64,000 bases of DNA from an uncultured Methanomassiliicoccales archaeon (GCA_963695345.1 OY968769.1:1-64000); one strand, 5' to 3'; positions 1-64,000 are shown, numbered from the stretch's first letter. The notes: generated by a model not told the origin, from the sequence alone. Numbers and translations are program-made.

Positions 1-188
1 GACACCGATTAAAAGAACTTTCCCTAAAATGTCCACTGGATGAGATTAATGGTCGCCGGGGCAGACCTCGCCTTGCTGGTGCTCATTGCTTGAGATTTTT
101 CTTGCATAATGAAAAAATCATTAAATATATTTGACCTCACGATATTATTAAGATATGTCACGTGCTAGACAATAGCAGGGGGAAGAAT

Positions 189-2843
189 ATGCCAGTCGTT
201 AAAAAGAAGACGTCGTCTTTTTCGCGCGAGAGCGGTCCATCGACTACTGGAATTATTGACCCGGCCGTTAGGGCAGGGATAGTGCTGAAGATGCCCAAAG
301 GACCTCTCTATGTCGGATCGTACTATCAGGTGGGAGTGTCCATCGGAGGCAGGACAAGGGTCAGGTTCGAGGACCTTGGCTTCGAGATTCCGGGGGGACC
401 GGAAGGCGGCCTGGTATCCATGAGCAGGGACAATGACTTCGACCCGAAAAGACCCACCTTCATGCTTCTGGCTGGTTACAGGCCGGGGAAGTACATACTG
501 AACGTTACGAATCGTAAGACGGGGAAGACACTGGTAACGAAAAAGTTCGAGTTGGACGCCCTGTGGCCAACAGAGGAAAGGGGGCCGCCGCGATGGTTCA
601 CCGGGATCGTTCCCAACTTCCAGTCCGGTGCGGCTTGGGGAGGGGGACCGGCCGATGTCCAGAATTTCAACATCGTTCCGGCCACCGGCACCCGGAGGAT
701 CGCGATCCTGCTGGTCGATACGAGCTCGCAACGGTTCACCACCGATGCTACCGCCCTCAAGGGCCATCGCGACCGATGGCTGAACGAGGTTTTCAACGGG
801 GTGAACGACGCAGGGGTCACCAGGAGCAGCAGGGCTTTCTACAGGGAGGTGTCCTACAATAATTTCGACCTCTCTGCCCAGGTATTCGGACCGGTGCACC
901 TGCCGGGAACTTGGGATGATTACTTCAACTCCGATGGCTCCCCCAAGGGGGCTTACTATCAGGCGTGCTTCACGGCCGGGGACGACGACATAGACTTCAA
1001 TAAATTCGATACCCTCCTCTGTGTCTCCCAGTCGGTGACATCCCCCTCAACGAAATCAGCCTGGCCCTACGCCTCCATAGGAGGGAATTGGGGGCCCTAC
1101 ACCACCGCTGAGGGATTCAAGAACTACGGTGTCATCTCCATGCCCAACGAATGGGGGACGACCAACTCACGTGAGATCTTCGAAACATTCTCCCACGAGC
1201 TGGGGCACAATCTGGGACTGGGAGACCTCTACAATCCGGGCGTCCCGGGGCGCAATCTGGAGGCGTGGGACATGATGGACACGGACGACGCCTATCCTCA
1301 CTTCTCGCTCGCCTACCGCCTCATGCTCGGTTGGGTGCAGCCAAGTTGGATCAGGAAGTACAATTTCGCGTCAATGGCGGCACCCGTGGATGAGAAGGTC
1401 GTCCTCAACCCCATCGAGAAGGGCAGCCCACCCGCCGGACGCTCGGCAGGGATCGAGATCCGTTTGGCGGACGGCTGGAACTACTATCTGGAATATCGCG
1501 TCTCCCAGTCGACCCAGATCGCAGACCGGCAATTGCCAGTCAACGACCGGGTCCTCGGGACGGACGTCGTTTCCGCCCCCTATTCCGCCCCCATCTCCCG
1601 TCCGACCATCCTGCTCCTGAACAACGACATCGACGGGGACGGGGCGGTCCTGGGCAATGGAAAGGACTATGAGGAGACCGATACCACTGATCCTGTATAC
1701 CCTACAGACTTCAGGGTGGAGGTTAGCGGTGCGAACGGGAACAAGGCGGATGTCCAGATCAGATACGGCGTCAACAGCCGTCCCGACCCCTCGATCAGAC
1801 CATGGCCGGCCGGACCCGACAGGCAATGGCAGAGCCCGGACATCGAGGTCCGGAACGCCAGGAACCAGACGGACCCCGCCTGGTTCAATGTTCCCTGGGT
1901 CGGCAACAGCAACACCATCGTGGCATCCGTGAAGAACAACGGAGGCCTTGATGCGCCATCGGTGCGGGCCAACTTCTATGTGAAGAACTTCAACGTGGGC
2001 GGAGCACCGGAGACGTTCCTGGGATTCGATCAGAAGGACATCCCCAAGGGAGGCACGGTCCAATTCACATGCAGTGTGCCCTGGGTCCCCCCGAGCGAGG
2101 GGCACTACTGCGTCATCGTCAGGATCCCGCTCTACCAGCATCCTAACGATCCGTCCGTGGTGGAGATGACGGAATTGAACAATGTCGCTCAAACGAACTA
2201 TGACCGGTTCATCTCCGCGACATCCTCTCCGCCGAGAAGGGAAATGACCAGCGTCGAGGTGGGCAACCCCTATCCCAGGCGTACCCGGGTGTTCATCACC
2301 GCGGGGCATAGCAATCCATTGTACCGGACCTACCTGGAGCAGGCATGGGTCTATCTAGATCCCGGTGAGACGAGGAAGATAAGGGTGATGTTCGAGTTTG
2401 CACCCGACAACCTCTCGAACGGCATTTACCCCTTGGAGAACGTCAAGAAGTACCGGGAGATATACCAAAGAGCCCCCAACAAGGTTGGCTCGACATCGTT
2501 CATCGACGACCCCCGGACGGTGAACCGCGACTGCCCGCAGGTCCTCGGAGGGGTTCAGATCGAAGTGGTGACAGGACGTGCGACCCGGATCCAGAGCTTC
2601 ATTTCGAAGGAAGGGAACATCCGAGGGACGGTGGTAACGATGGACGATGGGACTAAGGTGCCAGGGGGTGACATACTCCTTCGGATCGATGAGGACGGCA
2701 GCGGGAGAACGTTCGAATACCAGCCGGCCAAGATGAAGAACGGTTCATTCTCCGCTCGGGTGAAGAAAAAAGGGACTGTGACTGCTTTCTACATACCGTT
2801 GAGCGGCTATGGGGAGTGCTCGAGCGAGAGCGTGAAGATCTGA
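189..2843 (+). CDS. M6 family (immune inhibitor A-like) zinc metalloprotease with C-terminal CARDB/Ig-like domains
   Basis: HELGHNLGLGDLY zinc motif followed by WDMM Met-turn; M6-like FYREVSYNNFDL segment; C-terminal 'SPDIEVRN...VASVKNNG...HYCVIVRI...ELNNVAQTN' CARDB-like domain; ATG 189 preferred over GTG 162. Confidence 0.85.
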   Translation: MPVVKKKTSSFSRESGPSTTGIIDPAVRAGIVLKMPKGPLYVGSYYQVGVSIGGRTRVRFEDLGFEIPGGPEGGLVSMSRDNDFDPKRPTFMLLAGYRPGKYILNVTNRKTGKTLVTKKFELDALWPTEERGPPRWFTGIVPNFQSGAAWGGGPADVQNFNIVPATGTRRIAILLVDTSSQRFTTDATALKGHRDRWLNEVFNGVNDAGVTRSSRAFYREVSYNNFDLSAQVFGPVHLPGTWDDYFNSDGSPKGAYYQACFTAGDDDIDFNKFDTLLCVSQSVTSPSTKSAWPYASIGGNWGPYTTAEGFKNYGVISMPNEWGTTNSREIFETFSHELGHNLGLGDLYNPGVPGRNLEAWDMMDTDDAYPHFSLAYRLMLGWVQPSWIRKYNFASMAAPVDEKVVLNPIEKGSPPAGRSAGIEIRLADGWNYYLEYRVSQSTQIADRQLPVNDRVLGTDVVSAPYSAPISRPTILLLNNDIDGDGAVLGNGKDYEETDTTDPVYPTDFRVEVSGANGNKADVQIRYGVNSRPDPSIRPWPAGPDRQWQSPDIEVRNARNQTDPAWFNVPWVGNSNTIVASVKNNGGLDAPSVRANFYVKNFNVGGAPETFLGFDQKDIPKGGTVQFTCSVPWVPPSEGHYCVIVRIPLYQHPNDPSVVEMTELNNVAQTNYDRFISATSSPPRREMTSVEVGNPYPRRTRVFITAGHSNPLYRTYLEQAWVYLDPGETRKIRVMFEFAPDNLSNGIYPLENVKKYREIYQRAPNKVGSTSFIDDPRTVNRDCPQVLGGVQIEVVTGRATRIQSFISKEGNIRGTVVTMDDGTKVPGGDILLRIDEDGSGRTFEYQPAKMKNGSFSARVKKKGTVTAFYIPLSGYGECSSESVKI

Positions 2844-2935
2844 TCGACGGCCCTAAGGCGACAGCCCGGTTGATGGTTCCCGCTGAAAGGCGATGGTCTC
2901 CGTTCGTCTGTCAGGCATTGTTATGTAAGGCCGGA

Positions 2936-4900
<1,965 letters not shown>

Positions 4901-4985
4901 TTCAAAGTCCTCGGTCCGCGTAGGGTTCGGACGATAATAACCTTTTTGCGATGGGATAACAATGGCATAGAATTATGATAGAAGG

Positions 4986-5060
4986 AAAAAGGTTTGGGAA
5001 GGGCTAGCCTTGTCAGAAGGGATGGGATGCACTCTGAAAACTAGCCCAGACCTTCCCAAT
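4986..5060 (-). ncRNA. Candidate small structured RNA
   Basis: Long hairpin 4994-5059; TATA-like TATAAATA (minus strand) at 5080-5087; T-run directly after the hairpin. Confidence 0.45.
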
Positions 5061-5187
5061 ACTACTATCTATTAGTGAATATTTATAGCTTTCTTAAATT
5101 TAGGTGGATCCCGATAATAACGATCGCATAGTTTCCACTGACACGCTGGATATAAATAAAAAAGGATGGGATGGAAGGGGTTTCGGC

Positions 5188-6059
5188 TTATAGGTAGCCG
5201 GACTTCTGAAGGGTCATCAGGTCTTCGGTGCTGAGCTTCTCGCCCTTCTTGAACTTGTCAAAGATCTCTTCCGACTCCTTCATGGCGGAGGATCTCGTCC
5301 TTCTTCTTCCTCGCCTTGCGGGCCTTCTGCCTCAGGCCGGTGATGATCTTATCGTAGTCGTGCACCTGACGGATGGCCTCGATGTGCCTCTTGTGCTCAT
5401 CGTCGGCCTTGACCTTGGTCTCGATGAACTTCTCCTGCGACTCGTCGGCTTCCTTCCTCAGGGAGTCGGCCTTCTCGTAGAGCTGGATCATCGCGTCGTG
5501 TTCCGCCTGCGCCTTCTCGGCCAGTTCGCGAGACCAGCTTGTGCTGCGCCTCGGCCTGGTCCTTGGCCTCGCGGAGGTCATGGATCGCGCCCTTGACGTC
5601 GGAGTTCATCTCCAGGGACTTCTCGCGTTCCTTGATCTGCATCGATAGGGACTTCATCAGGTCGACCAGTTCCTTCTCCTTCTCCTTGGTGAGGGAAGAG
5701 GTCATCTGCTTGAACTCGAGGGCCTTCAGGTCCTTCTTCATGCGCTGGACCGATGGTCCCTCATGAGGAATGGTGTCCTTCTTGAGCTTGGTAACGTTCT
5801 CGTTGAGCTCGTTGACCTTCTTGTTCCATTGGTCGCGGCTTTCCTTTGAAGCCTTGACCTGTTCGTTCAATGCGTCCCTAGTCTCGCGGTGCTTGGCCGC
5901 CTCTTCTACCAGTTCACGGACCTTTGCGTTCAGCTCATCTCTCTTTTGAACCCATTCTTTCGTCTTTTCGTTGAGTTCATCCCGGAGCCGCCTGTGCTTC
6001 TCCGCCTCGTTGTTGTTGAGCTGACGCTTCTGGTCGAGGTCCTCTAACAGTTCGGTCAT
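5188..6059 (-). CDS. Archaeal coiled-coil protein (COG1340-like), two frameshifts
   Basis: Heptad-rich E/K sequence; LEFKQMTSSLTKEKEKELV and terminal FDKFKKGEKLSTEDLMTLQK motifs; TAA at 5188-5190. Confidence 0.8.
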
Positions 6060-6171
6060 AAATCTCACTCTCAATTGTGCATTTGACAACTAAGGCGAGT
6101 TGGACATAATGCAGATTATTTATAACTCTTTCGATAAGCTTCGAGTTTCGTAACCCGAGCCAGCCAGACGG

Positions 6172-6582
6172 CTAACGTCCGTCCCCGGGGTCATCCTCGA
6201 GGTCGTCCTTGTCGTCATCGTTCAGGTTGTCCTCGCGGTGCTCGACGTCGATGTCGTGCCACCCGTCGTTCGGCGAGCCCAGCGTGCCGTCCTTCATCTG
6301 GAACCGGACCTTGAGCTTGCCCTCCTCGTAGAAGACCGTGGCGCTCTTGACCATCGAGACGTAGTAGTTGACCCGTTTGCCGTTCTTGGTGAGCTTGCGT
6401 TCCGTGCACAGCACCAGACCGGCCGCCTCCAGGTCCCTTATCCGCCGGTAGCAGGCGGCGATCGGGATCCCGAACTGCACGGATATGTCCTGGGCGCACT
6501 TGGCCACCCTCACAGTGGCCACCAGTATCTTGACCGCGTACGGGTCTGTGAGAAGCTGGGAAGCGCTCAGGAGGTCTACCAT
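6172..6582 (-). CDS. ArsR-like winged-helix protein with acidic tail
   Basis: AQDISVQFGIPIAACYRRIRDLEAAGLV HTH followed by a wing. Confidence 0.8.
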   Translation of the reverse strand: MVDLLSASQLLTDPYAVKILVATVRVAKCAQDISVQFGIPIAACYRRIRDLEAAGLVLCTERKLTKNGKRVNYYVSMVKSATVFYEEGKLKVRFQMKDGTLGSPNDGWHDIDVEHREDNLNDDDKDDLEDDPGDGR

Positions 6583-6754
6583 TTGCAGTCACCAATCGCA
6601 GGTTGAGAATAAAAAACCGGCAGGCATCTTTTCGGGTAATGGAAATCTTGACCCTCGTTGCCAGGGGTCGTCCTGGCCGAGGCGTTGGACCGCATTCCCG
6701 TGCCTTGAATGACCCCTGATGGGCTCATCATGCTTCCTTCTCATGATCGTCGCC

Positions 6755-8377
6755 TCAGACCAACGGCATCAGCCTGGGGCATTCCCGGTCGCCCACGATC
6801 TCGATCTCCAGATGGTAGTAGGGCGTGTAGGGTTTCTGACCGCACATCAGCACGGTCCCGTTGATGCTTTCCAGTTTGAGATGCATCGTGGCCTGGTTGG
6901 CCAGATGCGGCAGGGATTTGCTTATCGGGGTCGCCTCGGCGACCACCAGGTGCCCGCCCCTCCTCATGGCGTCGATGTGATGGAACGTCTGCGGCAGGAC
7001 ATCTCCCCCGTAGGTCGCCTCCATCGAGTCGAACCCCAGTATCGACAGGTAGGGGGCCGATGATTTGCTGAGCATGTACTTGAGCGAGTCCCAGCGCAGG
7101 TCGTGGGAGGCGTCCGTCCCTTCGATGGCCCGCAGGAACGGGTATCCGTTGGTTGAGGTGTTGCTAGTATCCAGAATGTTCAGGCCGTCGTTCATCGACG
7201 GTTTCTCCAGTTTGCTGAGCACCCTCTTCTGCACGTCCTCATAGTCGAGCGAGTAGAGCGGGTTCCACACCAGGCCCCGGCCCTTGGAGAGGTGGTCCAC
7301 GATGATGCAGGTCTCGAGCCACTGCACGGTGCTCTGCGGCACTCCCTGGTCGATCTCGATGAGGGCCATGCCTCCCCGGGGAAGGCCTCCCATGACCTTG
7401 TCCAGGGCGGTGCAGCCGAACGATATCGTCCGAGGGTCCGGATCGGGCACGATGACGTGCTTGCCCTTGGCCGTCGGCAGGACCTCGCTCTCCTGGTCGA
7501 AGACACTGAGCCGGCCGCCCTGCAGCGTGAACATGTACTTCCAGCGGTGTATGCTTCCGCCGCGCAGCTTCTCGATGATCAGCTGCCTGACCCGCCTCCC
7601 TCCGCGCTCGTCGGAGTCGAGGATCAGAACCCCGTCACCCAGGTAGTCCATGATGGATTTCCCGGAGGTCTCCAGTACGTATATGATGTTGGTATCGGAA
7701 TGCTCCACCAGGTCCTTCTGCAGCACGTTCATGATGCGCTGCGCGCTTATGCCGTAGATCTCCGAGAGCGCCTCGATCGAGTCCAGGATGATCAGGGACC
7801 GCTTCGGCAGGTTGTTCTCGGTGATGTCATAGGCAAGTTCCAGCTCGGGCAGCATGGTGCCGATGTCCAGTATCAGCGAGCCGTCCGGCGCGATGACGTT
7901 GTAATCGTCCTCGTCCTCGTGGTCTATCTCGCCCGCCTCGACCTGGCCCTCGAGCTTGTTAAGTTCGGTCCTGACGACCGAGGGATTCGAATCGGTGATG
8001 GTCAGCGCCCGGAGGAGGTTCTTGGTCGCCTTCAGGGTGGCATCCTGCTTCGGGTTGTAGTCTTCCTTTTCCAGGGCGGTGGTCGTCTTCTTCAGGAAGG
8101 CCTTGCCCGCCTTGAGGATCTCGTTCCGTTTCGCCTTCTCCCTCAGCCAGGGGAACTGGCGGAAGAGCGCCTCGTCCGAGACGCGCATGGACAGGTAGTA
8201 TTCTGGCTGTTCCTGGGACAGTTCCTCTATCAGCTGAAGGGCGAAGGTGGTCTTGCCAGTTCCCGCATCTCCCTTGATGATCAGGGAGTGCCCACCAGGT
8301 GACCTGAAGAAGTCCAGTACCTCTTTGGGTATCCTCCCATTGCCAGTATCAGCGCACAATCGAACCACTCGGAGCAA
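6755..8377 (-). CDS. GvpD-like KaiC/RecA-superfamily ATPase (second domain degenerate)
   Basis: IPKEVLDFF..GHSLIIKGDAGTGKT Walker A, ILDS Walker B, DYLGDGV, IEKLRG; the second RecA-like domain lacks Walker A; exact start uncertain. Confidence 0.82.
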   Translation of the reverse strand: MLRVVRLCADTGNGRIPKEVLDFFRSPGGHSLIIKGDAGTGKTTFALQLIEELSQEQPEYYLSMRVSDEALFRQFPWLREKAKRNEILKAGKAFLKKTTTALEKEDYNPKQDATLKATKNLLRALTITDSNPSVVRTELNKLEGQVEAGEIDHEDEDDYNVIAPDGSLILDIGTMLPELELAYDITENNLPKRSLIILDSIEALSEIYGISAQRIMNVLQKDLVEHSDTNIIYVLETSGKSIMDYLGDGVLILDSDERGGRRVRQLIIEKLRGGSIHRWKYMFTLQGGRLSVFDQESEVLPTAKGKHVIVPDPDPRTISFGCTALDKVMGGLPRGGMALIEIDQGVPQSTVQWLETCIIVDHLSKGRGLVWNPLYSLDYEDVQKRVLSKLEKPSMNDGLNILDTSNTSTNGYPFLRAIEGTDASHDLRWDSLKYMLSKSSAPYLSILGFDSMEATYGGDVLPQTFHHIDAMRRGGHLVVAEATPISKSLPHLANQATMHLKLESINGTVLMCGQKPYTPYYHLEIEIVGDRECPRLMPLV

Positions 8378-8557
8378 GAACCTACTCGACGCACTTAAAG
8401 CTTACCCGCTTATTCTCAGTCCAGCTAATGAAAACAGTCGGCGGGCGATAAGGTTCCCTATCCGGATAGAGATGGCGCATTTCGATGGCCGGGCCCGACA
8501 AGGTTTTATGCGGAGTCGGGCATAGCACCTGTCTATTAGCTACACGGAGCTGAACTG

Positions 8558-9937
8558 ATGCTTCTTTGCCCTTTGGACTACCGCTACGGGCGCGCCGAGA
8601 TGAAGATGATATTCACCGAGGAGAACCGTCTCCTCACCCAACTTAAGGTAGAGGCGGCCCTGGCCCGGGCGCACGCCAAGCTGGGCAACATACCGAAGGC
8701 GGCCGCCGCCGAGATCACCGCGAAGGCCGACCTTGAGTTCGTCAGACCGGAACGGGTCAAGGAGATCGAGGACGAGACCAAGCACGACGTCATGGCCATG
8801 GTCCGTTCGCTGTCCGAGCAGTGCTCCGCCGAGGCCGGGCGCTACGTGCACCTGGGGGCGACGTCCAACGACATCGTCGACACCGCCTCCGCCATCCAGA
8901 TCTCCATGGCGCTGGACATCGTGGAGAGGGACGTCATCCACCTCATCGGAACGTTGGCCGGACTGGCGAAGGAGCACCGCGACACCATCATGATGGGGCG
9001 GACCCACGGGCAGTTCGCCATCCCCACCACCTTCGGCTTCAAGATCGCCGGCTACATCACCGAGATGATGCGCTACCAGGAAAGGATTTCCGAGGCCCGG
9101 AAACGGCTGTGCGTGGGCAAGATGTCCGGGGCCATCGGGACCGGCGCAGCGCTCGGCTCCAAGGTGCTGGAGATCCAGGAACTGGTCATGAAGGACCTGG
9201 GCATAGGTATCGAGGAGGCGGCGACCCAGATCGTCTGCCGCGACCGCTACGCCGAGCTGGTCTCCATCATGGCCATGCTCGACACCTCCTGCGAACGTTA
9301 CGCCACCGAGGTCCGGAACCTGCAGCGCTCCGAGATCATGGAGGTGTCGGAAGCGTTCGACAACGAGAAGCAGGTGGGCAGTTCGACGATGGCGCAGAAG
9401 CGGAACCCGGTCATCTCCGAGAACCTGTGCGGCCTCACCCGCATCGCCCGGGCGTTCATCATACCGGCCATGGAGGACATGGTCCTGTGGCACGAGCGCG
9501 ACCTGACCAACTCCAGCGCGGAACGTTTCATCCTGCCGCACATCATGGTGCTGACCGACGACATCGTGACCAAGATGGACACGGTCTTCGCCGGACTGGT
9601 CGTGCACAGGGACAACATGCAGCGGAACCTCGATTCGTCCAAGGGGCTGATGATGGCCGAGCCGGTCATGATCTGCCTGGTGGGAAAGGGGTTGGGCCGT
9701 CAGGACGCGCACGAGATCGTGCGCCGGGCGAGCATGGCCGCCGAGGACCAGGGCAAGACCTTCAAGGAGATGCTCCTGAAGAACAAGGAGGTCAAGTCCA
9801 GGATCACCAGGGCGGAGCTGGACAAGGTCATGGACCCGGCGAACTACGTCGGAGTGGCGCCGCAGATCGTCGATTCGGTGGTCGCCAAGGCGGAAAAATT
9901 GATCACTTCAGGAAAGAAGGGCAAGAGATCGAAATGA
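8558..9937 (+). CDS. purB: Adenylosuccinate lyase
   Basis: HDVMA, HLGATSND, GRTHGQ, GSSTMAQKRNP signature, WHERDLTNSS. Confidence 0.97.
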   Translation: MLLCPLDYRYGRAEMKMIFTEENRLLTQLKVEAALARAHAKLGNIPKAAAAEITAKADLEFVRPERVKEIEDETKHDVMAMVRSLSEQCSAEAGRYVHLGATSNDIVDTASAIQISMALDIVERDVIHLIGTLAGLAKEHRDTIMMGRTHGQFAIPTTFGFKIAGYITEMMRYQERISEARKRLCVGKMSGAIGTGAALGSKVLEIQELVMKDLGIGIEEAATQIVCRDRYAELVSIMAMLDTSCERYATEVRNLQRSEIMEVSEAFDNEKQVGSSTMAQKRNPVISENLCGLTRIARAFIIPAMEDMVLWHERDLTNSSAERFILPHIMVLTDDIVTKMDTVFAGLVVHRDNMQRNLDSSKGLMMAEPVMICLVGKGLGRQDAHEIVRRASMAAEDQGKTFKEMLLKNKEVKSRITRAELDKVMDPANYVGVAPQIVDSVVAKAEKLITSGKKGKRSK

Positions 9938-10087
9938 GACCCGACCCGGCGTGCTGAATGTTATTCCTGATGCCCGCCCATCTCTTTCCTCACGCTTAGT
10001 AATAATTTCTAATGACATTTTTCCAGTCCGAATCCACCGGGCATAAATAGATATGCAGGACATCCGCCTCTAATAATCGGCCAATGA

Positions 10088-10918
10088 ATGACGTTTCCTG
10101 ACGCCTCCTACGAGATCCTCATCGTCGACGATGAGCCAGGCCTGTTGAACCTGGCTAGGATATTCCTTGAGATGGAGGAAGGCCTTAAGGTCACCACCGC
10201 CCTGTCGGCGGCTCAAGCATTGGAATTGATAGCTGCCAATCATTTTGACGCCATCGTCTCCGACTACCAGATGCCGGGGATGGATGGCATCGCTCTGCTC
10301 AAGGAAGTCAGGTCGAGGCATATCGGCGCGCCGTTCGTGCTCTTCACCGGAAGGGGCCGGGAGGACGTGGCCATCGCCGCATTGAACAGCGGGGCGGATT
10401 TCTATGTCCAGAAGGGCGGGGATCCGAAATCCCAGTTCGCCGAGCTATGGAACGCCATAAAGTACTCGATCCACCGGAAGGAGGCCGAGGAACTGGTGCA
10501 GAGCATTGTCAACAATGCCCCGCTCATGATCATGATCGTCGACAAGGAACGCCGCATCCAGACGTTCAACAAGGCGATGCTGGAGTTCACCAGGACGACC
10601 CCGGGGGAGCTGCTCGGACTGCGTTGCGGACCGGCATTCTCCTGCGTCCATTCCATAGAGAACAGCCAGGGATGCGGTTACAGCTCGCATTGCGACCAAT
10701 GCAGGCTATGGGGGGCCATCCAGAGGACGATCTCCGATGGCGAGCGATGCCTGCGGGTGGAGACGGACTTTTCCACGGGGGAGAAGGCGGACGCCAAGAT
10801 CATCCTCCTGGTCTCCACCGCTCCGATCAGAGCATACGGCAAGAAGCTGGCCCTGGTATTCCTGGAGGATTTCACCGGCTTTCCGGCGAAAACATCCGGC
10901 CAAGCACTCGACCTTTGA
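10088..10918 (+). CDS. Response regulator REC + Cys-rich PAS domain, no output domain
   Basis: ILIVDDE, SDYQMPGMDG, FTGRG, GADFYVQK; PAS with CGPAFSC..GCGYSSHCDQC. Confidence 0.88.
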   Translation: MTFPDASYEILIVDDEPGLLNLARIFLEMEEGLKVTTALSAAQALELIAANHFDAIVSDYQMPGMDGIALLKEVRSRHIGAPFVLFTGRGREDVAIAALNSGADFYVQKGGDPKSQFAELWNAIKYSIHRKEAEELVQSIVNNAPLMIMIVDKERRIQTFNKAMLEFTRTTPGELLGLRCGPAFSCVHSIENSQGCGYSSHCDQCRLWGAIQRTISDGERCLRVETDFSTGEKADAKIILLVSTAPIRAYGKKLALVFLEDFTGFPAKTSGQALDL

Positions 10919-11130
10919 CCATAACTGAACCCCTGTGCATACGGTGGCCATTTGTCATTTCAGGTCATGCTCTTACTATGTTCTGCCATCATTCTCAATC
11001 GGAGCCTGCCATGGGAGCCTTCTTGAGAATGAGAATCGAGTAAGGAATGATCGTTCCAAACTGGCAATTGAACGCTCGCCTCAAGTATGCTGGATGCGAG
11101 AGAAGATGGAATCCAGCATGGTTGCGGGTC

Positions 11131-11145
11131 AGAAACAATTATATC
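11131..11145 (+). promoter_or_regulatory. BRE/TATA promoter of tRNA-Ala
   Basis: AGAAACAA-TTATAT about 29-34 nt upstream of the tRNA 5' end. Confidence 0.55.
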
Positions 11146-11172
11146 CCAAGTAGTGTTCCCTGTTCGTACATT

Positions 11173-11247
11173 GGGCTGGTAGATCAGCGGAAGATCGCTG
11201 CCTTCGCAAGGCAGAAGCCGGGGGTTCGAATCCCCCCCAGTCCACCA
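11173..11247 (+). tRNA. tRNA-Ala (anticodon CGC), CCA encoded
   Basis: Acceptor GGGCTGG/CCAGTCC with G3:U70; anticodon arm CTGCC-TTCGCAA-GGCAG; T-loop GTTCGAATC; ends ACCA. Confidence 0.96.
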
Positions 11248-11303
11248 TTCTTCTGGCTAACCATGATTCCTCCCTTTTCTGGAAAATGATACTGGCTTGA
11301 TAT
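11237..11303. repeat. Direct repeat copy 1 (tRNA 3' end + integrase tail; att-like)
   Basis: ccagtccaccattcttctggctaacc...ggaaaatgatactggcttgatat, near-identical to 12820-12887. Confidence 0.92.
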
Positions 11304-11311
11304 CTTGCCAT

Positions 11312-11390
11312 CTTCCGAACGATTGCCATGATATGAGCATTTGAGCCTCAAGCCAGTCAGGTTTCTTGTAGTAAATCCTCTAGGGCCACA
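11312..11390 (+). repeat. Degenerate site R1
   Basis: attgcc(11322)-N23-agccagtcag(11351)-N13-aatc(11374). Confidence 0.8.
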
Positions 11391-11397
11391 ACTGCTA

Positions 11398-11961
11398 TCA
11401 TGTTCCCGTTTCGAGGGATGTATCGAGTTCTCTCAACTGAGGTATATTCGTGTCGACAAGTACAATCTTCCAGTTTCCGGGATGGGATCTTGAATCTTCT
11501 ATTCCTTCTATTTTCATCGATATGCCGTGATAAATCCAATCATTGGACAAATAGATACCATTACTATCCGAGTAGTGATCCGTGCTGAGTTCTCCCCATT
11601 TTGTGTCAATAGACTCTTTACCTAAATACTTCCAATTAGTCGAATCATGAGGATCCCAGGGGAAAATCGACACCTCATTAGAAATATTGTAGTAACTTGT
11701 AGAATTGGGACTATAATCGGATTGCTGCCATTCATAATAATCATAAGTTACCTCGTAAGATATGTTCGAAGAATTAACATCAAGGATATCGTATGTTATG
11801 GTATAATTCCCAATACCGCTATTCCAAATTTGATACTTTAAGAAATAACCGGCCTGGAGCGAGATCCTGTCGTCTTTTCCGTATAGAATGACACCGGCTC
11901 CGGCGATGACAACGATTGCGATGATAACTATGGCCAAGGCAACCATCAGTTTTCGGCTCAT
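11398..11961 (-). CDS. Membrane-anchored/secreted hypothetical protein
   Basis: N-terminal hydrophobic segment, Y/S/N-rich beta-type body, lower GC. Confidence 0.75.
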   Translation of the reverse strand: MSRKLMVALAIVIIAIVVIAGAGVILYGKDDRISLQAGYFLKYQIWNSGIGNYTITYDILDVNSSNISYEVTYDYYEWQQSDYSPNSTSYYNISNEVSIFPWDPHDSTNWKYLGKESIDTKWGELSTDHYSDSNGIYLSNDWIYHGISMKIEGIEDSRSHPGNWKIVLVDTNIPQLRELDTSLETGT

Positions 11962-12057
11962 CTCTGTTCCATTGATTTCCGAAATATATAGAGCATTTAC
12001 TCAATGAAGAATAAATAATCAGAAATGGTTTGCAGGGCACTTGCTTTATCTCTCCTG

Positions 12058-12146
12058 CTTCCGAGGGATTGCAGGTTATCCTGATAGGGGGCATTTCTGC
12101 CTCAAGCCATTCAGGTTCATTGTGGCAAATCTCTTCTGCCTACTAC
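12058..12146 (+). repeat. Degenerate site R2
   Basis: cttccgagggattgc...ctgatagggggcatttctgcctca-agccattcag(12105)-N13-aatc(12128); aligns with R1. Confidence 0.8.
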
Positions 12147-12154
12147 GTTTCTCA

Positions 12155-12667
12155 TCAGGACCTAGTCTTACTGTGCCTCATGACAGCATAGGTGGCAAGC
12201 ACAGACATGAGGGCCGTAGCCACGACGATCGCGATAGTGTCCAATGGAATAGTATTCGAACTGTCATTTGATGGATAAGTGACGCGGACAAAACCACCTA
12301 ACCCGGAGGATAACATACCTGGTCCGTGTGTAAGACCATAAATTGCGTATGTACCCGCGGGAACGTCCTTTTGGATATCAACCGAAGTGACATTCATCAC
12401 CGATAAATCCTGGATATAGGCAAATGACTGATTGTTAACTGCTCTTTGGAAATTGTCATCGGTCATGAAGTACATATCGAAACTAACGTTACCAGACACG
12501 ATAATCTCAACATGTCCACCGGATTGCACCGTTATATTAGATTCTTGTAAAATAGGGCCCCCGTAAGGAGCCGAGACATCATTTCCCTTTACATTTGACG
12601 GAATCAACGTCAGACTCAGTATCATGAAGCCTGCCAAAATGATGAATGATTCCTTCCTCCCCCACAT
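12155..12667 (-). CDS. Secreted hypothetical protein with C-terminal TM anchor
   Basis: Signal-peptide-like N-terminus, C-terminal hydrophobic helix followed by a basic tail. Confidence 0.75.
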   Translation of the reverse strand: MWGRKESFIILAGFMILSLTLIPSNVKGNDVSAPYGGPILQESNITVQSGGHVEIIVSGNVSFDMYFMTDDNFQRAVNNQSFAYIQDLSVMNVTSVDIQKDVPAGTYAIYGLTHGPGMLSSGLGGFVRVTYPSNDSSNTIPLDTIAIVVATALMSVLATYAVMRHSKTRS

Positions 12668-12746
12668 GATTTTGGATTGACGGGTAAGTAGATAATGATT
12701 TCTGTATTGAAATAAAATAATTGGAAAATGTTCGATCTATCGCCCG

Positions 12747-12830
12747 AACCTTCGGCGAGACTATTCCCAAATTAGGGATAAATCGGTCGTTAGCCAGTCA
12801 GTTTTGTGGAGGGTAATCTCCAGTCCACCA
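12747..12830 (+). repeat. Degenerate site R3 (runs into the duplicated tRNA 3' end)
   Basis: attccc(12763)-N23-agccagtcag(12792)-N13-aatc(12815)tccagtccacca. Confidence 0.85.
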
Positions 12831-12887
12831 TTCTTCTGGCTAACCTCGATTCCTCCCTTTTTCGGGAAAATGATACTGGCTTGATAT
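12820..12887. repeat. Direct repeat copy 2 (tRNA 3' end + integrase tail)
   Basis: Matches 11237-11303 with 26 bp and 23 bp identical blocks. Confidence 0.92.
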
Positions 12888-12960
12888 GCCGCATAGAGTC
12901 TTCTGCAGCGCTCATGTCCTCAAAATCGAGCCCGATATACTTCATCGTCGTCATAATGTG
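12820..12960 (-). pseudogene. Tyrosine recombinase/integrase C-terminal remnant
   Basis: Reads IMTTMKYIGLDFEDMSAA, then after a frameshift LYAAYQASIIFPKKGGIEVSQKNGGL into the tRNA-end copy; TTxxY resembles the catalytic Tyr box. Confidence 0.6.
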
Positions 12961-13019
12961 GTTTTGTGGAAAACCGTGGCTAATGGAAGACTCGGATGCT
13001 CGCTTTCCACGAATTGGAG

Positions 13020-13070
13020 AGTGACTGCCCTAATATGGGCACGCCAGCTTTTGGTTAGTCGAACTTCTTG
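13020..13070 (+). repeat. Degenerate site R4
   Basis: actgccc-taatat-gggca perfect palindromic core; ggttagtcga at the N23 position. Confidence 0.65.
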
Positions 13071-13076
13071 GAAGCC

Positions 13077-13262
13077 TCAATAGCTCGGATATTGAGCGAA
13101 TCCAAGTATCACATGGCAATGCGGACACGTGAACATGGTTGTAAGGACATCCATTGGCACTATCGTTGTGAGAGTCATCCTGGCCTTTTGGCCATAGTCG
13201 ATGATTTCCCCCGCAATATTGACTCCGCTGACTTCCTTTTTACAATAAGGACACAACCCCAA
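13077..13262 (-). CDS. Small zinc-finger-like protein
   Basis: CPYC...CPHC pairs; TTG start with GAGG upstream. Confidence 0.65.
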   Translation of the reverse strand: MGLCPYCKKEVSGVNIAGEIIDYGQKARMTLTTIVPMDVLTTMFTCPHCHVILGFAQYPSY

Positions 13263-13329
13263 ACTTCCTCACCGAGGATCGTAAATCATATCGATTATAA
13301 AGAAAGGTGAATTGTATATCTATCTCTCA

Positions 13330-13410
13330 AACCCTCGGCGGGGCTTCCCGGATTTTGGAAAAACGGTCGCAGACCAGTCGGTCATAAGGAGGAAGATCCC
13401 GCTTCGCTAT
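13330..13410 (+). repeat. Degenerate site R5
   Basis: ccctcggcgggg-cttcccggattttggaaaaacggtcgca-gaccagtcgg(13372)-N13-gatc(13395); aligns with R3. Confidence 0.75.
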
Positions 13411-13429
13411 TCCCTCACACTCACAATTA

Positions 13430-13774
13430 CTATGGACTGGTCTCTTTTTCGAAAGTATAGAAATCCACCGCTTCATCCCCTACCACCCAGGCATCGTGCC
13501 CCGGGGGAATGTCGATCACATCACCGGGACCGACGTCGATCTCCTGTCCATCGTTGCCCCTGATCCGTAGCCGACCCTTGATCTGGATCCCGAAATGGTG
13601 GAGTTGGCAGGTGGCGGTGCCGGCGAACGGGCTGACATCCTTCGACCACTTCCAGCCCGGTTCGAATGTATATTTGATTGCGACGAAGTTTCCTACCTTG
13701 ACATTGTCCACTCTTGTCAATGGAGGTGTCATTACGGAGTCTGGTTTGTTGAAGCTCTTCTTCAGGATAGTCAT
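13430..13774 (-). CDS. Cupin domain protein
   Basis: FEPGWKWS..CQLHH..GDVIDIPPGHDAWVVG cupin motifs. Confidence 0.9.
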   Translation of the reverse strand: MTILKKSFNKPDSVMTPPLTRVDNVKVGNFVAIKYTFEPGWKWSKDVSPFAGTATCQLHHFGIQIKGRLRIRGNDGQEIDVGPGDVIDIPPGHDAWVVGDEAVDFYTFEKETSP

Positions 13775-13862
13775 GTATATTCCGTGATATCGCTTGACAG
13801 TCCTTGGTATTAGAATATACGTTCGAATAGTGAACCCTCGATGGCATCTTACTCTCTTTCCG

Positions 13863-13914
13863 GCTTCGAGCGATTGCCCTGATATCGGACATTATCGTCT
13901 CGCACGGTCCAGAC
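13863..13914 (+). repeat. Degenerate site R6
   Basis: gcttcgagcgattgccc-tgatatc-ggacatt core; distal box degenerate. Confidence 0.6.
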
Positions 13915-14139
13915 TCACCATAGGTCCTGAGTCAACTCTTTTGGATAGTGGGCGGTGATTAGCCTGCATGCTTTACATCTGTGACCATCAAGATACTGCC
14001 GTGCGAAGAATCCGATCTGCGAAGGTATCGGCTCTCCTGACAGTTGAAGATAGATAGGCTTCTCACTCCAGACCATCCCTAGACCTGGCGCGCTTATGAC
14101 GCCCTTCTCCATCTCATTTCCGCACTCCGGACATTTCAT
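13915..14139 (-). CDS. Small zinc-ribbon protein (DUF6487/PF20097-like)
   Basis: MKCPECGNEMEKGVI...W...GHRCKACRLI. Confidence 0.75.
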   Translation of the reverse strand: MKCPECGNEMEKGVISAPGLGMVWSEKPIYLQLSGEPIPSQIGFFARQYLDGHRCKACRLITAHYPKELTQDLW

Positions 14140-14214
14140 TCTGTGACTTCCCCATTTTGCATGATCCTGAAAGGATAAAAAGAAACGGGTATGAAGACTG
14201 CTGATCCAAGTAAT

Positions 14215-14290
14215 CAAGCGATTCCCCTGACATGGAATGCGCAGGCCCCGAGCCAGTCAGGTTCGATGTCGTGATCCTCCCCATGGGCCT
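14215..14290 (+). repeat. Degenerate site R7
   Basis: gcg-attcc-cctgacat-ggaat core; agccagtcag(14251)-N12-gatc. Confidence 0.8.
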
Positions 14291-14468
14291 GATACTTGTT
14301 CCGTTCAGATTCCCCGTTCAAGTTTCTACATGGCGACGTTACCAAGGATACTTGTCTGAACTGAAATGTCTTGAAATGACCTGAATTATTTCTATTTATA
14401 ACATGTTAAGATGGTTTTTAACCCCTTTTGCAGTGGTCTTCTTTGGTACAACTTAGGGGGTTGGCCAT

Positions 14469-16247
14469 TTGTTGGATCAAGAGAACGATACTAACCGGAA
14501 AACTAACCGAATGGTAACGCTCATGGTGGTGGCCATGTTCATTGGCGCCACACTTTTCATGATGCTGTTGCCGACGATGACCGCCACGAGGAGCAGTTAT
14601 GATACGAAGAACGTCATCATGATGATTCCAGATGGATGCGGGACTCAGGAAACGACCTTGGCTAGATGGTACAATGGCGGAAGCCTTGCTCTGGACTCGA
14701 TGCCTTCCGGATTGATCCGGACCTATGGCGCCGATTCCATCATTACCGATTCCGCTCCCGCTGCGACCGCGTTTGCCACTGGCTACAAAACCGATGACAA
14801 ATATGTTGGAGTATTGCCCGGCACGGTAACTGTCCCGGGCGTGGTGGCCTCATCGGCCGATCTGAAGTATTCGCCGGTCGCCTCGGTGCTAGAGGCCGCC
14901 AAAGCGAAGGGCATGTCGGTCGGTCTAGTCGCCACTTCCAACATTCAGCATGCAACACCAGCCGGTTTCTCGGCCCATTGGCCCGCCAGGTCGAACTACA
15001 CAAACATTGCCGAGCAACAGGTCTATGAGGACATCGACGTCGTCTTTGGAGGCGGATCGCAATACTTGCTGCCAAAGAGCGAGGGCGGCGTTAGGACCGA
15101 CGGGGAGAACCTGATCAACGTTCTCCAGTCACGTGGCTATTCATACATTGATGACAAGACCGAGCTTGCCTCGCTCAACACGAAACATGTTAAGAAGGTC
15201 TGGGGTCTCTTCGCGGCTGACGCGATGGCAAAGGACATCGACCGCTCGCTTCCCCAATTCCAGAACGAACCCTCGCTTGCAGAGATGACCCAGGCGGCGA
15301 TCGATATCCTATCGAAAAATCCGAAGGGATTCTTCCTGATGGTCGAGGGCAGCCAGGTCGATTGGTCCGCCCATGCCAATGACCCGGTCGGTGTCGTGAC
15401 CGAGATCCTGGCGTTCGATGATGCGGTAAGTGTCGCGCTGGATTTCGCGCACAAGAACAGGAACACACTGATCATGGCGTTCTCTGACCACGAGACCGGC
15501 GGGATGAGCATCGGCAACTCCCAAACGGACTCGACCTACTCCAGTCTCGCGTTGAACAAGGTACTTACACCGGCATTCATGAGCGCGAACCTGACCGGGG
15601 CGGGCATCTATTACGCCTTGCCGCAGAACCCGACCGATCAGCAGGTCAAGGACATCGTCAAGACATACTATGGCATCAGCGATCTGACCGATGCCGAGGT
15701 GTCGGCGATCGAGACTGCCAGGGCCAGCACCACGAATTCGATGGACTACGTCGTCGGTCCGATGATCAGCAAGCGGTGCGATATCGGCTGGACCACGACC
15801 GGACACTCCGGCAGCGATGTCATGCTATATACCTACGGACCGAACCGGCCAGTAGGGCTGTTCGAGAACACACAGCTCGCCAAGATCGCCGCCGACGCGA
15901 TGGGAGTGAACCTGGAAAAGACGACCAAGAGACTGTTCGTCAATGCCAGCGCCACCTTCACCAGCATGGAGGCAAAGGTTTCCACCGACAACAGCGACCC
16001 CAACAACCCGGTTCTGGTCGTGGAGAAGGCCGGTGTGGGTACAATGCGCCTGCCATACGCGAAGGACATCGCCATCTTCAATGGTAAGACATACCAGCTG
16101 AACGGGATCACTGTATCGTCATCAAAGACGAATAGTGTGTGGATTTCGATTGAAGCGGTGTATCTGTTCAATGGAAAGATACGGTCAAGCATGACCGACG
16201 GATCAACATCGGTAATCCCATTGTCTGCGATTGCGATGAACAACTAG
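14469..16247 (+). CDS. phoA: Secreted alkaline phosphatase (PhoA family)
   Basis: NVIMMIPDG, ITDSAPAATA catalytic Ser, HATPA, FFLMVEGSQVDWSAHAND, SDHETGG, TTGHS; signal peptide. Confidence 0.93.
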   Translation: MLDQENDTNRKTNRMVTLMVVAMFIGATLFMMLLPTMTATRSSYDTKNVIMMIPDGCGTQETTLARWYNGGSLALDSMPSGLIRTYGADSIITDSAPAATAFATGYKTDDKYVGVLPGTVTVPGVVASSADLKYSPVASVLEAAKAKGMSVGLVATSNIQHATPAGFSAHWPARSNYTNIAEQQVYEDIDVVFGGGSQYLLPKSEGGVRTDGENLINVLQSRGYSYIDDKTELASLNTKHVKKVWGLFAADAMAKDIDRSLPQFQNEPSLAEMTQAAIDILSKNPKGFFLMVEGSQVDWSAHANDPVGVVTEILAFDDAVSVALDFAHKNRNTLIMAFSDHETGGMSIGNSQTDSTYSSLALNKVLTPAFMSANLTGAGIYYALPQNPTDQQVKDIVKTYYGISDLTDAEVSAIETARASTTNSMDYVVGPMISKRCDIGWTTTGHSGSDVMLYTYGPNRPVGLFENTQLAKIAADAMGVNLEKTTKRLFVNASATFTSMEAKVSTDNSDPNNPVLVVEKAGVGTMRLPYAKDIAIFNGKTYQLNGITVSSSKTNSVWISIEAVYLFNGKIRSSMTDGSTSVIPLSAIAMNN

Positions 16248-16400
16248 TCGGTTTGGCAGACATGCAGACGTTGTTGCCATCGCTCTGATGGTGGGAACAG
16301 TGTCGGTGGGGTCATCCCCGGCAATAGAGAATGAGATCGGCAAACCTCTTCCTTCTTTTTCTACTTCATCCAAAGACCGAAAAATCAGAATTATCCTAAT

Positions 16401-16490
16401 AACCTTCAGCGAGGCAATTCCCGAATGGGGAGAAATCGGTCATCGGGGGTTCAAAATTGGAGAGGCCTTGTTCCTTGCGCCTCCGCTATG
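16401..16490 (+). repeat. Degenerate site R8
   Basis: aaccttcagcgaggcaattcccgaatggggagaaatcggtc, 35/42 identical to 12747-12788 by manual alignment. Confidence 0.8.
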
Positions 16491-16500
16491 TCCGGGATCA

Positions 16501-17164
16501 TTATGGCCGTTGGAAGTACCCGGTCATTATCTCCCTGAGTATCCGCCCCTCGGCCTTCCTCATGTGCTGCAGGAGGGTTGGTTTGCTGATGCTGACCTTC
16601 TGGCACAGCTGCTTGCTGCTGATCTTCTTGGGATAATCATAGTAACCGTTCTGAAATGCCGCCACCATCACTTCCCTCTGCTTTCCGGTCAGGACGGCCA
16701 GGATGTCGGCCTTCTGGTAGGCGGCCCTCCTGAAGGCCATCTTCCGTATGGTGCCGGCGTTCTTCATCATCTCGACAAAATCAGACAGGTTCTTCTGCTC
16801 CCCCATCATGCTGATGGTGAATTTCTCCGGTGAGACGATCGTAGGTATCGTATGGACCAGACCCAGGTCGGATTCCTGGAACTGTCCTTTGGTCTCTTCC
16901 GGTTCCGTGTATCTGATGAGGCAGGTGTGCTTGTTGTCAATGGACTTCAGGACGCTCAGGATCTCTATGTTGCCCAACGTCCTGATATCGTGGATCGACA
17001 CACCCTCTTTCAGGGTGAACTCCATGATCTCGATGCATATGCCTTCTCGGTAGTCCATCTTCAGGGTCTCGAGTATCGAGTAGGAACGGACATGGGCGAA
17101 GGTCTCGGCCATTTCCTCTTTCACGGTCTCGAAAGGCTCGATCTCCAGGGTGATGCGTTCTCAT
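16501..17164 (-). CDS. Bat-type (HTH_10) transcriptional regulator; +1 indel right after the start
   Basis: LTGKQREVMVAAFQNGYYDYPKKISSKQLCQKVSISKPTLLQHMRKAE; upstream in-frame RITLEIEPFET. Confidence 0.88.
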
Positions 17165-17299
17165 GGCATCGTTTCTCTAATTATCCACTTCAATATTTAA
17201 ACTATAATACATGTATTGCCCAATTTGCTAGTATTCTCCCGACAATGCCATTATTGGCGAAAATCGCCGGGTGATGAAAAGTGGAACAGAATCAGACGA

Positions 17300-17782
17300 A
17301 TGGAGCGGGTATTGAGCGAGAAGAAGAACGTGAAGGAACAGGACGGGAAGGCCGGACCGGTCCTTGAGGAGCTGAGGATACCGACACAGGTCAAGTTGGC
17401 CGGACTGTGGGGGGCGGTGATGTTCATGTACATCTACGTGGACATCATCGGATTCTTCAAACCGGGGACGATCGCGGATATTCTGGTGGGAAAGGCTTGG
17501 ATCTATGACATCGATCAAACGTGGTTGCTGCTGAGCCTGATGTTGATGACGCTCCCGGTCATAATGGTCTGCGTCTCCCTGATGTTACCGGCCAAGATGA
17601 ACCGGTATGCGAACATCGGTCTGGGCACATTCCACATCGTGATCGCGTTCGGATTCGCTTCGGGAGAGATCAATGCCTATTACGTGTTCGGGACCGTCGT
17701 GGAGGTCATCATCCTCGCCATGATCGTATGGATCGCGTGGAAGTGGCCCAGGGTCACGAGTCACAGTGCGGTCGGGAACTGA
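17300..17782 (+). CDS. DUF6326-like membrane protein
   Basis: KLAGLWGAVMFMYIYVDIIGFFKPGTI motif, 4 TM, AWKWP end. Confidence 0.8.
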   Translation: MERVLSEKKNVKEQDGKAGPVLEELRIPTQVKLAGLWGAVMFMYIYVDIIGFFKPGTIADILVGKAWIYDIDQTWLLLSLMLMTLPVIMVCVSLMLPAKMNRYANIGLGTFHIVIAFGFASGEINAYYVFGTVVEVIILAMIVWIAWKWPRVTSHSAVGN

Positions 17783-17821
17783 ATTGATTTGGATATTGAA
17801 TGTGAGAATGTGGGTGATGGA

Positions 17822-18745
17822 ATGAAAGCCATAGTGATAACAGGAAGCGGAGCGCCAGAGGTCCTGCAGCTCAGGGACGTGGAAAAGCCCACGCCCCGGG
17901 ACAACGAGATGCTGGTCAGGGTCCACGCCTCGACGGTGACCATAGGGGACGCCATCCTCCGGAAGATGCCCCGATTCGTCATGGGTCCGATGATGATCGT
18001 GATGGGCTTCAAGCTGAAAAAGATCGCAGGCCATGAGCTTGCTGGCGTGGTCGAGGCGGTGGGCAGGGACATCAGATCATTCAGGGAAGGCGATCAGGTC
18101 TTCGGAACGACCACCGGGCTCAAATGCGGCGCCAACGCCGAATATGTCTGCATCCCCGAGGAAGGAGGAAGAGGGATGGTGGCCATGAAACCAGTCCAAC
18201 GTGATCCTTCGGGGAGGCCGCCGCCATTCCCATCGGGGGGGTGACCGCCCTCCAGATACTTAGATCGGGGAATGTCAGGAAAGGGGATAGGGTCCTCATC
18301 TACGGGGCGTCCGGTTCCGTGGGCACCTATGCCGTGCAGCTGGCGAAGTATTACGGAGCTCATGTGACAGGGGTCTGCAGCGGTGCGAACCTCGACCTGG
18401 TGAGGTCCATCGGCGCCGATGAGGTGATCGACTACACCAAACAGGATTTCAGAAAGAACGGTGAGACCTATGATGTCGTCTTCGACACCGTAAGGAAGCT
18501 TAAGACGATCGGGATGCAAAAAGTCCCTGGGGGAGAACGGGGTCTTCATATCGTCATGGTCTCCCACGAGGGAGTCGAACGAGGATCTCGTCCACCTAAA
18601 AGAGCTCGTGGAGGCGGGAAAGGTACGACCGGTCATCGACAGGACGTATCGGTTGGAGGAAGTGGTGGAAGCCCATAGGTACGTCGATCTGGGACACAAG
18701 AAAGGCAATGTGATTATTACCGTGGTTGGTGATGATAGTGCCTGA
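17822..18745 (+). CDS. NAD(P)-dependent MDR/quinone oxidoreductase-like dehydrogenase (frameshifted)
   Basis: MKAIV..PEVLQLRDVEKPTP, GHELAGVV, VLIYGASGSVGTYAVQLAK, GHKKGNVII across three frames. Confidence 0.85.
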
Positions 18746-18759
18746 GACGCTACCGCACC

Positions 18760-19734
18760 ATGAAAGCCATAGTATGCGACAGATACGGCCCACCGGACGT
18801 CCTCCGGCTCGAGGAGGTGGAGAGACCGATCCCCCGGGACGACCAGGTACTGGTGAAGGTCCATCGCTTCGTCACTGAATGCGGCCGATTTCGAGATCCT
18901 GGGCGGCGCGGTCTCGGCCCGCATCGCCGGCCCCTTCAGGCCACAGGAACAGGATACCCGGATCGGACGTCGCGGGTCGGGTCGTGGCGGTCGGGAAGAA
19001 CATCAAGACGGTTGAAAATTGGCGATGCGGTCTTCGGGGACCTGTTCACCTGCGGCTTCGGCGCTTTTGCAGAGTATGTGGCAGTACCTGAAGATGCATT
19101 GATGCGGAAACCGGACAGCATATCCTTTGAGGACGCCGCCACCCTCCCCCAGGCGGCCAAGATCGCCCTTGCAGGGCCTTCGCGGCAGGCGTCCCCTCAA
19201 TCGAAAGGGCAGAAGGTCCTGATCAATGGCGCCGGCGGCGGCATGGGCACGTTCGCGGTGCAGATCGCAAAGTACTACGGGGCCGAGGTGACCGGCGTGG
19301 ACAGCATGGGAAAGCTCGATATGCTTCGCGCCATCGGGGCCGACCACGTCATCGACTACGCCCAGGAGGATTGCACAAGGAGCGGGGAGCGCTACGACCT
19401 CATCCTGGATACGGTCGCGCGCCGGTCGATCTTCGATTACAGGCGCGTCATGGCCCCCGATGGCCTTTTCGTGCTGGTGGGAGGCTCAAGATATGCCATA
19501 TTCCAGGCCATCCTCCTGGGCCCTCTGGTCTCCATCGCCAGCAGGAAGAAGATGGGCATCAACCCATGGAATGTGGACAACGAGGAGGACCTGCGGTTCT
19601 TGCTCGAACTTCATGAAAAGGGGAAGCTCTTGCCGGTCATAGACAGGCGAATCCCCCTCAGCGAGGTTCCGGAGGCCCTCGGCGATCTTTCAAATGGGCT
19701 CGTTAAAGGGAAAGTGGTGATAGCCATTGAATGA
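18760..19734 (+). CDS. NAD(P)-dependent MDR dehydrogenase paralog (internal compensating indels)
   Basis: MKAIVCDRYGPPDVL, VLINGAGGGMGTFAVQIAK, GKVVI; the PGSDVAGRVV motif lies in another frame. Confidence 0.88.
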   Translation: MKAIVCDRYGPPDVLRLEEVERPIPRDDQVLVKVHRFVTECGRFRDPGRRGLGPHRRPLQATGTGYPDRTSRVGSWRSGRTSRRLKIGDAVFGDLFTCGFGAFAEYVAVPEDALMRKPDSISFEDAATLPQAAKIALAGPSRQASPQSKGQKVLINGAGGGMGTFAVQIAKYYGAEVTGVDSMGKLDMLRAIGADHVIDYAQEDCTRSGERYDLILDTVARRSIFDYRRVMAPDGLFVLVGGSRYAIFQAILLGPLVSIASRKKMGINPWNVDNEEDLRFLLELHEKGKLLPVIDRRIPLSEVPEALGDLSNGLVKGKVVIAIE

Positions 19735-19999
19735 ATCGGTCGATGGCACATCAAAGATATTCCATTCATATAAATATGACTGCAATCAGATTAAAATATA
19801 AGTCTTATCTTGAAGTGAATTAATCTTGATCTTGAGATCGTCAAAGGCATCCAATCCATGAATGGTGGCCATGATCCCCCCAATGGACCTATGACGGTTT
19901 TTCCATGCCCTTGAGGTCTGTTCCCGAGTGTTTATTTAGTCTGAATGTCGACAATGCTCATGACCTAGGAAATCGGATCCAGGGCACCTCCAGCCAAAC

Positions 20000-20335
20000 T
20001 CGGTCTTCATAGGTGGCACTCCCTGATGCCTGGGCGCCGAGAAGATCGGTCGGACTGGTTCCGCCCAGAGCAGTTATGATACTCAATAGCTGAAGGGAAG
20101 CGGCCATAAGATAACAGATGTTGCCAATGGCCACCGCCTCGTTCGGCGTCAGGGTCGGATGGAATTGTTATACAATGCGATAGTCGCAATGGTGATAGCG
20201 ATCTCGTTGAAGAGCAGAGCGAAACTGAGTAAAAGGACGTTCAACGACCCATAACGCAAATAGGCCCTGGCGGACACGATCGTCAATGTACAAAAATAAT
20301 AAATATCAACCTTCACGAATGTTAATTAGAATGAG
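20000..20335 (-). pseudogene. Fragment of a MASE-type membrane sensor domain
   Basis: Manual translation IVSARAYLRYGSLNVLLL...LTPNEAVAIGNICYL matches IVSARAYLLFGSLNTLLV...FTVNQAVTIGNMGIL of the kinase at 45523-48600. Confidence 0.75.
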
Positions 20336-20589
20336 TTGGCGATGGAAAAATGGAAGCGCGGAACCGACGTTCTCGTCGATCGAAAAGGAATCGATCTCAA
20401 CACCGATTTGAACGAGGTCGGTCGTCATTATCAGAGCAATGCGCCCGGCGCGACCTTGGATTACTATGTCGGCGACAACATGACCGCGTACAAGGTCTGG
20501 TACATTCTATCGACCATGTCAATAACGATACTGCCCCAGTCCAGCAGCCTGTCGCGGGTTTGAACGTTAGGGCGCGTGCGGGTGAGCGA

Positions 20590-22273
20590 ATGACCGTCGA
20601 AGCAGTCCGCGGGACCAAGGGAGGGAGGGACCAATTATTCCGTGCACTCCTCGCCGCCCTTCTGGTAACAACTCTGCTTCCCGTTCTGGGGGGTCTCCTC
20701 GGCCGATGGGGAAGAGGCCGCATCCTCCGTGGTCGCTGGTGTGCCTTCGCCGCCGACCAATCTTACCGTCAGCCTGAGTACGATGGAGGTCTTCTTCACA
20801 TGGACACTTCCTGAAAGCGACGGCGGGAGCCCCATAACGAACATCGAGGTCACCATCGAAGCGGGAGACCCGGTAAACAGTACCTTCCAAAGCACATTTG
20901 GTGTCGCCAGTTCCTATACGGCGTTCTCGTTCGATTTCCGGGGAGGGTGGACCTACAGTGCCTTCGTAACCGCCATCAACGCGAATGGCAGGAGCGATCC
21001 CTCTGCCAGGGTGGATTTCACTGCGTTGTCCGTTCCGGCCGGAGTGCGAGATGTTCAGGTGACCACCGGCAATGGGTTCGTCAACCTGACCTGGATGCTT
21101 CCCGATGACGGCGGGAGCCCCATCCTTCAGTACAATATCAGCAGGACAGTTGTTGGCCAGCCTATTGTGCAAAACTTCACCGTCCCCGCCTGGCAGACCT
21201 ACTTCAACGACACCGGCGTAGTGAACGGGGTCCGATACTACTACGACATCATCTCCGTCAACGCGCTGGGGGGGCTCTGGTCTTCCGGCCTGCACTATGC
21301 CACCCCGGGGGTCCCCAGCCCTCCCCTTGACCTGAGAGCGACATCCATCCGGTCAGGGAACGTCACCATCGAATGGACCCCTCCCGCCAGCGACGGCGGC
21401 AGCCCCATAACGATGTACCGTATCTATGCCGGGGGGTTCGGGGATCAGCTCGTGGCCACCACTTCACCCGTTGTCACATCGTACAACAACTCCAGCCTGA
21501 GCGACGGCATTCGTTGTTTTTTCGCCGTGAGTGCCGTGAATCTGTACGGGGAAAGCGAATTGAGCAGCTGGGTGGACATCCAGGTGCCCCCATCCCCACC
21601 TCAGAACCTGACCGCAGACGTGGGCAGGGATTTTGTCAACCTCACCTGGGATGCCCCGGCATCGAACCCGGGCGAAATCTGGGAATACGATATTGTCCGC
21701 CAGGGCGGTAATGAGGAATACCCGACGATGATCGGCACCACCTATGACCGATATTACAACGATACCAACGAGGGAGACCGCAACGGCCCGACCACGGGTG
21801 TATCCTATCTGTATAATATAACGGCCAGGAATTACCAGACCGAGAGCGAGGCGTGTAGCTTGGCGAACGTGACGGTAGGGACTCTGCCGGGCGCGCCTTC
21901 GGAGTTATGCATAAGCATTGACGGTGCAACGGTGAGGCTGAATTGGACCACACCATCGGACAACGGCGGATGTGATATGTTGAGGTACGTTGTCTATCGC
22001 GGCGAATCGCCGGATTCGATGACCTACTTGGCCAATGTGACTGGGCATGTGACCTGCTTCAACGATACTACTGCTGTTCCAGGCAGGACCGTCTATTACA
22101 AGGTGGTGGCGGTCAACCCGATAGGGGCCGGAGACCAGAGCAACGCGGTCGATGCCGTGTTGGCGGCAACATCAGAAGGGGCCGACATGAGCTTATGGCT
22201 CTCGGTCCTTGGTCTAGTCGCGGCTGTGGCGCTGGCGGTCCTCGTCCTTATTAGCAGGAGAAGGAAGCCATAA
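20590..22273 (+). CDS. Fibronectin type III repeat surface protein (signal peptide out of frame at G6 run 20688-20693)
   Basis: About 5 FN3 repeats (W..P.SDGGSPI..Y), C-terminal TM + RRRK; ATG 20590 with GGTGAG upstream encodes the signal peptide in another frame. Confidence 0.88.
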
Positions 22274-22408
22274 TTAGGAACACTCTCCTCCATTTGTGTT
22301 CCTTGGAACCATCGAAGCACTACGCCTGTGGTCACTTACTATCTGTCCTATTAGTCTAGAGAGGAAAATGCATTGCTCGATCTCCCGGAATCGTTAGTGG
22401 AGCGCGGA

Positions 22409-24454
22409 TTAGACCGTGGGAATCGTGAAGAAGAATGTCGCCCCCTTCCCTTCCTCCGACTCCACCCATACCCGACCCCCGTGGCGTTCCAGTATCTTCT
22501 TCACTATCGCCAGGCCGACCCCCGTTCCCGGGTATTGGTCCTTGGTATGGAGTTTCTGGAATACCTGGAAGATCTTTTCCGAATACTCCATGTTCAGCCC
22601 GATCCCGTTGTCCTTGACCGAGAAGACCCATTCCCCTTTGACGGAGGTCGCGGAGATCCTCACCTTCGGCGTTTTAGAATTGTGGAACTTGATCGCGTTG
22701 CTGATCAGATTCTGCATCAATTGCACCATCTGGGATTCGTCGGCCTTTACGCTGGGGAGCGGCCCGACCTCGATGACCGCATCGTTGTCCAGGATCGGTT
22801 CCCTCAGGAGGTCAAGGGTCCTTTCCACGACCTTCTCCATGTCCACCGAGGTGAAGATGGCCTTCTTCGATTCCACCCTGGAATACTCCAGCAGATCGTC
22901 GATCAGCTCCCGCATCCTTGCCCCTCCCCTCACGGCGTGAGCAATGTATTCGGAGGTTTGTGGATCGAACTGGCCCTTGGTCTTCCTCTCCAGGAGCGAC
23001 AGGTAGCTGATGGTCATCCTGAGCGGTTCCTGAAGATCGTGGGAGGCGACGTAGGCAAACTGTTGAAGCTCCTCATTGGACCGTTTGAGCGCGTCCTCGG
23101 CCTGTTTTCGCTCGGTCACGTCCTCCCCCGAGCTCAGGGTGGCCACCACCCTCCCTTCGTCGTCGCGCAAGACGGTATTGTGCCACGAGATGAGACGTTC
23201 TTCGCCGTTCAATGACAATATCGGATTTGTGTAGTCCTCGATCGACCCCGTTCCTTCCGTAAGTTTGGCGAAGACCTCCCTCATGTCATTCCTGTCCCTT
23301 TTCGGGATGAAATCGAACCAGCTCCTCCCCACCGGTGAAACCGAGCAATCGATTATCTCGCACCCTTTGCGGTTGAGTATTCTGATCTTTCCATCCAGGT
23401 CAAGGCTGACAATTATGAATCCAGCCAGGTCCAGGTATTTCTGGGCCAGGTCCCGCTCCTTTCGCAGTTCCTTGTCGGCCTTCTTGATCTCTGAAATGTC
23501 CATCTGGGCTGAAATCAGGCGGTCTCCGTGGATTATGTATGAGGCGAGGAAATCCTTGTCCACGTGGGGGCTGTGGTACTGGAATGAAACCGGTCCATCC
23601 GATTGCCGCGCCCTTTCGATCATGGGGAGGTAAAAGGAGGCTGTCTCGGGACCGAGCACCTCGGAACCTTTTCTTCCCCGGACCTGATCGATATCGGGCA
23701 GCCCGAGTAGGTTGAAGCCGGCAGGATTGAGTTCCTCAAAGACCCAATCGATGACCTTCCCCTGTTCATCGTATATGAGCCGGTCGATGTAGAATACCTC
23801 CTGGACCGTCTCGAAGACGTCACGGAACTTGGCTTCGCTCTCCCTGAGGTCCTTGGTTCGTTCTTCCACCTTCATTTCCAGTTCCTCGTTCGCCTTCCTC
23901 AGCGCCTCCTCCGCCTGGATGCGCTCAGTCAGGTCGGCGACGACGATGCAGAATATGCCGTTGTCGCCCGAGGGCAGATAATTGATGGAGAGCTGCATCG
24001 GGACGACCGAGCCGTCGGCGGCCTCGAACAATACATCGTCCCGGACCGGCTCTTCCATGCTCATCTCCATGAGCTCCCTGAACCTGCCTCTCTTAGAATG
24101 ATGGATGAAGTTCTCGATGTTGGAGCCGATCACTCTCTCGAGGGAGGTCCTCATCGAGGCCGCGAAGCTTTGGTTGCAGTAAAGGATCCCTCCGTCAAGC
24201 GATATCGTGAACGCACCGTCGTTCATCTGCTCGAACAGGATCCGGTACGGTTCCTCAGCACCCTTGAGGGTGTAGATCTGTTCCTTTCCGTTGCTGGAGA
24301 CAACGATGGCGTCAACCTCCCCGCTTTGGATCGCCTCCAACGTCTGGGTCTTTTCGGCGAGCTCGTTCCTGAGGGACTCGACCTCTTCCTTGAGGGCTTT
24401 AACGATGGACCGGGAACCTCTCCGGTCGATCGCTTTCCCTTTCTCCGAAATCAC
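22409..24454 (-). CDS. Multi-PAS histidine kinase (HisKA + HATPase)
   Basis: [15 protein letters not shown]-box, [20 protein letters not shown]; 3 PAS; [16 protein letters not shown]-terminus. Confidence 0.95.
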
Positions 24455-24792
24455 ACCCTCCCTTCCCCTTTAAGCCCCTTCTTCGGTTTTATCTCCAGAC
24501 CGACCACTACCTTCTCCTTGTTCGACATGTCCCCCACCAGCCTCCTCAGCGGCAATGGCAGTTTCCGGATCAGGGTCGGAGCCGCCAGGATCTGTCCCTC
24601 TCGCGCCAGCTCGGGCTGCTGGTAGACGTCGATGACCTCCAGGTCATAGCGGCCCTTCAGCTCTTCGTCGCAGATCTTCTTGATGTTCTTGATCGCGTCC
24701 TGAGACCTTGGGGTCGTGCCAGTGACATATAGGCGCAGAACGTATCTCAGGTCCTTCTCCTCGATCGTGGTCTCAATCTCGTCTTCGGACAT
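24451..24792 (-). CDS. kaiB: KaiB family protein
   Basis: [56 protein letters not shown]. Confidence 0.95.
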
Positions 24793-24800
24793 GTTCTCGA

Positions 24801-25109
24801 CTAGCCCTCATCATGCGGTTTGACATTCAATCCTACTAGAACCTTATCCTCGTTGGATAGGTCCCCGATGATCTTTTTTATCGGTCTGGGCAGCCTTCTT
24901 ACCAGAGTCGGCAGCGCCACGATCTGGTCGGCACGCGCCAGCTCGGGATTTATCGAGAGATCGATGACCTCGATGCGGTACCTTCCCTTCAGGTTCTCTT
25001 GGCAGATCTTCCTAAGGTTGGCGATCGCGGTCAGGGACTTGGGCGTTTGACCTGCCACATAAAGCACGAGGTCGAATACCTCGGCCTTCCCCTCCCTTTG
25101 ATCATCCAT
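24801..25109 (-). CDS. kaiB: KaiB family protein
   Basis: [51 protein letters not shown]. Confidence 0.95.
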
Positions 25110-26847
25110 GATCCTTTTCCCCCACCTTTTCATTGGTGGTCCTCAATGACCTCATCCGCTTCCTATTGTCGTCCAAGGTATCTTTGCGCCTTTCCTCGTC
25201 CTGCAGCTTCCTCCTGAGGGAGGCTTTCTTTTCCTCGAACTCGGCCCGAAGGACTTTGATCTGGACCTCCATCATCTTCTGCTGATGGTCGAGGTTCAGC
25301 TTGAGCAGTTCAATATCCTCCGCCCTCGCTACTTCGTCAGCCTTATCTTTTACCTCCTGGGCATAACGGGCGGAGCCGGTGAGGACCCCGGCCGGACCGA
25401 TGTACGGAGGAATGAGGTCGATCCCCTCGTTGGTTATATGGAACTCCCGGACCTGATTGGAGTGGGCCATCCCTCGGGACTTCACCAGTCTTAGCAGGCG
25501 GTTGTTCTCCCCGTTGGACTCGACGTCCTCCAATAGCACCCAAGTGTCCACCAGAGAGGAGATCATGGAGCTCTGGTCCGGTCTTTCGGAGTGCTTGAGA
25601 TCGGTGAAGACCGAGGTAATCCCTTTCATCTTCAGGAAATCGACCATCCTTACCAGCGTCGAACGGACCTCCGTTTCCTCGCCGATCGTCATCAGACTGC
25701 TGATCGGATCGAGAACGATGGCCTCCGGTTTGAACTCCGTAATTTTCTTGTGCAACGTGACGAGGTGCATCTCCAGGCCGTAGACCGTAGGCCTTTCCGC
25801 GTGTATCTGCAGCAGTCCTTTCTTGATGAACGGTTCCAGATCGATGCCGATGGACCTCATGTTCCGTATGATCTGGCCAGGTGACTCCTCGAAGCTGACC
25901 AATATGGCCCGCTTTCCGTTCCCGCAGGCTTCCCGTAAGAACGCCGCTCCGAACGAGGACTTACCCGTGCCAGCCTGACCGGTGATCAGGACCGAGCTTC
26001 CTTTGAAGTATCCCTTGCCTCCGAGCATGGCGTCCAGATCGGGAATGCCGGAGGATACGCGCTCGTCGGTGACCTTCGAAATCAGGCCAAGTGACGAGAT
26101 GGGCAGCACCGAGAACCCGGTCTCGTCGATCAGGAACGGATACTCGTTGGACCCGTGCGCAGACCCGCGATACTTGATAATCCTCATGCGCCTGGTGGCG
26201 ATGTTACCCACGATGCGGTTGTCCAGCACGATCACGGCATCGGAAACATACTCCTCCAGACCGTTGCGGGTGAGGATACCGTTCCCCTTCTCTCCGGTGA
26301 TGACCGAGGTCACGCCCTTCTCCTTCAGGAAACGGAACAGGCGCTGAAGCTCGGAACGGATGATCAGGGTATTGCCAAAGGCCGAGAATATGGACTCGAT
26401 CGTGTCCAGGACCACCCGCTTGGCGCCGATGGAATCGATGGCGTAGCCAAGGCGCACGAAAAGACCTTCCAGGTCGTACTCGCCGGTCTCTACGATCTCC
26501 GCCGCCTCCACCTGCACATAGTCGATGGAGAGCATGTGGGCGGCCTGTAACGCTTTCAGGTCGAATCCCAACGAGGACACGTTCTGTGCCAGCTCATCAT
26601 CCGTCTCCTCGAATGAAAAGAAAACGCCAGGCTCATTGAATTTGGTCGCTCCGTTGACCAGGAACTCCATGGCAAAAAGGGTCTTGCCACTTCCCGGCCC
26701 TCCGACAATAAGGGTGGGGCGCCCCTTGGGCAACCCACCCTTCGTGACATCATCGAATCCATCAATTCCAGTCATGACTTTGGGCAGTTCTTTCCGACCG
26801 ATCCGAACAGTATCCGCCTTTTGGACCTTTCTCTTCACTCGACTCAA
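25102..26847 (-). CDS. kaiC: Circadian clock-type double-domain ATPase KaiC
   Basis: Two RecA domains: [24 protein letters not shown]; [34 protein letters not shown]; C-terminal coiled coil. Confidence 0.96.
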
Positions 26848-27088
26848 TCCCCCCCGCTTCGGTGATGCCGAACCATCGCTCAGAATGAATAGCGAAGTTC
26901 TGAATATTATATTATTAGTCAGTCGGATTCCGATATGTTAGAAAAATGGTGTAAAAAACTTCTCGAGCATCGGGAATTGACAATATTCCTAGCTTCTATC
27001 CATTGAAGGGCAGATAAGCTATAGAATAGCCAGAAGTGATAAGAAAGCATTAAGTACAATACTGAATCAGGCCAGGAAATCAGCGGTC

Positions 27089-27313
27089 CTATAGTTCTCC
27101 TAGTATCCCTACCATTTTCGTTATTTTTTTCGTCAATGATTCGATGGCCAACAATGCCTCGATCTCGTCCATGTCTCCCTTAGATGCTTTGCCAGCCACC
27201 GTGCTTATGTCTCCAAAGGTCTTGCCGATGATGTTCTGGATGCCATCGACGATGATGGTGACATCATGTGTCTTGGTTTCCTTCGGAATGTTGATTTCCG
27301 ATATTTTCGCCAT
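27089..27313 (-). CDS. Small hypothetical protein
   Basis: 74-aa ORF, ATG preceded by GGTGGAG, helical composition. Confidence 0.6.
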   Translation of the reverse strand: MAKISEINIPKETKTHDVTIIVDGIQNIIGKTFGDISTVAGKASKGDMDEIEALLAIESLTKKITKMVGILGEL

Positions 27314-27573
27314 AGATACTACTCCACCAAATCTTCTGATGAATACAGTGAAGTTATCTTAAGAAGTATATTTCCATGAAAATATCAGAATCAAAAAAGT
27401 AGGTTGAAAAGGCCAGGTTCCTCGACCAGAGATCGTTCCATTATTATCATAAATTCCATATTCTAAATCCTCTAGCGCCTTAAACCACTATCCGAACACT
27501 CGATTTTCAGAACTATCATTCGTGGCACTAATAATAATTAGTAAATACTGCGGTACAGAAAATTAGTGATCTA

Positions 27574-28467
27574 ATGCTTGATAATATTCTCCAGACGATC
27601 GGTAATACGCCCATTGTCAGAATCAACAAGTTAAACCCCAACAAGAACGTTAACATCTACGCCAAACTGGAAGGATTCAATCCCACAGGAAGCATAAAGG
27701 ATCGTATCGCATTGGAGATGATCCAACAGGCTGAACGGGAGGGACGATTGAAGCCTGGAAAAACAATCATCGAGCCGACTTCTGGCAACACCGGAATCGC
27801 ATTGGCCATGATCGGGACGATACTCGGATATGGCGTCGAGATTGTCATGAGCGAGGCGGTATCGGTGGAGAGAAGGCAGATGATCAAGGCATTGGGAGGA
27901 CAGATAATCCTTACCGATGCCGCATCAGGTACCGATGGCGCAATAAGAAAGGCGCGGGAGCTAGTGCAACAGTTCCCAGACAAATATTTCATGCCGGACC
28001 AGTTCTCCAACAACTACAACCAGATCTGCCATTACCGTACCACGGGCGAGGAGATCTGGAGGCAGACCTTCGGCAAGATCGACTATTTCGTTTCCGCGCT
28101 AGGGACCTCCGGCACCATCATGGGCGTCGGAAGGGCGTTGAAGGAGCACAACCCGAACATCAAACTGGTCAGCGCTCACCCGGTGAAGGGACACTACATC
28201 CAGGGCCTGAAAAACATGGAAGAGGCCATCGTTCCTTCCATATATGATCCGTCAAAGATCGACATCACCATAATGGTCGAGACCGAAGCCGCGTATGACA
28301 TGGCTCGGAAGATCGCCCACGAGGAGGGCATCTTTGTCGGCATGAGCAGCGGCGCCGCCATGTACGCCGCGGCGGAAACGGCTAAAAGGATAGATTCCGG
28401 CAACATCGTGGTCATCTTCCCAGACCGCGGCGAGAAGTACCTCAGCACCAAACTGTTCCAGGCCTGA
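27574..28467 (+). CDS. cysK: Cysteine synthase (CysK/CysM family)
   Basis: IGNTP, KLEGFNPTGSIKDR (PLP Lys), EPTSGNTG, GTSGT, SSGAA, PDRGEKYLS. Confidence 0.93.
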   Translation: MLDNILQTIGNTPIVRINKLNPNKNVNIYAKLEGFNPTGSIKDRIALEMIQQAEREGRLKPGKTIIEPTSGNTGIALAMIGTILGYGVEIVMSEAVSVERRQMIKALGGQIILTDAASGTDGAIRKARELVQQFPDKYFMPDQFSNNYNQICHYRTTGEEIWRQTFGKIDYFVSALGTSGTIMGVGRALKEHNPNIKLVSAHPVKGHYIQGLKNMEEAIVPSIYDPSKIDITIMVETEAAYDMARKIAHEEGIFVGMSSGAAMYAAAETAKRIDSGNIVVIFPDRGEKYLSTKLFQA

Positions 28468-28972
28468 TCTTTGACCCGAAAGGTGAAAGGATCGCCGCTG
28501 GACCATCCCGATCCTGCTTGGTATCTATGGCACGATCGACAATTAGGATCGAACAGAAACACATTTCGCTTTTTTATGCTCATTTCTTTCAAATTTGCTT
28601 ACTGACCTGTGATGTTCTTGACATCTTTTATGGTGGTTCACAGATCGAACTATCGGTTGATATCTGCGTAAACGACGCGTCTTGCCCGTGTTCATAATCA
28701 CCCTACCGAACTGAATCGCAGTGTCTTCTGGCCCGTCGAAAGTACGAACCCTTAATTGATACATTGTTTACATATGGATAGGATAATGGAAATCATTACT
28801 AGATATCACGGTTGATAGCCAACTATACCTTCTTTATTAGCAAACACTCCCATCGATTACTTGACAGCGGTTCGTATGATATTATTTGTGATGTCTTCTA
28901 GGAAGTTATTGGGAGGCAAATCATGGAAGAAAAACATCAAGAGTCAGGGAATGACAAGGAACTCTCGATGGA

Positions 28973-29122
28973 ATGGGCGAGTGGTTGGCACCGATCGTCC
29001 CATTACCTACATTCTCAGCCTCCAAGGTCAACCGTTCCGCCCCCAAGTCGAACGCCAAAGCCGTGCCATCCAAGGTCAAGGAAGCCTTGGTGAAGCGCGG
29101 GATAGAGGTATCATCGGGCTGA
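28973..29122 (+). other. 49-aa ORF / relic homologous to the C-terminal tail of the MCP
   Basis: MGEWLAP...KAVPSKVKEALVKRGIEVSSG*, compared with MCP tail [18 protein letters not shown]. Confidence 0.6.
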
Positions 29123-29133
29123 GGTGATGTGAA

Positions 29134-29655
29134 ATGGCAAGAAGGAAGAGAGAAAAGGTGGAATTGACCGGGGACGAGGAACAGATCGTCTCATTCAAGC
29201 TAGGGAAGGAAACGTTCGGGGTCAGAGTATCCCAGGTCCGTGAGATAGGCAAGGTCCAGAACATCACCAAGATCCCGAAGATGCCTGAGTACATCGAGGG
29301 AGTGATGAACCTTCGGGGTCAGATAACCACGGTCATAGACCTCAAGAAGAGGTTCGGCATAGGGGCAGGAAGTAACGGGTTGACCACCGCATCCCGCATA
29401 ATCGTCGCCGAGATCGGCGATACCCAGATCGGGATCATCGTGGATGAGGTGGAAGACGTGCTGCGGGTGCCTCGGCAGAGCATATCCCCCCCGCCGCGCA
29501 TGTTGACATTGGGAATGGATGCCGGATTCCTGACCGCCATATGCAAGCTCCCTGACAGGATGGTCATGCTGCTGGACCTGGACAAGATCATGACGGTCAA
29601 CGAAATGGAGCAGATGGGGAAGGACTCATCGATGATCACCCATGCCACGGCGTAA
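29134..29655 (+). CDS. cheW: Chemotaxis coupling protein CheW
   Basis: QIVSFKLGKETFG..VREI..ITKIP..EGVMNLRGQITTVIDL..GIIVDEV..LLDLDKI; GAGGTGA RBS. Confidence 0.95.
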   Translation: MARRKREKVELTGDEEQIVSFKLGKETFGVRVSQVREIGKVQNITKIPKMPEYIEGVMNLRGQITTVIDLKKRFGIGAGSNGLTTASRIIVAEIGDTQIGIIVDEVEDVLRVPRQSISPPPRMLTLGMDAGFLTAICKLPDRMVMLLDLDKIMTVNEMEQMGKDSSMITHATA

Positions 29656-29869
29656 ACGGCAATAAAGGCCAACGCTCTAGGAACCGAACGAGGCGCGATC
29701 GCCTCCCTTTATCATTTCTTCATTGTCCAAAATTTTCACTCAGACGATTTCCGCAAGGAAGTCTTGGTCTCCTTGAAGGATGCCCGGGCATAATCCCAGA
29801 TTCTTTGATGCCTCGGTCAACATCTACATAAGCATCCTATCATTGTAGCCGGACAATATTGGTGGCCCC

Positions 29870-30424
29870 GTGGACTTTGTAACGATTATCCTGATCGCAG
29901 TAGGTTTGGCGATGGACGCGTTCGCTGTCTCGATCGCGAAAGGGATCACCGTGAAAAGGGACCGCAGAAGGACCGCCATCCTGCTGGCCTCCCTTTTTGG
30001 AGGTTTTCAAGCCCTGATGCCCGTCATTGGTTGGCTGGCCGGACTGGGCTTGAAAGACATGATCATGGAGATCGACCATTGGATTGCATTCGGGCTGCTG
30101 GCGTTCATAGGCGTAAAAATGATCTATGAATCGACCAAGAGCGAAAGTGATGAGGGAAGCGATGTCACGTTGACCATTGCCCTCACGCTTGCCGTGGCTA
30201 CCAGCATCGATGCCTTGATGGTCGGACTGGGTTTCGCTTTCCTGGAAACGTCGATCCTGGTGCCTGTGGCGGTCATCGGATTGGTGACGTTGGCGCTTTC
30301 CCTGGTTGGTTTCGTGTTCGGGTCTGGTCTGGGAAAGGTCTTCGGAAAGAAGATACAGATAGTCGGAGGCCTGATCCTCATTCTGATAGGGACGAAGATA
30401 CTGGTCGAACACCTGATGGGATGA
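29870..30424 (+). CDS. mntP: Manganese efflux pump MntP family
   Basis: AVGLAMDAFAVS, DHWIAF, ATSIDAL, GGLILILIG. Confidence 0.92.
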   Translation: MDFVTIILIAVGLAMDAFAVSIAKGITVKRDRRRTAILLASLFGGFQALMPVIGWLAGLGLKDMIMEIDHWIAFGLLAFIGVKMIYESTKSESDEGSDVTLTIALTLAVATSIDALMVGLGFAFLETSILVPVAVIGLVTLALSLVGFVFGSGLGKVFGKKIQIVGGLILILIGTKILVEHLMG

Positions 30425-30628
30425 TCAGCGCATCCATGTCTCGCAATCATCAGCGACCGATGGAAACAATGCCCACACCGATCGCCCTTGGATAGTCCCT
30501 TAAGACCGTTGCTAGGCAGTAAGAAAATTAGGTCGACCTAGGACGGTAACCGTGGAATTCACGACCTGACCGGACGGGAACGGGTAAGTTCATTAGAAAA
30601 GAGTTCACAATGCTCATTCGGGAGAGCG

Positions 30629-31129
30629 ATGGAAAGGGAAAAGAACGAAGGTAAGGCGTCCGGACCGGTTGTCTTTATCATCGAACCGACCGAGGGTGAG
30701 ACGCATTCGCCAGAGACCCATGGGCCAATGACCGCAGAGGAGGTATCGGAATCCCTGAAAGGCTTCGAGGAATTCGAGACCGTAGGAATGGTGGATGAAC
30801 TGATGCCGGACCTGGGAGAGCGTGGGTTCGGTGCCTTCAAGTATAATCCGGTGACCGGGAGGCTCACCCAGGACGATGCGATAGTCAGCGTCCGGCTGGG
30901 GGACAATGGAAGCGAACAAGACCTTAGGAGCCTGCTGCATTGGGTCGAGTACCAAGGAACCGGCAGGATGGAGGACCATCTGGCCACGATCGGCATCGAT
31001 CCGGGGTCCAGCGTCCTGACGCTGAATGTCAAGGACAAGATAACCGTCAGGATACCGCTGGTCCTGCTCATTGCGATGATCTCAGAGCATGAGAGACTGG
31101 AAAGGATCCGACTGGGGAGATCCCGTTGA
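30629..31129 (+). CDS. Hypothetical protein
   Basis: 166-aa acidic ORF with ATG start. Confidence 0.6.
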   Translation: MEREKNEGKASGPVVFIIEPTEGETHSPETHGPMTAEEVSESLKGFEEFETVGMVDELMPDLGERGFGAFKYNPVTGRLTQDDAIVSVRLGDNGSEQDLRSLLHWVEYQGTGRMEDHLATIGIDPGSSVLTLNVKDKITVRIPLVLLIAMISEHERLERIRLGRSR

Positions 31130-31149
31130 ATCCGACCTGGCGGAATGGC

Positions 31150-31563
31150 CTATTTTGACCTCATCCGATTGTTCCGGGGGTTGTGTTCCACCTCGGCCTT
31201 CCCCAGGACTTCCATTATCGGCGGGATGTAGGTGGCGAAACGCCCCCTCAGGCCTTTCTTCAGGCCGTACCAGCCCCCCACCGGATTGTCTGCAGATCTG
31301 GCCCATGCCTCGACCGTTCCCTCTTTGGCCGGTTTCTGCTCATCGGCGTTGCCGAGCGGCATCCAATCGCCATGCGCCTTCAGCATTGCATGGAGATCGT
31401 CCAGGCTTTGCAGATGATATCTCAGCTCCGTCTTCCCCACGAGCACCACGATCGCTGGCGGTGTCAGGCTTTCGTCCCGATAGGCGGTGAATTCGGATTC
31501 TCCTGAGGGTGTCCTCAGGACCCAAGGGTCTTCTTTTGTGCCTTTCCCCTTCTCTCCGGACAT
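31150..31563 (-). CDS. DUF6855-like conserved protein
   Basis: GTKEDPWVLRTP...DEQKPAKEGTVEAWARS.DNPVGGWYGLKKGLRGRF. Confidence 0.8.
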   Translation of the reverse strand: MSGEKGKGTKEDPWVLRTPSGESEFTAYRDESLTPPAIVVLVGKTELRYHLQSLDDLHAMLKAHGDWMPLGNADEQKPAKEGTVEAWARSADNPVGGWYGLKKGLRGRFATYIPPIMEVLGKAEVEHNPRNNRMRSK

Positions 31564-31907
31564 GCGTGCAATATGGGAGCGGGGCGGCTATTAATTGTTT
31601 GCAATCATAAAGGGCTGGCCTACCACTGCCGGTAATTAGGCTGGAGAAAAAAAAGTGCTCAGGTCAGGCCTCACTGCCCGATGTGGAGGCGGGAAAATGC
31701 GAAGGAATATGAAGCCAGCAGGGGAGGGAACATGAAGATCGCAAACAAAGGATCTCTGCATCCTTGCCCCGAAGTCGTTAATGGTCCAATCTGGAGCAAT
31801 TGGTCCGTATGCATTGTCTGAACCGATGGTAGTCGATAAGATGGACATAACCTGGTCAGATAGCGAATTGGTCGGGCATGGCCTCCCGCTCCTCCTAGTA
31901 TCGGTCC

Positions 31908-32624
31908 TTAATCGGTCCGGTCCTCGGTCCAATCATACCTGATGTAGTCATTGCCCCTGAAAAGGTATCCCTTGCCAGAAAAGCCGCCGTATCCATCTAT
32001 CGCCGCGTCAAGTCCGTGCTTGAACTCGTCGGGAAGCATATGCCAGCCGTCAGCGATCTTCTTCGGATAGCCCAGGTCCGCGCGGTCGTTCACCCAGTCA
32101 AAACTTATGTAGGAATCGCCTTTGAAGAAATAGCATTTGCCCGCGAATCTTCCGCTACCGTTCAAAGCGGCATCGAAGTCGCTCTCGAACCCGGAGGGCA
32201 GGCCAGGCCAATTACCGGCCACCTTCTTCGGGCAGTCAGGGAACGCCCGATCCTCGGTCCAGCTGAACTTGACGTAGGAATCTCCCTTGAAGAAATAGCA
32301 GTTGCCCGCGAACGCCCCCTGGCCGTTGACGGCGGCGTCGATGTCGGAACAGAAATCGGACGGCATTCCCGGCCAGTTGCCCTCTATCTTCCTTGGATAT
32401 CCCGGGAGCGCCTTGTCTGCGCTCCAGTCATACTTGACATAAGAATCGCCTTTGAAGATGTAGCAATTGCCGGCGAATGGTCCGTCCCCGTTGAGAACGG
32501 CATCGAAGTCCCCCTCGAATCCTGCAGGCAGGCCGTGCCAATTGTCAGAGGTCCGCAGGACCGATCCGGCCTTCGTCATTCCCTTATTCGCCCCCGAACT
32601 TCCTCCGCCCGCCTTCAAAGCCAT
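31908..32624 (-). CDS. Hemopexin-repeat protein (4-bladed propeller)
   Basis: Four repeats DAAxNG...YFFKGDSYxxyDW...GYPxKI..nWpGlP. Confidence 0.9.
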   Translation of the reverse strand: MALKAGGGSSGANKGMTKAGSVLRTSDNWHGLPAGFEGDFDAVLNGDGPFAGNCYIFKGDSYVKYDWSADKALPGYPRKIEGNWPGMPSDFCSDIDAAVNGQGAFAGNCYFFKGDSYVKFSWTEDRAFPDCPKKVAGNWPGLPSGFESDFDAALNGSGRFAGKCYFFKGDSYISFDWVNDRADLGYPKKIADGWHMLPDEFKHGLDAAIDGYGGFSGKGYLFRGNDYIRYDWTEDRTD

Positions 32625-32815
32625 TTCACCAATCTCCCGCAGAACGAGTTGGGACGGGGAATGCTCCTGTTTTCTATATGGCGTTGTCGGAGGACGGTCG
32701 GTCAGAATGGGATCTTTCCAGCGATCTACCCTTGGCGGTCATTGTCCCGCGAGACTGGTCAGCGATGAATCCAAACGGTTTATTAGGAGTGCCGGCTCTA
32801 ACGGTCGGCAAGGAC

Positions 32816-33157
32816 ATGACCGAAGGGAACGAAGACCTTGACATTCTGAGCCACGGTATCCCCCGGATCGCCAAAGGCCTCGCGGTCAGATACGCCAAGG
32901 TGCCCGGGGTCCACATCATTGTCAGGAGGGACCGGTGCACGGGGTGCGGTGCCTGCGTGAAGAAGGGGTTCTGTCGATTTAGGGCGATATCGGTGATGGA
33001 ACGGGTGGCGACGATAGACGAGCGGCGCTGCCGCGGTTGTGCCAGATGCACTCACCTTTGTCCCCGTGATGCCTTGGCCATAGAGGTCCGCCCGCATCCC
33101 ATTGTGCGGAGCGCGCTTAACCGCATCGACAACCGGATCACCAGGATCCTGAAGTGA
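32816..33157 (+). CDS. 2x[4Fe-4S] ferredoxin-domain protein
   Basis: CTGCGACVKKGFC and CRGCARCTHLCP. Confidence 0.85.
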   Translation: MTEGNEDLDILSHGIPRIAKGLAVRYAKVPGVHIIVRRDRCTGCGACVKKGFCRFRAISVMERVATIDERRCRGCARCTHLCPRDALAIEVRPHPIVRSALNRIDNRITRILK

Positions 33158-33178
33158 GGACGGGGCGTTCCCGAAGAA

Positions 33179-34621
33179 TCATTCTATCCGCGCCTTTGAG
33201 CTCGGCCATATCATATCGACGAACCGTACGATGGTCATCAGGGTTACGAACAGGTCGATGGCCAATAGAACCACGAAATAGTTCATGGTGGTGGTGAGGA
33301 CCGGCCTGTCGATCGATATGGCAAAGTCGTTGGTCATCACCATAACGCTACCGTCGTCTCTCAGATGACCGGCGATGACCCTTGAATCCAGGCGATACTT
33401 CCAGGTCTGTACCCCGTTACCGTCGAGCTTGATGATGAGGGAACCTTCCGCCATCAGCAGTCCGCAGTCCCCGTCGTCGTCCAATATCCGGTTATTGGGG
33501 AAGGAATCGAGCACATGGCCGGAGTTCAGGAGAACGCTTCCGTTCACGCCGAGCTTCACCAATTCTCCATTGATGAGGAAGAGGGAAGCCTCGTCGCTCA
33601 TCGCCAGCGGCCCATTGGTCCACCCTTCCATCTCTTTCAGGTAGTTCAGTGTCCCGGAGGAGGCGTTTACCGAGGTTATGCGACTGGCCATATGGGAGGG
33701 GTATCCCCAAGGCTGATCCTCGTAGACCTCCAGATAGAACACCGAATTGTGAGGCCCTATCGTCCCGGGGAATGCTCCATTCTCATTCTGGATCGCCCAT
33801 ATGATCGATCCGCCGCTATCCAATCCGACCTCGGTCTGGGTATCATTGGTGACGATGAGCAATTGAACGGTATCGTTCCCAAGGACGAACGGGCCTTTAC
33901 AGGTGCCGAGGCTGCCTGTCACGTTGAGGAGGTCCTTCTCCCAAATGACTGAACCCTCGCTGGATATCGAGACCAGGCGGTCATATGTTGAGACCCAGCC
34001 GCCTTCCGGACGTACCGTGTTGTTCCACTCGATGGTGGTTTCCCGGACCAGACATGTGCCGTCCGCTAGTACGACCGGGATAGATCCGGTCATATCGCCC
34101 TGTGAGGGGACGTACTGCCAAATGAGCCGGCCGTCCGGGGCCAGGCATGCCAGGGTCGAATTCGAACCGGGATTCTCCATGAAATAGATGTTGCCGTCCG
34201 CTCCGATCTGCACCGTATACAGCGACCGTTCCGCCTCGAAATTCCAATTAAGCGACCCGTTGGAATACAGGCAGGTGATGGAATCGTTGCTGTTCGCCCT
34301 TTGTTCGATGAAGTATACCCGGCCGTCCGAGCCGGTCGATAGGTCACGGCAACGCGGGGCGTCGTACTCCCATTTCACCGTGCCGTTCCGGTCGATCTCC
34401 CGGATGAGATCGCCGTTCTCCAGGACGATGATCGACCCGTCTAGGGCCACGAGCATCATGCCAAAACCAGTGGTCAGAGGGACCTTCCACTGCACATCCA
34501 AACCTCCGGCCCGGGCATCGGCGGCAAGAAGATAATTTCCCAGCATCGATGAGAGCAACAGGAAAATGGCAAGAGCCACTGCCGACAATATCATCCGACG
34601 TTTGTTCGAACCGTGGCCCAT
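33179..34621 (-). CDS. PQQ-like beta-propeller surface protein
   Basis: Signal peptide, repeated (D/N)GxxxW motifs, C-terminal TM. Confidence 0.8.
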   Translation of the reverse strand: MGHGSNKRRMILSAVALAIFLLLSSMLGNYLLAADARAGGLDVQWKVPLTTGFGMMLVALDGSIIVLENGDLIREIDRNGTVKWEYDAPRCRDLSTGSDGRVYFIEQRANSNDSITCLYSNGSLNWNFEAERSLYTVQIGADGNIYFMENPGSNSTLACLAPDGRLIWQYVPSQGDMTGSIPVVLADGTCLVRETTIEWNNTVRPEGGWVSTYDRLVSISSEGSVIWEKDLLNVTGSLGTCKGPFVLGNDTVQLLIVTNDTQTEVGLDSGGSIIWAIQNENGAFPGTIGPHNSVFYLEVYEDQPWGYPSHMASRITSVNASSGTLNYLKEMEGWTNGPLAMSDEASLFLINGELVKLGVNGSVLLNSGHVLDSFPNNRILDDDGDCGLLMAEGSLIIKLDGNGVQTWKYRLDSRVIAGHLRDDGSVMVMTNDFAISIDRPVLTTTMNYFVVLLAIDLFVTLMTIVRFVDMIWPSSKARIE

Positions 34622-34816
34622 AGTATTCCCAATCGCAAATGTTAGTCCAGATTATTTAACCGGCCAGCCTAGATTATCGATATTAGAAACCAGAGACTGT
34701 GCGATGAAAAATGAATGGTGTGGATCAGAGAAGAGACATGATGGGCATATGGACCTTGAAAATAGATTGCATCAACCAGATTTCTGTATCAAAATCCCGG
34801 TTGGTCATGAGGCTTT

Positions 34817-35140
34817 ATGAGGAAGGAGACGGCATCCGGTGACCGGGTATTCATGTCTCCGCACAAGAAAATCGATGATACCTCCGAAGTTCAAGGTTGT
34901 TACATTTGCGGCCGCAGTGCCGACCAGATCTGCAGGCTCATGGGAGTGGAATCGGTGGATGGATACGAGTTCCGTACCCTCTATATCAAAGAAGGGGGCG
35001 GCCTCGCCGACTCGAAGGTCGTCGAACGCAAGTTGGTCAACCTTCGTGATTCTGAGAGGAAACCGGTCAACCATACTAAGATCGAAGTTATCGTCTGCCC
35101 CATCTGCAAGACGCTGATCGGTTCCCTGGCACAGCGCTGA
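34817..35140 (+). CDS. Hypothetical zinc-binding protein
   Basis: CYIC ... CPIC. Confidence 0.6.
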   Translation: MRKETASGDRVFMSPHKKIDDTSEVQGCYICGRSADQICRLMGVESVDGYEFRTLYIKEGGGLADSKVVERKLVNLRDSERKPVNHTKIEVIVCPICKTLIGSLAQR

Positions 35141-35202
35141 ACAAACGAACCAGAGGTGCACGGTGATCCAGATCACGTACCCTGCCATGAACCGGTCGAT
35201 GA

Positions 35203-35676
35203 TCACAGCAGATTCTTGAAATTCTCTTCCTTGAGGCGAACCATGCTCCATTCGGTGTGGACCGTGGCGCCGCAGCTTTGATAGAAACCTATCGCCTTCG
35301 AGTTCCAATCGAGCACGTTCCAGTCCATCCTGCCGCATCCGCGGCGTTTGGCCTCAGTCGCGCAGAAAGCCAACAACTTGCGGCCGATGCCATGCCTGCG
35401 GAAACGCTCCACCACATAGATGTCCTCGATGAATAGGGAAGGCTTGGCGAGCAGGGTGGAGTAGGTGAAGAAATAGAACACGTATCCCACTCGTTCCTGT
35501 CCGCTATAGGCGATGTAGGCGTGGAAATAGGGAGTATCGGACGCCACGTCATTCCGCAGCCGTTCGACCGACTCATCCGACGGCGGTTCCAGATGCTCGA
35601 AGATGGCGAGCTCGGTGATCATCTCTGCCAGATCGTCGACGTTCTTCAGGTCGACCTTAGCCATGGTGATTTCCAT
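35203..35676 (-). CDS. GNAT N-acetyltransferase (SSAT-like)
   Basis: ELAIFEHL, YSTL, FIEDIYV..FRRHGIG, VLDWN..AIGFYQSCG. Confidence 0.92.
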   Translation of the reverse strand: MEITMAKVDLKNVDDLAEMITELAIFEHLEPPSDESVERLRNDVASDTPYFHAYIAYSGQERVGYVFYFFTYSTLLAKPSLFIEDIYVVERFRRHGIGRKLLAFCATEAKRRGCGRMDWNVLDWNSKAIGFYQSCGATVHTEWSMVRLKEENFKNLL

Positions 35677-35851
35677 TGAAATTACTCCCTCATTATTGTG
35701 TTCGTGCGAAATGCACATTCATAGTTAACGTTAGCGCCTTATCAGGACGACAAGGTGACGCGATCCCATCCCAACAGATCTCCGAAATGACACTTGACCG
35801 GCACAATGGTTAAGGGTTGTGTTTACCTTATGCGATGAAGGAAGACGCACC

Positions 35852-36274
35852 ATGGACCTAGACACGTTAAAGCTCCCGGAAGAGGTCCGGGAAAGGCTCC
35901 GCGGTATCAACAACGCCCCTTTCATCCGCACCTTCGGGATCGAACTGGAAAGCATCACCGAGGATGGCGAGGTCAGGGTGACCATGGATGTCAGTGACAA
36001 GCACAACGCGTTGGGTACCGCCCACGGGGGAGCCGTCTTCACGCTGGCGGACCAGGCGTTCGCGGTGGTATCGAACCTCGGACCGGAGGTTCAGGTGGCC
36101 ATGTTCGCAAGCATGACCTTCATAAGGCCTGCCCGGGGAATGCTGGTGGCCGTGGCCAATAAGATCGGCGAGACCAAGCAGACATCGGTCTATGAGGTGA
36201 AGGTCTTTGAAAAGGGCGAACTCGTGGCGGTCTTCCAGGGCAATGGATACAAATTAAAGGACCGCAGCCGTTAG
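35852..36274 (+). CDS. PaaI-family hotdog thioesterase
   Basis: NALGTAHGGAVFTLADQAF. Confidence 0.9.
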   Translation: MDLDTLKLPEEVRERLRGINNAPFIRTFGIELESITEDGEVRVTMDVSDKHNALGTAHGGAVFTLADQAFAVVSNLGPEVQVAMFASMTFIRPARGMLVAVANKIGETKQTSVYEVKVFEKGELVAVFQGNGYKLKDRSR

Positions 36275-36286
36275 TCATTCGGTGCG

Positions 36287-36813
36287 ATGTCCCTTTATGC
36301 GGTCTTCTCAGGGCGGTCAACGTTGGCGGACGCTCGACCGTAAGGATGAACGAGCTGGTCGAGAACCTGACCAGGTCGGGGCTTGAGGATCTGATAAGCT
36401 TCCGACAGAGCGGAAACCTGCTCCTAGGTTCCTCGACTAGGGACGCCAGGGCGATCATGCAGATGGTCACAGGAATCCTGCAACGGCTGAATGGGATCAA
36501 GACTGAAGTGTTCGTGGTCCCAATGGCGAATAGGCGCCCCTGGTGGATGCCTCTCCTTTTGAAGGTCAACTTGCGGAGGGAGATCGAGGCTTCGCCACAT
36601 TCATCTCCCGTACCGCGGATCGTCCCGGAGTTACCGACATCGATGCAAGAGGGCATCGTCATGATCGGAATTCTCGATGACATGGTCCTTTCGATCGTCA
36701 GGAAGGATGTGGGCTCCGGACCCTTGAACGATCTGTTGGAGAAAAAATTAGGCGTCATCGCCACGACCAGGAACTGGTCCACTGTGACGGGGCTCGTGGA
36801 AAAGGATAGATGA
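36287..36813 (+). CDS. DUF1697 family protein (frameshift near 36306; possibly decaying)
   Basis: LRAVNVGG..VRMNEL, QSGNLL, LEKKLGVIATTRNWSTV; ATG 36287 is one base out of frame. Confidence 0.75.
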
Positions 36814-36972
36814 ACTAACCCGACGTCAGACAGAATAAGCGTTTACTCATGGTCAAGTATGGACCTGTGAGAATTGTAAAAATGGGGGGAGCATACCGCT
36901 CACCGCACCCCCTTCCGGCGGGACCTTCCATGGAGGTTGTGGGGGATCCCATCCGGCACCATCCGCGCTTTG

Positions 36973-37347
36973 TTACTTGTTGCCCCGGGGTTTGAATTTG
37001 ACGTTATAGGCCTCGTCGAGGGTGACCTCGTTCATCATGTCCTTCATGTCCGCCTCGCTCCACGTCACGTCCGGGTGGCTCTGTTCGCGGTGGATGATCA
37101 TGTGGCGCATCAGGTTCTCGTTCTTCGAGTCCGGGTCCATGGCACTCCATCCGCAGATCGTGCACTGGATCTTGGTCCCGAAATAGAAGTCCTTCATCAT
37201 GCTTTTCAGGTCTTCCTCGGTCCATCTCATGTTCTCGTGGTGCTCATCCCGATGAATGATCAGATGCTGCATCATGTTCTCCTGACCCTTGACACTCTGG
37301 ACTGTCCAGCCGCATTCTGGACAGGTGAATCTTTTGGCGTAAACCAT
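36973..37347 (-). CDS. Tandem-duplicated C2H2-like metal-binding protein (DUF1059-like)
   Basis: Two repeats C..CGW......ENxMxHxIIHRxxxH...WxExDxK. Confidence 0.75.
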   Translation of the reverse strand: MVYAKRFTCPECGWTVQSVKGQENMMQHLIIHRDEHHENMRWTEEDLKSMMKDFYFGTKIQCTICGWSAMDPDSKNENLMRHMIIHREQSHPDVTWSEADMKDMMNEVTLDEAYNVKFKPRGNK

Positions 37348-37510
37348 ATTGATCGAAAAGAATTTTGGAGCTAGTACTATATATCGTTTCTTGTAAAGAC
37401 GAAATATATGCGATGACCGATGTGGTCCGATCGAGGATCTAACCCTGACCAAATCCGGCATTTTCGCCTTGGAGATCCTTGGCCTAGCTGGGTTGTCGAT
37501 CCCGCGGCTT

Positions 37511-38683
37511 TCAGGCCTGCTTCATCTTGCAGAGGTCACCGCAGGCCCGGTCCAGCACATCATCCTTCTTCGCGAAACAGAAACGGACCAGTCCTTCGCC
37601 GGCGTCGTCGTGATAGAACGCCTTCCCCGGAACGCTGGCTATTCCGGTCCTGCGGAGGATGTTCATGGCCTTTTCCTTGCTGTCGGTGCCGGGGAGGCCG
37701 CTCACGTTCGCCAGCACGTAATAGGATCCCTCAGGAACATATGGCTCCAGGCCGACGTCGCTCAAGGTGTCGCATATCTGCTTCCTCTTCTCCTGGTATG
37801 AGCCGCAGACGCCCTCATAGTATGAGGAAGGCAGCGAGGCTATTCCCTTGGCCACCCCCACCTGGAGAGGGGACGGGGCACAGACGTACACCAGGTCGTT
37901 GACGTAGCCGATCATCCTGGCCCATTCCTCCTGCGCCACGCAATAACCGATGCGCCACCCGGTGATGCTGAACGTCTTCGAGTAGCCGGAGATGGTGATG
38001 GTGCGGTCGGCTATCTTTGGAAGGGACCCGGGCGAGATGTGCTTCCTCCCGTCGTAGACGAAGTACTCATAGATCTCATCCGTGAAGATGAAGATGTCCT
38101 TCTCCACCGCGAAATCGGCCAGCTGTCCAATCTCCTCCCGTGTGAACACCTTTCCGGAGGGGTTTCCGGGGGTGTTGACGATCACTGCCCTGGTGCGGTC
38201 GGTGATCAATGGCTCGAGCAGATCGGTGCTGAAATGCCAATCCGGCGGGTCCAGACGGGCAAAGACCGGGACGACGCCGACCGCCAACAGGGTGTTGACA
38301 TGGTACCCGTAGTAGGGCTCGATGACGATCACCTCGTCACCGGGATTGAGCAGGGCCATGCAGGTGCAGTAGAACGCCCCTGTCGCACCGGCGGAGACGA
38401 TGATGTTCTTCTCCGGGTCGGCCTCGATGCCGTTGTAGCTGGATATCTTATTGGCGAGTGCCTCACGGATTATCGGCAAGCCGTCGTAGCGGGTGTAGAG
38501 GTTGAATCCATCCCTCATGCCCTGGGCGGCGCCGTTGATGACCTGAGCGGGAACCTCCAGATCGCAGACGCCCTGGGCCAGGTTGATACCTTTGATCCGG
38601 TTGCATTCGATCGTCATGTTGCGGATCTCTGACTGGACGATGAGCTTGGACCGTTCGCTGACTCTCAGATTCATCCTGCACAC
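37511..38683 (-). CDS. Class I/II PLP aminotransferase
   Basis: INLAQG, NTPGNPSGK, DEIYE, SGYSKTFSITGWRIGY, RFCF. Confidence 0.95.
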   Translation of the reverse strand: MCRMNLRVSERSKLIVQSEIRNMTIECNRIKGINLAQGVCDLEVPAQVINGAAQGMRDGFNLYTRYDGLPIIREALANKISSYNGIEADPEKNIIVSAGATGAFYCTCMALLNPGDEVIVIEPYYGYHVNTLLAVGVVPVFARLDPPDWHFSTDLLEPLITDRTRAVIVNTPGNPSGKVFTREEIGQLADFAVEKDIFIFTDEIYEYFVYDGRKHISPGSLPKIADRTITISGYSKTFSITGWRIGYCVAQEEWARMIGYVNDLVYVCAPSPLQVGVAKGIASLPSSYYEGVCGSYQEKRKQICDTLSDVGLEPYVPEGSYYVLANVSGLPGTDSKEKAMNILRRTGIASVPGKAFYHDDAGEGLVRFCFAKKDDVLDRACGDLCKMKQA

Positions 38684-38780
38684 TCGACCTCAGATTGACC
38701 GAATCGATATTAAATGGATTTCGACCGCTTTTAGAAACCAACAATAACCCTTGAAGGAAATCGCAGGACGCCCTGACCGT

Positions 38781-39407
38781 TCACTTTCTTTGTTGGTAGA
38801 TCAGCGATCGCATCTCGGCCGTCGCTTTTACGATGTCCTTCTGGCCGACGATCGCGGAGATGACCGCCACCCCGTCCGCCCCGGCGTCCATCACCTGGCG
38901 GACGTTGTTCTTGTCTATCCCGCCAATGGCGATGACCGGTATCGAGACCGCCGACTTGATCTCCTTCAGCCTTTCCAGGCCTTTTCCGGGACCGGCGTCG
39001 GATTTGGTGGCGGTGTCGAAGATGGGGCTGAGAGCGATGTAATCGGCCCCTTCGGACTCCGCAATCAAGGCCTCCTGGACGCTCCTCACCGAGGTTCCGA
39101 TGATGAAACCTCTGGGCGTTATCCTCCTGGCGAACGGTACCGGCAGGTCCTCCTGTCCCAGGTGAACACCGTCTGCGCCGCTAGCCAACGCCAGGTCCAA
39201 GCGGTCGTTGACGATGAACGTGATGCCGTAGGAACGGGCTATCTTGCCAATCTCCAGGGCGATCGAAAGCAGGTCCTTCTCGGTGCGTGCCTTGTCCCTC
39301 AGCTGGATGACGTCCGCCCCGCCCTCCGCGACCTTCCTGGCGATGTCCACATGGCTGATCCCGTGAGATGCTCCCTCGTCGGTGATCACGTACAGGCCGA
39401 GCTTCAT
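38781..39407 (-). CDS. thiE: Thiamine-phosphate synthase
   Basis: LYVIT, QLRDK, IVNDRLDLA, GVHLGQED, TATK, AIGGI. Confidence 0.96.
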   Translation of the reverse strand: MKLGLYVITDEGASHGISHVDIARKVAEGGADVIQLRDKARTEKDLLSIALEIGKIARSYGITFIVNDRLDLALASGADGVHLGQEDLPVPFARRITPRGFIIGTSVRSVQEALIAESEGADYIALSPIFDTATKSDAGPGKGLERLKEIKSAVSIPVIAIGGIDKNNVRQVMDAGADGVAVISAIVGQKDIVKATAEMRSLIYQQRK

Positions 39408-40208
39408 CTAAGCCAGCCTCACTCTCGATCTTGTCCTCAGGACCTCGGGTGTCAATGCGGCCGTCTCGTCCAACAGGGCGACCTTGAAGGAGGATGGTGC
39501 GGAGGACTTCATGGCTGCCAGCTCACCGGCGATACCGAAAGCGGCCAGGGCGGCGACGGAACCGATGGTCGGATCCTGGGAAACGGCGGCGAAGGACGCG
39601 ACGATGGACGTCGCCATGCATCCAGTGCCGGAGATCCTCCCCATCAGCTCATGGCCGTTGTCGATCTGGTAGGCCGTTCTCCCGTTGCTCACGATGTCCG
39701 TCTCCCCGCTCATGATGACGATGCTTCCCGACGTTCTCGCCAGCTCTCCCGCGATTACCAGAGGGTCCCCGGTGATGCCTTCCGAGTCGACCCCCCGGAC
39801 GATGCCCCCGGTGCCGGCCAGCACTCCGATCTCCCCGGCGTTCCCCTTGATTATCGAGATCTTCAGCCGGTCCATGAGGATGCGCACGGTCTCTGTCCGG
39901 TATTTCGTGGCCCCGGCGCCCACCGGGTCGAGCACGATCGGTATGTTCTGCTCATTGGCCTTCTTACCAGCGAGCAGCATCGAATCCACCTGGCGGTCAT
40001 TGAGGGTGCCTATGTTCAAGACCAGGGAGCTGGCCATCGAGACCATTTCCTCGACCTCTTCCGGCGCATCCGCCATCACCGGGGAGCCGCCGATGCACAG
40101 GGTGATGTTGGCGCAATCGTTTACGGTGACGTAGTTGGTGATATGATGAATGAGGGGGCGCTTGCTCCTCAACGAGATGAACGCGTCGGATAGTTGCTGG
40201 TTCAACAT
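39408..40208 (-). CDS. thiM: Hydroxyethylthiazole kinase
   Basis: [36 protein letters not shown]. Confidence 0.96.
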
Positions 40209-40495
40209 TGTATTGCCTCCGTTGACGGCATGCCACCATATTCATAGACTTATTTCAACCATGTTGAGAATGGCCCGCGACCCTCGCCCGATCTCGGATA
40301 ACTAGCTCGATAATACCTGTACGAAAGGAACATACCGGATGTTGAGAAGGACCACCAACCCCCGATGTTATCGGTCCCTATCATGAGGTGTAACAAATCA
40401 TCATCCCTTCTGAGCATTCTCAGACGGTGCTGGATTTTGGCGATTGTCATCGGGAACGACATCATTATGTGCTTGCAAAGCACAATCTGGGATGG

Positions 40496-41533
40496 ATGGA
40501 GCTCGTACTTTTCGTGTTCGCCATGGCGGCCATAGCGCTCGCGCTGGCGTTCTCGTTCACCAATGGTTTCCACGATGCCAGTTCCACCGTTGCTACCCTG
40601 ATCTCCTGCGGGGCGGCCTCTCCACGGAGGGCGGTCATTTTGTCCGCTGCCTGGGGATTCGCCGGGGCCATGCTGGGGGGGACCGCCGTCGCCTTCACCA
40701 TGCTGGGCCTGCTGTCGATACCTTTGGGGACCACCCTCGTCTACGTGATCTTCGCCGCCCTCGTCGGGGCGGTCGCCTGGAACCTCATCACCTGGATCTG
40801 GGGAATACCGTCGTCCTCGACCCACGCATTGGTGGGAGGGCTCATCGGTGCGGGGATCGCCGCCGCGGGCCTGGACAAGGTGAACTGGGGGCTGGAGGAG
40901 CTCCTGTCCGCCGGACATCTGGTCGGCATAACCAAAGTGGTCATCTTCCTTTTCCTTTCCGTCGGGATAGGGTTCATCGGAGGATTCCTGGTGATGAAGG
41001 CCACCAAGGTCCTGCTCCGGAACGCCAAGCGGAGGATCAACCGGCCCCTGATGGCCTCCCAATACCTGACCTCGGGATTGCTTTCGTTCAGCCACGGCGC
41101 CAACGACGCCCAGAAGGCCATGGGCATGATGATACTGGTCATCGCCTCGGTGGGATGGGCCCCGGACACCAGCATCCCGCTCTGGGTGATGCTGGCCAGC
41201 GCGATCGCCATGACGGTCGGCACGCTGGGAGGGGGGTGGAAGATCATGAGGACCCTGGGACGCCGGATATTCCGCATACGTCCGATCCACAGCTTCGATT
41301 CGCAGGTGGCATCGACATCGGCGATCCTGCTGTCGACCGCCGCCGGAGCGCCGGTATCGTCCACCCACGCGGTAGCCTCAAGCATCATAGGAGTGGGAGC
41401 GGCGGACAATTCCAAGATGGTGCAATGGGCGGTGGGGAAGGACATGATGGTCTCATGGCTGCTGACGATGCCCCTGACCGCCATTGTCTCTGGACTCATC
41501 TATATCATATTGAAGGGCAGTTTGAACATCTGA
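40496..41533 (+). CDS. Inorganic phosphate transporter (PiT family)
   Basis: NGFHDA, PSSSTHALVGG, HGANDAQK, PVSSTH. Confidence 0.95.
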   Translation: MELVLFVFAMAAIALALAFSFTNGFHDASSTVATLISCGAASPRRAVILSAAWGFAGAMLGGTAVAFTMLGLLSIPLGTTLVYVIFAALVGAVAWNLITWIWGIPSSSTHALVGGLIGAGIAAAGLDKVNWGLEELLSAGHLVGITKVVIFLFLSVGIGFIGGFLVMKATKVLLRNAKRRINRPLMASQYLTSGLLSFSHGANDAQKAMGMMILVIASVGWAPDTSIPLWVMLASAIAMTVGTLGGGWKIMRTLGRRIFRIRPIHSFDSQVASTSAILLSTAAGAPVSSTHAVASSIIGVGAADNSKMVQWAVGKDMMVSWLLTMPLTAIVSGLIYIILKGSLNI

Positions 41534-41542
41534 GGGGATGGC

Positions 41543-42196
41543 ATGGAACGATCATCTGACAATGACAAGGAAGGCAAGCGCCGAAGCATTCTGGACCTGG
41601 TGTTCCCCACCAACCACGATTTCTACGGGATGTTGGAACAGCAGGCCGACCAGACCGCGGTCGGGGTCAAGACCCTGATCGCATGGCTGGAATCAGGGGC
41701 GAGTTCCGACCCGATCGACCTGATCCGGGAGGAGGACAAGGGGGACCGGTTGAGGCTGGAAATGGAACGCACGCTCCAGGAGGCGTTCTCCACCCCGTTC
41801 GACCGGCAGGACATCTACACCATATCCAGGCAGATGGACCATATCCTGAACTTCTCCATGTCGACCGCCTACGAGATGAGGGCCTTCGGTGTGGTCCCCG
41901 ACGAGGCCACCATGAGCATGGCCAGGTCACTGCTAAACGGGACCGAGCTGGTCTACAGATGCGTGTCCCTGCTGAAGGACAGCCCCATGGAGGCGGCCAA
42001 CCTCATCCGGAGGCTGCGGGAGTACGAGCATGACATCGAGAAGACCTACGTCAGGAACATGGCATTGGTCTTTGCCAAGGATGACCCCATCATGGCGATG
42101 AAGAAGCGGGAGATCTATCATCACCTGAAGGACGCGGGAAGGAACATGAGCATAACGGTCGACGTCCTGCACCGCATCATCGTCGGACTGTCCTAG
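41543..42196 (+). CDS. DUF47 phosphate transport regulator
   Basis: E..GD.LR...L..AFSTPFDRQDIY; follows the PiT gene. Confidence 0.92.
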   Translation: MERSSDNDKEGKRRSILDLVFPTNHDFYGMLEQQADQTAVGVKTLIAWLESGASSDPIDLIREEDKGDRLRLEMERTLQEAFSTPFDRQDIYTISRQMDHILNFSMSTAYEMRAFGVVPDEATMSMARSLLNGTELVYRCVSLLKDSPMEAANLIRRLREYEHDIEKTYVRNMALVFAKDDPIMAMKKREIYHHLKDAGRNMSITVDVLHRIIVGLS

Positions 42197-42335
42197 GCAT
42201 GATCGCCGCGGGACAATATGGCTGTCCCGTACCAGGACTCCCTGAAAAAAAGCATCGTCCGGTCGGAATCGTAACTATCTAGGTCAAGGGTTTAGATATC
42301 GCGTTCTTCCATCCTAAGAGGGCTGGTCTGGATGA

Positions 42336-43187
42336 TCACTTGCCGGCCTTCACCTTTTCTTCGTTCCCAGTCTGGATGCCTTTAAGTTTCTTTTCCAGCT
42401 CTGTCTTGGCCCGGCGCAGGTCCTCCTCCATGCGTTTGCGGTCGCTGATGTCGGTTATCATCGCCAAAGTACCGATGTGGTTGCGCGAGTTGTCAAGAAT
42501 GCGGCGGGTCGAGACCACCCCCCACAGTGATGTTCCATCCTTCCGCCGGAACTTGAAATCATTGACGATCGCGGGATCTGGATTGTATTCCAGCCCCTTT
42601 TCCTGCTTCTGTCTTCGCCATTCCGGATCGGTGAACGATATCATCCCTTTCCCGATCATTTCTTCCGGAGCATATCCCAGCATCTCCGCCATCTTGTTGT
42701 TCACGAACACGGTGTTTGAATGCTCGTCCATCAGCCATATGCCCTCGTATGCCGTCTCGACCAGCTGGCGGTACTTCTCCTCGCTCTTCCTCAGTTCCTC
42801 TTCCGCCTTCTTGCGCTCTATGGCATAGCGCATCGTCCGGGCCAGGAGAGCGCCGTCGATATTGCCTTTGACCAGATAGTCTTGCGCCCCTACCTGTATG
42901 GCGTTCAGTCCGGTGGTCTCATCGTCCAAACCAGTGAGCACGATCACCGGTACCGAACTGGCCTTGGACAGGAAGGTCCGGACCGTGTCCAGCCCAACGC
43001 TGTCAGGCAGGTTGAGGTCGAGGAGGACGACATCGAAATGCTCGATGGAAAGCATGCTCAGCCCTTCCCCGAGCCTTTCCGCGCGGGCAAATGTCACCGT
43101 GGCGATGTTCTGGTCGGCCAGTTGCGCACGGATAAGACGGACATCACCCGCGTTGTCCTCGATGATAAGAGCTCTTATGGACCCCAT
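42336..43187 (-). CDS. Response regulator REC + PAS
   Basis: LIIEDN, LDLNLPDS, VLTG, GAQDYLVK; PAS/PAC. Confidence 0.92.
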   Translation of the reverse strand: MGSIRALIIEDNAGDVRLIRAQLADQNIATVTFARAERLGEGLSMLSIEHFDVVLLDLNLPDSVGLDTVRTFLSKASSVPVIVLTGLDDETTGLNAIQVGAQDYLVKGNIDGALLARTMRYAIERKKAEEELRKSEEKYRQLVETAYEGIWLMDEHSNTVFVNNKMAEMLGYAPEEMIGKGMISFTDPEWRRQKQEKGLEYNPDPAIVNDFKFRRKDGTSLWGVVSTRRILDNSRNHIGTLAMITDISDRKRMEEDLRRAKTELEKKLKGIQTGNEEKVKAGK

Positions 43188-43275
43188 GAATTTCCTTGCC
43201 CCCCGGTCTGTAAAAGCAGTTGTTGCTTTATAACACTTTCAACCGGGGGTATTGACCCATGTCAAACAGGGACGT

Positions 43276-44082
43276 TTACGCCAGTCGGGCCTGCCTCAGG
43301 TTTGCCATCGACTGCACCAAAGAAAGGGCGGTCTTGGTCTCGACCAGGACCCGGGCGTTCCTCTCCCGGGCGAAGTTCAGCATGGCTGGTATATCGATCT
43401 CCCCGGTCATCAGGACCTGGTGGTCGCTCTTCCCGTCATAGTCGTGCAGGTGCATGTGGGCGATGCGGTCCGCGTGCCTCATCAGGACCGGACGCTCCTG
43501 GTAGCGGACCTTGGCGTCGTGCCCGGTGTCCCAGGTGATCTTGAACCCGTCCAGCTTGGAAAGTTCGTCCAGCGCGTCCGAGACGAAAGGGAGCTGGAAG
43601 TTGCTGGAGTTCTCCGTGCAGACCATGACCCCATTGGACTTACCCAGGTCTATCAGGTAGGACATGGACTCGACCAGCGTCTCCTTGAAGCGGTCACGGT
43701 ACTGGTCGAATATCCAGACCTGGTGGTCGGGGAGGGTGAAATAGACGCCCCGGTTGATGTGGATGTTCAAGAGCTTGGCGCCGGACTCGGCGCACCATTC
43801 CAGCGCTTCCACGCATCTTTGCACATGACCTTTCCGTACGGTGTCATGGAACGAGGCCAGGTCGACCTCGTCGTGGGCATGCATGGTAAATTCGATGCCG
43901 TGGGCCTCCGCTGCCTCCCTTACTTTCTTCGCTGGAAGGTTCTCCGGAAAGCTGTAGGGCATGTTCATGTTCAGCTCGATGAAATCGAATCCCAGGCGTG
44001 AGCATAATGCAACGTTCTCTTCCAGGCTCGAGTACTCGATCAATGCCGGCATGCCCAGGGGCAGCCCCTTTTTCGCAGACAC
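43276..44082 (-). CDS. Sugar phosphate isomerase/epimerase-like TIM barrel
   Basis: GFDFIEL, TEN, WDTGH, HMHLHD, SDH. Confidence 0.85.
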   Translation of the reverse strand: MSAKKGLPLGMPALIEYSSLEENVALCSRLGFDFIELNMNMPYSFPENLPAKKVREAAEAHGIEFTMHAHDEVDLASFHDTVRKGHVQRCVEALEWCAESGAKLLNIHINRGVYFTLPDHQVWIFDQYRDRFKETLVESMSYLIDLGKSNGVMVCTENSSNFQLPFVSDALDELSKLDGFKITWDTGHDAKVRYQERPVLMRHADRIAHMHLHDYDGKSDHQVLMTGEIDIPAMLNFARERNARVLVETKTALSLVQSMANLRQARLA

Positions 44083-44206
44083 GGGACCTGTGATTCTGGA
44101 GCTTGTATTAAAAAATGGGTGACAAACTTACGCCATTTGATTCCATTCATACTCACCGGATTTCAGGAGGTACCAAGTCGGTTTCGGGCGGCGCGGGAAA
44201 AAGGCC

Positions 44207-45454
44207 TCATTCCCTCCGGATCCGCACCGACCGGGCGTGAGCGTGCAGCCCTTCCGCTGTGGCAAGTCCCTCGACGGTATCGCCTAGCCTCTCCAACCCC
44301 CCTCGGTCTATGATCTGGACGGTGGAGGTCTTGCAGAACATGGCGACGTTCAGACCGGAATAGAGCCGGGCGTAGCCAGCGGTCGGCAGGACGTGGTTGG
44401 TGCCGGAGGCATAGTCGCCGCAGGCCACGGCGGTGTAGGGGCCGACGAAGATCGAACCGGCGTTGCGCACGCCCGAAAGGACGCCCATCTGGTCCCTCAC
44501 CTGGATCGACAGGTGCTCCGGGGCGATGTCGTTGATGATGGCGATCGCCTTGTCCATGGAATCGGTGATGACGTAACCGGCGTTCCCCATGGACCTCTCG
44601 ATGATGACTTTCCTCTCTGCTCCGGGCAACGTTCGGTCGATCTCCCTGCCCACCGCCATCGCCAGATCGGTGGATGTGGTGACCAGGATGCAGGCGGCGT
44701 TGGGATCGTGCTCCGCCTGGGCCAGCACATCCGCCGCCACGAACCTCGGATCGGCCGAATCGTCGGCTATGATGGCTACTTCGCTCGGACCGGCCGGGAA
44801 ATCCATCTCCGCCTTGTCCCGCAGCAGCATCTTGGCGGCGGTGACGTAGACATTGCCAGGACCGACGATCTTCTGCACCGGGGCGATGCTCCCGGTCCCC
44901 ATCGCCATGGCGGCGATGGCCTGGGCCCCGCCGATCTGGTATATCTCATCGACTCCGGCGATGTCCATCGCCACCAGCGTCAGCGGGTTCACCGGTGCCG
45001 GGGTGCAGGCGACGACGCTTCGCACGCCTGCCACCTTGGCCGGGATGGCGCACATCAGAGCGGTGCTGGGATATGACGCCCTCCCTCCCGGGACGTATGC
45101 GCCGATCCGGTCCAGGGGCGTGGTCTTGACCCCCAAGGTTACACCTGGCTCCACCTCTTTCAGCCACAGGTCGTTCGGTTTCTGGAGCTCGTGGAAACGG
45201 CGGATGTTGGCCGCGGCATGACGGATAAGCGCTACCAGCTTCGGGTCGACATGATCGTAGGCCGCTTTGATCTCGTCCTTGCCGACCGCCACACTTGAGA
45301 GCTTCACCTTGTCGAACTGTTCGGTGAAAGCGATGAGCGCCCGGTCCCCGTTCCGGCCCACCTCCTCGATGATGCCAGTGACTGCCGGACGTACGTCCTG
45401 GAGACCTGCCTTCCTTTTCTCCATCCACTGACCGGGCTCGAGCGCCTGCCACAT
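44207..45454 (-). CDS. hisD: Histidinol dehydrogenase
   Basis: YVPGG, IGGAQAIAAMA, GPGN, PAGPSE, QAEHD, APEHL, DYASGTNHVLPT. Confidence 0.97.
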   Translation of the reverse strand: MWQALEPGQWMEKRKAGLQDVRPAVTGIIEEVGRNGDRALIAFTEQFDKVKLSSVAVGKDEIKAAYDHVDPKLVALIRHAAANIRRFHELQKPNDLWLKEVEPGVTLGVKTTPLDRIGAYVPGGRASYPSTALMCAIPAKVAGVRSVVACTPAPVNPLTLVAMDIAGVDEIYQIGGAQAIAAMAMGTGSIAPVQKIVGPGNVYVTAAKMLLRDKAEMDFPAGPSEVAIIADDSADPRFVAADVLAQAEHDPNAACILVTTSTDLAMAVGREIDRTLPGAERKVIIERSMGNAGYVITDSMDKAIAIINDIAPEHLSIQVRDQMGVLSGVRNAGSIFVGPYTAVACGDYASGTNHVLPTAGYARLYSGLNVAMFCKTSTVQIIDRGGLERLGDTVEGLATAEGLHAHARSVRIRRE

Positions 45455-45522
45455 GAAGGGGAGATACCTGGACGGGTAAATCTAGGTTTGGGGGGCAGGA
45501 TCGCGACCCGTCCAAGAGAACC

Positions 45523-48500
45523 CTATTTGTTCCTCTCCCTGGGGATCGTAAAGTGGAACGTCGCCCCGTTCCCTTCCTCTGACTCCACCCAGATGCGGCC
45601 CCCATGCCGTTCCACAATCTTCTTTGCGATGGCCAATCCGACTCCGGTCCCCGGGTACCGGTCCTGGGTGTGAAGTCTCTGGAACATCTGGAATATCCTA
45701 TCGGAGTACTCGGTGTTCAGTCCGATGCCGTTGTCCTTGACCGAGAAGGTCCAATCCCTCCCGCTCTGCTTGGCCGTGACCTGGACGATGGGCCTTTCCG
45801 ATCCGCGGAACTTGATAGCATTCCCCACCAGGTTCTGCATCAGCTGGAGCATCTGAGATCCGTCGGCCTTGATGTATGGCAATGGGCCCACGAAGATGTC
45901 CGCCCGGTTCTCCTCGATAGGCACCCTGAGCACCTTCAGGGTATCCTCCAGCACCTCGCCCATGTTGACCGAGGCGAACTCCTTGCCCTTCGTTTCCACC
46001 CTCGAGTATTCCAGCAGGTCGTCTATGAGCTGGCGCATCCTGGCGCCGCCCTCCAGCGCGTTCTCGATGTACTCATGGGCGTTCGTATCCAGTTGGCCCT
46101 TGTACTTTCTCTCCAGCAGGGAAATGTAGCTGACCATCATGCGCAATGGTTCCTGTAGATCATGAGAGGACAGATAGGCGAACTGCTGCAGGTCCGCGTT
46201 GGAGCGGATGAGGTTCTCCTCGATCCTCTTCTGGTCGGTTACGTTTATGTTCACGCCGACCCAACCCAGGATCTTGTTTCCATCGTCCCTTATGGGGGCC
46301 CCTCTGGACAGGACGTAGTGATCTTGACCGTCCTTACCGATAATGTGGTGCGTGCGGTTCCAGAACTCACCGGTCTTGACACACTTTTCCCATTCGGATA
46401 CTGTTTGATCAACCGTATCCTGGTCCAGGGTGTCTAGCCATCCGAGCCTAAGGACCTCCTCTTCGCTCTTGCCCACAAGCTCGCAGAAAGAAGGGCTGAC
46501 GTAGGTGGCCAGACCCCGTGCGTCCGCCGTCCATATGCCGAATGGAATCAGCTCGCCGATGCTCCGGTACGTCTTCTCACTCTTCTTGAGCTCTTCCTCC
46601 GCCTTCTTCCGTTCGGTGATGTCCCTGCTCACTCCCACCAGGTATACCGGTTTTCCCTGATCGTCGCGTACCAGTTTACGCCTGTCGCTGAACCACCGGT
46701 ACTCCCCGCTCTTGACCTTCCACCGGTATTCGACCGGTTCGTTCCATTCCTCCCCTGCGGCGATCCTGCGCTGGTGGGCGACGGACGCTTCGCGGTCGTC
46801 CGGATGCACCCGTTCATATGTTTCTTCAGCGGAGATCCCCTGCAATTCCTTGGCGTCGAATCCAGTGAGCTTCATCTGGGCAGGGCTGAGGAACACATAG
46901 CGACCGGTGGTCAGATCGAGCATATTGATGCCGTCCAAAGAGTTCTCCAGCACCGTCCGGAAGTTATGCTCAGTATCTCTCAGTGCCTCTTCCATCCTTC
47001 TCCGGTCTGTGATGTCGATCCCCGTGACGATGACATTGTCTTTACCGAGCGGTGCAAATGTGACGAGGTAATCACGACCGTTTCCTTCATTGTGTATCTC
47101 CTCGGTCACCGGCTTTCCTTCGGCCTTCATCCACCGGACGTCGTTTAGACCGATTGCCGTCATCTGAGTGGCTGTTGCCTTATTGCTCGCTGCCAGTCTC
47201 GCCTCGTCTAGGGAACTGACACCCATCACCTTGAGGGCGGCGGGATTTGCATCGACAAGAATTGCGTCCGCGATATCCCCTTTTTCATCGTAGATGAGCT
47301 GTCGCAGGATTACCGACTCCTGAAGGTTCTCGATCAGACTGCGATATTTGGCTTCGCTTTCAATAAGAGCGATCTCCGCCAGCTTACGTTCGGTTATGTC
47401 CTCGGACGTGGATACAAAATATCCCTTTTGCGGAGAATACACGGAATAATGAAACCATTTCTTCTCTAATTGGGAGAATACCTCGAAGTCGGCCTGTTCC
47501 ATTTCCTGGGCAACCTTGCCGAACCTGCCTATGAGGTCCATCGGATCGTTCTCGATCCCAGGAAGCACCTGGGTCGCCTTCTTTCCAATGATCTCCCCCT
47601 TCGTGATCGTGAGACCATGGTTCTTTTCGAAAGCCAGGTTTACATCGAGATAGGTGTAGTCGACCGGTTTTCCTATCTCGTCCGTGATGACCTTACAATA
47701 GGTAAAGCCGTTCAACATCTTATCGAATAGGGTGGCTATCTGTTCACGGTCATTTCGGAAAGCGTCCGCCCATCGTTTCGAGACACCAGAATCCGCCTTC
47801 TGCCCGGAACTCCGGTCGAGGACCGCCAGGATGAAGAAAAGACCGGAAAAGTACAGTCCCAGTCTTCCTAACCAGTTCATCGGATCCCCGATATTGACCG
47901 TGAATACAAGGCCGATCAACGATACTGCGAATGAAATGATCCCAAGCGAATACCAGTATAATAACGATGATCTGGATCTGATGTAGGCCCAGCCGAACAA
48001 GCCGCAAGCTACCGCCAGAAGCGCCCCGGATGACGCCAATACTATCTGACGCCATACGGTCGACACTCCATCGGTGAAGAACACCGGAAGCACGCCGAAA
48101 AGGGCTGCTGTAATCACACCTACCATCAGGATGATTACAATGGGAATTGATACGCCGAGGATCAACTTTCTGGAAACATCGGACGGCAATCTTTCTCGAG
48201 GGATGAATAACAGGATCGCACTGATGAACAGAATGAATGAGGAAATCAGTATGCCCATGTTCCCGATGGTGACCGCCTGATTGACTGTGAAGGCCAAACC
48301 TGAGGAGGGGGTGATCGAATATTGGGCGATCATAAGCATCGTGCCGCTGGCCATGGGGGCGATGCCGACGAGCAGCGTGTTCAGGGAACCGAACAGCAAG
48401 TATGCCCTTGCCGAGACAATAGCCAGCAGGATACCAACACAGAATACGAAGACGATCTGCAGGATCAGTGCCAGATAAGGAGGGTCAAAAACCGGTCCCC

Positions 48501-48600
48501 GGAAATCAATAAGCGCCAATAGCCCCGCCAGGACGGCGATGACCGCAACTGGGACGAAACCGGCCATTTTCAATCGCTTCTGCGACCCGGGGCTGTCCAT
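45523..48600 (-). CDS. Membrane (MASE-type) multi-PAS histidine kinase
   Basis: About 8 TM N-terminus, 4 [33 protein letters not shown]. Confidence 0.95.
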   Translation of the reverse strand: MDSPGSQKRLKMAGFVPVAVIAVLAGLLALIDFRGPVFDPPYLALILQIVFVFCVGILLAIVSARAYLLFGSLNTLLVGIAPMASGTMLMIAQYSITPSSGLAFTVNQAVTIGNMGILISSFILFISAILLFIPRERLPSDVSRKLILGVSIPIVIILMVGVITAALFGVLPVFFTDGVSTVWRQIVLASSGALLAVACGLFGWAYIRSRSSLLYWYSLGIISFAVSLIGLVFTVNIGDPMNWLGRLGLYFSGLFFILAVLDRSSGQKADSGVSKRWADAFRNDREQIATLFDKMLNGFTYCKVITDEIGKPVDYTYLDVNLAFEKNHGLTITKGEIIGKKATQVLPGIENDPMDLIGRFGKVAQEMEQADFEVFSQLEKKWFHYSVYSPQKGYFVSTSEDITERKLAEIALIESEAKYRSLIENLQESVILRQLIYDEKGDIADAILVDANPAALKVMGVSSLDEARLAASNKATATQMTAIGLNDVRWMKAEGKPVTEEIHNEGNGRDYLVTFAPLGKDNVIVTGIDITDRRRMEEALRDTEHNFRTVLENSLDGINMLDLTTGRYVFLSPAQMKLTGFDAKELQGISAEETYERVHPDDREASVAHQRRIAAGEEWNEPVEYRWKVKSGEYRWFSDRRKLVRDDQGKPVYLVGVSRDITERKKAEEELKKSEKTYRSIGELIPFGIWTADARGLATYVSPSFCELVGKSEEEVLRLGWLDTLDQDTVDQTVSEWEKCVKTGEFWNRTHHIIGKDGQDHYVLSRGAPIRDDGNKILGWVGVNINVTDQKRIEENLIRSNADLQQFAYLSSHDLQEPLRMMVSYISLLERKYKGQLDTNAHEYIENALEGGARMRQLIDDLLEYSRVETKGKEFASVNMGEVLEDTLKVLRVPIEENRADIFVGPLPYIKADGSQMLQLMQNLVGNAIKFRGSERPIVQVTAKQSGRDWTFSVKDNGIGLNTEYSDRIFQMFQRLHTQDRYPGTGVGLAIAKKIVERHGGRIWVESEEGNGATFHFTIPRERNK

Positions 48601-49176
48601 TGGGTTCCTCTTTCACTTAATTTGTCATAATCGGTTATCGATCATTTATCTATTGAATGGGATATGAAATCCTCGATGCCGTCAGGGAGATCGGATCCTG
48701 TGCGATGTCAAATCCCAGCCGTTCAATATTGAACACGGAGCTACCTATAACCTTGCCTTATTGGGTCCGTGAGATGGTTGTATCGCGGACGGGCAACGGT
48801 GAGAATGAAACAGGAATCGTCAGTTCATGGGTCAATTCGGTGCCTGCCCATGCATTGAAGGCATAAGACAACAGGACCCTTCACATATCAAGAGTCCAAA
48901 AGGTATGAACCCGAGGACTGGCCTGCGTTTGGAGTCTGATCGTCGAATTCCAAAACATTGTCCTTGGCTGGAGCGCCTGGGTATTTTTGCAGTAGCAGTC
49001 TGGATGAGAGAATACCAATCCTGCAGATAGACCACTAAGTCGCCCAATCCGTTGACTTGTTCCGTGCCGGAAACCACAGATATCCGTCGATCGCCGGGAG
49101 GACGGAATCGATGCTCTGAACCCTATCCGTGTGGCCAGATGAGCCTCGTTTTCAGCCTTCCCGCGTCAAAGTGAGC

Positions 49177-49956
49177 TTATCCAGAACCATTTCCACCCGG
49201 AGCTTCCTTCGTCTCGCCCCCGGTAAGGATGGGCACCTTCACATAGTATCGTCTATCCTTTGTCCCGGTAACTGTCTGGGTCGGCGCCACCATTTTGAAC
49301 TGGAAAGCCGGACCCAACTCCTTGGCCCTGGCCCATTCACTGAGGAAATCGGCCGCTCCCCTCGCGTTCATCTCAACCGCCATCAGAAGCATGTCCATCG
49401 ACTCGTCGTCGGGAATCCTCTCCTCAACATTCGGGTCATCGATATCGAAAAACAGCATCTCCCTGACCAGTCCGGGAATGTCCTTGCCACTTCGGGAGAG
49501 TATGTCCTTGAAGCGGGAGAAATCGATGTCCGATGGTTCCCTGCCCAGCATTTTCTTGACCGACTGGAAAAGCGCCTCGGATTTGCCGGCCTCCCGTAGA
49601 ATCTCATCGACCGCTTCGGCGCTGGTCATCCCGGTGCTCGAATAGTAATCGACAACCTTGACCATGGGGTCTCTGGCCGTCACTGCCCGTTCGCAATCCT
49701 TGAGCAGCCTCATGAGCGTTCCGAGCTCGCTGACGCCCATCAGGAGGTTTGCGTATCTAAGCCTCCGTTTCCCGGCGTACTCCGTTTGCACCGACAATGC
49801 CTTGTAGGCGTTCACATACTCGATAACATGGCCTGCCAATTCAAGCGCCTTGAGATGGGCGGTGTCGACCTTAAGCTCGAGATCGTCCTTGACTCGGGAC
49901 ATTAGGGTTCGCATGGGTCGAGAGGTCATTAATCTTTTGTCATGGTCGAAAGGCAC
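49177..49956 (-). CDS. Hypothetical protein
   Basis: 259-aa ORF with natural composition, no motif recognised. Confidence 0.65.
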   Translation of the reverse strand: MPFDHDKRLMTSRPMRTLMSRVKDDLELKVDTAHLKALELAGHVIEYVNAYKALSVQTEYAGKRRLRYANLLMGVSELGTLMRLLKDCERAVTARDPMVKVVDYYSSTGMTSAEAVDEILREAGKSEALFQSVKKMLGREPSDIDFSRFKDILSRSGKDIPGLVREMLFFDIDDPNVEERIPDDESMDMLLMAVEMNARGAADFLSEWARAKELGPAFQFKMVAPTQTVTGTKDRRYYVKVPILTGGETKEAPGGNGSG

Positions 49957-50303
49957 TTAACATGCCATAATGATGTTCCGATCGACACGTTTTCCTGTCA
50001 ATTGGCATTCATATTCCAAAAGTAAAGGGGCGTTCAATAGTTAACAGGCCGAAAAATATCGACAACCGATAATGTAACTATCAATTGTGATAGAGGTAAC
50101 TTTCATCATTATATACGCTAAACGACACAACACACATTGCGGTTCGCCGGGAAGCGAATCAGGGTCAGGACTTATCACAAAATGACCCGGGGAAATGTCC
50201 GTAGAGCGGACAGGTTGGAGATAATCGATGAAAGATGAATTAGCGTTAGCCATTGCCTTTGATCTGAACATGAACGACGTTGGTTCCAGAGGGGGTGCGC
50301 CTG

Positions 50304-52610
50304 ATGGAGTCTAGCGCGGGGATAACCAATGCCTTCCCAGAAAGCTCAGGGAGCGATTTCGCCGAGAACATCATCCGGACGCTGCCCATCCCCATGATAC
50401 AAGTTGACCGGTCCAACGTCATCATCTACATGAACCCGGCCGCCCTGCGAATGGCTGGGAAGAGCGAGGACCAGGTCCTGGGCCGCAAGTGCCGGGACGT
50501 GATGGGACCGCTGTGCAAGAAGGCCGATTGCATGTCCGAACGGTCGATCCGGGAAGGCGCGACGGTCTCGGAGGAGATGGCATTCAGTCTTGCCGGCAAG
50601 GATCATATCTACAATGTTCTGTCCGTCCCGATCACCTCGTCAGAGGGTAAGAACCAGGGCGCCGTCGAGCATTTCACCGATATGAACCAGGAGATGGAGA
50701 TCGTCAAGGACGCGGTGGCGATCAAGGATGCCGCGAACCGAGGTGATCTTTCCATAAGATGCGACCTTTCGAAATATGAAGGGGTCTGCAAACAGGTGGC
50801 AGATAGCTTCAACGCCACGATGGAATCGGTCCTGCGGCCTCTCAATATCGCCATCGAGGTGTTCAGGAAGCTGGCGGAAGGTGCCTCCCCGGGCGCGATC
50901 GAGGAAGATTGGGAAGCCGACCTCAAGAAGCTGAAGGACTGCATCAACACCGTCAGGAACACCATCTCGGCGAGGTCCAAGGACATCGAGATGCTGATCG
51001 GTGCCGCGGATGAGGGAAAACTGTCCCTCCGCGCGGACATCTCCAAGTACAGTGGGTACAACGGGACCCAGGTAGGCGGTATCAACCGGATGCTGGATAA
51101 GATGGTATACCAGATGGACTTCGCCATCAACTCCTTCGATGCCTTGGCCAAGGGAGAGACACCGAAGAGGATAGAGGATACCTGGAAGGGGGATTATGAA
51201 AAGCTCAGGTCCGCAATCAACATGGTGGCGGGAAACGTGGCAATGAGGTCCAAGGACATCGACATGCTCATCAAGGCGGTGCATGAGGGAGATCTGAGCG
51301 TAAGGGCCGACGCCAGCAAGTACGTCGGATACAATGGAAAACAGATCGAGGGGCTGAACGCCATTCTCGAGAACATGCGCCAGCCATTGGTGGAATCGAT
51401 CCGGTTGGCCGAGGCTTATGCAAGTGGAGACCTTACTGCCCGGACAGAGTTGGACTCGAAGGGCGATTTCCAGAAACTGGCATTGGCATTGGACAATGTC
51501 GGCCAGAACCTTATGGGATTGGTCGGAGAGGTCAGGAGGGCGGTTGATGTCGTTTCCTCCACCTCTCAAGAACTGGCATCCTCCTCTGAGGAGATGAACG
51601 CCAGCACGGAGCAGGTCTCATCGGCCATCCAGCAGATAAGCAAGGGAGCGCAGGCACAGTCCATCAAGGTCGATGACTCGGCACGCTCCATGAAATTGAT
51701 CGCCCGATCGGTAGAGGATGCCAACAGACAGATGGAGAAGGCCTCCGGATTGGCCAAGGGGGCCACCGACAAAGCATCCGCGGGTATGATCATAGTGGAC
51801 GGAACGGTTGCCAAGATGGAGATCATCCAGAAGGTGGTATCGGAAAGTGCCGGGGCGATCGAAAGGCTGGGTAAGAGGTCCGAAGAGATCGGGGAGATCG
51901 TCGATGTGATCACCACGATCTCGGAACAGACCAACCTGCTCGCGCTCAACGCCGCCATCGAAGCGGCGAGGGCTGGAGACCAGGGAAGAGGGTTTGCCGT
52001 CGTCGCTGAGGAAGTGAAGAACCTGGCCGAGGATTCCAGGGAAGCGGCCGAGCGCATTGCCAAGATGATCCGGGAGGTGCAGAACGACACCACCAAGGCG
52101 GTCGATGCCATGAAGCGCGGCACATCGGAGACCGCTGAAGGCATGATCCATGTGGCGCAGACCGGCAGCGCCTTCAAAGAGATCCTGGACATCACCAACC
52201 ATTTCGTCGGGTCCATGGATGCGCTCACCAAGCATATGGCGAGCCAGAGCCAGGACGCCGTCCTTGCCGCAAAGGCGGTGGAGAGCATCGCCAGCATATC
52301 CGATGAGACGGCATCCGCGAGCGAGGAGTCGGCGGCATCGACCGAGGAACTGACGGCGAGCATGCAGGACCTGACCGCACGGGCCCAAACACTGGCGGAA
52401 ATGGCGACCAACATGCATGTGTCGGTTTCCCAGTTCATCATTGACGATGCGAATGAGAAATCGGCACCGGCAAAGCAGTCATCGGCGTCAGGCAAGCCGG
52501 TGGTAGGCTCGGGCCGGTCAAAGGAACCGGCCGGAACCAAGGTGCCGGACAAGGTCAAGATGGCCTTGGACCGCAGAGGGGTTGGAGGAGTAGCCAAGGG
52601 AAAAGCGTGA
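50304..52610 (+). CDS. Soluble PAS-HAMP methyl-accepting chemotaxis protein
   Basis: [38 protein letters not shown] hairpin; N-terminal PAS and repeated HAMP-like units; no TM. Confidence 0.95.
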
Positions 52611-52621
52611 TACCAGTCTGA

Positions 52622-52650
52622 GACGGAAAGGGGGAACACGCCTTTCCGTC
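52622..52650 (+). terminator. Stem-loop downstream of the MCP gene
   Basis: gacggaaagg-gggaacacg-cctttccgtc, perfect 10-bp stem. Confidence 0.55.
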
Positions 52651-52821
52651 CCAGGCCAACGGTGGGCAGTATCGGATCAACCACCCGTCATCGATCCATC
52701 GCTTATTTCGTGCCGTGAGGATGATTCCGATGACGGGCGCCATTCATCCGCCCATCCTTTTTTCCGATGCGAGGTAACAATTAATTCATGCTAAACATTG
52801 GATGCTAAAATTAATCGCAAC

Positions 52822-53328
52822 ATGAAAACATACTGGGCAGCCATCATTCCGAACGTTCTAGGAGCGATCATGGCCGCCGCTCCCTGGACCTTCGCACCGA
52901 TATGCGAGCGGCAGAACATGTGAGTCATGACAGCGGCGGGCAAGCAATTGCCGATGTCCAGCGGATGCACCGCGAGAGCAGAGATGGGCGTGGGATTTAT
53001 GATCATCTTCAGCGGCGCCGCCTTGATGTTCGTCAAGACGGTAAACCCAATGAGAGCGGTTGGCGCGTTCACCGGAGCCCTTGGCGTCCTCGCCATCGCC
53101 TTACCCGCCTACATGACCGGGATGTGCGCCGTCGCCTCCCACTCCTGCAGGACGACCACTGAGCCGACCCTCATATTGACAGGTCTGGCGACGGTAGCGG
53201 TAGGCGTCGGAAAGGTGCTGATCAGACAGAAATGGAAAACTGATCTCAGATGCGCTTCCGGTATTCGTTCAGGAGCGCCTCTGAGTATTCCTTCTCTGCT
53301 TTCGGAGGAACATAGTCACGCTCCTTAA
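52822..53328 (+). pseudogene. DUF4418-like membrane protein with in-frame TGA at 52921
   Basis: MKTYWAAI...APWTFAPICERQNM*VMTAAGKQLPM..TARAE..TGMC..HSC..TEP, all in one frame. Confidence 0.75.
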
Positions 53329-53512
53329 TTCGATTCAGAAGTTCACGCTGGATCTCGGTGTCGCCTTCCAAGTTCAATGACAGGACCTCGTTCATCACGT
53401 CGTCAAGGCACGAAATGCCCACGTCCTTACCTCCAACGCTCAGCGTGGCGGTCTCATTGACCGGATACTCAAGCTGGTCGCCGCAACGATGACACTCCTT
53501 TTTCTCTGGCAT
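53246..53512 (-). CDS. Small conserved hypothetical protein (CxxC; VGI..LD....YVP...E.EY motif)
   Basis: AGGAG RBS; motif familiar from methanogen hypotheticals. Confidence 0.75.
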   Translation of the reverse strand: MPEKKECHRCGDQLEYPVNETATLSVGGKDVGISCLDDVMNEVLSLNLEGDTEIQRELLNRIKERDYVPPKAEKEYSEALLNEYRKRI

Positions 53513-53719
53513 CTGCACAACTCCTGCATACGAGTTGTTTGGATGTAGTTAAAATGCTTTTCTTATCTTGCACGCCTGGATGCGAAATAACGACGTAGCC
53601 TAGGAACAAATCGCAAAGTGATGATCGCGGATGCAACTGGCCTTAGTTACGGAAGAACAGTTTTCGTAATGGATTTGCCAAGGCATCATAAGTGGAGGCC
53701 AACCAAAAGAAGTTCTAGG

Positions 53720-54328
53720 TCAAATGATCGGTATGATGATCGTGCTGAAATTGTGGACATATTCGATCGCACCGCGCATGATGAACTCCACCGCCATTGC
53801 CGCCAGCAGCAGACCGATTATCTTGGAGAAGATCTCGATCGCCTGGTGCCCGATGATCTTGATGATCGAGGCCGCATTCCGGAGCAGGATCCAGGTGATG
53901 ATCAGCGAGAACACTCCGGCGATCAGTGTCGTCAACAGGTCATATCTCGCTACCAGCAATATCGCCGTGGTGATGACACCCGGGCCGGTCAGAATCGGGG
54001 TGGCTATGATGACCCAGGCTACATCCGCATCCTGGTTCTTGGTGAGGCTGAGGCTGAATATGATCTCGATCGCCATCAACAGCAGGACGATCCCACCGGC
54101 TATCCGGAATCCGTCCAGTGTGACACTGAACACCGCCAGCAGGTTGGTGCCCAGAATGGCGAAGATGACGAAAAGGAGGGCCGCGACCAGGACGGCACGG
54201 TTGGCGGAGGACGTCTTCTGATTTTCGTCCAGGTCCTTGGTCATGCAGATGAAGATGGGTATGCTGGCAAATGGGTCGAAGATGAAGAACAGCAGCGTTA
54301 CCGCGTAGATCAACCCATTTAAGTCCAT
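53720..54328 (-). CDS. MarC family membrane protein
   Basis: LFFIFDPFASIP, FRIAGGI, ATPILTGPG, KIIGLLLAAMAVEFI. Confidence 0.93.
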   Translation of the reverse strand: MDLNGLIYAVTLLFFIFDPFASIPIFICMTKDLDENQKTSSANRAVLVAALLFVIFAILGTNLLAVFSVTLDGFRIAGGIVLLLMAIEIIFSLSLTKNQDADVAWVIIATPILTGPGVITTAILLVARYDLLTTLIAGVFSLIITWILLRNAASIIKIIGHQAIEIFSKIIGLLLAAMAVEFIMRGAIEYVHNFSTIIIPII

Positions 54329-54437
54329 CAGCCCGTAGATTCTGAAGGGCCTTATAATGCTTTTTGGACGATATTTCTGGCAAACCTATTTTACCAAGCG
54401 GTTCCAAAGGAGAGGATGAGTAGCCTGTTGGGCTCGG

Positions 54438-55373
54438 GTGATGGATGAATTGGGCGAGGTACGGTTTGATAAGATGGCCCTATCGGCATATGTCCGGACC
54501 CTACGTCCGCAGTTCCTTCCCGGCAGCGCGATACTGTTCTTGATAGGGTCTTTGTTCGCGGGGGATGGAGTCATCCAAGCAAACGTGGAGATGGCTCTGG
54601 CTCTCCTCACCGTGGTCCTGGTCCAATTGGCTGGTCATTTGGCCAATGACTACTTTGACCGGGAGGGTGACCGGCCTTCCCAACGGAGCCTGTTCGCCGG
54701 TGGAAGCGGTGCAATCCAGACCGGCGTCGTCTCTGCCCGTGCGGTCCTCCATGCGACCATGGCGGTCTTCGCTTCCGCCCTATTGCTGGCGGCATTCGTA
54801 GCGATAATATCGGAAAGGCCATGGTTCCTGCCCCTGATAGCCCTGGGACTGTTCGGGGGATACGCCTACTCCGCTCCGCCGTTACGGCTGGCCTCGACCT
54901 GGCTCAATGAGCTGTCGATCGCCCTGCTGTTAGGATTCGGACTGCCCCTCGCCGGATGGTATTTCACCAAGGGCACCTTTGACCTGGATATCCTTAAGGT
55001 CGGCCTTCCCCTGTTCCTTTTCTCGGTCCAGTCGCTGATAGCCGTCCAGTTCCCGGACATGGAGGCGGACCGGGCATCGGGAAAACGGAACATGACGTTC
55101 CGGCTGGGCATCCAACGGTCCAAAATGATACAGACCTCGCTGCTGGGCCTCAGCTACCTGATCGTGGTCGCGGAGGTGGCCATAGGTTATCTGGGGATCG
55201 GGGCGCTGCTGGTGTTGGTCACCATCCCTTTCTACCTGTACTACTCGTGGAAGTTGATCGGGATGGAGCATTATGATTTTAACTTGGCCACGACCGCATC
55301 GAACATGGCGATGGCCCTGAACGGTGTCTCGATGGCGATGGTGCTGATCTATTTGACGGTATTGACACGATGA
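54438..55373 (+). CDS. UbiA/MenA-family prenyltransferase
   Basis: LRP, NDYFD..GD, YSAPPLRL, PDMEADRASGK. Confidence 0.9.
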   Translation: MMDELGEVRFDKMALSAYVRTLRPQFLPGSAILFLIGSLFAGDGVIQANVEMALALLTVVLVQLAGHLANDYFDREGDRPSQRSLFAGGSGAIQTGVVSARAVLHATMAVFASALLLAAFVAIISERPWFLPLIALGLFGGYAYSAPPLRLASTWLNELSIALLLGFGLPLAGWYFTKGTFDLDILKVGLPLFLFSVQSLIAVQFPDMEADRASGKRNMTFRLGIQRSKMIQTSLLGLSYLIVVAEVAIGYLGIGALLVLVTIPFYLYYSWKLIGMEHYDFNLATTASNMAMALNGVSMAMVLIYLTVLTR

Positions 55374-55433
55374 ATAATGATGGACCGGCGGACGGCGCAA
55401 GGCCGGTCCGGTGATTTAAGAAGGATCAGACGT

Positions 55434-55658
55434 TCAGCTCGTCTTGCACACGTAGTAGCCGGCGGATTTGTCCCTGGACTTACGTTTGACGTAGCCCTTT
55501 TTCTCCAGCTCTTGCAGAGCGTTCATACAGTGCGCTTTCGGAAGCTTGGACATGTTGGTGATCCCCTGGGCATCCTTCATCTTGTCCTCGGAGACCAGAC
55601 CAGCATGGATCATAGCCTTGAATACCTTCTCGGCTGGGTCGCTCAGTCCTTCTGGCAT
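55434..55658 (-). CDS. Small basic winged-helix DNA-binding protein
   Basis: 74 aa, ALQELEKKGYVKRKSRDKSAGYY. Confidence 0.75.
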   Translation of the reverse strand: MPEGLSDPAEKVFKAMIHAGLVSEDKMKDAQGITNMSKLPKAHCMNALQELEKKGYVKRKSRDKSAGYYVCKTS

Positions 55659-55861
55659 GGTCAGGCCCAAGAACGGGGACCTAATCTAGCTATCCATGAC
55701 ATTATCAAATATGAGAACTACTGAGAATTACTCCGGAACCTAGCACGCAGAGACGTCTCACCATCAGCCCGGTGGGTCAAACGCTACGGATCGGCCGCGG
55801 TCCGAACTATACCCCTCCACCAGTCCCGGGTCGAAATTAAAATATGGAGACGCGTTCCTAG

Positions 55862-56446
55862 GTGACAGGGAAAGCCATGGACGAAAAGGGTTCGCTGATA
55901 ATAACGGTCAATTCCACCGACGGCAGGATCGATCAGAAGAAGAAGGTGCTGCGTTCGAATCTGATCATCGAATCGCTGATAACGGCGGCACTATTCATCG
56001 TCCTTGCGGTCATCGCCGCCCTGCCCATCGAATATGCCCTCATCATCACGCTGGGGTTCATAATCGCGACGGTGTTCTCCTACTACGCGCTGCACGACAG
56101 CTTCTATGCGGACATCGCGGCCGTGAAGGTCTACTCCAACGGCGTGGAGAACTTCTCCAGCCCCCTGCTCCAGATAAGGAGGATCAGCGGTTTCATCGAC
56201 AAGTCCCGGATCGAGAGCATAGAGGTCGAGTACTACACGTTCACCGGCGAGGTCACCACCAAGAACCACGACCAGGTGATGTTCTTCAAGAACAACAAGA
56301 ACGTCACCCTGAAGCTCAAGGACGGCAGGAAGAAGCCGCTGGGGCGCCGTTTCTCGCACATCGTCGATGAGATGGTGGAGAGGATGTCCAAGGCCTGGAA
56401 CGTGCCGGTGAACCAGAACGAGCGCACGTTCGGCCGGACAAAATGA
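55862..56446 (+). CDS. Hypothetical membrane protein
   Basis: Two TM helices followed by a soluble domain. Confidence 0.7.
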   Translation: MTGKAMDEKGSLIITVNSTDGRIDQKKKVLRSNLIIESLITAALFIVLAVIAALPIEYALIITLGFIIATVFSYYALHDSFYADIAAVKVYSNGVENFSSPLLQIRRISGFIDKSRIESIEVEYYTFTGEVTTKNHDQVMFFKNNKNVTLKLKDGRKKPLGRRFSHIVDEMVERMSKAWNVPVNQNERTFGRTK

Positions 56447-56517
56447 CCTCCGCGAATCGCGGACCAGTCAATTCCTTTATATCTTACCGGATACCTTTCT
56501 TCGCCCTGGTGATTTGA

Positions 56518-56940
56518 TTGAAGTGGCTCTGGCGTTGCAACGTCTGCGGAGATCTGCACTATGGACTGAAGGCGCCGCAGGTCTGTCCGACATGCGGGGC
56601 GAGCATGGCCTTTGTGAGGATCGACGGAGAGGAGGCGTTGAAGACCATCGGAAACCATGGCGGTAGCTACGCCAAGGTCGAGGAGGTGGTCGCCGCTTGG
56701 CGGGAATTCGCCGAGGCCAATCCGTTGATCAAACTGAACCCGAACCTGGAAGAGGTGAACACCCTGGCCACAGGGGTTCTCGAGAACATGAAGAACCGGG
56801 GGATGAAGTACTGCCCTTGCAGGATAACCTCGGGGGATTTCGAAAAGGACCTGGAACTGGTCTGTCCCTGCAATTTCTACCGCCAGAAAGTGTGGAAGGA
56901 GAACGGGGAATGCTGGTGCGGTCTCTACTTTAAGAGGTGA
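56518..56940 (+). CDS. Rubredoxin-like + ferredoxin:thioredoxin reductase catalytic domain
   Basis: WRCNVCG..APQVCPTCG N-terminus; YCPC-x14-CPC-x13-CWC. Confidence 0.92.
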   Translation: MKWLWRCNVCGDLHYGLKAPQVCPTCGASMAFVRIDGEEALKTIGNHGGSYAKVEEVVAAWREFAEANPLIKLNPNLEEVNTLATGVLENMKNRGMKYCPCRITSGDFEKDLELVCPCNFYRQKVWKENGECWCGLYFKR

Positions 56941-57239
56941 TATGCGTGTCTGAACAAGGAAACAGATTGATTTGGTTCTATGGAAAGGAATGCCCCCACT
57001 GCCGGGCCCTGATGCCGATGGTGGAGAAATACCAACAGGACTCGAACATAAAGATAGAACACCTGGAGGTTTGGCATAACGATGAGAATGCCAAGCTCAT
57101 GCGGTCGCACGGGGACAAGATATCCGAGGCCTGCGGGGGGGAGCTGGGCGTTCCCGCCTTCTACAATGAGAAGACCGGCAAGGCCATCTGCGGGTCCAGG
57201 ATCCCGCTGGAAAAACTGAAGAAGTGGGCCGAGGAGTGA
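56937..57239 (+). CDS. Thioredoxin/glutaredoxin-like protein
   Basis: FYGKECPHC, cis-Pro GVPAF. Confidence 0.9.
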   Translation: MICVSEQGNRLIWFYGKECPHCRALMPMVEKYQQDSNIKIEHLEVWHNDENAKLMRSHGDKISEACGGELGVPAFYNEKTGKAICGSRIPLEKLKKWAEE

Positions 57240-57249
57240 AAAACGCCAG

Positions 57250-57537
57250 ATGCCGGCCCGCAGATCGCAGATCAAGGTCCCAGATGGGAAACTGGTCCGT
57301 ATGGACGCGATCTGCGAGCAGGGCACGATCTCCAACATAAAATTGTCGGGCGATTTCTTCGTTCACCCGGAGGAGGCGCTTTTCCGGATAGAGCGCGGGC
57401 TGGATGGCCTGAAATTGACCGGGAATGAAGAAGAGATGGTTGAAAAGGTGGGATCGGTCGTCGATGCCAGCGGGGCGGTCCTCATCGGTTTCGGAGTGCA
57501 TGATATCGCATATCTTCTGAGGGAACTGAGATGTTGA
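57250..57537 (+). CDS. lplB: Lipoate-protein ligase small subunit (LplB / C-terminal domain)
   Basis: KVPDGKLV..IKLSGDFFVHPEEAL..IE..L.G. Confidence 0.85.
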   Translation: MPARRSQIKVPDGKLVRMDAICEQGTISNIKLSGDFFVHPEEALFRIERGLDGLKLTGNEEEMVEKVGSVVDASGAVLIGFGVHDIAYLLRELRC

Positions 57538-58287
57538 ACCAACGGTGGAGGGTATTGAGATATGAGACGCACCCGGCCAGGATGAACATGGCCATCGACG
57601 AGGCGATAGCGGAGATGATATCGTTCAATGAGGCCAGCCCCACCATCAGATTCTATGGGTGGAACCCCAGCGCCGTATCCATCGGCTGCTTCCAGAACCT
57701 GGAGGACGAGGTCGATGTGCGACGTTGCACGGAGCTCGGCGTCGATATCGTACGGCGGAGGACCGGGAGGCGGGGCGGTCTATCACGACCGGGAGGGGGA
57801 GATCACCTACAGCGTGATCTGCCCGGAGGCCATGATGGACATGGACATCAACGCCGCCTACCGGCAGATCTGCGGCCTCATCGTCAAGGGACTTGCGATA
57901 GTGGGGATAGCCGCCGAGTTCCGGCCCATCAACGACATCGCCGTGAACGGAAGGAAGATCTCCGGATCGGCCCAGACCAGACGGTCGGGGATATTCACCC
58001 AGCACGGGACCGTTCTATACAGCGTTGAACCGGAGATTATGTTCTCGGTCCTGAAGGTGGACCGGGAAAAGGTCGCCTCGAAGGGGGCGTCGGACCCCAC
58101 GGACCTGGTCACGTCGGTGTCCAGGGAATCGAAGGCCACCAAGAACGAGGTGTTGGCCGCCCTGGTCTTCGCCTTCGTCGAGGGGAAGGACTGGTACCTG
58201 GGACCGATGTCCCAGGACGAACTTGCCCGGGCCGAGGCGATCGCGAACGAGCGTTACGGGAACGAGGAGTGGACCCGGTCGCGCTAG
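57531..58287 (+). CDS. lplA: Lipoate-protein ligase catalytic subunit (frameshift near 57766)
   Basis: NMAIDEA, RRRTG|GGAVYHD, ND..VNGRKISGSAQ, QHGT. Confidence 0.9.
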
Positions 58288-59564
58288 AGGAGCAGCAGCG
58301 CCTCGGGATTCTCCAGCCATCTCTTCAGGTCGTTCATGAACTTCGCCGCCCCGGCACCATCGAGCGCCCGGTGGTCGAACGTGAGGGACAGGGGCAGCAT
58401 CTTCCGGGCCTCTATCTTCCCGTCCACCACCATCGGCGTATCCACTATCTTCCCGGTGCCCAATATGGCCACCTCCGGATAGTTGATGATCGGCGTGCCG
58501 TACGTCGTCCCGAACGCCCCATAGTTGGTTATGGTGAATGTGCCGCCCCTCAGGTCCGCCATGTCGATCTTTCGCGTGTTCGCCAGTTCCGCCAGGTTAT
58601 GGATCTCCTCCGCCAGGTCGACGATGCCCTTCTGGTCCGCCATCTTGATCACCGGCACGATCAGCCCGTCCTCGATGGCCACGGCGATGCCGATGTTGTA
58701 GTATTTCTTGACCAGGATCTCGGTCTCCTCATCGTTCACCGAGGAGTTCAGGGAAGGGTTCGATCTCAGCGCGTTGACCACCGCCTTCACGATGAAAGGC
58801 ATGAAGGTCACGTTCACCTTGCGCTGTTCCATAACGTCCTTCTTCACCTTCTCGCGCAGCGCGAACAGCGCGGTGACGTCGGCCTGGTCCATGGCGGTGA
58901 CCTGGGCCGCCCTGGTCTGGGACTCGATCATGTGCTTGGCCGTGGTCCTCCTGATGCCCCTCAGGGGGACCCGGTCCACCCAACCGTAGAGGTCGAACTT
59001 GGGAGCCGCCTTGATGTGAGGAGTTACCGCCTTTGCCGGTGGTGCCTCCTTCGCCTTCTTGACGTCCTCTTCGGTGACCCGGCCGTCTGGCCCGGTCCCC
59101 TTGACCGTTGTGATGTCGACACCCAGGTCCTTGGCCGCCCTGCGCACCGCCGGGGTCGCCTGGACGGCGGTCGCCGGCTTCGCTTCCCTCACCTTTCCGG
59201 TCGAGGAGACGCTAACCTCCTCCATGGGAAGCTCTCCGACCACCGAGTACGACGGTTTCCTGGTCCCCTCGGCAGGCTCCGGCACCACTGGGGTCTCGGC
59301 CGCCGGGGCGGCCGTTACCGCCTCCCCCTTCTCGCCGATCACCACCAGCACCTCGCCCACCTTGACCAGTTCGCCTTCCTTATGGTTCATTTTGAGGATC
59401 GTTCCGGCCACCGGCGATGGCATCTCCACCACCGCCTTGTCGGTCTCCACCTCGGCCAGCGCCTCGTCCTTGCCGATGGTGTCGCCTTCCTTGACCAGCC
59501 ATTTCTTGATCTCACCCTCGGTCACTCCCTCGCCGAGGTCGGGGAACTTGTATTCAGTAGTCAT
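58284..59564 (-). CDS. pdhC: 2-oxoacid dehydrogenase E2 dihydrolipoamide acyltransferase
   Basis: ETDKA lipoyl Lys, ATPAVRR..GTGPDGRV PSBD, FDHRALDG. Confidence 0.95.
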   Translation of the reverse strand: MTTEYKFPDLGEGVTEGEIKKWLVKEGDTIGKDEALAEVETDKAVVEMPSPVAGTILKMNHKEGELVKVGEVLVVIGEKGEAVTAAPAAETPVVPEPAEGTRKPSYSVVGELPMEEVSVSSTGKVREAKPATAVQATPAVRRAAKDLGVDITTVKGTGPDGRVTEEDVKKAKEAPPAKAVTPHIKAAPKFDLYGWVDRVPLRGIRRTTAKHMIESQTRAAQVTAMDQADVTALFALREKVKKDVMEQRKVNVTFMPFIVKAVVNALRSNPSLNSSVNDEETEILVKKYYNIGIAVAIEDGLIVPVIKMADQKGIVDLAEEIHNLAELANTRKIDMADLRGGTFTITNYGAFGTTYGTPIINYPEVAILGTGKIVDTPMVVDGKIEARKMLPLSLTFDHRALDGAGAAKFMNDLKRWLENPEALLLL

Positions 59565-59573
59565 TTGATCACC

Positions 59574-60551
59574 TCAGAACGAGACCGTCCTCTCGATCTC
59601 GACCAGTATCCTCTCGGGCGACACGTAGTAGTGGTCCTCTCCCTTCGGCAGAGGTACGACGATGTCCGGCCCGGCCACCCTGACCACCGGCGCCTGCAGT
59701 GAAAGCAGCGCCTTCTCGTTTATCCTGGCCACGATCTCCGCCCCCACCCCGCAGGTCTTGGGCGCTTCCTGCACCACGATCGCCCGTCCGGTTCGTTTCA
59801 CCGATTCCACCACCGAGGCCGAGTCCATCGGCGACAGGGTGCGCATGTCGATGACCTCGCAGGAGATGCCCATCTTGGCCGCCTCGTCCACTGCTTTCTG
59901 TATCTGGACCATCATGGCGCCCCATCCGATGACCGTCACGTCCTTGCCCTCCTGGACCAGGCGGGCCTTCCCGATGGGGATGACGTACTCGCCTTCCGGC
60001 ACCTCCTCCTTCAGCATGCGGTAGCTGCGGGTCGGCTCAAGGAATATCACCGGGTCCGGGTCCCTTATCGCGGCGGTCAGCAGGCCTTTCGCCTCCAGCG
60101 GGGTGGACGGCACCACCACTTTGAGGCCGGGAATATGCACGAACAGCGCCTCGGTGCTCTCCGAGTGATGCTCCAATGCCTTCACCCCCGCCCCGTAGGG
60201 CATGCGCATGACCAGGGGGACGGTCAGCCGGCTCCTGGTCCGGTTCCTCATCCGGGAAGCGTGGGAGATGAGCTGGTTCATGGTCAGGTAGGAGAATCCC
60301 ATGAACTGTATCTCCGCCACCGGCCGCAGGCCGTTGATCGCCATGCCGATGGCCATGCCGACTATGCCGCCCTCCGCCAATGGAGTATCGATGACCCGGG
60401 CGGGGCCGAACCTCTTCTGCAGGCCATCGGTGACCCGGAACACGCCGCCATCGACGCCGATGTCCTCGCCCAGCGCGACCACGGTAGGATCTCTCTCCAT
60501 CTCCAGGGCCAATGCCGAATTGATGGCCTGCACCATGTTCATCGAGACCAT
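59574..60551 (-). CDS. pdhB: 2-oxoacid dehydrogenase E1 beta
   Basis: GEDIG..GGVFRVT, DTPLAE, EIQF, EHHSES. Confidence 0.93.
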   Translation of the reverse strand: MVSMNMVQAINSALALEMERDPTVVALGEDIGVDGGVFRVTDGLQKRFGPARVIDTPLAEGGIVGMAIGMAINGLRPVAEIQFMGFSYLTMNQLISHASRMRNRTRSRLTVPLVMRMPYGAGVKALEHHSESTEALFVHIPGLKVVVPSTPLEAKGLLTAAIRDPDPVIFLEPTRSYRMLKEEVPEGEYVIPIGKARLVQEGKDVTVIGWGAMMVQIQKAVDEAAKMGISCEVIDMRTLSPMDSASVVESVKRTGRAIVVQEAPKTCGVGAEIVARINEKALLSLQAPVVRVAGPDIVVPLPKGEDHYYVSPERILVEIERTVSF

Positions 60552-60553
60552 CT

Positions 60554-61637
60554 TCACACCCCCTTCTTGGCCGGTTCGGCCTTGATCTTCTCCATCTGTT
60601 CGACCATGTCCGGAGACATCTCCGCGTACGATGTGCCGGAACACCTCCTCCACGGTCGGCCTGGGATAGTTCTCCGCCTCGGAGACGGCCTTCTCCACCA
60701 GGTCCTGGGCCTCCTTCACCGCCTCGTCCTCCAGTTCGTCGTTCCATATGCCTTTGGCCTCGAGATAGCGGTTGAACCGGTCCAGCGGGTCCTTTTGCAT
60801 CCATTCCGCCAGCTCGGAGTCCAGCCGATACCTGGTGGCATCGTCCGATGTGGTGTGGTCTCCCAGCCGATAGGTGTAGGCCTCGATCAGGGTCGGACCG
60901 AGCCCGCTGCGCGCCCGGTCCACCGCCTCCTTCCCCGCGGCGTACATGGCCAGGATATCGTTGCCGTCGACCAGGATCCCGGGGAACCCGTAGGAGATGG
61001 CCTTCTGGGCGATGGTGGGGCTGCGGGTCTGGTTCCTGCGCGGATAGGATATGGCGTACTGGTTGTTCTGACAGACGAACACCACCGGCGATTGGTAGAC
61101 GCCGGCGAAGTTCGCGGCCTCGTGGAAATCGCCCTCCGAACTCCCCCCGTCCCCGAAGAACGCCACCGATACCGTGTCCTCCCCCCGGAGCTTCGCCGCG
61201 TACGATATGCCGACGGCGTGGGTGAGCTGGGAGCCGACCGGGACCGAGGAGGGCAGGGCCCGCACGTCATCGGGGTAATGACTGCCCATCTCGTTTCCCA
61301 TCCAGTAGAGGAACTGGTTCACCAGGGGCACCTGATGATAGAGGAGGCCGCCCAACTCCCGGAAGGACCAGACGAACCAATCGTCCTTCCTCATGGCCAT
61401 GGCCGGTCCGATCTGCGCCGCTTCCTGACCCTTGCACGGAGGGTACGCCCCCAGGCGCCCCTGCCTCTGGAGCTTGACCGCCTTTTCATCGGCCACCCTG
61501 GTCAGTACCATGGTCTTGTACGCCTGGATGAGGGTGGGGTCGTCGAGCTTGGGGTCCAACCCGTCGACGACTGTTCCATCGGTCTTCAGTATCTGCAGCA
61601 TCTTCCCTTCGAGCGGGTTGAACTCATCGATCAGCAT
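60554..61637 (-). CDS. pdhA: 2-oxoacid dehydrogenase E1 alpha (1-nt insertion near 60631 creates an apparent fusion to beta)
   Basis: GDGGSSEGDFHE..NNQYAIS TPP motif, HTTSDD; shifted frame gives natural end YAEMSPDMVEQ...KKGV* at 60554. Confidence 0.92.
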
Positions 61638-62522
61638 TTATGCCCCTCCGATCTGTTCCAGGATCCCCTGTGCTTTGTAAGATGTACGGACCAGTGGTCC
61701 GCAGGCGATGTATCGGAAACCCATGGCGCGCGCTTCCTGCGCCAGGCCCTCGAACACCGACGGTTCGACATATTCGGTTATTGGCAGGCTCCCGCCCTTG
61801 GGTTTCAGGTATTGACCGATCGCTATCGCATCCACCCCGACGGCGCGCAGGTCGGACAGGGTGCGGACCGTTTCGGACAGGGTCTCACCTAGCCCGAGCA
61901 TGATGGAGCTCTTTGTTACCATATCTGGATACAAACCCTTCAGCCCGGCCAGCAATTTTAGTGAGCTGGCATAGGACGATCTCGGGTCCCTTACACTGGC
62001 CTGAAGGCGCTCCACCGTCTCGATATTGTGCCCGATCACCTCGGGTGCGGAATCAGCCACCAAACGGATCGCGTTCCCCTTTCCGGAGAGGTCGGGGATC
62101 AGCAGTTCCACCTTGCATCCCGATGCTTCGTGTATGGCGCGTACCGTCTCTGCGAACACCGAGGCCCCGCCGTCCTTGAGGTCGTCCCTGGTCACGCTCG
62201 TGATGACCGCGTACTTCAGACCGAGCTCTTTGATGGCCTTGGCAACCCTTAATGGTTCCGAAGTATCGTACGAACCGTCGAGGTAACCGTGCTTGACCGC
62301 GCAGAAACGGCAATGCCGGGTGCAAATATCCCCGAGGATCATGAACGTCGCGCTCCGGTCCGACCAACATTCCCGGATGTTCGGGCAGTGCGAGGCATCG
62401 CAGACCGTGTGCAGGGAATACTTCTTCGTCACTTCCCTGACCTTGTCAAAGTCTCCGCCTACGGCCGCGATGGTCTTCAACCAACCGGGCTTCTCCAGTT
62501 GGGGCGTTCTCAATTCACTCAC
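61638..62522 (-). CDS. lipA: Lipoyl synthase
   Basis: CDASHCPNIRECW, CTRHCRFC, RTSY. Confidence 0.96.
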   Translation of the reverse strand: MSELRTPQLEKPGWLKTIAAVGGDFDKVREVTKKYSLHTVCDASHCPNIRECWSDRSATFMILGDICTRHCRFCAVKHGYLDGSYDTSEPLRVAKAIKELGLKYAVITSVTRDDLKDGGASVFAETVRAIHEASGCKVELLIPDLSGKGNAIRLVADSAPEVIGHNIETVERLQASVRDPRSSYASSLKLLAGLKGLYPDMVTKSSIMLGLGETLSETVRTLSDLRAVGVDAIAIGQYLKPKGGSLPITEYVEPSVFEGLAQEARAMGFRYIACGPLVRTSYKAQGILEQIGGA

Positions 62523-62640
62523 GGGGCATCATATTGTAGCCATGGGGTTTTACTAATTTTCCTTTTCGAAGCGTCACGGGCCCAAGCCGCTGAACTCCGC
62601 CTTTCTGAAGTTTTTCCTTGGGCCAGTCGCTGGCATTGCG

Positions 62641-62648
62641 TTTAAATA
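62641..62648 (+). promoter_or_regulatory. TATA box of SRP RNA
   Basis: TTTAAATA starting about 25 nt upstream of the RNA 5' end. Confidence 0.65.
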
Positions 62649-62665
62649 GCTGGTATGCTTAATTG

Positions 62666-62983
62666 GGGGCGCTAGGCTAGACCGGGACGCTCGGCGTGTC
62701 CTTATACACCGAAATCGTCGCTGCGGGGGTGACAGCGAGGGGCGTCGTATCCGGGGAGGCATAGGCCCAACCGTTGATGTTGAGGCTCTGTCCTACGGGG
62801 TCGGTGGCAGCTCTGGGGTGCAGCTGGAGGGTTGCACTCCTTGCTCTGATCACGGGGAACGGGTCAGGCCCTGACGGGAACAGCCTTACCGTGGACTACC
62901 TACGCTCGAAGGGGAGCGGGGCTGAGTCAGCGGTTGGATCACCTGTGCCAAACTGAGCGGCCACCCTTGTGGCCTAGCACTCC
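62666..62983 (+). ncRNA. ffs: Archaeal SRP (7S) RNA
   Basis: Terminal helix GCTAGGC/GCCTAGC; helix 6 GGGGTGCAGCT-GGAG-GGTTGCACTCC; helix 8 CACGGGGAACGGGTCAGGCCC-TGAC-GGGAACAGCCTTACCGTG; about 318 nt. Confidence 0.92.
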
Positions 62984-63141
62984 TTTCACTTCCTGACGAT
63001 GGTCAGGATGATTCAGAAAAAATATGGAACGGTCCATCCCCCATCTGGACCCAATAAAAAGGGGGGACCTGATCGACTGGACCGGAAGACAGGAACCTTG
63101 TCGATCAATGTTCCTATGATGCCTATGGACCTTCCGGTGCC

Positions 63142-63927
63142 TCATCCATAGAACCTGATCTTCCTGAGGACATTTTTCTGGCCAGCAACGGCAGGCTCCT
63201 TTTTCCTTAGGACCTTGGGCCGGGTCACGATGGGAACCCGTACAGTGGGCGGCCGATCGTCCGGCTTCATCAGCTCTATCATAATCCTCGATTGCACCTT
63301 CGGATTGAACATCAACGCCTGGACCGGCTGTATGGCTATCCGGTTCGGGACGATACCCTCATCACTGATCTCGACCAGGACCGGTTCCATCCTCATCCTC
63401 AGCTTCTCCCGGTCTGGATATTCTACGGTCAGCTCCGCCTGTCCCTTTCCTTCGATGTTCCTGATGGAATAGATGCCCGGCCGCAGGATGTGGGCGACGA
63501 AGAGATCGCCAGACCCCAGCGCTCTGCTGTCGAAGACCTTCACCGACGCCTTTCCCTTCTCGCGGCGAAGGAGCTCGACCGCATAACCCCCGGGACCGGT
63601 CGGGGCGCTGAATATGATATTACCGCCGGTGCGGAGTGCGAACCGGTTGTCGCAATCCTCCGTCGCTTTGCCCAGGGAACCGTCCAGGCCGGCCAGGTCG
63701 ATGTTCGCCAACCTGGGGAGGTCTTCACACCCGGATGGTTCGCCTTCGCTTTCAGAAACGGTCAGCGAGAACGTGCCGACCTTGGCCGCCCCCCGGTATA
63801 CCATGCCACAGTATTTCCCGCTCTCGGCGCACTTGTGCATGACCGAGCTCAGCGTGGCCAGCGAGCCGCTGTCGACCGTATCATCTCGAAGGACCATAGA
63901 TTTGTCAAATGTCGATTTCGTGATCAA
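63142..63927 (-). CDS. Hypothetical protein (beta-rich, internal DS..L repeat)
   Basis: 261-aa ORF, GTG start; repeats VDSGSL..H....GKY / FDSRAL..RPGIY. Confidence 0.7.
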   Translation of the reverse strand: MITKSTFDKSMVLRDDTVDSGSLATLSSVMHKCAESGKYCGMVYRGAAKVGTFSLTVSESEGEPSGCEDLPRLANIDLAGLDGSLGKATEDCDNRFALRTGGNIIFSAPTGPGGYAVELLRREKGKASVKVFDSRALGSGDLFVAHILRPGIYSIRNIEGKGQAELTVEYPDREKLRMRMEPVLVEISDEGIVPNRIAIQPVQALMFNPKVQSRIMIELMKPDDRPPTVRVPIVTRPKVLRKKEPAVAGQKNVLRKIRFYG

Positions 63928-64000
63928 TTTCCCACGTCTCCTTGTATCACCATCTCATGGGAATCAACGCTGACCCCGATGAACTCGATAGGGATCTTGA

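Follow-up and report, generated by a model that had tools for sequence, protein, structure and literature searches.

What put a row of similar repeats, with small genes between them, beside a tRNA gene of an uncultured Methanomassiliicoccales archaeon? The repeats (R) lie in the 64,000-nt stretch analysed here, referred to hereafter as the window, next to a tRNA-Ala(CGC) gene (11173–11247, plus strand; ARAGORN; Rfam tRNA, 67 bits). A sequence-only reading had placed eight sites, R1 to R8, at this locus and proposed that they delimit an integron-like array of single-gene cassettes, possibly a new archaeal system.

The repeat family is real, and five of the eight sites are solid. With each site left out of the profile in turn (leave-one-out), searches across the full 2.56-Mb genome (2,561,992 bp; G000) recovered R1 (11301–11393; E 3.7e-8), R2 (12014–12154; 2.3e-16), R3 (12712–12836; 1.9e-18), R5 (13307–13405; 1.4e-12) and R7 (14222–14281, with an in-training extent of 14175–14303; 0.0032), all on the plus strand, together with two further copies some 5 kb from the opposite end of the contig, R9 (1e-12) and R10 (9.4e-6). 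R6 (13825–13924, plus strand; in-training E 3.7e-9) was missed by the genome-wide leave-one-out profile and the weak R8 (16391–16441, plus strand) gave E 2.2. Both are 5' half-copies recognized by local similarity only, R6 to R10 (91% over 32 nt) and R8 to R3 (83% over 42 nt). An independent profile built solely from seven copies of other genomes and run on G000 matched R3 (6e-23), R2 (3.9e-16), R5 (2.8e-13), R9 (7.7e-13), R1 (2.5e-8), R10 (0.0045), R7 (0.035) and R8 (0.042), and found neither R6 nor R4. The fourth site (13019–13070, plus strand) shows the palindrome TGCCC-TAATAT-GGGCA only; its leave-one-out E of 89 (rank 68 of 320 genome-wide; 0.2 in a separate search) does not support it statistically as a family member. 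The eight sites lie where they were originally placed, and most of the stated spacings hold. The spacing of 23 nt from ATT(G/C)CC to AGCCAGTCAG is exact in R1 and R3, but R4 lacks any AGCCAGTCAG and R7 has 24 nt; the 13-nt spacing to (A/G)ATC was confirmed by direct reading in R1, R2, R3 and R5, and the short inverted repeats are present as described.

The motif is significant against the whole genome and the family is not genome-wide, being confined to 11.3–16.5 kb of the window and to G000:C1:2556475-2557079. A profile from 16 extended copies gave nine genome matches with E <= 3.7e-9, all in these two loci, the next match having E = 0.47. Both strands of the 2,561,992-bp genome contain seven occurrences of AGCCAGTCAG, of which three fall within 2.9 kb here and one in R9. 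Copies are about 50–70% alike over the extended unit, with AGCCAG the best-conserved part. Each of the nine G000 copies has its closest relative in a different genome; local duplication is not their origin. Two types were distinguished: R3, R5 and R8 are type B, and R1, R2, R6 and R7 are type A, whose copies end in AAATCTCCTTGGGCCCAC, the 3' end of tRNA-Ile(GAT). Only R3 has an intact core, in the form of an abutting 11-nt copy of the 3' end of tRNA-Ala. The cores after R1, R2, R5, R6 and R7 are degenerate, that after R1 (by alignment) and that after R7, with its flank, being tRNA-Ile-like, and those of R2, R5 and R6 showing weak resemblance as judged by eye. R2 also has an upstream GGTTTGCA and part of a hairpin.

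The five solid and two half-copies span 5.2 kb. Seven copies are packed into 3 kb, neighbours being separated by one small gene, in units of 0.35–0.75 kb. G+C is 0.44–0.49 over 11–14 kb, as compared with roughly 0.51–0.64 for the majority of the remaining 1-kb bins in the window. Cargo gene 1 (11398–11961, minus strand; 187 aa, with an N-terminal membrane anchor by eye) and cargo gene 2 (12155–12667, minus strand; 170 aa, with a signal-peptide-like start and a C-terminal anchor by eye) matched no Pfam family. They are followed by a 61-aa Cys-rich open reading frame with only sub-threshold zinc-ribbon matches (13077–13262, minus strand), a cupin-like gene (13430–13774, minus strand; Cupin_2, 23 bits against a cut-off of 27.2) and a DUF6487 zinc-ribbon gene (13915–14139, minus strand; 74 aa from the ATG at 14139; Pfam E 7.5e-11). 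An alkaline phosphatase gene (14469–16247, plus strand; Pfam E 2.3e-94) lies between R7 and R8 and is at most candidate cargo; an HTH_10 regulator gene (16501–17124, minus strand; Pfam E 2.7e-17) ends 26 nt from R8. In most units 13–26 nt separate the stop codon from the end of R. Cargo gene 1 has a 37%-identical homologue in a mini-element at the same tRNA in G004, one of six same-genus genomes compared (G002–G007), and the cupin-like gene has orthologues on the far side of the repeat copy, in G003 (89% aa) and in G002 (83% aa).

The tRNA-Ala gene is marked as an integration target by a 67-nt direct repeat (11237–11303 and 12820–12887, both plus strand; 94% over 68 nt). It consists of the last 11 nt of the tRNA, the attL core, followed by a P' arm of 57 nt in which CTGGCT occurs at +6 and +45. 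The second copy adjoins R3, and tblastn revealed within and beyond it the C-terminal remnant of a tyrosine integrase (12821–12984, minus strand), 55 residues corresponding to about 269–323 of the 340-aa G003 protein, with a frame change at 12898 and the catalytic-Tyr region TTMKYIGLDFEDM included. R3, the second repeat copy and the integrase remnant form an attP-like junction. The sequence-only reading missed both the direct repeat and the remnant. There was no intact integrase in the window and no PF00589 match within about 100 kb of the array, the nearest lying at 2,455,659.

Comparison with the six relatives shows that tRNA-Ala(CGC) is a variable integration spot in these genomes. The layout there is the tRNA, 57 nt, an opposite-strand integrase, 1.6–12.9 kb of cargo and a single closing R copy. 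The 57-nt arm directly follows tRNA-Ala in G002, G003, G004, G006 and G007, and in all of these except G007 it runs on into sequence corresponding to 12820–12952 of the window, which indicates that 11304–12819 is an insertion. An intact 340-aa integrase is found in G003 and G006 (PF00589, E 8e-15), remnants in G002, G004 and G007, and only the tRNA-overlapping part in G005. In five of the six, one type B copy lies downstream of the tRNA, at 1.6, 3.3, 5.0, 7.4 or 12.9 kb, and in four of these five (G003, G004, G005 and G006) it is directly followed by an 11–19-nt copy of the tRNA 3' end. Occupancy and content vary, and the flanks are conserved, the upstream flank being 76–89% identical. One contig of a public sequencing run (X3), in which tRNA-Ala is directly joined to the flank that in G003 comes after R and core, is an empty site in some relative. 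Accretion of foreign DNA at the tRNA by a tyrosine integrase, as originally proposed, is supported.

A second target was indicated by the type A copies. In G007, CTGGCT motifs come after tRNA-Ile(GAT), along with the gene for a 329-aa integrase that shares 37% identity with the Ala-type enzyme; 20 kb beyond, an R with an exact 18-nt core copy closes a 20-kb island. Metagenome integrase loci extended the picture. Of 80 such loci the best 51 were tabulated. In 22 of these the 3' end of the integrase meets an antisense tRNA (Ala or Val), three (L073, L078 and L084) have the joined form of integrase, 57-nt P' arm, tRNA-like core and R, and 25 have neither tRNA nor R, often since the contig ends there. 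CTGGC[TC], whose inverted partner is the AGCCAG of R, occurs 6–10 nt past the tRNA in 19 of the 22 tRNA-bearing loci (0 of 22 for the reverse-complement control), and at +6 and +45/46 in six of seven loci of the genus. The last ~35 integrase codons run through P' arm and core; integration therefore alters only the tail beyond the catalytic Tyr, and the gene is not split.

Since the att junctions of relatives and the joined metagenome forms show R at this place, R is likely to be the element-side (P) arm, with tRNA-derived core, of the attP/attR of a family of small integrative elements of Methanomassiliicoccales with a tyrosine integrase. The link to tyrosine-recombinase site-specific recombination and the anchoring of the sites at the tRNA are supported. 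The short inverted repeat, taken earlier for the crossover core, is instead an arm element with a twin across the real core, the tRNA 3' end. A free element would carry an attP that opens with the GGTTTGCA motif and a variable-loop hairpin. A short palindrome would come next (TGCCC-N6-GGGCA and TCCC-N6-GGGA are examples), then (T)NAGCCAG and a crossover region of about 45 nt, a copy of the targeted tRNA's T-arm and acceptor end. Beyond this region would lie the P' arm of 57 nt, where CTGGCT, the inverted motif, stands at +6 (and, in this genus, again at about +45) and the palindrome has its twin, and lastly the 3' end of the integrase gene. AGCCAG/CTGGCT and the palindromes may be bound by the integrase or a partner. 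Integration, at tRNA-Ala(CGC) for type B and tRNA-Ile(GAT) for type A, would place P' arm and integrase at the tRNA and, at the far junction, R together with a duplicate of the tRNA end.

We consider it probable that the R copies of the window are the leftover arms of small integrase-borne elements, piled up and decayed at the tRNA. Several elements, most of them tiny, would have been laid down successively in this genome and their integrases then lost by deletion, leaving R-plus-core scars in a row, every one accompanied by a single small cargo gene with its own promoter, and R3, core, P' arm and integrase remnant as the single surviving attP-like junction. The tight one-gene spacing counts against simple decay, which needs several deletions with similar end points. 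Other points against a decayed pile are the G002 copy without a tRNA-end core, the tRNA-Ala island without R in G007, the restriction of an intact core to R3, the 25 metagenome loci with neither tRNA nor R, and the interspersion of tRNA-Ile-type with tRNA-Ala-type copies in a tRNA-Ala island.

Tyrosine integrases are also carried by archaeal integrative plasmids and proviruses that target tRNA genes, among them the SSV-type and pNOB8-type classes. As in these, integration here is in the 3' part of a tRNA gene, that part is duplicated (in the window, in G003–G006 and at tRNA-Ile of G007), and the integrase adjoins the junction (in G003 and G006, the window holding remnants rather than a live element); here, the last codons of the integrase cross P' arm and core. 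Literature searches on Methanomassiliicoccales and archaeal elements did not turn up this arm architecture, AGCCAG/CTGGCT with twin palindromes. Streptococcal ICEs accrete in tandem at one att site and decay to integrase-less cis-mobilizable elements, CIMEs (PMC5704250), and archaeal tyrosine-recombinase elements are likewise described as forming arrays through site re-use (PMC6563490). Like the CIME arrays, the window has several units in a row with att junctions in one orientation at the target gene, an attP-like junction between neighbouring elements, integration genes lost or truncated, and cargo kept. Unlike them, it belongs to an archaeal host, does not involve conjugation genes, has far smaller, one-gene units of 0.35–0.75 kb and mixes two att specificities.

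The layout shares with integrons, archaeal ones included (Ghaly et al. 2022; PMC9668308), same-orientation single genes, a recombination-type site at each 3' end and tyrosine-recombinase chemistry. It differs in that no attC-like hairpin, IntI-type integrase or attI was found here, attP arms and tRNA ends are the source of the sites, and the genes each appear to have their own promoter, an A/T-rich stretch seen by eye upstream of the next start codon in each gap; integron cassettes mostly lack promoters and share a common one. An attC site folds as an imperfect single-strand hairpin in which R''/L'' and L'/R' boxes pair. In an alignment of 15 copies, RNAalifold gave consensus pairs for neither strand, and ten single-strand DNA folds showed no long hairpin (z +0.56 to -3.46), in agreement with the first impression that the sites are unlike attC. 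Integron integrases have an additional domain specific to IntI; the Ile-type integrase scored 19 bits with the NCBIfam integron integrase model TIGR02249 (cut-off 265), and the Ala-type was not listed. An integron, whether IntI with an attC array or a CALIN, is not supported.

A working cassette platform, in which R plus core are live, double-stranded attP-like sites and an integrase supplied in trans inserts and excises single-gene circles (core, gene, promoter, R) in the manner of an integron, seems unlikely. Successive insertion of such circles would give the observed repetition of R, core and next stop codon, and the 1.58-kb block R1-gene1-R2-gene2-R3, bounded by the 67-nt repeat, could leave as a circle. 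R-gene-R units recur in G007, with a gene of 386 aa, and in G000, where two of them enclose DUF6487 paralogues. Two metagenome loci have close pairs of R, at a distance of 2.2 kb in L073 and 0.3 kb in L095, and a block of the R 5' part, promoter and start of gene 1 is common to G000 and G004. Against this, the copies have diverged, most cores are degenerate and an integrase is missing nearby; 28 of 30 loci with DUF6487 homologues in 47 family genomes have no R, and an identical cassette in two contexts was not seen. Contigs of run X1, from a close strain (~2% different) and possibly the source sample, keep the same order over 12923–14513, and no contig of the public runs had a joint across any unit.

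A mainly regulatory or terminator-promoter role for R is about equally doubtful; such a module would be bound by a regulator encoded on the element and would have spread with genes, its place in attP being secondary. On the minus strand, R comes after one gene and before the A/T-rich promoter of the next, starting 68–96 nt upstream of that start codon in five units; its 5' hairpin keeps its stem despite changes on both sides (mostly GGGC/GCCC, AGAGCT/AGCTCT in R10) and is followed by GCAAACC and a T-rich run, and the R 5' part, promoter and gene 1 are conserved between G000 and G004. This leaves unexplained the tRNA-like 3' third of R and its match to two real tRNAs, the absence of a downstream minus-strand gene at R1, R8 and R9, and the 12.9-kb element of G003, whose many genes are accompanied by a single R, located at the junction. 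That R represents small structured RNAs or elements of 3' UTRs is very improbable, since the small hairpins with compensatory differences and the folding of R2 (z -3.2 and -3.5 on the two strands) are set against the lack of a consensus structure, eight of ten single folds with z between -2.1 and +0.6, and no Rfam match with E <= 1 except tRNA and one chance-level C/D-box match.

Decayed attachment-site arms remain the preferred reading, and the array looks like a genome scar of a known kind, not like a new integron-like cassette system. There is a slim chance that R-plus-core sites are still usable as alternative attR/attP, with the integrase of an incoming related element moving single-gene mini-circles. 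If so, they would constitute an archaeal cassette platform built from attP arms, not attC hairpins, and would account for both the one-gene spacing and the mixing of tRNA-Ala and tRNA-Ile sites.

The assembly is a single contig of 2,561,992 bp, 85% complete by marker genes, and its first 64 kb form the window. G+C is 0.44-0.49 over 11-14 kb; most other 1-kb bins of the window have about 0.51-0.64. The genes 3' of tRNA-Ala(CGC) (11173-11247) are small and on the minus strand: two genes (11398-11961 and 12155-12667) whose membrane-anchored products match no Pfam family, a Cys-rich ORF of 61 aa, a cupin-like gene and a DUF6487 zinc-ribbon gene. An alkaline phosphatase gene on the plus strand lies 3' of this series, with a minus-strand HTH_10 regulator gene beyond it. 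Genes at 17-27 kb look cellular, and the variable region ends on the right at ∼27.1 kb according to one comparison. Within that stretch, a zinc alcohol dehydrogenase gene is possibly broken, with its ADH_N and ADH_zinc_N halves in separate ORFs ∼500 nt apart (17789-19734), and a PAS histidine kinase adjoins KaiB and KaiC homologues (22409-26847, minus strand) in a region not syntenic with G007, a genome of the same genus.

The sequence-only reading had missed that the last 11 nt of tRNA-Ala and the following 57 nt (11237-11303, DR1) are repeated at 12820-12887 (DR2). Directly after DR2 comes a minus-strand remnant of the C-terminal part of a tyrosine integrase (12821-12984), which contains TTMKYIGLDFEDM and changes frame at 12898. 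A weak Rfam match over this remnant to the C/D-box sRNA sR28 (12900-12952, minus strand; 17.5 bits against a gathering threshold of 39, E = 0.39) was taken as chance. DR1 abuts R1, the first of the repeat copies R1 to R8, with a short TATCT overlap, as expected from deletion (read from alignments).

Profile and leave-one-out searches bore out the repeat family for most of the copies first proposed, though not for R4. A profile from the seven better sites gave R4 only E = 0.2 and found two extra places near the other contig end, R9 and R10 (minus strand, G000:C1:2556968-2557038 and 2556533-2556558). An extended profile had nine matches at E ≤ 3.7e-9, all within the window array or the R9/R10 locus. 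When the profile was built solely from other genomes' copies, it recovered R3, R2, R5, R9 and R1 at E values of 6e-23 to 2.5e-8 and R10, R7 and R8 at 0.0045-0.042; R6 and R4 were not found. Leave-one-out E values in the genome were 0.0032 for R7, 2.2 for R8 and 89 for R4, and R6 was not recovered. R6 and R8 are 5' half-copies. The sequence AGCCAGTCAG occurs seven times in the genome, counting both strands, with three occurrences in the window array and one in R9.

Two types emerged when first 15 and then 26 copies were aligned. Type B comprises R3, R5, R8 and the junction copies of the relatives, and type A comprises R1, R2, R6, R7, R10 and further copies from other places in the genus. Where type A copies are well preserved, they terminate in AAATCTCCTTGGGCCCAC, the 3' end of tRNA-Ile(GAT), which indicates that the 3' third of the repeat reproduces, in degenerate form, the T-arm and acceptor end of its target tRNA. 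The (A/G)ATC previously noted as a consensus element belongs to this tRNA-derived third. The idea that R9 is a recombinant of the two types was dropped: a given palindrome type does not imply a given core type, since in the metagenome locus L073, too, a GCCC-type palindrome stands with a core resembling tRNA-Ala.

Three metagenome contigs (L073, L078 and L084) carry a joined form in which the integrase 3' end, the P' arm (the 57 nt beside the tRNA), the core, the repeat and the next gene follow one another. The window holds the same form at the junction of R3, DR2 and the integrase remnant. The three contigs are among the best 51 of 80 metagenome integrase loci (the remaining 29 being at most 32% identical); at 22 others of the 51, the integrase 3' end meets a tRNA in antisense orientation, and 25 have neither a tRNA nor the joined form. 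The motif CTGGC[TC] lies 6-10 nt 3' of the tRNA in 19 of those 22 loci versus 0/22 in the control, and it stands at +6 and +45/46 in six of seven loci of the genus. No part of the repeat is better conserved than AGCCAG, the inverted partner of this motif (by eye, exact in 11/26 copies and one change off in most others). The short inverted repeat described at first is matched by a twin within the P' arm; of four joined sites viewed by eye, three (window/G003, G007 and L078, not L073) have similar half-sites in palindrome and twin. These arm motifs may bind the integrase or a partner protein. The attP would read, in order, P-arm palindrome, AGCCAG, tRNA-like core, CTGGCT and twin palindrome.

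The integrase reading frame itself passes through the P' arm and core, entering the tRNA antisense when integrated and the repeat in the joined form. Since the frame crosses the att core, integration swaps the last residues of the protein. Examples of frames continuing through the P' arm and core are L012:2189-3211 (G003) and L078:34-1098; no terminal overlap pointing to circularity was found in contig L078.

The tRNA-Ala locus was compared in the relatives. The 57-nt stretch lies directly 3' of tRNA-Ala in G002, G003, G004, G006 and G007, and in the first four it runs on into the integrase 3' end, as at window 12820-12952; G007 keeps the stretch and nothing further. This continuity indicates that 11304-12819 is an insertion in the window genome, G000. 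The integrase is intact in G003 and G006 (340 aa, PF00589 E = 8e-15), truncated in G002, G004 and G007, and cut down to its tRNA-overlapping part in G005. A supposed 368-aa second integrase in G005 proved wrong, having no integrase match. One type B copy lies 1.6-12.9 kb downstream of tRNA-Ala in five of six relatives, and in four of these five it runs directly into 11-19 nt that duplicate the tRNA 3' end. The G002 copy has no tRNA-like core, and the G007 tRNA-Ala island has no repeat copy. This layout indicates that elements inserted at tRNA-Ala have the repeat as their distal end; the sequence beyond repeat and core is better read as native tRNA flank. The 12.9-kb segment, in G003, also holds a second integrase-like gene and a large ORF that matches primase-polymerase weakly, below threshold.

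In G007, CTGGCT motifs and the gene for a 329-aa integrase (37% identity to the Ala type) come after tRNA-Ile(GAT), and the 20-kb island there ends in a type A copy whose 18-nt core is exact. The cargo of the island looks to be of defence type: L018:147-7694 encodes a 1618-aa helicase/methylase-like ORF (putative domain names), a 183-aa integrase-like ORF (83% identity to one carried by the element of G003) and an ORF of 202 aa whose start, by eye, resembles a putative TIR domain. In G007 this island lies with tRNA-Arg, tRNA-Ser and tRNA-Ile(GAT) in a region whose flanks correspond to window position 1 and G000:C1:2561992. By this synteny the contig ends flank the tRNA-Ile region, so that tRNA and its island are missing from the assembly, which is probably broken there; ARAGORN found no tRNA-Ile among the 34 tRNAs of G000. 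Elsewhere, on G004 contig 15 (L047:9588-11583), core and adjacent tRNA are mismatched: 1.8 kb downstream of a tRNA-Pro(TGG) gene, and on its strand, there is a well-preserved type A copy whose core resembles tRNA-Ile.

A sequence-only covariance model found the family in all eight genomes of the genus (eight copies in G000, five in G004, three in G005, two each in G001, G006 and G007, and one each in G002 and G003), with weak matches in 4/39 genomes of other genera of the family. Named homologues of the integrase are from Methanomassiliicoccales and Thermoplasmatota bins; no relatives were found in viral contigs. R9 and R10 lie on either side of a DUF6487 paralogue that shares 54% identity with the window gene (G000:C1:2556475-2557079; L001 7476-8080), on the opposite strand, ∼5 kb from the other contig end and adjoining an MFS-like gene (named by eye). 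A third paralogue, 56% identical and with an in-frame TAA (G000:C1:2535694-2535891), has no repeat copy within 1.5 kb, and a DUF6487 search of genome contigs gave one distant bacterial match only. At G000:C1:2430787-2431355, an odd 98-nt tRNA call with a four-base anticodon, perhaps containing an intron, lies ∼180 nt from an opposite-strand PF00589 match, in a layout as at tRNA-Ala; this may be another integrated element.

We conclude that the window array is probably a series of element ends that remained after successive integrations and the loss of integrases. This is supported by the kinship of the copies, each of nine in G000 having its nearest relative in another genome, by the degenerate cores of most copies, by the remote position of the nearest PF00589 matches (at 2.43-2.46 Mb on the contig) and by the TATCT overlap. 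The closest pattern described (PMC5704250 and PMC6563490) is tandem accretion decaying to integrase-less remnants. The single-gene length of each unit and the presence of tRNA-Ile-type copies inside a tRNA-Ala island are not accounted for by such a series. A block of repeat 5' part, promoter and gene 1 is common to G000 and G004, indicating that some units travel as blocks. The integron-like cassette array first proposed for these single-gene units is not supported. Archaeal integrons, at least as described in PMC9668308, carry IntI and attC, whereas here the integrases score far below the integron-integrase model and the copies have no consensus fold; the repeat, moreover, occurs at only two of 30 DUF6487-homologue loci in 47 genomes, both in G000. 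No public run matched as much as half of the query words, and no joint across any unit was seen in the run contigs; none of these covers 11306-12810 or joins DR1 to DR2, so they do not bear on whether the 1.58-kb block is excised or lacking. Local duplication as the source of the copies is ruled out by the same nine cross-genome relationships, and a genome-wide operator or terminator motif by the next-best extended-profile match in 2.56 Mb (E = 0.47). Hand translation of two copies placed the shared CTGACTGGCT in different frames in types A and B, and a coding cause of conservation was rejected by eye.

The finding shows how such element-end repeats can mimic a cassette array. Were the minority, cassette reading true, it would represent a second, independent way of building such arrays. 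For an uncharacterised family of integrases in the Methanomassiliicoccales, methanogen-related archaea with few described mobile elements, the results provide an attP layout that is concrete and testable. With the repeat profile, the ends of elements and the scars of old integrations can be located in related genomes and in metagenome bins.
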